The translations under genes were made by a program, and so were the position numbers. This document shows positions 1 to 64,000 of a stretch of DNA of 64,000 nucleotides, one piece after another. The stretch's first letter is position 1. Every line of letters starts with the position of its first letter. This stretch comes from Lytechinus pictus (Eukaryota): NCBI RefSeq assembly GCF_037042905.1, contig NC_087251.1:38814001-38878000 (forward strand), written 5' to 3'. A model generated the notes under the pieces. That model had not been told where the DNA came from. It did not search any database and saw nothing but the letters and a program-made list of their open reading frames with translations.

Positions 1-32
1 GCCATTAAGACGATACATATTTCAACGATTAA

Positions 33-445
33 ATAATGCGAGCGCGAAGTGCGAGCTGAACATTTTTGATATTCCAACCTAAAAAGATGAGATTTCAAAT
101 CCCCCAATGGGACATTCGATTCATGCTTGTCAATCATGAAAAAGCATGGGTAATTTTTGGTATCTTCCTACAATAATAATGCAAGCGCAAAGCGCGAGCA
201 GAAATTTTTTGATATTCTGATCCGAAACTGGATAATTTTAGCACGTTTTGAATAAGATCAAGCTTTGTATCTAAAAAAACATGCGTGCGCGTGTTTTAGA
301 GTTAGACAGAATCCTGGCAATCTGAATACATTTCATTTTTCATCATAAAAATCAATAATGCGAGCGCAGAGCCCGAACTGAAAATAATATTTGAAATTCC
401 GATGTGAAAAGGGTCAATTTAAGCACTATTTACAGCACTGTGTAT
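33..445 (+). repeat. Degenerate repeat with core AATAATGCGAGCGCGAAGCGCGAGCTGA (left part, before the LINE insertion)
   Basis: Motif copies at ~33-59, ~176-200 and ~354-381, separated by AT-rich diverged spacers of ~140-180 bp. The same pattern resumes after the LINE. Confidence 0.75.
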
Positions 446-575
446 ATAGGGAAATTTGATTTTTTTTTCTCTTTAATCCTCATAAGAGGGACTTTATTTG
501 TTCATATGATATTTACAATCGTTTTTACAAACGTCACATACAAAAATATACATAGATGAAATAATGAAACAGGAA

Positions 576-3399
576 CTAAAGGATTAAAAGAACCTTTGAG
601 ACCTGTTTTAAATCAAGTCTCTTCTGATTACATTTTCTTTTTAAATAACTTCGAATTTCTACCTTTAGATCTTTCATAAAATAAAAAGCATGAGTCATAT
701 GCTTGTCGTTTCCAAAACATTTTCTAATATAATTCCTATAGATTACAAATTGTGAAAAATTTATAATAAGGTTAACCACATTCATTTCTGTTTTTTCTAT
801 TTCATGACCTATCACGATAATTTTTTCGTTCAAAACAATCTTTACATCGAACAAAGCATTTATCAATTTAGAAACAATTTTCCAAAAAACTGTTACCACT
901 TGACAGGTAAAAAGAATATGAATACTGGTTTCTGGAACATTACAAATATTACATAAAATATCATTTCTAATTTTCCATTTGCAAAGGTTGTCTTTACTTG
1001 GTAGTATTCTATGAATTAATTAATAATAATATTGTTTAATCCTGTTGTCGTTTATAAAATCCAGTTTAAACTCTAATAATCGTTTCCAATTAAATTCAAG
1101 AGGCAAGCCCAAGAAATCGTTCCAAAAATAAATACAAGGGAGGTCTCTTTTCTCCCTTTCAATCATCAAATGATAAAAATGTCTGGCTTTCATGCCATTG
1201 ATTTCTATACAGTCACCTGTTGATAGTTCAATAGTGCTGGATTTCGATGACATGCTACTTACATTTCGTGCACTATTACGTAATTTGTCAAGCCAGAACT
1301 TCGGGAACGCATTTTTTATTTTCAACAATTCAAAGATAGAAAGTAATTCTCTTTCTTTAAAAATAGTGCATATTGAATCAATCTTCTTCCATTCACCACC
1401 TGTTACGATTTGTTTAACTTTCAAAATATTGTTCTTTATCCAGTTAGGAAAATATAATACATCTTTTTTATACTTTATGTTACTATTGTACCAAATAATT
1501 TCGTTTTCAATATTCGTTACTTTAAACATATCAATATACTTTAAATCAGCCCATGAACAGAACATGTCAACATAAAATATGGGCAAATGTTTTTTCACAC
1601 AAATACGATACATATCACTCTTTTTGCAATTAAAAGTCAAACAAAGAGGCAAATCCCCGCCGATTTTCTGAGTCCAATATTCAAACAGGGTTTTCCAAGC
1701 ACTGTCTTCACCTGTAAAATATTTATTGATCCATGATAAACGTAGTGATCGACATTTTGTCTTTAAGTCAACCATTCCTAATCCCCCTTCTTTTTCAGGA
1801 TTATGACAAACATTACGTTTCACCATTTCTTTTTTGGAATTCCACAAAAAATTGTAAACTAGTTTATTAATATCTTTGATTATTTTAGAAGGGATTGGTA
1901 CTGCCTTAGCAGTATGTACTATCTGTGACATTACTACAAATTTTATTACCACCACTTTTCCATGTAATGATAATTTTCTCATTTTCCATGAGTCAAGTGT
2001 ATTTTTTATTTTTTGAACTTCATTTTCCCAATTGAGAGATTGAACAACAGAATATTTTTTCCAACAAAAACACCAAGACATTTTATAGGATCTTCAGTAA
2101 AAAGAAGATTGTTAGTTTCATTGTTGTTTATATTCATTTTCATAAGGTTTTATTTAGTCCAATTGATTTTTGGCCCAGCATATTTTCCAAACGTCTCGAC
2201 TTCTTTCATTATCTTTTTGATGCATTGTATAGAATCAGTAAAAATTGTTGTATCGTCTGCATATTGTACGATACGTATATCTCTATCGTTCAATCTATGT
2301 GGAATTTGGATCCCTTGTATTTGATTATTTTGTCTTATTTTCTGAGCTAAAACCTCTGCAACAATAATAAATAAATATGCAGAAAGTGGGCAACCTTGCC
2401 TTACGCCTCTCTCTATTGCAAATTTATCTGATATCCAACCAAAATTAAAAACACGTCCACATGCACCATTATACAGTGCGATCCAGAATAAACGAAACCG
2501 ACATTTAGCGATGATTTGTCATAACTTAATCATAAATACAATATACAAATGACCTATCAATGTAAAGCTTAGAATCTCCTCCTTCATCTCATATTACTTA
2601 GATTATTTCTCATTCGCGCATGAGTGAGCAAAAACAATTTGAATAAAGGATACCAAAAACTCATTTGGCGGGGGGTATCTGAATTTCAAAAAGAAAATCA
2701 CATGCCTACAAAGTTAAATATCTGCTCTTTCATTTGATACCTTAATCACAAAAAATGGTCCAGAAGTAAACAAGTTATGTTCCCTCGAAACAATGCTTGT
2801 ATTTCCATAATTTCATTAAATAAACTTGTTTTCACCGGTTTCTCACAGAAGCTATCGCACGGTTAACAAAAGACTTAGTGCATGGCTGATCTTCAACAAA
2901 ACGGAGTGTCGAGTGAGTTTGAACGCTAGCCTGTAAAACCTCTTCATTTTATGAAATTATTGAAATTCAAGCCTTATTTCAAATAACCAGAACTTTCTTA
3001 TTTCTTGACCATTTTCTGTAATTTAGGTATCAAATTAAAGAGCAGATATTGAACTTTTTAGAAATGTGGTTTTCGTTTTGAAACCCAGATACAGCCCGCC
3101 AAATGACTTTTCGCTATCACCTCTTCAAATTGTTTTTGCTCACTCATGCGTGAATGAAAAATGATCTAAGTAATTCCAGATGAAAGAGGAGATTCTAAGC
3201 TTTACAATGGTAGGTCATTTGTCTATTGTATTTGTGATAAAGTTATGATAAATTATTGATAAATCTCGGTTTCGTTTTTTGTGGGACGCACTGTACAACG
3301 TTTCTATCCATCTTAAAAACGAATCTTTAAAATTGAGTTCTTTTAACAAAAAGAATAGGAAATCATGATTAATGGTATCGAAACCTTTTTTTTTTTGAA
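576..3399 (-). pseudogene. LINE ORF2 remnant: reverse transcriptase C-terminal half plus CCHC-type zinc knuckle
   Basis: Manual minus-strand translation gives KGFDTINHDFL (~3388-3356), GVRQGCPLS (~2407-2381), QYADD (~2266-2252), IKCLGVFVG, LGMVDL (ORF 1020-2081) and CNICNVPETSIHILFTC (~953-903), continuing into ORF 576-899. Disrupted by stops, a frameshift and the MITE. Confidence 0.9.
2474..3293. mobile_element. Non-autonomous Tc1/mariner-type foldback MITE (820 bp)
   Basis: Ends TA|CAGTGCGATCCAGAATAAACGAAACCGA and TCGGTTTCGTTTTTTGTGGGACGCACTG|TA. TA duplication at 2472-2473 and 3294-3295. Imperfect inverted arms of roughly 300-350 bp. Removing it restores the RT frame (IETLY-NGACGR). Confidence 0.92.
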
Positions 3400-3414
3400 A
3401 TAGGGAAATTTGAT

Positions 3415-4920
3415 AGCACTATATAAATAATGCGAGCGCGAAGCTCGAGCTGATATTTTATTATTATTTTGACCTAGGATCGAGACATTTTAGGCCTAAG
3501 GACATTTTGTCATCATATAAGAATGATGACTATCTTCTATTTCTTTTCCTAAAACTTGTCAATATTTATTTCTGAAAAAGGGACAATTTATTTTTTATGA
3601 ATTCATACAAATTTCATTTCATATTTATTAATCTGTTAAGCCTAATGAGTGTGTGAAATTTGTTGACAGTGCATGAGGCCTGAAAACCTGATATTTTATG
3701 TATTTTTGTAAGCATGAATAGGATTCATTGGTTGATATATTTTTAGCAAATAATGCGAGCGCAAATCGCGATCCGGAATTTTTTAATGGGGGATTTAAGT
3801 AGTTTAATTGTTATAGAATAAATAGGTATACATAACTCACCAATCAAAATGCGAGCGCACAGCGCTAGCTCATAGGCCTTTATCATTTTTTTTTTACAAT
3901 CGAGACACCTGAAAAGGTATATTTAGAGAATCTTATATGAAATACAAAAACCTATAAAACGGACATTTTCCAGAGCACTTAAAAACATAAATTGGTAAAT
4001 AAAACAAAATAATGAAAGATCGATGTACGAGCTGAATTATGTTTTGTATATTGATATCAAAACTTGATATTTTAAACTACATGTCAGCATATTGAGCAAG
4101 ATATGTATCTCATCGAACAGGCAATGCGAGCGCGATGCGCGAGCGAAACTTTAATATAGTGACATTAAATATTAAAAAAAATTGTTTTCCAAGTCTTCTC
4201 CTTACCTTATTTCATTTACTCGTCTTCCTCCTTTTACGTTTCGTCTTCTTTTTTCTCCTTTCTTTCCCCCTTTTTTATTTCCCCGTTTTTCCCATTTTAT
4301 TTGCTCTGTCAATAGGGGGGGGGGTTGCCCTCGGGCCGCCTTGATCCGCCTATGTTAGTAGTTGTTATGATGAAAGAATGCGACCGCGAAGCGCTAGCTG
4401 AAAACTTTTATAATGATGAAATGAAAAATACATTTTCAGTTATCAGGTTAGATTATCAAATATTTTCAGCTTGTGCTTCTCGTTCGCATAAAAAACTGTA
4501 AGGTCGGGATGCGTATATAACTAAACAATCTATTTATGCCAGCGCAAAGCGCGAGCTCAATTTTTTATAAACTGACTTAAGAAGGACTAAGGTATAATTC
4601 CTATTTTAATTGCTTGTCCTTTTTCTCTTCTTTTTTTTCTTCTGTTTCTTACCCCTTTTTTGCGCCACCATGGGGGGGGGGGGGGGCAAAATATTTGCCC
4701 CCTGGATCGGCCTATGTATGTTGACTTGAAAAACACTACCACTTACATGTGGGATTGAGGCAGAGGATGCATACCTCATTAATCAAATATTGCGAGCGCG
4801 TAGCGCGACCTGAATTTGATAAGAACCCTTTTTTGTGACCCTCAACAGGGTATCTATCTCGCTAAACAGACTTAAAACTCGAAAACATTGTTTTTGTCTG
4901 TTATCGTAAAAACGGGATAT
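3415..4920 (+). repeat. Degenerate repeat with core (AATA)ATGCGAGCGCGAAGCGCGAGC (right part)
   Basis: Motif copies near 3427, 3749, 3847, 4123, 4377, 4536 and 4788, and one reversed copy near 4466-4490. Confidence 0.7.
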
Positions 4921-4997
4921 TTTAATTCAGCCGCATTAATTTAAGTTTTTTGGGCAGGACATATATTTCACTATAAACAGGCAATACGAGCAATGTT

Positions 4998-5256
4998 GCG
5001 CCCCCGGTCGAAAATGAATTTGCATGAAGCCCCCTAAGTTCAAGGTCAATTTGGCGCCCTCGGTTAAACATAAACTTGGCGCCTCCATGTGAAATATAAC
5101 TTTGCCCTCCCTCCCCCTCTCTGAAACATGTATTTGTCGCATTATGGTCAAAATTCAAATTAGCGCTCCCCTAGTTCGAACATCAATTTGGCGCCCCCCC
5201 TCCCAGTTCAAACATCAGTTCGGCGCCCCGTAGTTCGAACGTCATTTTGGCGCCAT
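4998..5256 (+). repeat. Short degenerate minisatellite with TTGGCGCCCC core (~27-31-bp period)
   Basis: Recurrent (t)tggcgcccc...gttc(g/a)aacatca units at ~4998, 5051, 5077, 5161, 5188, 5220 and 5247. Confidence 0.65.
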
Positions 5257-5280
5257 CAAATCGACGTCCAGGTCAACATC

Positions 5281-6073
5281 CCTCTTCCGTTTCCCATCTC
5301 CTTTTCTTTCTTTTTTTCTTTCTCTTATCCTCATTCCCCTTCATTCCTTTCTCTTTCTTTCTCTCTTTCTTTCCCCCTCTTCCTCTCCCCTTTTCTTCTT
5401 CTCTTCTTTTCCTCCTCTCTCTCTCTATTTTTCTTCTCTTTATTTTCCCCTTTTCTTTCATTTCTTGTCTTCCTTTCCCCCTTTTCTTCTCCTTTTCCCC
5501 CATCTTTTCTTTCCCCCTTTTCTTCTCTTTTTCTGTCTTTTCTTTCCCTCTTCCTCTCTCTTTTCTCGTTTTTCTTCTCTTCCTCCCCCCTTACTCTCTC
5601 TTTTTTTCTTCTCTTTTCCCATCTTCCTCTCTCTTTAAATATTATTATCTTCCTTCCTCTTTTTTTCTTCTTCTTTTCCCCCTTTTCCTTACTCCGTTCT
5701 TTTCTTTTAATCTTTTTTCTTCTTCTCTCCCTCCCCCTTCCTCTCTCTCTTTCTTCTCTTCTTTTCCCCTCTTCCTCTCTCTCTTTTTTCTTATCTTTCT
5801 TCCCATCTTCCTCTATTTAAATATTCTTCTCTTCCTTCCTCTTTTTTTTCTTTTTTTTCCTCATTTTCCTTTCTCCTTTCTTTTCTTCTCTCTCTTTTTT
5901 CTCTTCTTTCCCCTTTTCTTCTCCCATTTTCTTTGTCTTTCCTTTCCCCTTTTTCTTCTCTTTTTTTTCTTTTCTTCCTTTCTCCTTCTTACTCTCTTTT
6001 CTATTCTCTTCTTTTCCCATCTTCCTCTTTCTTTTTTATTCTCTCCCTTTTCCCCTCTTCCCCCCTCTTTTTT
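5281..6073 (+). repeat. Polypyrimidine (C/T) low-complexity tract, ~800 bp
   Basis: Almost purely C/T on the + strand. It generates the spurious F/L/S/P-rich and K/E/R-rich ORFs. Confidence 0.95.
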
Positions 6074-6227
6074 TGAGCTGGGGGTTGGGGGGGGGGGGGG
6101 TGAGGCAGTTCTTCCTCGGCCCCCCCCCCATGGATCTGCACCTGATAGAACCCCATGGCCTTGTATCATTTGACCTTTGGACCTCTCGATGACATTTGAT
6201 ATATCTGATCATAATTTTACACACACT

Positions 6228-6329
6228 GCGGACTATCGGACCCGCGGTCTATCGGACCCGCGGACTATCGGACCCGCGGTCTATCGGACCCGCGGTCTAA
6301 CGGACCCGCGGTCTATCGGGATGTCCCCG
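6228..6329 (+). repeat. 16-bp tandem repeat (GCGG[A/T]CTATCGGACCC)x~6 ending in GGGATGTCCCCG; probable end of a non-autonomous DNA transposon
   Basis: The tandem units are directly visible. The transposon-end interpretation is inference, and no partner end was found in the window. Confidence 0.7.
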
Positions 6330-6976
6330 TCCAGTAGATATGTGAAAAAGATGCTCGAATCTGGCAGAAAGTGTGAAATTTGGCCTACAGGGGTATTTTT
6401 GGACGCTGATTTAAAAAATTGCCGGCCCCAAGCGATCTGACCATCGGTTCGGCCGCCATTTTGAAATCCAAGATGGCCGCCATCGATGGCCACCATGGAT
6501 CTCATTTTCTCTTGATATTTCCAGTTCTACTCGATCCGTGGCTCTGAAAATCGTCATGTAGTGGTATTTTGTGATGCTGAGTATTATTATTGCTGACCCT
6601 AAGTGATCTGACGATCGGGTTGGCGGCCATCTTGAATTCCAAGATGGCCGCCATAATAAAGTTGTTTTTTCTTATTAATACTCATTCTACTTAAGCTATG
6701 GCATTGTAATTTGGCATACAGGGGTAATTTTGGGTGCTGATTAAAAAAATTGCGGGCCCCAAGCGACATGACCATCGGTTCGGACGCCATTTTGAAATCC
6801 AAGATGGCCGCCATGAAATTTTGTTTTCTCTTGTTTTTTCTTTTTATATATGATTTATGCCACTGCAGTTTACTTAACTATGACATTTTGATATCCTGAA
6901 TTAAGAAATTGACAATTCTGAAAGATATGACCATTGTGTTAGCCGCCATCTTGAATTCCAATATGGCCGCGCCATA
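6329..6976 (+). repeat. Left subterminal repeat array of the Academ element (4 units, ~155-175-bp period)
   Basis: Units GGGGTATTTT...GCTGA...CCCCAAGCGATCTGACCATCGG...GCCATYTTGAA..CCAAGATGGCCGCCAT ending at ~6483, 6654, 6814 and 6976. Confidence 0.85.
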
Positions 6977-8974
6977 ATGCTCACATGGAAAATTTCTCTA
7001 GTTCTAAAGCAAAGTCAGATATTGATACCACTGAAGGTGGCAAATCCTTTGTGCTTTGTTTATTTGTCATAGAAAGATATGAATATGAACTAGACAGTAA
7101 CTTTGAATGCGCAGCTGGGTGAAAATTCGAATTATTCTTCCAGGGACATTAAACAATAATAATTGTAATGTAAAAACAGTCTAAATGCATAGACTAGCAA
7201 TAAGTAAAAATGGGGAGTCCCCTAAATACTCGCGCGTGATTGGCTGAAAGTTGAGGAGCCACCTCAGGCACAGTACAAAGGCAAAAGCTACTCATCTTGC
7301 AGAGCTGCCAGTAGAACACTTCTTCCGAGTCATTATACGCTGGTGAGTGTATTTAAAAGCCATGTTTATATATAAAGAATTAGATTCACCATGTAGACAC
7401 TGTAAACTAAGATTATTTTGGTAAGAAAACAAAGTACTAAAAGTGGTTCCCTTAAATGATTTTATCAGCAATTTCTATTCAGTCCCACATGCTCATTATT
7501 TTGTTATATCTATGTAGACTATGAATGATAAGGGAGGGATGTCTTCTCCACTCCTAGTACCAATCACTCTAAGCACCAAGGCTATTAATTCCTGTGTTAA
7601 AAAAGTGAGTGCACGCGAATTAAATGTTGGACCTAAATTACTAGATCTTACCATGGAGCTCCATGACGAAATCTGTTCTTAAATTAGACTCTAGATATTA
7701 CTAAATTGAAAAAATGTATAAATAGTACTCGCCTGGTCTTTTCTTGGGGTATTGAAGCCTTTTTGTCCAGAACTTGCTCAACTTTTGCGGCAAATTTTGT
7801 CGCCATAGGGTTGTGCACATTCTCGTTTAATACTGGTTGTCACGTGACACGGCAATGTCGTTAGGCTGTTTGGCCTGTATTCAAGGCGTTCTATCCGTTA
7901 TGATTTTATATTGAATGAAGCTAATTCCATCAGGTATAGGCCCCTATCAAGTCAAAATCGATACAGGGATCGAGAGGGGGGGGGGGGTGGAGCCAAAAAT
8001 TTCCCAGTCACATGGTATGAAAATGATATTTTTATGATTGTCCACGATCATTAGGGCAAACCCGTGTGTGGCAGTACGGTAGCGTGATGAGTAAAAAAAA
8101 AATAAAATAAAAGAAAGAAAGAGGGCCAATGTAGGCATACATGGCGCGTGGGAATAAAGTTGCTTTATATGTTCCAAGCGAGTGAAGCAAGCGAGAAAAA
8201 AACTTTTCGTGCAAATCTAAATTTGAGATAGATATCTTAACTTACACTTTTCCTTTTCTTTTCATTAATTCCCTTCATTTCTTTTTTATCTTGGTTGTAG
8301 AACTTTCGGGGGCCCCTAGGCCTAACCCTTCCATCGTGTACCCCCAGTGCAATATCAGCAGGTGGGTCTCGATAACTCTGGATATTTAGCAATTAGACCT
8401 ATTTATAGAAAAACATAACGTTAATGTTTTGATCCCTTCCCCCCCAAAAAAGGAAAAACAATTATAAACTAAGTTATATACATCCCCCTTTTCTCATTTC
8501 GCTTTTTATTTTCTCTATTCCCTCCTTATTTTTTTTGGGGGGAGGGACCTTTTCGGGGGGCACCGCCCCTAGCTACGCGCCTACCAGATGAAGAGGCGAG
8601 CGAGCAAAACCTTTGTCACTTTTATTACAAATATCAATTTTGCAATAGATTTTGACATAACATTCGGAATTATTCTCGCATGCATTTTTCTTTCCTTTTG
8701 CTTTTTTATGGCCTTTTATTTCTCTTCCCTTTCTCTTTCTGTCTTTCTTTCTTTCTTTCTTTCTTTCTTTTCCTTCCTTCATTCCTTTTCTCTTATCCCG
8801 TTTTTTTTTGGGTGAAATCCACTGGACCGGGGATCAAGGGCCAGCCTGCATGCCCCCGGCGGTTTACGCCTCTGCCGTGGATGTAAGCTATATATACGCA
8901 TGATCTTAATCTTCATTATAGAGGCGCATCCAAGATTTTCCAAATTAAGTAGGGGGGGGGTGGGGTGAATTTTC

Positions 8975-9305
8975 TCAAGTAAAATTTGACAACTCCCAAA
9001 AAAGGTTCTTACTAAAAAAAAAAAAACCGGTCATTATATTGTCTCGCGTAAAGTTTGACAAGTTAAAAAAAAATGGTCACTCAAAATGAAAGTCATTTTG
9101 TCCGCGTAATATTCGGCAAGCCCCCCCCCCCCCACAAAAATAAGAAAAGGGAAAGTCATTTTGTCCACGTGATATTTGGCATCCCCCCCCCCCCCAAAAA
9201 AAAAAAAGGTTTTAACTATAGCAATGATCGAAGGTCATTTTGTCTCGTGTAAAATTTGACAATTTTTTTATAAAGTTGTCACTAAAAAGAAGGTCATTTT
9301 TTCCA
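8975..9305 (+). repeat. Degenerate ~55-75-bp tandem repeat (AAGGTCATTTTGTC...AAATTTGACAA)
   Basis: Recurring ggtcattttgtc / aaatttgacaa units with poly-A and poly-C spacers. Confidence 0.6.
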
Positions 9306-10415
9306 TTTCCACCACCGATTGGTAACTATAATGAATGATTATTATGTTTCATGAATTGTTCAAAATGTGTCTCTCTATCAGTTTTGCATATTAAAAAAAA
9401 TGTCAGCTCATGCTTTTTGCTCGCAATATTTTGATTAGTAAGAATTTCTTCTCTTGTATATGCGAGTTTGAGTAAATAACTAGAGAGAGAGGGGGGGGTC
9501 CCTCACCTACTTGTCCTCGCTTATTCCCAATTTTTTTTAATATTATACTCGTGTTCAGAGTGTTTCAAAGTCTTTTCTGATTTTTTTTACACTTTTTATT
9601 GTCTCGGAGCTTCCCTCTATTTCTTTTAACTATGATGTAGCCCTTTTTACTTGTTTCAATTCTTTTATGTCTCATTTCATTGAAAACATAATTATTAAAC
9701 TGACTGACTTTATTACAAAATTTTGATATTATTTTGTCTTGTTTGTTTGGCTTTCTTTTTTTCTTCTTATCCTTCTTACTTTTTCCATTTCCTTATTTTC
9801 TCTTTTATAAGGTTCATAAGGTTCATAAGGTAGTATTTATTGTCCAGATAAATAAATAAGTGGAAATTTGCATTTTTACATGGTATTGAACATACATAAC
9901 ATAGCATAGAAAATGAACATATTTACAGAAAATCAAACAATCACATATAGTCAATTATGATATACACGTGCAAATGCTACCCACTGGGTAGTATTTGAAA
10001 AAAATACTGTTATTGACATTAAAATTAAGATTGAAATGGAAATCTGAACTGAAAGTTAGATATCGGATATTGAATTGAAATTACATTAGAATTGTAATAA
10101 ATCAGTACTATAAATCTTCACAGCATTGTCCACTTGTAATTGTTATTGTTATCAGTATTTACATATTATTTTTATTTTCAATATTGTTGTTTTAAAGAAT
10201 TAACATCAACTACCCGACAAGGTAAATTTACATTATTAGGCATATCATTATTCTTATACAATTATTATTTTTATTTCATTTCATGAGGCATCCGCCAACT
10301 TATATACAACAACAACAAACATATTTATTTGGTGGTGTGCCCCTCTAAAAAGGGAGGAAAATAGGAAGGAAAAAAAGAAGAAGGGAAGGGGAAAAAAAAA
10401 GAAAGAAAAAGAAAG

Positions 10416-10464
10416 ATGATGAAAATTATCTTGGTGATGATGATGGTGGTGGTGATGGTGGCGG

Positions 10465-10495
<31 letters not shown>

Positions 10496-10555
10496 AATGA
10501 TGGTGGTAGTGGTGATGATGATGAGAATGAAGTTGGTGATGATGGTGATGATGAA
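10416..10555 (+). repeat. (GAT/GGT)n trinucleotide microsatellite
   Basis: Run of gatgatgat/ggt. Explains the poly-Met ORF 10416-10607. Confidence 0.95.
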
Positions 10556-12145
10556 GACTAGATGTAATTTTGTTATTTTGTCTTTGAAAAAATTAAGTAG
10601 TGCATAGGTGAATTTATTTAAAGTTAATTATGAAAATAGCAGAAAAAATAATTTGAAAAATTGGTATGCGTTCAGGAAAAATCCATCCCCCACCAAAAAA
10701 AAATTAAAGGTGAGATTTTTTAAATAATTATTTGTGACGGCGTAGGCCTTTGCGAGCAGCTATATCGGATATAATTATGGTAAAAAGTAAATGAAATGTC
10801 AAGAAATACGTGATAATGACTTTTATTGTACATTCAGTATATCAATAGATAACTTCATACTCTCTCCAAAAAGAAAAAAGTGGGTCATTACGGACCATTA
10901 AAAATGGGAAATTTTTGCATTTTGTATTACATAGAATATTGAGCAACTGCTCGTTTATGACGTCACAAATCAAGCATTCGAAATTCTACTAACTCCATTT
11001 TTTTTAAATAACACCTTCACCGATGTTTTGAAATTATTTTTCTTTGGCCTATATTTTCACAATCTTTTTATCAAGGTGAAATTCCCCTTTACAAAACAGT
11101 ATCCGCATGATCAGTGTGTAGCGGTAAATTATTCACCTGATAACTATAGACCTATCTATAATTCATGCGGCTATGTTTAATAATATATTGCTGTGAATAG
11201 AATGAATGTCATTAAAAACATAATCTCACTGATCACTAATGCCAGCTCGACGCGCAAACTGAAAAAATATATTTTCTGCCCCGATAATTTGATAACCCTA
11301 ACCTAACCCAATTTCTAAGTATATTTATCATAAACAGGATAACTATAGACAATTAATTGAAAACTTGATATTCTTTTGCGAAAATGAATATGAAGGACAA
11401 CTTTTTAATAAAGAACACAGTTTTAGAGCGTGATTTATATATACAACCGCTTAATCCTGTCACTGTCGGTATGACATGAAGCAGTTGGAACTTTCTGATT
11501 CCATCAGCTTAATAATTTTTGCAACAGGCGCCAGTCCAACAAACAGACAGACATTTGCCCAAACAGACAACATCTCAACCTCTGCTCATTTCTTTTTGCA
11601 CGGACACATAAAATCTCGACCTACCCATCACTTTTCTCACTATTTTCTCCTCCCTTTTATTTTCCATTAATTTTTCTTTCGTTCACTTTTTTTCTGTCCT
11701 CTTTTTCCTTCTATTTTTTTTTCTCGTCTCACCGCTTTTCCTCATCCCCCAGCCCCCGACGCCCACGCAGATTCGCAAACAATATCAAGTGTACTGTTAG
11801 GCAAGGGCGGAAATCTCTCCCTAAAGGTAGCCGGGACCAGGGGCTGGAAAATTTGACAAGAAAAAAACAAACAAACAAAAACAAAAAAGAAGGTTTATCA
11901 CCCCAAAAAGAAGGTCATCTTGACCAAAAGAAATTTGATAAGCAAACAAGCAAAAAAAAAGGGCACCCCAAAAGTAAGATCGTCTCTTCCAAAATACATA
12001 TTTTATTTCGATTTTGAATGAAAAGACCCAAAATAGTAGGGGGATGACATTTCATAATGTGTCCCCCTACTATTCTAGGTGAGGGGGACATGTCCCCCTG
12101 GAATTTGCGCCCCTGTGGGTGGGGGGTGTTGCGCCTCCCTTTCGG

Positions 12146-12748
12146 AATCATTATGGAAGAGTGTAAATACTCGCTGTGATTTCGATCTCATACCTATAAA
12201 AAAAAATAGAACAGCTACGCCTTGAACACAGGCCAAAATGCCTAACGATTTCTCCGCGGCATTAACAACTATCGTAAAGGGCGCTCCATTTATCAATAAA
12301 GATGGATGTTAAGCTGTCTATGGCGACAAGATTTGCCGCAAATATTTACGAAGAATTGTGAGAAATGGTCTGAAAATGCAACAAAAGAACCGGTGAGTAC
12401 CGATTAAACATTATCAATTTATTTAATAGAACATATTTCATGACTACAATTCAACAATTTCTAGATAATATTGCTTAGTTCTAAGCTAGGGCGGCCCAAA
12501 TGCGCGTGAGTGGAGTCCCAGTTTATTAGCACGGGTAAGTATTGGGGTGTCGCCTAGAGTGGTCTTCTCCACGCCCTTTACGATAGTTGTTAATGCCGCG
12601 GAGAAATCGTTAGGCATTTTGGCATGTGTTCAAGGCGTTCTTTCTGTTTTATTTTTTATATTGAAGATTGTGCATTTGTTGAATAGCGCCGTCTACGTCA
12701 GGTATGAGATCGAGTGTATAAATACACTCTTCCAAAATAATTATGATT
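12146..12748. repeat. Inverted repeat: arms ~12146-12282 and ~12572-12748 around a ~290-bp spacer
   Basis: ACGCCTTGAACACAGGCCAAAATGCCTAACGATTTCTCCGCGGCATTAACAACTATCGTAAAGGGCG is the near-exact reverse complement of 12572-12638. Outer blocks GGAAGAGTGTA/TACACTCTTCC and CGATCTCATACCT/AGGTATGAGATCG also pair. Confidence 0.9.
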
Positions 12749-15240
12749 AGGACCTGGCGCTGTTTAACTTCAATCTCTTTCACCTAAATTAGCGATGAAT
12801 GCTAGCATTATAAAATATATATTATTAACGTCTGACGAAAAGAATAACCAACCGATCAGCTGACGAGAACGCGAATCACGTGATCTTCATATCAGCTTCG
12901 ATCGCGAGTCAGAAGTGAAGAGCAACTGCCCAGAAAATCAGGAAAACCGTGAAAATGTAAGTTCCCCTTCATTTCTTTCATTTTTTTGTTGTTGCTAACG
13001 ATGCATTTACACTATAAAATTATAATTTAAATAAGAGAAAGGAATATAGCTTGTACTTGTGATATAATATATAAATATCCTGTTCTCAGAGATTTCTAAC
13101 CAAAAATACTACTGATGTCGCCTATGAGGTCCATACATGTAATGTTTGGACCTCATTGGTACTAGGAGTGGTCTTCTCACCAATTTTCGAATAAAAAATG
13201 CCATTCTTCTATAATAACTTCATAAATCATGCCATTTATTTAAATACTTGATTAAAATATTGCTTGGATGTAGTATTCTTGATAATATATAGACTCTCAT
13301 CATAATTTTACTTTTCTATTCATCTTAGAAAGCTAGTCTACTCTATCAGACCACATGAGACGAGTGAAAAGACATTTCATGACTATATTCATGACCAACG
13401 CATCTCTTACGATAAAAGATGCAGCAAATCTTTCTGAAATAGACTAAAATAGACAATAAACATTCTAAATAATATTTAGAATGTCTTGAAATCATTGATT
13501 TCTAATATTATCATATTAAAATGGGGTATTTTTTATATCAATTGGTAATAATGAATATGTGATCGATCAATCTAATCGTGGATGAGCACTGAACCAACTT
13601 ACCTTTTCCTGTATTATTTTTTTCAATTCATTCAACGGTTTGTTTGCAGAATCAGGGTCATAAAATGTGTTCTGAAATGTTGCTTTATTATTATATATCT
13701 AAATAAATAATGACGATGATACTATTATTGCCCTGGCTTTAGCACGCTATAATCTGATCGCATTCAAGGAATCTCTTCCTAGGTTATTTTTCATCTTTTC
13801 TAATTCTCCTAAATTACTAAGATTTTATATAAGGTATTTTTATACAAATAGCCTGAGAATTTTTCTTCTTTATGCCAATATGTTTTTTTTCTGGTAAAGC
13901 CTATTCATGTCTATACAAGTTTTGATAGTTTGTAATCCATCATAGGTAAATTTTATTATTTTTCATTTTACTTTTTATTCATAACCAAGTGTGGTAGTGT
14001 ATGCAGCCCTTTGATTCCTCTTTTATTGTCTTCCCTTGTTCAGATTTGGTGTAGCCTATGGGGAGGATATTGAAGGTCTTTGCCAGCTACTTTCCAGCAA
14101 AACAAAATGAAGAGTTATTTTTGCAGGTGAGCAGATACTACAATGAAATATTGGATGACTGTAATTTTAATTATTCCACTGGATGAATGCTTAACGTATT
14201 CAGGAATACGACATCATTACTTGGTTTTGTTTTCTTGTTGATGATTTAATTTAGAAATATGTAAAGTTATGTGAAATTCGAATTTCAAAACTACCACTTG
14301 GAGAGTGTTCAGATTTCATATCTCGATTGCTATATGCGCTAGTTTAAAGGCAAATTGACACTTACGATTGGTGCAATAAGGGGGGGGGGGGGCTCTTGTT
14401 AACAGTAATGGTTTTATAGACACCAAATGTCAAATGCCCGCACTAGTGTGCTTGCCCTTTGAATTCTTACAATGAAAAGTGAAATCTTCATGCTGCAATT
14501 TTAGTCCCATATACACATAATTGTTGTAAAGACAAAACAGAAATATAATCTAATGACTTCAATATTGCATTTCACCTTGTGAAAAGTTTGATCTGATTTT
14601 AACAATTCCAATTATTTGTAGTAATCAATATTTGTTCGTTTTTTTTTTCTTCTTTTCTTACATGTAGCACCCCCAGAGAGCCTTCAGCTAGTTCCAGTAA
14701 AGTGTGTATGAATCTGTTATCATGTCACTATCGGGTTTTTCTAGTGAGAGCATGGTCATCATCACAGAGTAATATTTAGTCCTGAAGTTTCATATTGCAT
14801 GTAAGTACAGATTACCACTAATAACCGGGGATGGGGTAGAGTGCCCTCTCAACAGAATTTGTCACTACCCACCCCCCAAAAAAAGAGATTGGGGTGGAGG
14901 TGCTTGTCAGAAAATAATGGACGGGAAAGTGCCTCTAAAAATATAAAACGGGGGGGGGGGGGGGAATTTGGAGTGGGGAATGGGTATTGTATAAAATAAA
15001 CTCAGGTACAAATTTAACTTGCCTTGCATTAAAAGGTATTCAAGAGTGCCACTCGTCAACATGCATATATTTATAAAAAGTTATAGAAATCTGTGATATA
15101 TAGTGGTGATGAAAAATAATAGCATTCTGTGATTAATGTCAATAACAATATAACAATATAACAAGTCTAGGTAGAAATGGTAATATTAACAATGATAAAT
15201 AAAGGTAACAATAACATATTAAATTATGAATTATTGCATT

Positions 15241-15257
15241 ATCTTTCTCTTTTTCAG
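15241..15257 (+). promoter_or_regulatory. Probable 3' splice acceptor just upstream of the transposase ATG
   Basis: Polypyrimidine tract ATCTTTCTCTTTTTCAG ends 5 nt before ATG 15263, implying spliced 5' exons upstream. Confidence 0.65.
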
Positions 15258-15262
15258 ATCAA

Positions 15263-18200
15263 ATGCTAAAATCAGAGAAAGCATCATCTACAATGGCAAG
15301 TCCAACAAACTGGCAACTTTGTGCTCTTTGTCAGGAACATTCGGATAATGATCTATTAAGAGATGCTCGTAGAGCCAGCAATCAGTCAAGTCGAGAAGTC
15401 TATGAGAAACTTGCTCAGAACCTCAGAACACTGCATGATCTAGGTGCCTTGCCTTGTGGGATAAACATTTCCCGACTGGATGAAGGTTGTGGTATTGCAG
15501 AGACGCTAGCTTTGCATGCTGCCAAATGGCACAAAAAATGTTACAGGCAATGTTGCGGTTATAGAGTGGGCCGAGCTGAATCAGTTGCAATGAAGCAGAG
15601 TGCAGACAACAAACTTGATGATGCAGCTTTCTCACCTGTAAGGAAAAGACTAAGAACAAGCTTGGCATCTTCATCTGAAGAACAGAAAAACACTAAGACA
15701 TGTTTCTTTTGCGATGATGTTATTACTAATGATCAAGTAGTTCACAGGGCAGCAACAATAAATTTAGATTCAAAAGTTAGAATGATGGCGACAGAGCTGA
15801 GAGAAACCAAACTTCTTACTAAATTATCAGTAGGTGATATGACAGCATCAGGTGCCGTATATCACAAGAAATGTCTGACTGCCCTATACACCAGATACAG
15901 ATCATTTGAAAGAAAGAAGGAAGTACTTACCAGTTCAAATGAAAATATGCAACCGGAATCGGTAGCATTGGCAGAATTGATATCCCATTTGGAAGAAATG
16001 AAGTTGACAGATGGCAGTTGTAATGCATTCAAGCTTGCAGATCTTGTAAAACTTTATACAGAGCGTTTGAAGCAACTAGGAGGTGATATTTCGAAGAAGA
16101 TTAATTCAACTCACATTAAAGACAAGCTTCTCAGACAACTTCCATATCTTGAGGCACATACAACCAATTATGAGGTAGTTTTGTCGTTTAAAGAGGACAC
16201 TGGTGACACTTTATTGAACACCTGTAGACAAGGCTCTGATGATGATGATGCTGTAATCTTAATGAGAGCAGCTAAGATTGTGCGCAGAGATATTTTGGAA
16301 AGGCATCATCTCTTCAATGGATCTCTTCTTGACGAATCGTGTAACACCACAGCTCAATCATTAACCACCTTGATGCAAATGATCCTTGTGGGTACCAACA
16401 TTAAAAAACAGATGACAAAGAAAAAGAGCATCCATGTGCAATCCATAAGTCAGCTTGTCACATTCAACACTGTTAAACGAGGTAGACCTGAAACCGCACG
16501 AGCCCGTCATAGTTTGGAGCGTGAAACCTCTTTGCCTGTCTACCTTGGTCTCCTCATTCATAATAAGACAAGGAAAAGGGATCTTGTGGACATCCTTTTT
16601 CAGCATGGTTTGTCAGTGTCATATGACCGCGTCCTCCAAATATCCGTAGATGAAGCTAACAAGGCTATCGAAGTCTATGAAAATGACCGAGTGGTGTGTC
16701 CAACTAAACTGCGAAGTGGGTTGTTCACAACAGGGAACCTGGACAACATTGATCACGATCCATCAGCAGGATCCTCGCGAACTTCCTTTCATGGGACAGC
16801 AATTTCGCTTACACAACATGTCTCACAAGACAATAAAGGTACCGTTAGGAATCATGAGAATGTCGCTGAGAATGGAAAGAGTAAGCATAGGAAAACCATT
16901 GATGCCCTACCAACATCTTACAGTGATGTCCCTCCTGCGGCATTTCCATCTAATCAGCCCATTCCAAGAAAACCTAAGCATCAATCAACTCCAACTGTTT
17001 CTACAAGAATAGAGGACAAGGACAGTCAGTGGCTTTCCTTTGTACACAAACTGCGGGAGAATGGAGGTCTCGAGGGTGAAAAGGACATATCCTGGTCAGC
17101 CTACATGGCAAATTTACAGGTTGGAGTTCCTCGACCACCTGCTATTACAGGACTGTTACCTATGTTCCGTGAGAGTGCCCATACATTAGAGATGGTGAAA
17201 CATGGGATGAACTCGATCAAGCAGGCAGCAGAACTACTGAATCCCGGGCAAGTTCCTGTTCTCACTGTTGACCAACCCCTCTATGCTATTGCTAAGAAGA
17301 TTCAGTGGACATGGCCAAATGTATACGGCGAAGACAAGTTTGTGGTGATGATGGGAGGACTTCACATAGAGATGGCCTTGTTGAAAGTGATCGGTGACTT
17401 CTTGGAAGGGAGCGGTTGGACGAGTGTGATCACTAATGCAGGTGTAACAACAGAAGGAAGAGCCGAGAGTCTTCAAAAAGGATCACAGACTTCAAGGGCT
17501 CAATGGGCACACCAGGTTACTGCTGCAGCACTTCATTCTCTTCAGCAATCAGCATACCAAGACTATGTAAAAACATGTGCAAGTGAAAACATCCAATCGT
17601 TTGATGCTTGGAAGCTCAAGATGGCAACAGATTATCCCCAGTTTTGTTACTGGAATAAGGTTTTGCAGTTGGAATGCCTTCTCCTAGCATTCCTAAGATC
17701 ACAAAGGGAAGCTAACTACATGATGTACGTGGAGGCCCTTAAGGCGATCATTCCATGGCTGTTTGCAATGGATCATTACCATTACAGTGCATATCATGGA
17801 TCTCCAGGATCTTCCAATCAATCCCATGGATACCCATAATTCCTTCACCGATGGGAACTTTGTTACTCAAAAGTCATCACACAGATTCTCTGCATTAGCA
17901 CATGACCAAGTACATGAACAGCAGAATGCTGTAGTCAAAGGTGATGGTGGGGTAATAGGAATCACTGAGAATGAAGCTGCTCTTTGTCGATGGATGGTGG
18001 CTGGTCCAGAAATAGCAAGAATTATGAGTGAATATGAGGACCAGTTCCAGAGCGAGAAGGAACCTGATGTTCGCCATCATGAGCAACTACCAAGCATGCA
18101 GAAATCCTTTGCAACAGATCTCAACAATACAATAAGTTCATTTGAGAAACTGGGGAATCCATTTGATGAAGACACTAAAGATCTGTACGTGCTTGACACC

Positions 18201-19850
18201 AAGGTCGTCATGCCCCATGAAGCAGTCGCAACACTCAGATCAATAGAGGAAACTGGCAAGGCACAACATAACAAATTTCTGGAGAGAATGAAAGATCCTT
18301 CTGGAAAATTCTATGACAAAATTTCAAAGAACAATCTGGCAATATTCAAATCCAAGGCCAAGAAAGTACATGCCAAGTCTTTGGTGAAGATGACTAATAT
18401 GAAAAGCAATGTTGAGCTATTTTCTCGAATGTACATTTCTTGTCAAGCTAGAGATGGTGATATCGACACATTCTTTGAACATGAATGTCACAGTTGGCCC
18501 CCAGCATTGGCAGAGAATATTGATACAATGCGCCCTCCAACCAGCAAAGCTGATCTTGTGCCTTGTTTGGAAGCTCTTGTACCCCGTACCAAGGACATAC
18601 CCAAAGCAGAAGTTTGCATTTTCGATGGGGCAGCCCTAGTGCATCAGTTGGAACCCAAAAAATGCAATGATGTAATCAAGACATTTGGAGATTATGCAGA
18701 GAAGCAGTTCCTTCCATACATTGCCCGAAAATTAAATGAGGAGACGGTGGTACGTGTCGATGTTGTGTGGGATACATATAGAACCGACAGCCTAAAAGGA
18801 GGCACCAGGCTTGGTCGGGGTACTGGCATGCCACTTCATGTAACTGAACAAACACCAGTACCTCTAAACTGGAGCAGCTTCCTTCGTGTAGATTCTAACA
18901 AGAAGACATTGTTCAATTTCCTTGCTGCTTCTCTACAAACAATGAGTGTTCCAGATGGAAAAACTCTACTTACAACCCAGGAAGAAGAGGTTAAATCAAA
19001 ACCCTCCTTAAATGTTTGGCAGAACATTCAACCATGTACACATGAAGAAGCAGATTCACGCATGGTGCTTCATGCTTGGCAGGCATATCAGCAAGGATTC
19101 AGAAGTATTATCATTCATGCTACAGACACAGATGTGGTTGTGTTGGCTATCGCAATGGCCAGTAAAATGGATGGCGTCGCATTGTGGTTGGCCTTTGGAC
19201 ATGGAAGAATTCTGAGGTACATAGCAGCTCATACTATTTCGAGAAAGCTGGGCCTCGAACGTTCATGGGGACTACTGTTCCTGCATGCTGTTACTGGATG
19301 TGATACCGTTTCTGCTTTATCTGGGATAGGCAAGAAGACTGTGTGGGATGTATGGAATTCCATGCCAAACTTAGGAGAGGTCTTCAATCGTCTCTCGAAT
19401 GCACCATTTGAAGTAACAAATGATGACATGGACACAATTGAAAGGTTCTTTGTTGTCCTGTACAGTAGAACTTCCTCTCTGAAGAAAGTAAATGAAGCAC
19501 GTAAGCAGCTATTTGCTCAGGGGAATCGACAGCTGGAAAACATTCCACCAACTAAAGAAGCACTGCGTCAACATGTGAAGAGGGCAGTCTATCAAGCAGG
19601 TCACATATGGGGACAATCTCAAAAAGCAAACCCAGAGCTGCCTTCGCCTGCAGATTGGGGATGGACAAAGGATGATGAGGGATGGCATCCATTCTAGACA
19701 GTACTGCCAGAGGCGTCAAAAAGCTGCAGAGAGCTGATCAGATGCAAGTGTAGAAAGCGGTGCACTGGAAATTGCAAATGTTCTGCAGCTAATCTACCAT
19801 GCACAGGACTATGTTTTTGTTCAGGACAATGCTTTCGACATGAAGAATAG
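15263..19850 (+). pseudogene. Academ transposase with XPG/FEN1-like nuclease and C-terminal CXC (Cys-rich) domain; two inactivating lesions
   Basis: ORFs 15263-17839 and 17763-19697 join by a frameshift at ~17785. Read-through of TAG 19695-19697 gives TVLPEASKSCRELIRCKCRKRCTGNCKCSAANLPCTGLCFCSGQCFRHEE* (stop ends 19850). Motifs: N-terminal CxxC/H..C Zn motifs, NLDNIDH, FHGT, DQPLY, MGGLHIEM, DQVHEQ; FEN/XPG acidic motifs FDG, VVWD, HEEAD, DTDV; H3TH-like GCDTVSALSGIGKKT. Confidence 0.88.
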
Positions 19851-20084
19851 GAGAGTCAAGTTGGATTGAGAATTTATGGACCATGTATCATTGCTTACAC
19901 ATTTGAATGACACTAAAGCAGGTATGAGACTTTTTTTTTTCAGACCGAATAGTCAGATTGCTTGAACGGCATTTGTTTTCAACCAACATTCCAAAATAAC
20001 TTTGCGTCCAGAAATACCCAGAATGAAAAATGTGACAACTCATTTAGAAGAGATAAAAATTTATTTCTGCCATTTATGAATTTA

Positions 20085-20976
20085 AGATGTCCGCCATCTT
20101 GGAGCTGAAGATGGCGTTTGACCCAGTGGTCAGATGGCAATGAGCAACGAAAATACCTTGATTGTGTGCCAAATTACTGTGCCATAGATCATGCAAATTA
20201 GATTGTGGAGAGAATGATACAAAGCAATTTTTCATGACGGCCATCTTGAATTTCAAGATGGTTGCCGACCCAGTGGTCTGATCACTTGGGGCCAGCATTT
20301 TTCTTAAGCAGTGCTTCAAAATACTCCCGTATGCCAAATTACAGAGTGACAGCTCAAGTAGAACGAAACAAGACAAGGTGGGGGAGGGGGATATGTCGGC
20401 CATCTTGGAATTCAAGATGGCCGCCATCTTAGAAATGAAGATGGCGGCTGATCTGATTGTCAGATTGCATAGGGCCGATGATTTTTGAAATTGGCATCCC
20501 AAAATACCCCTGTTTGCCACATTTCAGTGTCAGATGTGATGTATAACTCAAGAAAATTAGAAAAATGATTTTTGATGGCGGCCATCTTGGATTTCAAAAT
20601 GGTGGCCGACCCGGTGATCAGATCGCTTGGGGCCGGCAATTTTTGAAATCAGCGTCCCAAATTACGCATATATGCCAAATTTTAATATAGGAATTCAAAA
20701 GAAACTTGAGAAAGTGTTTTCAATAATATTTCATGGCGGCCATTTTGCCGCCGACCAAATAATCAAATTGCTTGGGGCTGACAATATTTGAAATCAGTAC
20801 CTCAAAATACCCCTGTATACCAAATTTCAGTGTCACATGCCATGTAAAACTCAAGAAAGTGATATTTATTGATTTTTCATGGCGGCCATCTTGGATTTCA
20901 AAATGGCGGCCGAACCGATGGTCAGATCGCTTGGGGCCGGCAATTTTTGAAATCAGCGCGCAAAAATACCCCTGTA
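20085..20976 (-). repeat. Right subterminal repeat array of the Academ element (~6 units, ~150-170-bp period), inverted relative to the left array
   Basis: ATGGCGGCCATCTTGGATTTCAARATGGCGGCCGA...CAGATCGCTTGGGGCC...AAATACCCC units near 20090, 20235, 20400, 20575, 20735 and 20880. Confidence 0.85.
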
Positions 20977-23910
20977 TCATTACTACTTTAGTCTAGGCCT
21001 ACCCCGGTTTGGACCTTGGTCCTGGCCAGGGAATGGGGTGGCGCAGCCCTGCCCCTGGACTGGGTCTGGCTGGGGCTCCTTCCATTCATGCTTTATAGAT
21101 CAAAATCGAGACCTAATGCGGGACCTAATCTAGTTTAGCAATACAAGAGATCTAGGATAGATATCTAGCTCAGGCAATACGAGCAATCGCTTGTAATTAG
21201 TCTATTCTAGGGCCCAAGATTGAAACTGTCTTTACATCATTAGTAAGCTAACATTATAGATCTACTAGAACCACAAATGATACTCTAGATCTCTTCTATG
21301 TCTTATCTTAAACCTGACTTTTTAACTCTGACATTAAAATTCAAATAGAATCCAGTACATGTACATGTGTAGGTTCTAACTTAGACCTTTGGGAGATGGG
21401 GCCTCCGCTGCCTTCGCTTCGGTGGTGGAGCCCCCTGGGTTTATGAGAGAGCTATGGAATAGGGTAGTGTAGCTCTAATATATTATAATACTGTTTTCTA
21501 TTGCCAGGGGTAGAGGCCTAGATCTAGTCAAGATTTATCAGTTGGTAGATGTGCACTACAATAACATGTAAAGTATAAGACCCTAGAAGTGAGTGGGGGG
21601 TCCCTCTTTGTTAAAAAAAAAACCTGAAGTGGTTGGTGTGTAATAAAGGTGATAATATAATTCAGAAAATCCTGGGTCACCCTCTGTGCTAACGAAGACT
21701 GGAGACTACTGAACAGGAAGGGAAAGAAGGGGAATAAAAGAAGAAAAAAAACACACTGAATTAATTAAGTCAAACACTGTCTGATTAGACTGATGACTAT
21801 ATTGTATGTTAATATCTAATATAGATATTAACGTACCTCTTTGATGGATATTTTAGACTCTTCCAATTTTTAACAAAAACAATAAGTTGAACAGGCAGTC
21901 AACAAAAAATAGATTTATGTATCCTCTTTTGTGTTTTCTGATTTGAATGTATTCTCTGAGAGCTGGCCGCTGCCCTGTAGACAAGCTAACTGTTTGATAA
22001 GTTTAATACACTTCTGAGGATGTAGCACACATTTTAGTACTTTGATTTGTTTTACAGGTTAAATACCTTATCAAATGCCTTTTCTATGGAGAAAAAGCAT
22101 TTCCATTACCGGTAACTACAGGATTTGGTTTCTGATCTGTGGATAAAAATAACCATGATAATTGAAATTCTCTTGGTGACTGTTATGAAGAATTTTTCAT
22201 ACTGTATTCTATTTCTTTTACCTATTTACTGTAAAGAGGATTTTTAGATTAATTATTAAAGGGGTGTTGTTTTTAGAAAAAAAAATAGGCAATTTGAAGT
22301 AAAGAAATTCCCTATGTTTTGTATATAGAATTATAGGGCCTACAATTTTCTTTCCTATAAAACCTACATGTAAAACATCCCAGGGAGCGAAGACGGCTGA
22401 TTTGGGGGGGTTTCTGGGGCAATATTAAACAAAAATTATTTTGCTCAATTTTGCCCAATTTTGCCCAATTTTCCATGTCGCAGGTGGGGCGAGGGGGTCA
22501 AAAATTCAAACTCCCTGGATCATCTTGATTCTCGCTGTAATAATCGGTTAGGATGCTAAAACATCCCAGGGAGCAAAGACGGCTGATTTGGGGGGGTTTC
22601 GGGGGCAATATTAAACAAAAATTATTTTGCTCAATTTTGCCCAATTTTCCATGTCGCGGGTGGGGCGAGGGGGTCGAAAATTCAAACTCCCTGGATCATC
22701 TTGATTCTCGCTGTAATAATCGGTTAGGATGCTAAAACATCCCAGGGAGCAAAGACGGCTGATTTGGGGGGGTTTCGGGGGCAATATTAAACAAAAATTA
22801 TTTTGCTCAATTTTGCCCAATTTTGCCCAATTTTCCATGTCGCGGGTGGGGCGAGGGGGTCGAAAATTCAAACTCCCTGGATCATCTTGATTCTCGCTGT
22901 AATAATCGGTTAGGATGCTAAAACATCCCAGGGAGCAAAGACGGCTGATTTGGGGGGGTTTCGGGGGAAATATTGAACAAATATTATTTTGCTCAATTTT
23001 GGCCAATTTTCCATGTCGCGGGTGGGGCGAGGGGGTCGAAAATTAAAACTCCCTGGATCCTCTTGATTCTCGCTGTAATAATCGGTTAGGATGCTAAAAC
23101 ATCCCAGGGAGCGAAGACGGCTGATTTGGGGGGGTTTCGGGGGAAATATTGAACAAATATTATTTTGCTCAATTTTGGCCAATTTTGCCCAATTTTCCAT
23201 GTCGCGGGTGGGGCGAGGGGGTCGAAAATTCAAACTCCCTGGATCCTCTTGATTCTCGCTGTAATAATCGGTTAGGATGCTAAAACATCCCAAGGAGCGA
23301 AGACGGCTGATTTTGGGGGGTTTCGGGGGAAATATTGAACAAATATTATTTTGCTCAATTTTGGCCAATTTTGCCCAATTTTCCATGTCGCGGGTGGGGC
23401 GAGGGGGTCGAAAATTAAAACTCCCTGGATCCTCTTGATTCTCGCTGTAATAATCGGTTAGGATGCTAAAACATCCCAGGGAGCGAAGACGGCTGATTTG
23501 GGGGGGTTTCGGGGGAAATATTGAACAAATATTATTTTGCTCAATTTTGGCCAATTTTGCCCAATTTTCTATGTCGCGGGTGGGGCGAGGGGGTCAAAAA
23601 TTCAAACTCCCTGGATCCTCTTGATTCTCGCTGTAATAATCGGTTAGGATGCTAAAACATTCCAGGGAGTAATGACGGCTGATTTGGGGGGGTTCTGGGG
23701 GAAATATTGAACAAATATTATTTTAATCATTTTTGGCCAATTTTGCCCAATTTTCCATGTCGCGGGTGGGGCGAGGGGGTCGAAAATTAAAACTCCCTGG
23801 ATCCTCTTGATTCTCGCTGTAACAATCGGTTAAGATGCTAAAACATCCCAGGGAGCGAAGATGGCTGATTTGGGGGGGTTTCGGGGGAAAAATTGAACAA
23901 ATATTATTTA

Positions 23911-24360
23911 CACCCCAAAGACCCTATCCCTGATCACAGACGTGATGGCGTAGTATACAACATTCCTTGCCAGGGATGTGACGGGTCTTACATCGGAGAA
24001 ACAGCCCGACCGATAGTTGAACGCATTTCTGAACACAAGCGCGATGTTCGGTTACAGCGAACCAACACATCCGCGGTGGCAGAACATGCTTGGGAGAAGC
24101 AACACCATCCAGATTGGGAGGGTGTACAATGCATTGCCAAAGAGGGACATTGGTATACACGCAGGATTAAGGAGGCTATTAGTATACGTCTTTGTCCTAA
24201 CAACTTCAACAGAGACAGCGGGATCGACATCCCCGACTTCTGGATGCGAACCATCCGACAGCACAATACCCCCTTACCTGGCAGTGCACGCCGACCCGAT
24301 CGTTCCCGGCCCCGAACAAGGGACCGCTCAGCTAGTCAGCCCCCGCCCACGGGAAACTAG
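23911..24360 (+). pseudogene. C-terminal GIY-YIG endonuclease domain of the Penelope-like ORF (N-terminus and RT missing)
   Basis: HPKDP...GVVYNIPCQGCDGSYIGETAR...RISEH...SAVAEHAW...HHPDW...RRIKEAISI...NFNRDSG matches the Penelope/Poseidon GIY-YIG signature. The first 6 codons of the tracked ORF come from the satellite and junction. Confidence 0.9.
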
Positions 24361-24368
24361 CAAGCCCG

Positions 24369-24533
24369 CCAATTTTGTCTAATTTGCATATTGCCGACCC
24401 ACGGCGTATTTGCATATACCCCCGGCTTATTTGCATACACGGATTACCGGCCGTACCGCATCCGACGCAACGGATCAATGCCCACCTATTGTTCTCGCGT
24501 TCGTGCGTACGGTCCCGGAGATTAGTATAAATA
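24369..24533 (+). promoter_or_regulatory. Putative pLTR promoter: CCAAT, three octamer motifs and TATA box
   Basis: CCAAT at 24369; ATTTGCAT at 24382, 24408 and 24429; TATAAATA at 24526, ~30 nt upstream of the hammerhead. Confidence 0.6.
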
Positions 24534-24557
24534 GAATACGTCATCAGATAATTTTCG

Positions 24558-24598
24558 TCACTTGATAAAGAGTTGCAGCGGCACTCGAAAGCTCGTGA
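24558..24598 (+). ncRNA. Minimal type I hammerhead ribozyme (U3-A8 variant)
   Basis: TCAC (stem I) - TTGATAA (core) - A - GAGT tgcagcggc ACTC (stem II) - GAAA - GCTC (AGCT palindromic mini stem III, cleavage predicted after C24594) - GTGA (stem I). Confidence 0.75.
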
Positions 24599-24604
24599 AC
24601 TTGT

Positions 24605-24691
24605 AAGCTAGTGAACACTTTTTGCGAGAGTGATCACGATTTTCCTAGAAAGCCAGTGAACACTTTTTGCGAGAGTGATCACGAATTTCCT
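24605..24691 (+). repeat. 45-bp tandem duplication in the Penelope pLTR
   Basis: AAGCTAGTGAACACTTTTTGCGAGAGTGATCACGATTTTCCTAGA followed by AAGCCAGTGAACACTTTTTGCGAGAGTGATCACGAATTTCCT. Confidence 0.9.
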
Positions 24692-27600
24692 TGTTGACCA
24701 TAGTAGATTGCGAGACAAATGAATACCCTCTAGCGATTATTTCAATCCGCAATAATGAACCTATTTAGTAAATATTATTTTGCTCAATTTTGCCCAATTT
24801 TCCATGTCGCGGTGGGGCGAGGGGGTCGAAAATTCAAACTCCCTGGATCCTCTTGATTCTCGCTGTAATAATCGGTTAGGATGCTAAAACATCCCAGGGA
24901 GCTAAGACGGCTGATTTGGGGGGGTTTCGGGGGAAATATTGAACAAATATTATTTTGGTCAATTTTTGCCAATTTTGCCCAATTTTCCATGTCGCGGGTG
25001 GGGCAATGGGGTCGAAAATTCAAACTCTCTGGATCCTCTTGATTCTCGCTGTAATAATCGGTTAGGATGCTAAAACATCCTAAGGAGCGAAGACGGCTGA
25101 TTTGGGGGGGTTTCAGGGGAAATATTGAACAAATATTATTTTGCTCAATTTTTGCCAATTTTGCCCAATTTTCCATGTCGCGGGTGGGGCGAGGGGGTCG
25201 AAAATTCAAACTAGCTGGATCCTCTTGATTCTCGCTGTAATAATCGGTTAGGATGCTAAAACATTCCAGGGAGTGAAGACGGCTGATTTGGGGGGGTTCT
25301 GGGGGAAATATTGAAAAAATATTATTTTGCTCAATTTTGGCCAATTTTGCCCAATTTTCCATGTCGCGGGTGGGGCGAGGGGGTCGAAAATTAAAACTCC
25401 CTGGATCCTCTTGATTCTCGCTGTAATAATCGGTTAGGATGCTAAAACATCCCAGGGAGCAAAGGCGGCTGATTTGGGGGGGTTTCGGGGGAAATATTGA
25501 ACAAATATTATTTTGCTCAATTTTTGCCAATTTTGCCCAATTTTCCATGTCGCGGGTGGGGCGAGGGGGTCGAAAATTCAAACTAGCTGGATCCTCTTGA
25601 TTCTCGCTGTAATAATCGGTTAGGATGCTAAAACATTCCAGGGAGTGAAGACGGCTGATTTGGGGGGGTTCTGGGGGAAATATTGAACAAATATTATTTT
25701 GCTCAATTTTGGCCAATTTTGCCGAATTTTCCATGTCGCGGGTGGGGCGAGGGGGTCGAAAATTCAAACTCCCTGGATCCTCTTGATTCTCGCTGTAATA
25801 ATCGGTTAGGATGCTAAAACATCCCAGGGAGCAAAGACGGCTGATTTGGGGGGGTTTTGGGGGAAATATTGAACAAATATTATTTTGCTCAATTTTGGAC
25901 AATTTTGCCCAATTTTCCATGTCGCGGTGGGGCGAGGGGGTCGAAAATTCAAACTCCCTGGATCCTCTTGATTCTCGCTGTAATAATCGGTTAGGATGCT
26001 AAAACATCCAGGGGAGCAAAGACGGCTGATTTGGGGGGGTTTCGGGGGAAATATTGAACAAATATTATTTTGGTCAATTTTTCCAATTTTGCCCAATTTT
26101 CCATGTCGCGGTTGGGGCGAGGGGGTCGAAAATTCAAACTCCCTGGATCCTCTTGATTCTCGCTGTAATAATCGGTTAGGATGCTAAAACATTCCAGGGA
26201 GCGAAGACGGCTGATTTGGGGGGGTTCTGGGGGAAATATTGAACAAATATTATTTTGCTCAATTTTGGCCAATTTTGCCGAATTTTCCATGTCGCGGGTG
26301 GGGCAATGGGGTCGAAAATTCAAACTCCCTGGATCCTCTTGATTCTCGCTGTAATAATCAGTTAGGATGCTAAAACATTCCAGGGAGCGAAGACAGCTGA
26401 TTTGGGGGGGTTCTGGGGGAAATATTGAACAAATATTATTTTGCTGAATTTTGGCCAATTTTGCCGAATTTTCCATGTCGCGGGTGGGGCAATGGGGTCG
26501 AAAATTCAAACTCTCTGGATCCTCTTGATTCTCGCTGTAATAATCGGTTAGGATGCTAAAACATCCTAAGGAGCAAGACGGCTGATTTGGGGGGGTTTCA
26601 GGGGAAATATTGAACAAATATTATTTTGCTCAATTTTGGCCAATTTTCCATGTCGCGGGTGGGGCGAGGGGGTCGAAAATTAAAACTCCCAGGATCCTCT
26701 TGATTCTCGCTGTAATAATCGGTTAGGATTCTAAAACATCCCAGGGAGCAAAGACGGCTGATTTGGGGGGGTTTCGGGGGAAATATTGAACAAATATTAT
26801 TTTGCTCAATTTTGGCCAATTTTGCCCAATTTTCCATGTCGCGGGTGGGGCGAGGGGGTCGAAAATTCAAACTAGCTGGATCCTCTTGATTCTCGCTGTA
26901 ATAATCGGTTAGGATGCTAAAACATTCCAGGGAGTGAAGACGGCTGATTTGGGGGGGTTTTGGGGGAAATATTGAACAAATATTATTTTGCTAAATTTTG
27001 GCCAATTTTGCCCAATTTTCCATGTCGCGGGTGGGGCGAGGGGGTCGAAAATTCAAACTCCCTGGATCCTCTTGATTCTCGCTGTAATAATCGGTTAGGA
27101 TGCTAAAACATCCCAGGGAGCAAAGACGGCTGATTTGGGGGGGTTTTGGGGGAAATATTGAACAAATATTATTTTGCTCAATTTTTGCCAATTTTGCCCA
27201 ATTTTCCATGTCGCGGGTGGGGCAATGGGGTCGAAAATTCAAACTCCCTGGATCCTCTTGATTCTCGCTGTAATAATCGGTTAGGATGCTAAAACATCCT
27301 AAGGAGCGAAGACGGCTGATTTGGGGGGGTTTCAGGGGAAATATTGAACAAATATTATTTTGCTCAATTTTGGCCAATTTTGCCCAATTTTCCATATCGC
27401 GGGTGGGGCGAGGGGGTCGAAAATTAAAACTCCCTGGATCCTCTTGATTCTCGCTGTAATAATCGATTAGGATGCTAAAACATCCCAGGGAGCGAAGACG
27501 GCTGATTTGGGGGGGTTTCGAGGGAAATATTGAACAAATATTATTTTGCTCAATTTTGGCCAATTTTGCCCAATTTTCCATGTCGCGGGTGGGGCGAGGG

Positions 27601-30600
27601 GGTCGAAAATTCAAACTCCCTGGATCCTCTTGATTCTTGCTGTAATAATCGGTTAGGATGCTAAAACATCCCAGGGAGTGAAGACGGCTGATTTGGGGGG
27701 GTTTCGGGGGAAATATTGAACAAATATTATTTTGCTCAATTTTGGCCAATTTTGCCCAATTTTCCATGTCGCGGGTGGGGCGAGGGGGACGAAAATTCAA
27801 ACTCCCTGGATCCTCTTGATTCTCGCTGTAATAATCGGTTAGGATGCTAAAACATCCCAGGGAGCAAAGACGGCTGATTTGGGGGGGTTTCGGGGGAAAT
27901 ATTGAACAAATATTATTTTGCTCAATTTTGGCCAATTTTGTCAAATTTTCCATGTCGCGGGTGGGGCGAGGGGGTCGAAAATTCAAACTCCCTGGATCCT
28001 CTTGATTCTCGCTGTAATAATCGGTTAGGATGCTAAAACATCCCAGGGAGCAAACACGGCTGATTTGGGGGGGTTTCGGGGGAAATATTGAACAAATATT
28101 ATTTTGCTCAATTTTTGCCAATTTTGCCCAATTTTCCATGTCGCGGTTGGGGCGAGGGGGTCGAAAATTCAAAGTCCCTGGATCTTCTTGATTCTCGCTG
28201 TAATAATCGGTTAGGATGCTAAAACATTCCAGGGAGCAAAGACGGCTGATTTGGGGGGGTTTCGGGGAAATATTGAACAAATATTATTTTGCTCAATTTT
28301 AGCCAATTTTGCCCAATTTTCCATGTCGCGGTTGGGGCGAGGGGGTCGAAAATTCAAAGTCCCTGGATCTTCTTGATTCTCGCTGTAATAATCGGTTAGG
28401 ATGCTAAAACATTCCAGGGAGCGAAGACAGCTGATTTGGGGGGGTTTCGGGGGAAATATTGAACAAATATTATTTTGCTCAATTTTGGCCAATTTTGCCC
28501 AATTTTCCATGTCGCGGGTGGGGCAATGGGGTCGAAAATTCAAACTCCCTGGATCCTCTTGATTCTCGCTGTAATAATCGGTTAGGATGCTAAAACATCC
28601 TAAGGAGCGAAGACGGCTGATTTGGGGGGGTTTCAGGGGAAATATTGAACAAATATTATTTTGCTCAATTTTGGCCAATTTTGCCCAATTTTCCATGTCG
28701 CGGTTGGGGCGAGGGGGTCGAAAATTAAAACTCCCTGGATCCTCTTGATTCTCGCTGTAGTAATCGATTAGGATGCTAAAACATCCCAGGGAGCGAAGAC
28801 GGCTGATTTGGGGGGGTTTCGAGGGAAATATTGAACAAATATTATTTTGCTCAATTTTGGCCAATTTTGCCCAATTTTCCATGTCGCGGGTGGGGCGAGG
28901 GGGTCGAAAATTCAAACTCCCTGGATCCTCTTGATTCTCGCTGTAATAATCGGTTAGGATGCTAAAACATCCCAGGGAGTGAAGACGGCTGATTTGGGGG
29001 GGTTTCGGGGGAAATATTGAACAAATATTATTTTGCCCAATTTTGGCCAATTTTGCCCAATTTTCCATGTCGCGGGTGGGGCGAGGGGGACGAAAATTCA
29101 AACTCCCTGGATCCTCTTGATTCTCGCTGTAATAATCGGTTAGGATGCTTAAACATCCCAGGGAGCAAAGACGGCTGATTTGGGGGGGTTTCGGGGGAAA
29201 TATTGAACAAATATTATTTTGCTCAATTTTGGCCAATTTTGTCAAATTTTCCATGTCGCGGGTGGGGCGAGGGGGTCGAAAATTCAAACTCCCTGGATCC
29301 TCTTGATTCTCGCTGTAATAATCGGTTAGGATGCTAAAACATCCCAGGGAGCAAACACGGCTGATTTGGGGGGGTTTCGGGGGAAATATTGAACAAATAT
29401 TATTTTGCTCAATTTTTGCCAATTTTGCCCAATTTTCCATGTCGCGGTTGGGGCGAGGGGGTCGAAAATTCAAAGTCCCTGGATCTTCTTGATTCTCGCT
29501 GTAATAATCGGTTAGGATGCTAAAACATCCCAGGGAGCAAAGACGGCTGATTTGGGGGGGTTTCGGGGGAAATATTGAACAAATATTATTTTGCTCAATT
29601 TTGGCCAATTTTGCCCAATTTTCCATGTCGCGGGTGGGGCAATGGGGTCGAAAATTCAAAGTCCCTGGATCTTCTTGATTCTCGCTGTAATAATCGGTTA
29701 GGATGCTAAAACATTCCAGGGAGCGAAGACAGCTGATTTGGGGGGGTTTCGGGGGAAATATTGAACAAATATTATTTTGCTCAATTTTGGCCAATTTTGC
29801 CCAATTTTCCATGTCGCGGTTGGGGCGAGGGGGTCGAAAATTCAAACTCCCTGGATCCTCTTGATTCTTGCTGTAATAATCGGTTAGGATGCTAAAACAT
29901 CCCAGGGAGCGAAGACGGCTGATTTGGGGGGGTTTCGGGGGAAATATTGAACAAATATTATTTTGCTCAATTTTGGCCAATTTTGCCCAATTTTCCATGT
30001 CGCGGGTGGGGCGAGGGGGTCGAAAATTCAAACTCCCTGGATCCTCTTGATTCTCGCTGTAATAATCGGTTAGGATGCTAAAACATCCCAGGGAGCAAAG
30101 ACGGCTGATTTGGGGGGGTTTCGGGGGAAATATTGAACAAATATTATTTTGCTCAATTTTTGCCAATTTTGCCCAATTTTCCATGTCGCGGTTGGGGCGA
30201 GGGGGTCGAAAATTCAAAGTCCCTGGATCTTCTTGATTCTCGCTGTAATAATCGGTTAGGATGCTAAAAAATTCCAGGGAGCGAAGACAGCTGATTTGGG
30301 GGGGTTTCGGGGGAAATATTGAACAAATATTATTTTGCTCAATTTTGGCCAATTTTGCCGAATTTTCCATGTCGCGGGTGGGGCAATGGGGTCAAAAATT
30401 CAAACTCCCTGGATCCTCTTGATTCTCGCTGTAATAATCGGTTAGGATGCTAAAACATCCTAAGGAACGAAGACGGCTGATTTGGGGGGGTTTCAGGGGA
30501 AATATTGAACAAATATTATTTTGCTCAATTTTGCCCAATTTTGCCCAATTTTCCATGTCGCGGGTGGGGCGAGGGGGTCGAAAATTAAAACTCCCTGGAT

Positions 30601-33600
30601 CCTCTTGATTCTCGCTGTAATAATCGGTTAGGATGCTAAAACATCCCAGGGAGCGAAGACGGCTGATTTGGGGGGGTTTCGGGGAAAATATTGAACAAAT
30701 ATTATTTTGCTCAATTTTGGCCAATTTTGCCCAATTTTCCATGTCGTGGTGGGGCGAGGGGGGTCGAAAATTCAAACTCCCTGGATCCTCTTGATTCTCG
30801 CTGTAATAATCGGTTAGGATGCTAGAACATTCCAGGGAGTGAAGACGGCTGATTTGGGGGGGTTTCGGGGGAAATATTGAACAATTATTATTTTGCTCAA
30901 TTTTGGCCAATTTTGCCCAATTTTCCATGTCGCGGTTGGGGCGAGGGGGTCGAAAATTCGAAGTCCCTGGATCTTCTTGATTCTCGCTGTAATAATCGGT
31001 TAGGATGCTAAAACATCCCAGGGAGCGAAGACGGCTGATTTGGGGGGGTTTCGGGGGAAATATTGAACAAATATTATTTTGCTCAATTTTGGCCAATTTT
31101 GCCCAATTTTCCATGTCGCGGGTGGGGCGAGGGGGTCGAAAATTCAAACTCCCTGGATCCTCTTGATTCTCGCTGTAATAATCGGTTAGGATGCTAAAAC
31201 ATCCCAGGGAGCGAAGACGGCTGATTTGGGGGGGTTTCGGGGGAAATATTGAACAAATATTATTTTGCTCAATTTTGGCCAATTTTGCCCAATTTTCCAT
31301 GTCGCGGGTGGGGCGAGGGGGTCAAAAATTCAAACTCCCTGGATCTTCTTGATTCTCGCTGTAATAATCGGTTAGGATGCTAAAACATTCCAGGGAGCGA
31401 AGACAGCTGATTTGGGGGGGTTTCGGGGGAAATATTGAACAAATATTATTTTGCTCAATTTTGGCCAATTTTGCCGAATTTTCCATGTCGCGGGTGGGGC
31501 AATGGGGTCGAAAATTCAAACTCCCTGGATCCTCTTGATTCTCGCTGTAATAATCGGTTAGGATGCTAAAACATCCTAAGGAGCGAAGACGGCTGATTTG
31601 GGAGGGTTTCAGGGGAAATATTGAACAAATATTATTTTGCTCAAATTTGGCCAATTTTGCCCAATTTTCCATGTCGCGGGTGGGGCGAGGGGGTCGAAAA
31701 TTCAAACTCCCTGGATCCTCTTGATTCTCGCTGTAATAATCGGTTAGGATGCTAAAACATCCCAGGGAGCGAAGACGGCTGATTTGGGGGGGTTTCGGGG
31801 AAAATATTGAACAAATATTATTTTGCTCAATTTTGGCCAATTTTGCCCAATTTTCCATGTCGCGGTGGGGCGTGGGGGTCGAAAATTCAAACTCCCTGGA
31901 TCCTCTTGATTCTCGCTGTAACAATCGGTTAGGATGCTAAAACATCCCAGGGAGCAAAGACGGCTGATTTGGGGGGGTTTCGGGGGAAATATTGAACAAA
32001 TATTATTTTGGTCAATTTTTGCCAATTTTGCCCAATTTTCCATGTCGCGGTTGGGGCGAGGGGGTCGAAAATTCAAACTCCCTGGATCCTCTTGATTCTC
32101 GCTGTAATAATCGGTTAGGATGCTAAAGCATCCCAGGGAGCAAAGACTGCTGATTTGGGGGGGTTTCGGGGGAAATATTGAACAAATATTATTTTGGTCA
32201 ATTTTTCCAATTTTGCCCAATTTTCCATGTCGCGGTTGGGGCGAGGGGGTCGAAAATTCAAACTCCCTGGATCCTCTTGATTCTCGCTGTAATAATCGGT
32301 TAGGATGCTAAAACATTCCAGGGAGCGAAGAAGGCTGATTTGGGGGGGTTGTGGGGGAAATATTGAACAAATATTATTTTGCTCAATTTTGGCCAATTTT
32401 GCCGAATTTTCCATGTCGCGGGTGGGGCAATGGGGTCGAAAATTCAAACTCCCTGGATCCTCTTGATTCTCGCTGTTATAATCAGTTAGGATGCTAAAAC
32501 ATTCCAGGGAGCGAAGACAGCTGATTTGGGGGGGTTCTGGGGGAAATATTGAACAAATATTATTTTGCTCAATTTTGGCCAATTTTGCCGAATTTTCCAT
32601 GTCGCGGGTGGGGCAATGGGGTCGAAAAATTCAAACTCTCTGGATCCTCTTGATTCTCGCTGTAATAATCGGTTAGGATGCTAGAACATCCTAAGGAGCA
32701 AGACGGCTGATTTGGGGGGGTTTCAGGGGAAATATTGAACAAATATTATTTTGCTCAATTTTGGCCAATTTTGCCCAATTTTCCATGTCGCGGGTGGGGC
32801 GAGGGGGTCGAAAATTAAAACTCCCTGGATCCTCTTGATTCTCGCTGTAATAATCTGTTAGGATGCTAAAACATCCCAGGGAGCAAAGACGGCTGATTTG
32901 GGGGGGTTTCGGGGGAAATATTGAACAAATATTATTTTGCTCAATTTTGGCCAATTTTGCCCAATTTTCCATGTCGCGGTGGGGCGAGAGGGTCGAAAAT
33001 TCAAACTCCCTGGATCCTCTTGATTCTCGCTGTAATAATCGGTAAGGATGCTAAAACATCCCAGGGAGCAAAGACGGCTGATTTGGGGGGATTTCGGGGG
33101 AAATATTGAACAAATATTATTTTGCTCAATTTTGGCCAATTTTGCCCAATTTTCCATGTCGCGGTTGGGGCGAGGGGGTCGAAAATTCAAACTCCCTGGA
33201 TCCTCTTGATTCTTGCTGTAATAATCGGTTAGGATGCTAAAACATCCCAGGGAGCGAAGACGGCTGATTTGGGGGGGTTTCGGGGGAAATATTGAACAAA
33301 TATTATTTTGCTCAATTTTGGCCAATTTTGCCCAATTTTCCATGTCGCGGGTGGGGCGAGGGGGTCGAAAATTCAAACTCCCTGGATCCTCTTGATTCTC
33401 GCTGTAATAATCGGTTAGGATGCTAAAACATCCCAGGGAGCAAAGACGGCTGATTTGGGGGGGTTTCGGGGGAAATATTGAACAAATATTATTTTGCTCA
33501 ATTTTTGCCAATTTTGCCCAATTTTCCATGTCGCGGTTGGGGCGAGGGGGTCGAAAATTCAAAGTCCCTGGATCTTCTTGATTCTCGCTGTAATAATCGG

Positions 33601-36600
33601 TTAGGATGCTAAAAAATTCCAGGGAGCGAAGACAGCTGATTTGGGGGGGTTTCGGGGGAAATATTGAACAAATATTATTTTGCTCAATTTTGGCCAATTT
33701 TGCCGAATTTTCCATGTCGCGGGTGGGGCAATGGGGTCAAAAATTCAAACTCCCTGGATCCTCTTGATTCTCGCTGTAATAATCGGTTAGGATGCTAAAA
33801 CATCCTAAGGAACGAAGACGGCTGATTTGGGGGGGTTTCAGGGGAAATATTGAACAAATATTATTTTGCTCAATTTTGGCCAATTTTGCCCAATTTTCCA
33901 TGTCGCGGGTGGGGCGAGGGGGTCGAAAATTAAAACTCCCTGGATCCTCTTGATTCTCGCTGTAATAATCGGTTAGGATGCTAAAACATCCCAGGGAGCG
34001 AAGACGGCTGATTTGGGGGGGTTTCGGGGAAAATATTGAACAAATATTATTTTGCTCAATTTTGGCCAATTTTGCCCAATTTTCCATGTCGTGGTGGGGC
34101 GAGGGGGGTCGAAAATTCAAACTCCCTGGATCCTCTTGATTCTCGCTGTAATAATCGGTTAGGATGCTAGAACATTCCAGGGAGTGAAGACGGCTGATTT
34201 GGGGGGGTTTCGGGGGAAATATTGAACAATTATTATTTTGCTCAATTTTGGCCAATTTTGCCCAATTTTCCATGTCGCGGTTGGGGCGAGGGGGTCGAAA
34301 ATTCGAAGTCCCTGGATCTTCTTGATTCTCGCTGTAATAATCGGTTAGGATGCTAAAACATCCCAGGGAGCGAAGACGGCTGATTTGGGGGGGTTTCGGG
34401 GGAAATATTGAACAAATATTATTTTGCTCAATTTTGGCCAATTTTGCCCAATTTTCCATGTCGCGGGTGGGGCGAGGGGGTCGAAAATTAAAACTCCCTG
34501 GATCCTCTTGATTCTCGCTGTAATAATCTGTTAGGATGCTAAAACATCCCAGGGAGCAAAGACGGCTGATTTGGGGGGGTTTCGGGGGAAATATTGAACA
34601 AATATTATTTTGCTCAATTTTGGCCAATTTTGCCCAATTTTCCATGTCGCGGTGGGGCGAGAGGGTCGAAAATTCAAACTCCCTGGATCCTCTTGATTCT
34701 CGCTGTAATAATCGGTAAGGATGCTAAAACATCCCAGGGAGCAAAGACGGCTGATTTGGGGGGATTTCGGGGGAAATATTGAACAAATATTATTTTGCTC
34801 AATTTTGGCCAATTTTGCCCAATTTTCCATGTCGCGGTTGGGGCGAGGGGGTCGAAAATTCAAACTCCCTGGATCCTCTTGATTCTTGCTGTAATAATCG
34901 GTTAGGATGCTAAAACATCCCAGGGAGCGAAGACGGCTGATTTGGGGGGGTTTCGGGGGAAATATTGAACAAATATTATTTTGCTCAATTTTGGCCAATT
35001 TTGCCCAATTTTCCATGTCGCGGGTGGGGCGAGGGGGTCGAAAATTCAAACTCCCTGGATCCTCTTGATTCTCGCTGTAATAATCGGTTAGGATGCTAAA
35101 ACATCCCAGGGAGCAAAGACGGCTGATTTGGGGGGGTTTCGGGGGAAATATTGAACAAATATTATTTTGCTCAATTTTTGCCAATTTTGCCCAATTTTCC
35201 ATGTCGCGGTTGGGGCGAGGGGGTCGAAAATTCAAAGTCCCTGGATCTTCTTGATTCTCGCTGTAATAATCGGTTAGGATGCTAAAAAATTCCAGGGAGC
35301 GAAGACAGCTGATTTGGGGGGGTTTCGGGGGAAATATTGAACAAATATTATTTTGCTCAATTTTGGCCAATTTTGCCGAATTTTCCATGTCGCGGGTGGG
35401 GCAATGGGGTCAAAAATTCAAACTCCCTGGATCCTCTTGATTCTCGCTGTAATAATCGGTTAGGATGCTAAAACATCCTAAGGAACGAAGACGGCTGATT
35501 TGGGGGGGTTTCAGGGGAAATATTGAACAAATATTATTTTGCTCAATTTTGGCCAATTTTGCCCAATTTTCCATGTCGCGGGTGGGGCGAGGGGGTCGAA
35601 AATTAAAACTCCCTGGATCCTCTTGATTCTCGCTGTAATAATCGGTTAGGATGCTAAAACATCCCAGGGAGCGAAGACGGCTGATTTGGGGGGGTTTCGG
35701 GGAAAATATTGAACAAATATTATTTTGCTCAATTTTGGCCAATTTTGCCCAATTTTCCATGTCGTGGTGGGGCGAGGGGGGTCGAAAATTCAAACTCCCT
35801 GGATCCTCTTGATTCTCGCTGTAATAATCGGTTAGGATGCTAGAACATTCCAGGGAGTGAAGACGGCTGATTTGGGGGGGTTTCGGGGGAAATATTGAAC
35901 AATTATTATTTTGCTCAATTTTGGCCAATTTTGCCCAATTTTCCATGTCGCGGTTGGGGCGAGGGGGTCGAAAATTCGAAGTCCCTGGATCTTCTTGATT
36001 CTCGCTGTAATAATCGGTTAGGATGCTAAAACATCCCAGGGAGCGAAGACGGCTGATTTGGGGGGGTTTCGGGGGAAATATTGAACAAATATTATTTTGC
36101 TCAATTTTGGCCAATTTTGCCCAATTTTCCATGTCGCGGGTGGGGCGAGGGGGTCGAAAATTCAAACTCCCTGGATCCTCTTGATTCTCGCTGTAATAAT
36201 CGGTTAGGATGCTAAAACATCCCAGGGAGCGAAGACGGCTGATTTGGGGGGGTTTCGGGGGAAATATTGAACAAATATTATTTTGCTCAATTTTGGCCAA
36301 TTTTGCCCAATTTTCCATGTCGCGGGTGGGGCGAGGGGGTCAAAAATTCAAACTCCCTGGATCTTCTTGATTCTCGCTGTAATAATCGGTTAGGATGCTA
36401 AAACATTCCAGGGAGCGAAGACAGCTGATTTGGGGGGGTTTCGGGGGAAATATTGAACAAATATTATTTTGCTCAATTTTGGCCAATTTTGCCGAATTTT
36501 CCATGTCGCGGGTGGGGCAATGGGGTCGAAAATTCAAACTCCCTGGATCCTCTTGATTCTCGCTGTAATAATCGGTTAGGATGCTAAAACATCCTAAGGA

Positions 36601-39600
36601 GCGAAGACGGCTGATTTGGGAGGGTTTCAGGGGAAATATTGAACAAATATTATTTTGCTCAAATTTGGCCAATTTTGCCCAATTTTCCATGTCGCGGGTG
36701 GGGCGAGGGGGTCGAAAATTCAAACTCCCTGGATCCTCTTGATTCTCGCTGTAATAATCGGTTAGGATGCTAAAACATCCCAGGGAGCGAAGACGGCTGA
36801 TTTGGGGGGGTTTCGGGGAAAATATTGAACAAATATTATTTTGCTCAATTTTGGCAAATTTTGCCCAATTTTCCATGTCGCGGTGGGGCGTGGGGGTCGA
36901 AAATTCAAACTCCCTGGATCCTCTTGATTCTCGCTGTAACAATCGGTTAGGATGCTAAAACATCCCAGGGAGCAAAGACGGCTGATTTGGGGGGGTTTCG
37001 GGGGAAATATTGAACAAATATTATTTTGGTCAATTTTTGCCAATTTTGCCCAATTTTCCATGTCGCGGTTGGGGCGAGGGGGTCGAAAATTCAAACTCCC
37101 TGGATCCTCTTGATTCTCGCTGTAATAATCGGTTAGGATGCTAAAGCATCCCAGGGAGCAAAGACTGCTGATTTGGGGGGGTTTCGGGGGAAATATTGAA
37201 CAAATATTATTTTGGTCAATTTTTCCAATTTTGCCCAATTTTCCATGTCGCGGTTGGGGCGAGGGGGTCGAAAATTCAAACTCCCTGGATCCTCTTGATT
37301 CTCGCTGTAATAATCGGTTAGGATGCTAAAACATTCCAGGGAGCGAAGAAGGCTGATTTGGGGGGGTTGTGGGGGAAATATTGAACAAATATTATTTTGC
37401 TCAATTTTGGCCAATTTTGCCGAATTTTCCATGTCGCGGGTGGGGCAATGGGGTCGAAAATTCAAACTCCCTGGATCCTCTTGATTCTCGCTGTTATAAT
37501 CAGTTAGGATGCTAAAACATTCCAGGGAGCGAAGACAGCTGATTTGGGGGGGTTCTGGGGGAAATATTGAACAAATATTATTTTGCTCAATTTTGGCCAA
37601 TTTTGCCGAATTTTCCATGTCGCGGGTGGGGCAATGGGGTCGAAAATTCAAACTCTCTGGATCCTCTTGATTCTCGCTGTAATAATCGGTTAGGATGCTA
37701 GAACATCCTAAGGAGCAAGACGGCTGATTTGGGGGGGTTTCAGGGGAAATATTGAACAAATATTATTTTGCTCAATTTTGGCCAATTTTGCCCAATTTTC
37801 CATGTCGCGGGTGGGGCGAGGGGGTCGAAAATTAAAACTCCCTGGATCCTCTTGATTCTCGCTGTAATAATCTGTTAGGATGCTAAAACATCCCAGGGAG
37901 CAAAGACGGCTGATTTGGGGGGGTTTCGGGGGAAATATTGAACAAATATTATTTTGCTCAATTTTGGCCAATTTTGCCCAATTTTCCATGTCGCGGTGGG
38001 GCGAGAGGGTCGAAAATTCAAACTCCCTGGATCCTCTTGATTCTCGCTGTAATAATCGGTAAGGATGCTAAAACATCCCAGGGAGCAAAGACGGCTGATT
38101 TGGGGGGATTTCGGGGGAAATATTGAACAAATATTATTTTGCTCAATTTTTGCCAATTTTGCCCAATTTTCCATGTCGCGGTTGGGGCGAGGGGGTCGAA
38201 AATTCAAACTCCCTGGATCCTCTTGATTCTCGCTGTAATAATCGGTTAGGATGCTAAAACATTCCAGGGAGTGAAGACGGCTGATTTGGGGGGGTTCTGG
38301 GGGAAATATTGAACAAATATTATTTTGCTCAATTTTGGCAAATTTTCCCGAATTTTCCATGTCGCGGGTGGGGCAATGGGCTCGAAAATTCAAACTCCCT
38401 GGATCCTCTTGATTCTCGCTGTAATAATCGGTTAGGATGCTAAAACATCCCAGGGAGCGAAGACGGCTGATTTGGGGGGGTTTCGGGGGAAATATTGAAC
38501 AAATATTATTTTGCTCAATTTTGGCCAATTTTGCCCAATTTTTCATGTCGCGGGTGGGGCGAGGGGGTCAAAAATTCAAACTCCCTGGATCTTCTTGATT
38601 CTCGCTGTAATAATCGGTTAGGATGCTAAAACATTCCAGGGAGCAAAGACGGCTGATTTGGGGGGGTTTCGGGGGAAATATTGAACAAATATTATTTTGC
38701 TCAATTTTGGCCAATTTTGCCGAATTTTCCATGTCGCGGGTGGGGCAATGGGGTCGAAAATTCAAACTCCCTGGATCCTCTTGATTCTCGCTGTAATAAT
38801 CGGTTAGGATGCTAAAACATCCTAAGGAGCGAAGACGGCTCATTTTGGGGGGTTTCAGGGGAAATATTGAACAAATATTATTTTGCTCAAATTTGGCCAA
38901 TTTTGCCCAATTTTCCATGTCGCGGGTGGGGCGAGGGGGTCGAAAATTAAAACTCCCTGGATCCTCTTGATTCTCGCTGTAATAATCGGTTAGGATGCTA
39001 AAACATCCCAGGGAGCGAAGACGGCTGATTTGGGGGGGTTTCGGGGAAAATATTGAACAAATATTATTTTGCTCAATTTTGGCCAATTTTGCCCAATTTT
39101 CCATGTCGCGGTGGGGCGAGGGGGTCGAAAATTCAAACTCCCTGGATCCTCTTGATTCTCGCTGTAATAATCGGTTAGGATGCTAAAACATTCCAGGGAG
39201 TAATGACGGCTGATTTGGGGGGGTTCTGGGGGAAATATTGAACAAATATTATTTTGCTCATTTTTGGCAAATTTTGCCCAATTTTTCATGTTGCGGGTGG
39301 GGCGAGGGGGTCGAAAATTCAAACTCCCTGGATCCTCTTGATTCTCGCTGTAATAATCGGTTAGGATGCTAAAACATCCCAGGGAGCGAAGACGGCTGAT
39401 TTGGGGGGGTTTCGGGGGAAATATTGAACATGTTATTTTGCTCAATTTTGGCCAATTTTGCCCAATTTTCCATGTCGCGGGTGGGGCGAGGGGGTCGAAA
39501 ATTCAAACTCCCTGGATCCTCTTGATTCTTGCTGTAATAATCGGTTAGGATGCTAAATCATCCCAGGGAGGAAAGACGGCTGATTTGGGGGGGTTTCGGG

Positions 39601-42600
39601 GGAAATATTGAACAAATATTATTTTGCTCAATTTTGGCCAATTTTGTCAACTTTTCCATGTCGCGGGTGGGGCGAGGGGGTCGAAAATTCAAACTCCCTG
39701 GATCCTCTTGATTCTCGCTGTAATAATCGGTTAGGATGCTAAAACATCCCAGGGAGCAAAGACGGCTGATTTGGGGGGGTTTCGGGGGAAATATTGAACC
39801 AAAATTTTTTTCCTCAATTTTCCATGTCGCGGTTGGGGCGAGGGGGTCGAAAATTCAAAGTCCCTGGATCTTCTTGATTCTCGCTGTAATAATCGGTTAG
39901 GATGCTAAAACATTCCAGGGAGCGTAGACAGCTGATTTGGGGGGGTTTCGGGGGAAATATTGAACAAATATTATTTTGCTCAATTTTGGCCAATTTTGCC
40001 CAATTTTCCATGTCGCGGGTGGGGCAATGGGGTCGAAAATTCAAACTCCCTGGATCATCTTGATTCTCGCTGTAATAATCGGTTAGGATGCTAAAACATC
40101 CTAAGGAGCGAAGACGGCTGATTTGGGGGGGTTTCAGGGGAAATATTGAACAAATATTATTTTGCTCAATTTTGGCCAATTTTGCCCAATTTTCCATGTC
40201 GCGGGTGGGGCGAGGGGGTCGAAAATTAAAACTCCCTGGATCCTCTTGATTCTTGCTGTAATAATCGGTTAGGATGCTAAAACATCCCAGGGAGCGAAGA
40301 CGGCTGATTTAGGGGGGTTTCGGGGGAAATATTGAACAAATATTATTTTGCTCAATTTTGCCCAATTTTCCATGTCGCGGGTGGGGCGAGGGGGTCGAAA
40401 ATTCAAACTCCCTGGATCCTCTTGATTCTCGCTGTAATAATCGGTTAGGATGCTAAAACATCCCAGGGAGCAAAGACGGCTGATTTGGGGGGGTTTCGGG
40501 GGAAATATTGAACAAATATTATTTTGCTCAATTTTGGCCAATTTTGTCAAATTTTCCATGTCGCGGGTGGGGCGAGGGGGTCGAAAATTCAAAGTCCCTG
40601 GATCCTCTTGATTCTCTCTGTAATAATCGGTAAGGATGCTAAAACATCCCAGGGAGCAAAGACGGCTGATTTGGGGGGGTTTCGGGGGAAATATTGAACA
40701 AATATTATTTTGGTCAATTTTTGCCAATTTTTGCCAATTTTGCCCAATTTTCCATGTCGCGGTTGGGGCGAGGGGGTCGAAAATTCAAACTCCCTGGATC
40801 CTCTTGATTTTCGCTGTAATAATCGGTTAGGATGCTAAAACATTCCAGGGAGTGAAGACGGCTGATTTGGGGGGGTTCTGGGGGAAATATTGAACAAATA
40901 TTATTTTGCTCAATTTTGGCCAATTTTGCCCAATTTTCCATGTCGCGGTGGGGCGAGGGGGTCAAAAATTCAAACTCCCTGGATCTTCTTGATTCTCGCT
41001 GTAATAATCGGTTAGGATGCTAAAACATTCCAGGGAGCGAAGACAGCTGATTTGGGGGGGTTTCGGGGGAAATATTGAACAAATATTATTTTGCTCAATT
41101 TTGGCCAATTTTGCCGAATTTTCCATGTCGCGGGTGGGGCAATGGGGTCGAAAATTCAAACTCCCTGGATCCTCTTGATTCTCGCTGTAATAATCGGTTA
41201 GGATGCTAAAACATCCTAAGGAGCGAAGACGGCTGATTTTGGGGGGGTTTCAGGGGAAATATTGAACAAATATTATTTTGCTCAAATTTGGCCAATTTTG
41301 CCCAATTTTCCATGTCGCGGGTGGGGCGAGGGGGTCGAAAATTCAAACTCCCTGGATCCTCTTGATTCTCGCTGTAATAATCGGTTAGGATGCTAAAACA
41401 TCCCAGGGAGCGAAGACGGCTGATTTGGGGGGGTTTCGGGGAAAATATTGAACAAATATTATTTTGCTCAATTTTGGCCAATTTTGCCCAATTTTCCATA
41501 TCGCGGTGGGGCGAGGGGGTCGAAAATTCAAACTCCCTGGATCCTCTTGATTCTCGCTATAACAATCGGTTAGGATGCTAAAACATCCCAGGGAGCAAAG
41601 ACGGCTGATTTGGGGGGGTTTCGGGGGAAATATTGAACAAATATTATTTTGGTCAATTTTTGCCAATTTTGCCCAATTTTCCATGTCGCGGTTGGGGCGA
41701 GGGGGTCGAAAATTCAAACTCCCTGGATCCTCTTGATTCTCGCTGTAATAATCGGTTAGGATGCTAAAGCATCCCAGGGAGCAAAGACTGCTGATTTGGG
41801 GGGGTTTCGGGGGAAATATTGAACAAATATTATTTTGGTCAATTTTTCCAATTTTGCCCAATTTTCCATGTCGCGGTTGGGGCGAGGGGGTCGAAAATTC
41901 AAACTCCCTGGATCCTCTTGATTCTCGCTGTAATAATCGGTTAGGATGCTAAAACATTCCAGGGAGCGAAGAAGGCTGATTTGGGGGGGTTGTGGGGGAA
42001 ATATTGAACAAATATTATTTTGCTCAATTTTGGCCAATTTTGCCGAATTTTCCATGTCGCGGGTGGGGCAATGGGGTCGAAAATTCAAACTCCCTGGATC
42101 CTCTTGATTCTCGCTGTTATAATCAGTTAGGATGCTAAAACATTCCAGGGAGCGAAGACAGCTGATTTGGGGGGGTTCTGGGGGAAATATTGAACAAATA
42201 TTATTTTGCTCAATTTTGGCCAATTTTGCCGAATTTTCCATGTCGCGGGTGGGGCAATGGGGTCGAAAATTCAAACTCTCTGGATCCTCTTGATTCTCGC
42301 TGTAATAATCGGTTAGGATGCTAGAACATCCTAAGGAGCAAGACGGCTGATTTGGGGGGGTTTCAGGGGAAATATTGAACAAATATTATTTTGCTCAATT
42401 TTGGCCAATTTTGCCCAATTTTCCATGTCGCGGGTGGGGCGAGGGGGTCGAAAATTAAAACTCCCTGGATCCTCTTGATTCTCGCTGTAATAATCTGTTA
42501 GGATGCTAAAACATCCCAGGGAGCAAAGACGGCTGATTTGGGGGGGTTTCGGGGGAAATATTGAACAAATATTATTTTGCTCAATTTTGGCCAATTTTGC

Positions 42601-45600
42601 CCAATTTTCCATGTCGCGGTGGGGCGAGAGGGTCGAAAATTCAAACTCCCTGGATCCTCTTGATTCTCGCTGTAATAATCGGTAAGGATGCTAAAACATC
42701 CCAGGGAGCAAAGACGGCTGATTTGGGGGGATTTCGGGGGAAATATTGAACAAATATTATTTTGCTCAATTTTTGCCAATTTTGCCCAATTTTCCATGTC
42801 GCGGTTGGGGCGAGGGGGTCGAAAATTCAAACTCCCTGGATCCTCTTGATTCTCGCTGTAATAATCGGTTAGGATGCTAAAACATTCCAGGGAGTGAAGA
42901 CGGCTGATTTGGGGGGGTTCTGGGGGAAATATTGAACAAATATTATTTTGCTCAATTTTGGCAAATTTTCCCGAATTTTCCATGTCGCGGGTGGGGCAAT
43001 GGGCTCGAAAATTCAAACTCCCTGGATCCTCTTGATTCTCGCTGTAATAATCGGTTAGGATGCTAAAACATCCCAGGGAGCGAAGACGGCTGATTTGGGG
43101 GGGTTTCGGGGGAAATATTGAACAAATATTATTTTGCTCAATTTTGGCCAATTTTGCCCAATTTTTCATGTCGCGGGTGGGGCGAGGGGGTCAAAAATTC
43201 AAACTCCCTGGATCTTCTTGATTCTCGCTGTAATAATCGGTTAGGATGCTAAAACATTCCAGGGAGCGAAGACAGCTGATTTGGGGGGGTTTCGGGGGAA
43301 ATATTGAACAAATATTATTTTGCTCAATTTTGGCCAATTTTGCCGAATTTTCCATGTCGCGGGTGGGGCAATGGGGTCGAAAATTCAAACTCCCTGGATC
43401 CTCTTGATTCTCGCTGTAATAATCGGTTAGGATGCTAAAACATCCTAAGGAGCGAAGACGGCTCATTTTGGGGGGTTTCAGGGGAAATATTGAACAAATA
43501 TTATTTTGCTCAAATTTGGCCAATTTTGCCCAATTTTCCATGTCGCGGGTGGGGCGAGGGGGTCGAAAATTAAAACTCCCTGGATCCTCTTGATTCTCGC
43601 TGTAATAATCGGTTAGGATGCTAAAACATCCCAGGGAGCGAAGACGGCTGATTTGGGGGGGTTTCGGGGAAAATATTGAACAAATATTATTTTGCTCAAT
43701 TTTGGCCAATTTTGCCCAATTTTCCATGTCGCGGTGGGGCGAGGGGGTCGAAAATTCAAACTCCCTGGATCCTCTTGATTCTCGCTGTAATAATCGGTTA
43801 GGATGCTAAAACATTCCAGGGAGTAATGACGGCTGATTTGGGGGGGTTCTGGGGGAAATATTGAACAAATATTATTTTGCTCATTTTTGGCAAATTTTGC
43901 CCAATTTTCCATGTTGCGGGTGGGGCGAGGGGGTCGAAAATTCAAACTCCCTGGATCCTCTTGATTCTCGCTGTAATAATCGGTTAGGATGCTAAAACAT
44001 CCCAGGGAGCAAAGACGGCTGATTTGGGGGGGTTTCGGGGGAAATATTGAACATGTTATTTTGCTCAATATTGGCCAATTTTGCCCAATTTTCCATGTCG
44101 CGGGTGGGGCGAGGGGGTCGAAAATTCAAACTCCCTGGATCCTCTTGATTCTTGCTGTAATAATCGGTTAGGATGCTAAAACATCCCAGGGAGGAAAGAC
44201 GGCTGATTTGGGGGGGTTTCGGGGGAAATATTGAACAAATATTATTTTGCTCAATTTTGGCCAATTTTGTCAACTTTTCCATGTCGCGGGTGGGGCGAGG
44301 GGGTCGAAAATTCAAACTCCCTGGATCCTCTTGATTCTCGCTGTAATAATCGGTTAGGATGCTAAAACATCCCAGGGAGCAAAGACGGCTGATTTGGGGG
44401 GGTTTCGGGGGAAATATTGAACAAATATTATTTTGCTCAATTTTGCCCAATTTTCCATGTCGCGGTTGGGGCGAGGGGGTCGAAAATTCAAAGTCCCTGG
44501 ATCTTCTTGATTCTCGCTGTAATAATCGGTTAGGATGCTAAAACATTCCAGGGAGCGAAGACAGCTGATTTGGGGGGGTTTCGGGGGAAATATTGAACAA
44601 ATATTATTTTGCTCAATTTTGGCCAATTTTGCCAAATTTTCCATGTCGCGGGTGGGGCAATGGGGTCGAAAATTCAAACTCCCTGGATCATCTTGATTCT
44701 CGCTGTAATAATCGGTTAGGATGCTAAAACATCCTAAGGAGCGAAGACGGCTGATTTGGGGGGGTTTCAGGGGAAATATTGAACAAATATTATTTTGCTC
44801 AATTTTGGCCAATTTTGCCCAATTTTCCATGTCGCGGGTGGGGCGAGGGGGTCGAAAATTAAAACTCCCTGGATCCTCTTGATTCTTGCTGTAATAATCG
44901 GTTAGGATGCTAAAACATCCCAGGGAGCGAAGACGGCTGATTTAGGGGGGTTTCGGGGGAAATATTGAACAAATATTATTTTGCTCAATTTTGCCCAATT
45001 TTCCATGTCGCGGGTGGGGCGAGGGGGTCGAAAATTCAAACTCCCTGGATCCTCTTGATTCTCGCTGTAATAATCGGTTAGGATGCTAAAACATCCCAGG
45101 GAGCAAAGACGGCTGATTTGGGGGGGTTTCGGGGGAAATATTGAACAAATATTATTTTGCTCAATTTTGGCCAATTTTGTCAAATTTTCCATGTCGCGGG
45201 TGGGGCGAGGGGGTCGAAAATTCAAACTCCCTGGATCCTCTTGATTCTCTCTGTAATAATCGGTAAGGATGCTAAAACATCCCAGGGAGCAAAGACGGCT
45301 GATTTGGGGGGGTTTCGGGGGAAATATTGAACAAATATTATTTTGGTCAATTTTTGCCAATTTTTGCCAATTTTGCCCAATTTTCCATGTCGCGGGTGGG
45401 GCGAGGGGGTCGAAAATTCAAACTCCCTGGATCCTCTTGATTCTCGCTGTAATAATCGGTTAGGATGCTAAAACATCCCAGGGAGCGAAGACGGCTGATT
45501 TGGGGGGGTTTCGGGGAAAATATTGAACAAATATTATTTTGCTCAATTTTGGCCAATTTCGCCCAATTTTCCATGTCGCGGTGGGGCGAGGGGGTCGAAA

Positions 45601-48600
45601 ATTCAAACTCCCTGGATCCTCTTGATTCTCGCTGTAACAATCGGTTAGGATGCTAAAACATCCCAGGGAGCAAAGACGGCTGATTTGGGGGGGTTTCGGG
45701 GGAAATATTGAACAAATATTATTTTGGTCAATTTTTGCCAATTTTGCCAAATTTTCCATGTCGCGGTTGGGGCGAGGGGGTCGAAAATTCAAACTCCCTG
45801 GATCCTCTTGATTCTCGCTGTAATAATCGGTTAGGATGCTAAAGCATCCCAGGGAGCAAAGACTGCTGATTTGGGGGGGTTTCGGGGGAAATATTGAACA
45901 AATAATATTTTGGTCAATTTTTCCAATTTTGCCCAATTTTCCATGTCGCGGTTGGGGTGAGGGGGTCGAAAATTCAAACTCCCTGGATCCTCTTGATTCT
46001 CGCTGTAATAATCGGTTAGGATGCTAAAACATTCCAGGGAGCGAAGAAGGCTGATTTGGGGGGGTTCTGGGGGAAATATTGAAAAAATATTATTTTGCTC
46101 AATTTTGGCCAATTTTGCCGAATTTTCCATGTCGCGGGTGGGGCAATGGGGTCGAAAATTCAAACTCCCTGGATCCTCTTGATTCTCGCTGTTATAATCA
46201 GTTAGGATGCTAAAACATTCCAGAGAGCGAAGACAGCTGATTTGGGGGGGTTCTGGGGGAAATATTGAACAAATATTATTTTGCTCAATTTTGGCCAATT
46301 TTGCCGAATTTTCCCTGTCGCGGGTGGGGCAATGGGGTCGAAAATTCAAACTCTCTGGATCCTCTTGATTCTCGCTGTAATAATCGGTTAGGATGCTAAA
46401 ACATCCCAGGGAGCAAAGACGGCTGATTTGGGGGGGTTTCGGGGGAAATATTGAACAAATATTATTTTGCTCAATTTTGGCCAATTTTGTCAAATTTTCC
46501 ATGTCGCGGGTGGGGCGAGGGGGTCGAAAATTCAAACTCCCTGGATCCTCTTGATTCTCTCTGTAATAATCGGTAAGGATGCTAAAACATCCCAGGGAGC
46601 AAAGACGGCTGATTTGGGGGGGTTTCGGGGGAAATATTGAACAAATATTATTTTGGTCAATTTTTGCCAATTTTTGCCAATTTTGCCCAATTTTCCATGT
46701 CGCGGGTGGGGCGAGGGGGTCGAAAATTCAAACTCCCTGGATCCTCTTGATTCTCGCTGTAATAATCGGTTAGGATGCTAAAACATCCCAGGGAGCGAAG
46801 ACGGCTGATTTGGGGGGGTTTCGGGGAAAATATTGAACAAATATTATTTTGCTCAATTTTGGCCAATTTCGCCCAATTTTCCATGTCGCGGTGGGGCGAG
46901 GGGGTCGAAAATTCAAACTCCCTGGATCCTCTTGATTCTCGCTGTAACAATCGGTTAGGATGCTAAAACATCCCAGGGAGCAAAGACGGCTGATTTGGGG
47001 GGGTTTCGGGGGAAATATTGAACAAATATTATTTTGGTCAATTTTTGCCAATTTTGCCAAATTTTCCATGTCGCGGTTGGGGCGAGGGGGTCGAAAATTC
47101 AAACTCCCTGGATCCTCTTGATTCTCGCTGTAATAATCGGTTAGGATGCTAAAGCATCCCAGGGAGCAAAGACTGCTGATTTGGGGGGGTTTCGGGGGAA
47201 ATATTGAACAAATAATATTTTGGTCAATTTTTCCAATTTTGCCCAATTTTCCATGTCGCGGTTGGGGTGAGGGGGTCGAAAATTCAAACTCCCTGGATCC
47301 TCTTGATTCTCGCTGTAATAATCGGTTAGGATGCTAAAACATTCCAGGGAGCGAAGAAGGCTGATTTGGGGGGGTTCTGGGGGAAATATTGAAAAAATAT
47401 TATTTTGCTCAATTTTGGCCAATTTTGCCGAATTTTCCATGTCGCGGGTGGGGCAATGGGGTCGAAAATTCAAACTCCCTGGATCCTCTTGATTCTCGCT
47501 GTTATAATCAGTTAGGATGCTAAAACATTCCAGAGAGCGAAGACAGCTGATTTGGGGGGGTTCTGGGGGAAATATTGAACAAATATTATTTTGCTCAATT
47601 TTGGCCAATTTTGCCGAATTTTCCATGTCGCGGGTGGGGCAATGGGGTCGAAAATTCAAACTCTCTGGATCCTCTTGATTCTCGCTGTAATAATCGGTTA
47701 GGATGCTAGAACATCCTAAGGAGCAAGACGGCTGATTTGGGGGGGTTTCAGGGGAAATATTGAACAAATATTATTTTGCTCAATTTTGGCCAATTTTGCC
47801 CAATTTTCCATGTCGCGGGTGGGGCGAGGGGGTCGAAAATTAAAACTCCCTGGATCCTCTTGATTCTCGCTGTAATAATCTGTTAGGATGCTAAAACATC
47901 CCAGGGAGCAAAGACGGCTGATTTGGGGGGGTTTCGGGGGAAATATTGAACAAATATTATTTTGCTCAATTTTGGCCAATTTTGCCCAATTTTCCATGTC
48001 GCGGGTGGGGCGAGGGGGTCGAAAATTCAAACTAGCTGGATCCTCTTGATTCTCGCTGTAATAATCGGTTAGGATGCTAAAACATTCCAGGGAGTGAAGA
48101 CGGCTGATTTGGGGGGGTTCTGGGGGAAATATTGAACAAATATTATTTTGCTCAATTTTGGCCAATTTTGCCCAATTTTCCATGTCGCGGGTGGGGCGAG
48201 GGGGTCAAAAATTCAAACTCCCTGGATCCTCTTGATTCTCGCTGTAATAATCGGTTAGGATGCTAAAACATCCCAGGGAGCGAAGACGGCTGATTTGGGG
48301 GGGTTTCGGGGGAAATATTGAACAAATGTTATTTTGCTCAATTTTGGCCAATTTTGCCCAATTTTCCATGTCGCGGGTGGGGCGAGGGGGTCGAAAATTC
48401 AAACTCCCTGGATCCTCTTGATTCTCGCTGTAATAATCGGTTAGGATGCTAAAACATCCCAGGGAGCAAAGACGGCTGATTTGGGGGGGGTTTCGGGGGA
48501 AATATTGAACAAATAATATTTTGCTCAATTTTGGCCAATTTTGCCCAATTTTCCATGTCGCGGTGGGGCGAGGGGGGTCGAAAATTCAAACTCCCTGGAT

Positions 48601-51600
48601 CCTCTTGATTCTCGCTGTAATAATCGGTTAGGATGCTAGAACATTCCAGGGAGTGAAGACGGCTGATTTGGGGGGGTTTCGGGGGAAATATTGAACAAAT
48701 ATTATTTTGCTCAATTTTGGCCAATTTTGCCCAATTTTCCATGTCGCGGGTGGGGCGAGGGGGTCAAAAATTCAAACTCCCTGGATCCTCTTGATTCTCG
48801 CTGTAATAATCGGTTAGGATGCTAAAACATTCCAGGGAGTAATGACGGCTGATTTGGGGGGGTTCTGGGGGAAATATTGAACAAATATTATTTTGCTCAT
48901 TTTTGGCAAATTTTGCCCAATTTTCCATGTCGCGGGTGGGGCGAGGGGGTCGAAAATTCAAACTCCCTGGATCCTCTTGATTCTCGCTGTAATAATCGGT
49001 TAGGATGCTAAAACATCCCAGGGAGCGAAGACGGCTGATTTGGGGGGGTTTCGGGGGAAATATTGAACATGTTATTTTGCTCAATTTTGGCCAATTTTGC
49101 CCAATTTTCCATGTCGCGGGTGGGGCGAGGGGGTCGAAAATTCAAACTCCCTGGATCCTCTTGATTCTCGCTGTAATAATCGGTTAGGATGCTAAAACAT
49201 TCCAGGGAGCGAAGAAGGCTGATTTGGGGGGGTTCTGGGGGAAATATTGAAAAAATATTATTTTGCTCAATTTTGGCCAATTTTGCCGAATTTTCCATGT
49301 CGCGGGTGGGGCAATGGGGTCGAAAATTCAAACTCCCTGGATCCTCTTGATTCTCGCTGTTATAATCAGTTAGGATGCTAAAACATTCCAGAGAGCGAAG
49401 ACAGCTGATTTGGGGGGGTTCTGGGGGAAATATTGAACAAATATTATTTTGCTCAATTTTGGCCAATTTTGCCGAATTTTCCATGTCGCGGGTGGGGCAA
49501 TGGGGTCGAAAATTCAAACTCTCTGGATCCTCTTGATTCTCGCTGTAATAATCGGTTAGGATGCTAAAACATCCCAGGGAGCAAAGACGGCTGATTTGGG
49601 GGGGTTTCGGGGGAAATATTGAACAAATATTATTTTGCTCAATTTTGGCCAATTTTGTCAAATTTTCCATGTCGCGGGTGGGGCGAGGGGGTCGAAAATT
49701 CAAACTCCCTGGATCCTCTTGATTCTCTCTGTAATAATCGGTAAGGATGCTAAAACATCCCAGGGAGCAAAGACGGCTGATTTGGGGGGGTTTCGGGGGA
49801 AATATTGAACAAATATTATTTTGGTCAATTTTTGCCAATTTTTGCCAATTTTGCCCAATTTTCCATGTCGCGGGTGGGGCGAGGGGGTCGAAAATTCAAA
49901 CTCCCTGGATCCTCTTGATTCTCGCTGTAATAATCGGTTAGGATGCTAAAACATCCCAGGGAGCGAAGACGGCTGATTTGGGGGGGTTTCGGGGAAAATA
50001 TTGAACAAATATTATTTTGCTCAATTTTGGCCAATTTCGCCCAATTTTCCATGTCGCGGTGGGGCGAGGGGGTCGAAAATTCAAACTCCCTGGATCCTCT
50101 TGATTCTCGCTGTAACAATCGGTTAGGATGCTAAAACATCCCAGGGAGCAAAGACGGCTGATTTGGGGGGGTTTCGGGGGAAATATTGAACAAATATTAT
50201 TTTGGTCAATTTTTGCCAATTTTGCCAAATTTTCCATGTCGCGGTTGGGGCGAGGGGGTCGAAAATTCAAACTCCCTGGATCCTCTTGATTCTCGCTGTA
50301 ATAATCGGTTAGGATGCTAAAGCATCCCAGGGAGCAAAGACTGCTGATTTGGGGGGGTTTCGGGGGAAATATTGAACAAATAATATTTTGGTCAATTTTT
50401 CCAATTTTGCCCAATTTTCCATGTCGCGGTTGGGGTGAGGGGGTCGAAAATTCAAACTCCCTGGATCCTCTTGATTCTCGCTGTAATAATCGGTTAGGAT
50501 GCTAAAACATTCCAGGGAGCGAAGAAGGCTGATTTGGGGGGGTTCTGGGGGAAATATTGAAAAAATATTATTTTGCTCAATTTTGGCCAATTTTGCCGAA
50601 TTTTCCATGTCGCGGGTGGGGCAATGGGGTCGAAAATTCAAACTCCCTGGATCCTCTTGATTCTCGCTGTTATAATCAGTTAGGATGCTAAAACATTCCA
50701 GAGAGCGAAGACAGCTGATTTGGGGGGGTTCTGGGGGAAATATTGAACAAATATTATTTTGCTCAATTTTGGCCAATTTTGCCGAATTTTCCATGTCGCG
50801 GGTGGGGCAATGGGGTCGAAAATTCAAACTCTCTGGATCCTCTTGATTCTCGCTGTAATAATCGGTTAGGATGCTAGAACATCCTAAGGAGCAAGACGGC
50901 TGATTTGGGGGGGTTTCAGGGGAAATATTGAACAAATATTATTTTGCTCAATTTTGGCCAATTTTGCCCAATTTTCCATGTCGCGGGTGGGGCGAGGGGG
51001 TCGAAAATTAAAACTCCCTGGATCCTCTTGATTCTCGCTGTAATAATCTGTTAGGATGCTAAAACATCCCAGGGAGCAAAGACGGCTGATTTGGGGGGGT
51101 TTCGGGGGAAATATTGAACAAATATTATTTTGCTCAATTTTGGCCAATTTTGCCCAATTTTCCATGTCGCGGGTGGGGCGAGGGGGTCGAAAATTCAAAC
51201 TAGCTGGATCCTCTTGATTCTCGCTGTAATAATCGGTTAGGATGCTAAAACATTCCAGGGAGTGAAGACGGCTGATTTGGGGGGGTTCTGGGGGAAATAT
51301 TGAACAAATATTATTTTGCTCAATTTTGGCCAATTTTGCCCAATTTTCCATGTCGCGGGTGGGGCGAGGGGGTCAAAAATTCAAACTCCCTGGATCCTCT
51401 TGATTCTCGCTGTAATAATCGGTTAGGATGCTAAAACATCCCAGGGAGCGAAGACGGCTGATTTGGGGGGGTTTCGGGGGAAATATTGAACAAATGTTAT
51501 TTTGCTCAATTTTGGCCAATTTTGCCCAATTTTCCATGTCGCGGGTGGGGCGAGGGGGTCGAAAATTCAAACTCCCTGGATCCTCTTGATTCTCGCTGTA

Positions 51601-54600
51601 ATAATCGGTTAGGATGCTAAAACATCCCAGGGAGCAAAGACGGCTGATTTGGGGGGGGTTTCGGGGGAAATATTGAACAAATAATATTTTGCTCAATTTT
51701 GGCCAATTTTGCCCAATTTTCCATGTCGCGGTGGGGCGAGGGGGGTCGAAAATTCAAACTCCCTGGATCCTCTTGATTCTCGCTGTAATAATCGGTTAGG
51801 ATGCTAGAACATTCCAGGGAGTGAAGACGGCTGATTTGGGGGGGTTTCGGGGGAAATATTGAACAAATATTATTTTGCTCAATTTTGGCCAATTTTGCCC
51901 AATTTTCCATGTCGCGGGTGGGGCGAGGGGGTCAAAAATTCAAACTCCCTGGATCCTCTTGATTCTCGCTGTAATAATCGGTTAGGATGCTAAAACATTC
52001 CAGGGAGTAATGACGGCTGATTTGGGGGGGTTCTGGGGGAAATATTGAACAAATATTATTTTGCTCATTTTTGGCAAATTTTGCCCAATTTTCCATGTCG
52101 CGGGTGGGGCGAGGGGGTCGAAAATTCAAACTCCCTGGATCCTCTTGATTCTCGCTGTAATAATCGGTTAGGATGCTAAAACATCCCAGGGAGCGAAGAC
52201 GGCTGATTTGGGGGGGTTTCGGGGGAAATATTGAACATGTTATTTTGCTCAATTTTGGCCAATTTTGCCCAATTTTCCATGTCGCGGGTGGGGCGAGGGG
52301 GTCGAAAATTCAAACTCCCTGGATCCTCTTGATTCTTGCTGTAATAATCGGTTAGGATGCTAAAATATCCCAGGGAGCAAAGACGGCTGATTTGGGGGGG
52401 TTTCGGGGGAAATATTGAACAAATATTATTTTGCTCAATTTTGGCCAATTTTGTCAAATTTTCCATGTCGCGGGTGGGGCGAGGGGGTCGAAAATTCAAA
52501 CTCCCTGGATCCTCTTGATTCTCGCTGTAATAATCGGTTAGGATGCTAAAACATCCCAGGGAGCAAAGACGGCTGATTTGGGGGGGTTTCGGGGGAAATA
52601 TTGAACAAATATTATTTTGCTAAATTTTGCCCAATTTTCCATGTCGCGGTTGGGGCGAGGGGGTCGAAAATTCAAAGTCCCTGGATCTTCTTGATTCTCG
52701 CTGTAATAATCGGTTAGGATGCTAAAACATTCCAGGGAGCGAAGACAGCTGATTTGGGGGGGTTTCGGGGGAAATATTGAACAAATATTATTTTGCTCAA
52801 TTTTGGCCAATTTTGCCCAATTTTCCATGTCGCGGGTGGGGCAATGGGGTCGAAAATTCAAACTCCCTGGATCATCTTGATTCTCGCTGTAATAATCGGT
52901 TAGGATGCTAAAACATCCTAAGGAGCGAAGACGGCTGATTTGGGGGGGTTTCAGGGGAAATATTGAACAAATATTATTTTGCTCAATTTTGGCCAATTTT
53001 GCCCAATTTTCCATGTCGCGGGTGGGCGAGGGGGTCGAAAATTAAAACTCCCTGGATCCTCTTGATTCTCGCTGTAATAATCGATTAGGATGCTAAAACA
53101 TCCCAGGGAGCGAAGACGGCTGATTTGGGGGGGTTTCGGGGGAAATATTGAATAAATATTATTTTGCTCAATTTTGGCCAATTTTGCCAAATTTTCCATG
53201 TCGCGGGTGGGGCGAGGGGGTCGAAAATTCAAACTCCCTGGATCCTCTTGATTCTTGCTGTAATAATCGGTTAGGATGCTAAAACATCCCAGGGAGCGAA
53301 GACGGCTGATTTAGGGGGGTTTCGGGGGAAATATTGAACAAATATTATTTTGCTCAATTTTGGCCAATTTTGCCCAATTTTCCATGTCGCGGGTGGGGCG
53401 AGGGGGTCGAAAATTCAAACTCCCTGGATCCTCTTGATTCTCGCTGTAATAATCGGTTAGGATGCTAAAACATCCCAGGGAGCAAAGACGGCTGATTTGG
53501 GGGGGTTTCGGGGGAAATATTGAACAAATATTATTTTGCTCAATTTTGGCCAATTTTGTCAAATTTTCCATGTCGCGGGTGGGGCGAGGGGGTCGAAAAT
53601 TCAAACTCCCTGGATCCTCTTGATTCTCGCTGTATTAATCGGTTAGGATGCTAAAACATCCCAGGGAGCAAAGACGGCTGATTTGGGGGGGTTTCGGGGG
53701 AAATATTGAACAAATATTATTTTGCTCAATTTTTGCCAATTTTGTCCAATTTTCCATGTCGCGGTTGGGGCGAGGGGGTCGAAAATTCAAAGTCCCTGGA
53801 TCTTCTTGATTCTCGCTGTAATAATCGGTTAGGATGCTAAAACATTCCAGGGAGCGAAGACAGCTGATTTGGGGGGGTTTCGGGGGAAATATTGAACAAA
53901 TATTATTTTGCTCAATTTTGGCCAATTTTGCCGAATTTTCCATGTCGCGGGTGGGGCAATGGGGTCGAAAATTCAAACTCCCTGGATCCTCTTGATTCTC
54001 GCTGTAATAATCGGTTAGGATGCTAAAACATCCTTAGGAGCAAAGACGGCTGATTTGGGGGGGTTTCAGGGGAAATTTTGAACAAATATTATTTTGCTCA
54101 ATTTTGGCAAATTTTCCCAATTTTCCATGTCGCGGGTGGGGCGAGGGGGTCCAAAATTAAAACTCCCTGGATCCTCTTGATTCTCGCTGTAATAATCGGT
54201 TAGGATGCTAAAACATCCCAGGGAGTGAAGACGGCTGATTTGGGGGGGTTTCGGGGAAAATATTGAACAAATATTATTTTGCTCAATTTTGCCCAATTTT
54301 CCATGTCGCGGTGGGGCGAGGGGGTCGAAAATTCAAACTCCCTGGATCCTCTTGATTCTCGCTGTAATAATCGGTTAGGATGCTAAAACATCCCAGGGAG
54401 CAAAGACGGCTGATTTGGGGGGGTTTCGGGGGAAATATTGAACAAATATTATTTTGGTCAATTTTTGCCAATTTTGCCCAATTTTCCATGTCGCGGTTGG
54501 GGAGAGGGGGTCGAAAATTCAAACTCCCTGGATCCTCTTGATTCTCGCTGTAATAATCGGTTAGGATGCTAAAACATCCCAGGGAGTGAAGACGGCTGAT

Positions 54601-57600
54601 TTGGGGGGGTTTCGGGGAAAATATTGAACAAATATTATTTTGCTCAATTTTGCCCAATTTTCCATGTCGCGGTGGGGCGAGGGGGTCGAAAATTCAAACT
54701 CCCTGGATCCTCTTGATTCTCGCTGTAATAATCGGTTAGGATGCTAAAACATCCCAGGGAGCAAAGACGGCTGATTTGGGGGGGTTTCGGGGGAAATATT
54801 GAACAAATAATATTTTGCTCAATTTTGGCCAATTTTGCCCAATTTTCCATGTCGCGGTGGGGCGTTGGGGTCGAAAATTCAAACTCCCTGGATCCTCTTG
54901 ATTCTCGCTGTAATAATCGGTTAGGATGCTAGAACATTCCAGGGAGTGAAGACGGCTGATTTGGGGGGGTTTCGGGGGAAATATTGAACAAATATTATTT
55001 TGCTCAATTTTGGCCAATTTTGCCCAATTTTCCATGTCGCGGGTGGGGCGAGGGGGTCAAAAATTCAAACTCCCTGGATCCTCTTGATTCTCGCTGTAAT
55101 AATCGGTTAGGATGCTAAAACATTCCAGGGAGTAATGACGGCTGATTTGGGGGGGTTCTGGGGGAAATATTGAACAAATATTATTTTGCTCATTTTTGGC
55201 AAATTTTGCCCAATTTTCCATGTCGCGGGTGGGGCGAGGGGGTCGAAAATTCAAACTCCCTGGATCCTCTTGATTCTCGCTGTAATAATCGGTTAGGATG
55301 CTAAAACATCCCAGGGAGCGAAGACGGCTGATTTGGGGGGGTTTCGGGGGAAATATTGAACATGTTATTTTGCTCAATTTTGGCCAATTTTGCCCAATTT
55401 TCCATGTCGCGGGTGGGGCGAGGGGGTCGAAAATTCAAACTCCCTGGATCCTCTTGATTCTTGCTGTAATAATCGGTTAGGATGCTAAAATATCCCAGGG
55501 AGCAAAGACGGCTGATTTGGGGGGGTTTCGGGGGAAATATTGAACAAATATTATTTTGCTCAATTTTGGCCAATTTTGTCAAATTTTCCATGTCGCGGGT
55601 GGGGCGAGGGGGTCGAAAATTCAAACTCCCTGGATCCTCTTGATTCTCGCTGTAATAATCGGTTAGGATGCTAAAACATCCCAGGGAGCAAAGACGGCTG
55701 ATTTGGGGGGGTTTCGGGGGAAATATTGAACAAATATTATTTTGCTCAATTTTGCCCAATTTTCCATGTCGCGGTTGGGGCGAGGGGGTCGAAAATTCAA
55801 AGTCCCTGGATCTTCTTGATTCTCGCTGTAATAATCGGTTAGGATGCTAAAACATTCCAGGGAGCGAAGACAGCTGATTTGGGGGGGTTTCGGGGGAAAT
55901 ATTGAAAAAATATTATTTTGCTCAATTTTGGCCAATTTTCCATGTCGCGGGTGGGGCAATGGGGTCGAAAATTCAAACTCCCTGGATCATCTTGATTCTC
56001 GCTGTAATAATCGGTTAGGATGCTAAAACATCCTAAGGAGCGAAGACGGCTGATTTGGGGGGGTTTCAGGGGAAATATTGAACAAATATTATTTTGCTCA
56101 ATTTTGGCCAATTTTGCCCAATTTTCCATGTCGCGGGTGGGCGAGGGGGTCGAAAATTAAAACTCCCTGGATCCTCTTGATTCTCGCTGTAATAATCGAT
56201 TAGGATGCTAAAACATCCCAGGGAGCGAAGACGGCTGATTTGGGGGGGTTTCGGGGGAAATATTGAATAAATATTATTTTGCTCAATTTTGGCCAATTTT
56301 GCCAAATTTTCCATGTCGCGGGTGGGGCGAGGGGGTCGAAAATTCAAACTCCCTGGATCCTCTTGATTCTTGCTGTAATAATCGGTTAGGATGCTAAAAC
56401 ATCCCAGGGAGCGAAGACGGCTGATTTAGGGGGGTTTCGGGGGAAATATTGAACAAATATTATTTTGCTCAATTTTGGCCAATTTTGCCCAATTTTCCAT
56501 GTCGCGGGTGGGGCGAGGGGGTCGAAAATTCAAACTCCCTGGATCCTCTTGATTCTCGCTGTAATAATCGGTTAGGATGCTAAAACATCCCAGGGAGCAA
56601 AGACGGCTGATTTGGGGGGGTTTCGGGGGAAATATTGAACAAATATTATTTTGCTCAATTTTGGCCAATTTTGTCAAATTTTCCATGTCGCGGGTGGGGC
56701 GAGGGGGTCGAAAATTCAAACTCCCTGGATCCTCTTGATTCTCGCTGTATTAATCGGTTAGGATGCTAAAACATCCCAGGGAGCAAAGACGGCTGATTTG
56801 GGGGGGTTTCGGGGGAAATATTGAACAAATATTATTTTGCTCAATTTTTGCCAATTTTGCCCAATTTTCCATGTCGCGGTTGGGGCGAGGGGGTCGAAAA
56901 TTCAAAGTCCCTGGATCTTCTTGATTCTCGCTGTAATAATCGGTTAGGATGCTAAAACATTCCAGGGAGCGAAGACAGCTGATTTGGGGGGGTTTCGGGG
57001 GAAATATTGAACAAATATTATTTTGCTCAATTTTGGCCAATTTTGCCGAATTTTCCATGTCGCGGGTGGGGCAATGGGGTCGAAAATTCAAACTCCCTGG
57101 ATCCTCTTGATTCTCGCTGTAATAATCGGTTAGGATGCTAAAACATCCTTAGGAGCGAAGACGGCTGATTTGGGGGGGTTTCAGGGGAAATTTTGAACAA
57201 ATATTATTTTGCTCAATTTTGGCAAATTTTCCCAATTTTCCATGTCGCGGGTGGGGCGAGGGGGTCCAAAATTAAAACTCCCTGGATCCTCTTGATTCTC
57301 GCTGTAATAATCGGTTAGGATGCTAAAACATCCCAGGGAGTGAAGACGGCTGATTTGGGGGGGTTTCGGGGAAAATATTGAACAAATATTATTTTGCTCA
57401 ATTTTGCCCAATTTTCCATGTCGCGGTGGGGCGAGGGGGTCGAAAATTCAAACTCCCTGGATCCTCTTGATTCTCGCTGTAATAATCGGTTAGGATGCTA
57501 AAACATCCCAGGGAGCAAAGACGGCTGATTTGGGGGGGTTTCGGGGGAAATATTGAACAAATATTATTTTGGTCAATTTTTGCCAATTTTGCCCAATTTT

Positions 57601-60600
57601 CCATGTCGCGGTTGGGGAGAGGGGGTCGAAAATTCAAACTCCCTGGATCCTCTTGATTCTCGCTGTAATAATCGGTTAGGATGCTAAAACATCCCAGGGA
57701 GTGAAGACGGCTGATTTGGGGGGGTTTCGGGGAAAATATTGAACAAATATTATTTTGCTCAATTTTGCCCAATTTTCCATGTCGCGGTGGGGCGAGGGGG
57801 TCGAAAATTCAAACTCCCTGGATCCTCTTGATTCTCGCTGTAATAATCGGTTAGGATGCTAAAACATCCCAGGGAGCAAAGACGGCTGATTTGGGGGGGT
57901 TTCGGGGGAAATATTGAACAAATATTATTTTGGTCAATTTTTGCCAATTTTGCCCAATTTTCCATGTCGAGGTTGGGGCGAGGGGGTCGAAAATTCAAAC
58001 TCCCTGGATCCTCTTGATTCTCGCTGTAATAATCGGTTAGGATGCTAAAACATCCCAGGGAGCAAAGACGGCTGATTTGGGGGGGTTTCGGGGGAAATAT
58101 TGAACAAATATTATTTTGCTCAATTTTGCCCAATTTTCCATGTCGCGGTTGGGGCGAGGGGGTCGACAATTCAAAGTCCCTGGATCTTCTTGATTCTCGC
58201 TGTAATAATCGGTTAGGATGCTAAAACATTCCAGGGAGCGAAGACAGCTGATTTGGGGGGGTTTCGGGGGAAATATTGAACAAATATTATTTTGCTCAAT
58301 TTTGGCCAATTTTGCCCAATTTTCCATGTCGCGGGTGGGGCAATGGGGTCGAAAATTCAAACTCCCTGGATCATCTTGATTCTCGCTGTAATAATCGGTT
58401 AGGATGCTAAAACATCCCAGGGAGCGAAGACGGCTGATTTGGGGGGGTTTCGGGGGAAATATTGAACAAATGTTATTTTGCTCAATTTTGGCCAATTTTG
58501 CCCAATTTTCCATGTCGCGGGTGGGGCGAGGGGGTCGAAAATTCAAACTCCCTGGATCCTCTTGATTTTCGCTGTAATAATCGGTTAGGATGCTAAAACA
58601 TCCCAGGGAGCAAAGACGGCTGATTTGGGGGGGTTTCGGGGGAAATATTGAACAAATATTATTTTGCTCAATTTTGGCCAATTTTGCCCAATTTTCCATG
58701 TCGCGGTGGGGCGAGGGGGGTCGAAAATTCAAACTCCCTGGATCCTCTTGATTCTCGCTGTAATAATCGGTTAGGATGCTAGAACATTCCAGGGAGTGAA
58801 GACGGCTGATTTGGGGGGGTTTCGGGGGAAATATTGAACAAATATTATTTTGCTCAATTTTGGCCAATTTTGCCCAATTTTCCATGTCGCGGGTGGGGCG
58901 AGGGGGTCAAAAATTCAAACTCCCTGGATCCTCTTGATTCTCGCTGTAATAATCGGTTAGGATGCTAAAACATTCCAGGGAGTAATGACGGCTGATTTGG
59001 GGGGGTTCTGGGGGAAATATTGAACAAATATTATTTTGCTCATTTTTGGCAAATTTTGCCCAATTTTCCATGTCGCGGGTGGGGCGAGGGGGTCGAAAAT
59101 TCAAACTCCCTGGATCCTCTTGATTCTCGCTGTAATAATCGGTTAGGATGCTAAAACATCCCAGGGAGCGAAGACGGCTGATTTGGGGGGGTTTCGGGGG
59201 AAATATTGAACAAATATTATTTTGCTCAATTTTGGCCAATTTTCCATGTCGCGTGTGGGGCAATGGGGTCGAAAATTCAAACTCCCTGGATCATCTTGAT
59301 TCTCGCTGTAATAATCGGTTAGGATGCTAAAACATCCTAAGGAGCGAAGACGGCTGATTTGGGGGGGTTTCAGGGGAAATATTGAACAAATATTATTTTG
59401 CTCAATTTTGGCCAATTTTGCCCAATTTTCCATGTCGCGGGTGGGCGAGGGGGTCGAAAATTAAAACTCCCTGGATCCTCTTGATTCTCGCTGTAATAAT
59501 CGATTAGGATGCTAAAACATCCCAGGGAGCGAAGACGGCTGATTTGGGGGGGTTTCGGGGGAAATATTGAATAAATATTATTTTGCTCAATTTTGGCCAA
59601 TTTTGCCAAATTTTCCATGTCGCGGATGGGGCGAGGGGGTCGAAAATTCAAAATCCCTGGATCCTCTTGATTCTTGCTGTAATAATCGGTTAGGATGCTA
59701 AAACATCCCAGGGAGCGAAGACGGCTGATTTAGGGGGGTTTCGGGGGAAATATTGAACAAATATTATTTTGCTCAATTTTGGCCAATTTTGCCCAATTTT
59801 CCATGTCGCGGATGGGGCGAGGGGGTCGAAAATTCAAACTCCCTGGATCCTCTTGATTCTCGCTGTAATAATCGGTTAGGATGCTAAAACATCCCAGGGA
59901 GCAAAGACGGCTGATTTGGGGGGGTTTCGGGGGAAATATTGAACAAATATTATTTTGCTCAATTTTGGCCAATTTTGTCAAATTTTCCATGTCGCGGTTG
60001 GGGCGAGGGGGTCGAAAATTCAAAGTCCCTGGATCTTCTTGATTCTCGCTGAAATAATCGGTTAGGATGCTAAAACATTCCAGGGAGCGAAGACAGGTGA
60101 TTTGGGGGGGTTTCGGGGGAAATATTGAACAAATATTATTTTGCTCAATTTTGGCCAATTTTGCCGAATTTTCCATGTCGCGGGTGGGGCAATGGGGTCG
60201 AAAATTCAAACTCCCTTGATCCTCTTGATTCTCGCTGTAATAATCGGTTAGGATGCTAAAACATCCTAAGGAGCGAAGACGGCTGATTTGGGGGGGTTTC
60301 AGGGGAAATTTTGAACAAATATTATTTTGCTCAATTTTGGCAAATTTTCCCAATTTTCCATGTCGCGGGTGGGGCGAGGGGGTCCAAAATTAAAACTCCC
60401 TGGATCCTCTTGATTCTCGCTGTAATAATCGGTTAGGATGCTAAAACATCCCAGGGAGTGAAGACGGCTGATTTGGGGGGGTTTCGGGGAAAATATTGAA
60501 CAAATATTATTTTGCTCAATTTTGCCCAATTTTCCATGTCGCGGTGGGGCGAGGGGGTCGAAAATTCAAACTCCCTGGATCCTCTTGATTCTCGCTGTAA

Positions 60601-63600
60601 TAATCGGTTAGGATGCTAAAACATCCCAGGGAGCAAAGACGGCTGATTTGGGGGGGTTTCGGGGGAAATATTGAACAAATATTATTTTGGTCAATTTTTG
60701 CCAATTTTGCCCAATTTTCCATGTCGCGGTTGGGGCGAGGGGGTTGAAAATTCAAACTCCCTGGATCCTCTTGATTCTCGCTGTAATAATCGGTTAGGAT
60801 GCTAAAACATCCCAGGGAGCAAAGACGGCTGATTTGGGGGGGTTTCGGGGGAAATATTGAACAAATATTATTTTGCTCAATTTTGCCCAATTTTCCATGT
60901 CGCGGTTGGGGCGAGGGGGTCGAAAATTCAAAGTCCCTGGATCTTCTTGATTCTCGCTGTAATAATCGGTTAGGATGCTAAAACATTCCAGGGAGCGAAG
61001 ACAGCTGATTTGGGGGGGTTTCGGGGGAAATATTGAACAAATATTATTTTGCTCAATTTTGACCAATTTTGCCCAATTTTCCATGTCGCGGGTGGGGCAA
61101 TGGGGTCGAAAATTCAAACTCCCTGGATCATCTTGATTCTCGCTGTAATAATCGGTTAGGATGCTAAAACATCCTAAGGAGCGAAGACGGCTGATTTGGG
61201 GGGGTTTCAGGGGAAATATTGAACAAATATTATTTTGCTCAATTTTGGCCAATTTTGCCCAATTTTCCATTTCGCGGGTGGGGCGAGGGGGTCGAAAATT
61301 AAAACTCCCTGGATCCTCTTGATTCTCGCTGTAATAATCGATTAGGATGCTAAAACATCCCAGGGAGCGAAGACGGCTGATTTGGGGGGGTTTCGGGGGA
61401 AATATTGAATAAATATTATTTTGCTCAATTTTGGCCAATTTTGCCAAATTTTCCATGTCGCGGTGGGGCGAGGGGGTCGAAAATTCAAACTCCCTGGATC
61501 CTCTTGATTCTTGCTGTAATAATCGGTTAGGATGCTAAAACATCCCAGGGAGCGAAGACGGCTGATTTAGGGGGGTTTCGGGGGAAATATTGAACAAATA
61601 TTATTTTGCTCAATTTTGGCCAATTTTGCCCAATTTTCCATGTCGCGGGTGGGGCGAGGGGGTCGAAAATTCAAACTCCCTGGATCCTCTTGATTCTCGC
61701 TGTATTAATCGGTTAGGATGCTAAAACATCCCAGGGAGCAAAGACGGCTGATTTGGGGGGGTTTTGGGGGAAATATTGAACAAATATTATTTTGCTCAAT
61801 TTTTGCCAATTTTGCCCAATTTTCCATGTCGCGGTTGGGGCGAGGGGGTCGAAAATTCAAAGTCCCTGGATCTTCTTGATTCTCGCTGTAATAATAGGTT
61901 AGGATGCTAAAACATTCCAGGGAGCGAAGACAGCTGATTTGGGGGGGTTTCGGGGGAAATATTGAACAAATATTATTTTGCTCAATTTTGGCCAATTTTG
62001 CCGAATTTTCCATATCGCGGGTGGGGCAATGGGGTCGAAAATTCAAACTCCCTGGATCCTCTTGATTCTCGCTGTAATAATCGGTTAGGATGCTGAAACA
62101 TCCTAAGGAGCGAAGACGGCTCATTTGGGGGGGTTTCAGGGGAAATTTTGAACAAATATTATTTTGCTCAATTTTGGCAAATTTTCCCAATTTTCCATGT
62201 CGTGGGTGGGGCGAGGGGGTCCAAAATTAAAACTCCCTGGATCCTCTTGATTCTCGCTGTAATAATCGGTTAGGATGCTAAAACATCCCAGGGAGTGAAG
62301 ACGGCTGATTTGGGGGGGTTTCGGGGAAAATATTGAACAAATATTATTTTGCTCAATTTTGCCCAATTTTCCATGTCGCGGTTGGGGCGAGGGGGTCGAA
62401 AATTCAAAGTCCCTGGATCTTCTTGATTCTCGCTGTAATAATCGGTTAGGATGCTAAAACATCCTAAGGAGCGAAGACAGCTGATTTGGGGGGGTTTCAG
62501 GGGAAATATTGAACAAATATTATTTTGCTCAATTTTGGCCAATTTTGCCCAATTTTCCATGTCGCGGGTGGGGCAATGGGGTCGAAAATTCAAACTCCCT
62601 GGATCATCTTGATTCTCGCTGTAATAATCGGTTAGGATGCTAAAACATCCTAAGGAGCGAAATCAGCTGATTTGGGGGGGTTTCAGGGGAAATATTGAAC
62701 AAATATTATTTTGCTCAATTTTGGCCAATTTTGCCCAATTTTCCATTTCGCGGGTGGGGCGAGGGGGTCGAAAATTAAAACTCCCTGGATCCTCTTGATT
62801 CTCGCTGTAATAATCGATTAGGATGCTAAAACATCCCAGGGAGCGAAGACGGCTGATTTGGGGGGGTTTCGGGGGAAATATTGAATAAATATTATTTTGC
62901 TCAATTTTGGCCAATTTTGCCAAATTTTCCATGTCGCGGTGGGGCGAGGGGGTCGAAAATTCAAACTCCCTGGATCCTCTTGATTCTTGCTGTAATAATC
63001 GGTTAGGATGCTAAAACATCCCAGGGAGCGAAGACGGCTGATTTAGGGGGGTTTCGGGGGAAATATTGAACAAATATTATTTTGCTCAATTTTGGCCAAT
63101 TTTGCCCAATTTTCCATGTCGCGGGTGGGGCGAGGGGGTCGAAAATTCAAACTCCCTGGATCCTCTTGATTCTCGCTGTATTAATCGGTTAGGATGCTAA
63201 AACATCCCAGGGAGCAAAGACGGCTGATTTGGGGGGGTTTTGGGGGAAATATTGAACAAATATTATTTTGCTCAATTTTTGCCAATTTTGCCCAATTTTC
63301 CATGTCGCGGTTGGGGCGAGGGGGTCGAAAATTCAAAGTCCCTGGATCTTCTTGATTCTCGCTGTAATAATAGGTTAGGATGCTAAAACATTCCAGGGAG
63401 CGAAGACAGCTGATTTGGGGGGGTTTCGGGGGAAATATTGAACAAATATTATTTTGCTCAATTTTGGCCAATTTTGCCGAATTTTCCATATCGCGGGTGG
63501 GGCAATGGGGTCGAAAATTCAAACTCCCTGGATCCTCTTGATTCTCGCTGTAATAATCGGTTAGGATGCTAAAACATCCTAAGGAGCGAAGACGGCTCAT

Positions 63601-64000
63601 TTGGGGGGGTTTCAGGGGAAATTTTGAACAAATATTATTTTGCTCAATTTTGGCAAATTTTCCCAATTTTCCATGTCGTGGGTGGGGCGAGGGGGTCCAA
63701 AATTAAAACTCCCTGGATCCTCTTGATTCTCGCTGTAATAATCGGTTAGGATGCTAAAACATCCCAGGGAGTGAAGACGGCTGATTTGGGGGGGTTTCGG
63801 GGAAAATATTGAACAAATATTATTTTGCTCAATTTTGCCCAATTTTCCATGTCGCGGTGGGGCGAGGGGGTCGAAAATTCAAACTCCCTGGATCCTCTTG
63901 ATTCTCGCTGTAATAATCGGTTAGGATGCTAAAACATCCCAGGGAGCAAAGACGGCTGATTTGGGGGGGTTTCGGGGGAAATATTGAACAAATATTATTT

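Follow-up and report, generated by a model that had tools for sequence, protein, structure and literature searches.

Penelope-like retroelements (PLEs) are described, in the available parts of the literature, as leaving inverted truncated partners next to their copies (PMC8557442) and as carrying hammerhead ribozymes of a minimal type, which are reported to be inactive as single motifs (PMC4209133). The supplements of the latter paper give further hammerhead families, which may include the family studied here. The hammerhead of Poseidon of Anolis carolinensis (PAc) is reported to cleave only with the element's protein, insertion is described to proceed from uncut RNA, no cut-site ends were seen by RNA-seq, and a tail of 30–40 bp lies between two reverse transcriptase (RT) start sites (PMC11167929, sections available). 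A spliceosomal intron in the 5' UTR is described as common, but not universal, in canonical EN+ PLEs.

The window, which is the whole stretch of 64,000 nucleotides of Lytechinus pictus DNA that was analysed, contains a 5'-truncated insert of the Penelope/Poseidon type, 861 bp in length, which is flanked by a 10-bp target duplication and is located within a 186-bp satellite array, 1.5 kb from the array edge (Table 1). There was one base of microhomology at each end of the insert and no sequence similarity between the element and the satellite monomer. The array contains many kilobase-scale duplications, and the Penelope insert was not copied along with them. The original prediction had recognized a Penelope pLTR with promoter and hammerhead aimed into satellite, which was borne out, the pLTR pointing into the long side of the array, and the motifs, the hammerhead with its cut and the GTAAG site were found at the positions given in Table 1, as claimed. 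Other parts of its anatomy needed correction. The element had been described as aimed into 39 kb of satellite, but the insert lies inside the array, with about eight monomers upstream, and the array extends 116,284 bp downstream, with one unrelated 379-bp insert near its far end. The satellite had also been thought to follow the donor-like site directly, but the two are separated by a segment of 163 bp (24608–24770) that still belongs to the element, with 5' UTR and tail. This segment contains the 45-bp tandem duplication, the initial 16 nt of the ORF and, at 24719, an upstream ATG.

Table 1. Features of the insert, the satellite array and its carrier, in window coordinates.
Feature	Position	Strand	Remarks
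Left arm of the dispersed repeat carrying the array	20975–22370	+	Cut off here; true end further left in other copies
186-bp satellite, upstream of insert	22371–23909	+	About 8 monomers
Target-site duplication, left copy	23900–23909	+	10 bp, AT-rich satellite sequence; exact repeat at 24771–24780
Penelope-like retroelement copy, 5'-truncated	23910–24770	+	861 bp; ORF end, pLTR and tail; 97–100% identity to family copies
ORF, C-terminal 149 codons	23911–24360	+	GIY-YIG endonuclease; two cysteines between GIY- and YIG-like motifs; stop 24358–24360
Upstream promoter motifs (putative)	24342–24436	+	GC box 24342; CCAAT 24369; ATTTGCAT octamers 24382, 24408 and 24429
TATA box, TATAAATA	24526–24533	+	Predicted start site about 24556–24560, on the 5' strand of helix I of the hammerhead
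Minimal type-I hammerhead	24558–24598	+	Cut 24594/24595; fold and covariation
GTAAG donor-like site	24603–24607	+	
45-bp tandem duplication	24605–24691	+	Fixed in family; in 30/30 aligned copies
Tail region	24710–24770	+	GACAAAYGA motif 24714; short 3' end about 24739; ORF ATG 24755; long 3' end 24770
Target-site duplication, right copy	24771–24780	+	Exact repeat of 23900–23909
186-bp satellite, downstream of insert	24771–64000 in window	+	Continues to 38,955,054 on contig C7 of assembly G000, 116,284 bp past the insert

The best match of the truncated ORF in the Atlas search was a GIY-YIG domain protein (score 0.95, with PF01541 on 28% of the members), while a Pfam search with the truncated ORF and a PDB sequence search with the full-length ORF gave nothing significant. 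The GACAAAYGA motif of the tail was present in 8 of 12 relatives. Family copies stop at query positions 826–837 or 859–861, and the 31-bp tail is the gap between these short and long 3' ends; the distance of 31 nt matches the tail of 30–40 bp between the two RT start sites of PAc.

An element search of the window's own 812-Mb assembly returned 783 candidates, of which the best 40 were scored, the candidate counts being rough lower bounds. The 40 scored places were 97–100% identical to the window copy, and the closest among the copies compared differed from it at 3 of 861 bases. The hammerhead was found genome-wide in 469 copies with no more than one mismatch. Candidates increased in number from at least 245 for the octamer stretch to at least 874 for the tail (again rough lower bounds), which is the gradient expected from 5' truncation. 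An intact tandem unit was identified at one locus (L031), with a length of 2867 bp and an ORF of 823 aa, where an identical repeat of 1014 bp recurs at a distance of 2867 bp, a partial tandem forming the pLTR. This single ORF encodes both an RT domain (RVT_1, E 7e-8) and, at its C-terminus, a GIY-YIG domain, and its translation agrees with the description of EN+ PLEs in the available sections of PMC8557442. Together with the pLTR tandems, the tail and inverted truncated partners adjoining 11 of 30 copies, this is the composition of a canonical EN+ PLE; the clade name Penelope/Poseidon type rests on the domain layout. All six motifs of the cassette were intact in 27 of 30 loci and copies number in the hundreds; therefore, the cassette is the ordinary pLTR of the family. 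All of the 30 aligned copies continued beyond the hammerhead cut site, and their RNA templates were therefore uncut there. Judging from its copies, the family is young, abundant and actively spreading.

The promoter motifs differ in how much they tell. CCAAT occurs 340 times in the downstream satellite, and CCAAT alone therefore means little. In Markov simulations of the insert, three octamers arose in 0 of 5000 sequences and two octamers in 3 of 5000, a null in which the motif was picked after being seen and two of the three octamers derive from one duplication, octamers 2 and 3 sharing a single 21-bp tandem duplication. The octamer triplet was kept in 29 of 30 family loci. It was absent from all 32 distant relatives scanned over 900 nt past the endonuclease match, and no octamer was found within 250 nt upstream in any of 12 relatives; by this comparison, the triplet is a gain specific to the family. 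Among the papers listed on octamers with Penelope or retrotransposons, titles and abstract openings pointed to none on octamers in pLTRs, which is no proof of absence. The interval 24340–24600 contains 25 CpG, with an observed/expected ratio of 1.53. In 9 of 12 distant relatives, a TATA-like 7-mer (0–2 mismatches) precedes the hammerhead core by 35–36 nt, as it does in the window copy. With this spacing, transcription would start at helix I, a placement that matters for what such ribozymes are able to cleave. CCAAT was found at -58/-59 in 8 of 12 relatives, with none at that place in the window family. The pLTR promoter looks credible and of the polymerase II type, with an activity predicted from its motifs.

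The hammerhead consists of a 4-bp helix I, a U3-A8 core pair, an unpaired A before helix II, a bulged 6-bp helix II and a palindromic 4-nt helix III. It folded alone with helix pairs at p 0.49–1.0, and helix I formed at p 0.44 if the RNA begins at 24556 and at p 0 if it begins at 24560. An Rfam scan of the window gave no matches at gathering scores and folding z-scores against shuffles were not significant, so that the call rests on folding and covariation. A metagenome scan identified 73 relative loci, with 35–73% identity in the best-matching protein segment, of which 32 were scanned, most near-duplicate copies of one family being left out, and a minimal hammerhead was present downstream of the endonuclease in 17 of these 32 relatives. 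In an unfitted alignment of the window and 11 relatives (12 rows), 95.4% of the cells were paired. Two-sided changes were seen in 8 of 13 pairs, among them the core pair (U3-A8/C3-G8) and the palindrome of helix III; since the majority of the relatives are closely related to one another, this covariation amounts to few independent events. None of 500 shuffles scored as high, and slid controls reached 14–50%. The core, helices I and II, the unpaired base 9/10.1 and the palindromic helix III of PLE minimal type-I hammerheads were all found, and by sequence and predicted fold this is a genuine minimal U3-A8 hammerhead.

The active dimer was not the minimum in a two-copy fold, no second hammerhead copy was found within the 174 kb read, and RNA reads of run X22 showed no accumulation of ends at the cut. 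That the ribozyme trims a satellite transcript, as the original prediction had it, is unlikely, since single motifs are inactive or protein-dependent elsewhere, family copies run past the cut and no second copy is nearby.

Splicing from the GTAAG donor into the satellite was considered as well. Acceptor-like AGs inside the element were found at 24648, 24703, 24706 and 24733, with 7–10 pyrimidines of 14, and those of the first two monomers had 6–8. GTRAG was present at the donor position in none of 12 relatives, and no splice joint from 24603 was found among the 883 RNA reads on the element in run X22, a diverged sample, so the reads confirmed neither splicing into the satellite nor a 5'-UTR intron predicted from 24603. 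A 114-base skip in X22 (6 reads) was rejected as an intron, as splice ends were absent.

Four of 24 matched sequencing runs were examined (X1, X2, X3 and X22), which may neither carry this allele nor be of the same species; the sequencing-run search listed no match on record as RNA, with a best share of 0.48, and was not counted as expression evidence. In X22, a raw RNA run whose alleles differ from those of the window, none of the reads fell on the satellite parts, first mates were equal on both strands, and neither read starts nor read ends piled up. Loose ends were observed at 24739–24742 (133 reads) and 24770 (177 reads), leading to mixed sequence, and 61% of the reads on the element ran on into unlike sequence, the data being compatible with either direction and part of this sequence being the ORF of tandem copies. 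Because these loose ends fall at both 3' ends, RNA joining element and flank is common in this family, a point in favour of possible read-through. The original prediction had called for chimeric pLTR-satellite reads, but no element-satellite chimeric read or contig was found in the four runs, in which the allele and species may differ, and no contig of X1, X2 or X3 bridged a junction. Low-depth satellite contigs in X2 and X3 were not counted as transcription, the RNA nature of those runs being a guess, and an apparent 'empty site' joint in X2 was ordinary monomer.

With regard to signals that could end a transcript, AATAAA had been considered absent from this strand of the satellite except in rare variants. 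AATAAA was indeed rare downstream, with 16 occurrences, the first at 53151, but ATTAAA occurred 75 times, the first at 25390, which is 795 nt past the cut site. No hammerhead core was found on either strand of the 116 kb of satellite, and a retrozyme, which needs a hammerhead in every tandem unit, was rejected as an explanation.

The 1.4-kb left arm ended at an array edge with a 94–100% match at 10 places on three contigs (C3, C7 and C16), and 28 more of the scored places, out of 563 candidates, had sister copies of the arm with 78–81% identity, on many contigs. In both of the two sister copies read, the array site was empty, and the C3 arrays agree with the window array in the monomer register of either end, with both flanks shared. 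From the shared flanks and the empty-site sister copies, the monomer would have entered one lineage of the dispersed repeat, expanded and spread, a course known from Cg_HINE of oyster (PMC7492417), and on this comparison a dispersed repeat carries the 186-bp satellite. Because other arrays have the same flanks, an 8-bp target duplication surrounding the entire array was rejected as a private event. Arrays reach 119 kb, and the satellite totals about 0.7 Mb (3752 matches; 0.5–0.7 Mb was used below). Among the matches listed (first 100 places), exact satellite 40-mers were located on C3 and C7, and none on C1, C2, C4, C5 or C6. The large arrays on most or all chromosomes that mark a centromeric satellite were not seen in this assembly, in which arrays may be collapsed, and by this distribution the satellite is not pan-centromeric in this assembly, although its position on C7 may be pericentric. 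The proposed route to (peri)centromeric RNA loses its footing, the array being carried by a dispersed repeat.

A special link between element and satellite was also considered. Searches by gap patterns found tail-satellite junctions genome-wide only once in sense orientation, which is the window copy, and never in antisense, the patterns requiring exact 11-mers, which satellite insertions that have diverged or lack the tail may escape. One of 40 scored places spans the junction, and none of the 29 other family loci had satellite within 1.5 kb. The number of copies expected by chance in 0.5–0.7 Mb of satellite is 0.15–0.75. With the search for further insertions covering gap patterns, the 40 scored places and array edges, the single junction is at chance rate and indicates no special tie.

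The locus is very probably an ordinary, recent target-primed insertion, the promoter and ribozyme of which work for the tandem cycle of the element itself, any read-through being incidental at most. From the mechanism described for PAc (PMC11167929), we infer that a Penelope/Poseidon-type element would have nicked an AT-rich spot in a satellite monomer, that reverse transcription would have begun 16 nt inside the following ORF of a tandem transcript, where the long tail has its start site, and that copying would have stopped after 861 nt, leaving the 10-bp target duplication. Copying would begin at the 3' end, and truncated copies would thus keep the pLTR. The promoter and hammerhead of the pLTR would serve the next element in the tandem; therefore, any truncated copy would look like a cassette aimed at its flank, which in this case is a 186-bp array grown inside a dispersed repeat copy. 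The copy is most likely either silent or leaks short, mostly uncleaved read-through RNA that would have no host role.

It is unlikely that the promoter is active at some stage and produces a capped, strand-specific pLTR-satellite RNA, uncut and ending at ATTAAA variants or by attrition, which would feed small-RNA silencing or the chromatin of this array and its sister arrays. The intact promoter motifs face 116 kb of array with few AATAAA signals, the pLTR of D. virilis Penelope contains a promoter with ovary-biased activity (PMC2377424, sections available), and read depth rises several-fold from 24536 onward in X22, X2 and X3. This rise, however, tracks DNA copy number (at least 245 octamer and at least 874 tail candidates); none of the four runs bridges element and satellite, X22 has no depth on the satellite, where allele and species may differ, and the insertion is single, young and unamplified. 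In the available part of a study of human satellites, embedded transposable elements (TEs) remain transcribed and may read into alpha satellite, but only limited transcription of the adjacent satellite was found (10.1101/2021.07.12.451456). Since TE read-through into satellite has precedent, even a confirmed case would vary a theme that is already known.

More doubtful is an extended form, in which the triple POU-octamer pLTR, absent in distant relatives and present at no fewer than 245 places, would fire in the germline or early embryo into 116 kb of transposon-borne satellite, and strand-specific RNA trimmed by the element's protein at the hammerhead would silence or mark at least 10 sister arrays in trans. 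If this were true, the locus would offer a natural switch, probably polymorphic, with which to test the ability of one retroelement promoter to determine the chromatin of a satellite family.

An assembly artefact fusing two repeats is highly improbable at the junctions: both partners are high-copy repeats and no contig in the sequencing runs examined spans either junction, but the target duplication of 10 bp is exact and in monomer register, the 3' end is typical of the family and the copy has private substitutions. The notion that a satellite transcript with its 5' end trimmed by the hammerhead acts as (peri)centromeric RNA can be all but dismissed, because a structurally sound ribozyme at the predicted start site, retroelement transcripts at Drosophila centromeres (PMC10356649 and PMC11575011, in part) and several arrays clustered within 10 Mb of C7 are outweighed by lone minimal hammerheads that do not cleave (PMC4209133), the protein-dependent anole hammerhead and its RNA-seq without cut-site ends (PMC11167929), the lack of an end pile-up in the present reads, the formation of helix I at p 0.44 or 0, depending on the start, and a satellite that skips five of the contigs named above among the matches listed and travels with a dispersed repeat.

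The insertion described here as ordinary and recent shares features with several known systems, each compared from the available parts of the sources. Like non-LTR retrozymes (10.64898/2026.07.22.740005), it places a hammerhead next to tandem repeats, but retrozymes have one per unit and the satellite monomer has none. In Cg_HINE of oyster (PMC7492417), where satellite arrays form the central repeats of non-autonomous elements, the arrays likewise vary in length, have shared flanks and lie at dispersed places, whereas arrays of the window type reach up to 119 kb and their monomer seems to have come into its carrier by a single insertion. Both the TEs of human alpha satellite (10.1101/2021.07.12.451456) and G2/Jockey-3 (PMC10356649) are retroelements in tandem repeats with possible read-through; G2/Jockey-3, however, is common to all Drosophila centromeres, while the window insertion is single and at chance rate, in an array not known as centromeric. 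Penelope of D. virilis (PMC2377424) shares the pLTR promoter and a donor-like site about 45 nt past the inferred start in the 5' UTR, but there the promoter lies internally and has no TATA, and the intron is shown to be spliced, in contrast to the window copy, which has TATA, CCAAT and three octamers upstream and for which no splicing was observed; the word 'octamer' does not occur in the available sections of PMC2377424.

In insertion, the window copy resembles PAc (PMC11167929), with which the family shares pLTR-ORF tandems, an AT-rich target, a pair of 3' ends spaced by about 30 nt and, in all likelihood, insertion from uncut RNA. The layouts differ in that the ATG of the window copy comes about 160 nt after the hammerhead, with 3' ends at about -16 and +16 of this ATG, while the PAc ORF starts in the hammerhead and RT starts 111–118 nt into the ORF. 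The ribozyme itself shares a short helix I, a long helix II, an unpaired base before helix II, a G-C closing pair and a palindromic helix III with the PLE minimal hammerheads of PMC4209133, where the U3-A8 variant, the helix II bulge and the 2-nt palindromic insert are each described, mostly as single motifs of truncated copies. The window family combines the U3-A8 pair, described there from Schistosoma, with the bulge and the 2-nt insert described from D. virilis.

The satellite array occupies a single site within the dispersed repeat that carries it, as seen at both of its ends at this locus and in the other carrier loci (L120-L132). An 8-bp palindrome, identical at both edges, bounds the array in the carrier, and sister copies of the carrier have only TA at this site. 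The junction between 186-bp monomers is a short, imperfect inverted repeat, and the monomer may therefore be a small TA-targeting element that was amplified in place. The shortest arrays in the carrier repeat measure about 12 kb and the longest 119 kb. The left arm of the carrier at this locus is cut off by a diverged repeat of ~150 bp with recurring self-complementary motifs.

Within the array, both in the window and in its continuation (G000:C7:38,878,001-38,955,054), duplications were observed with periods including 1837, 2406, 3168, 4623 and 8681 bp, and the continuation contains a single foreign insert of 379 bp close to the far end. Since the monomer equals 62 codons and is open throughout in one minus-strand frame, repeat ORFs on that strand reach 726 aa; these ORFs are a mechanical result and no sign of a gene.

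Elsewhere in the window, the two overlapping frames probably represent a DNA-transposon gene with a frameshift; a Pfam search of these frames gave no significant match, and in the Atlas the second frame hit clusters whose members are unnamed proteins of eukaryotes (0.94-0.97).

Features of the window (G000:C7 is contig NC_087251.1)
Feature	Position	Strand	Basis
Broken non-LTR retrotransposon, in pieces	576-2518	-	RVT_1 (E 2e-16), zf-RVT (E 3e-7)
Two overlapping stop-free frames, 869 + 657 aa	15230-19697	+	reading-frame scan
Diverged repeat	about 19900-20975
Carrier repeat around array	20975-22372; G000:C7:38,955,054 onward
GACAAAYGA motif	24710-24724
Array repeat ORFs	24771-64000	-

In the Penelope-type element, the GACAAAYGA motif lies a short distance upstream of the 3' insertion ends and is kept in eight of 12 distant relatives (L047-L109); it is a candidate protein-binding or RT-start signal. 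Reads of the RNA sequencing run X22 display a diverged pLTR form, in which the segment before the TATA (24431-24470) differs and many changes extend up to 24556 (24541-24556); among the changes listed (40 of 111), none falls in 24557-24639, the hammerhead and the sequence after it. In L011, another genomic copy of the element, a TA within the pLTR, at the place of window position 24608, has gained a 6-bp insert that resembles a Tc1/mariner excision footprint.
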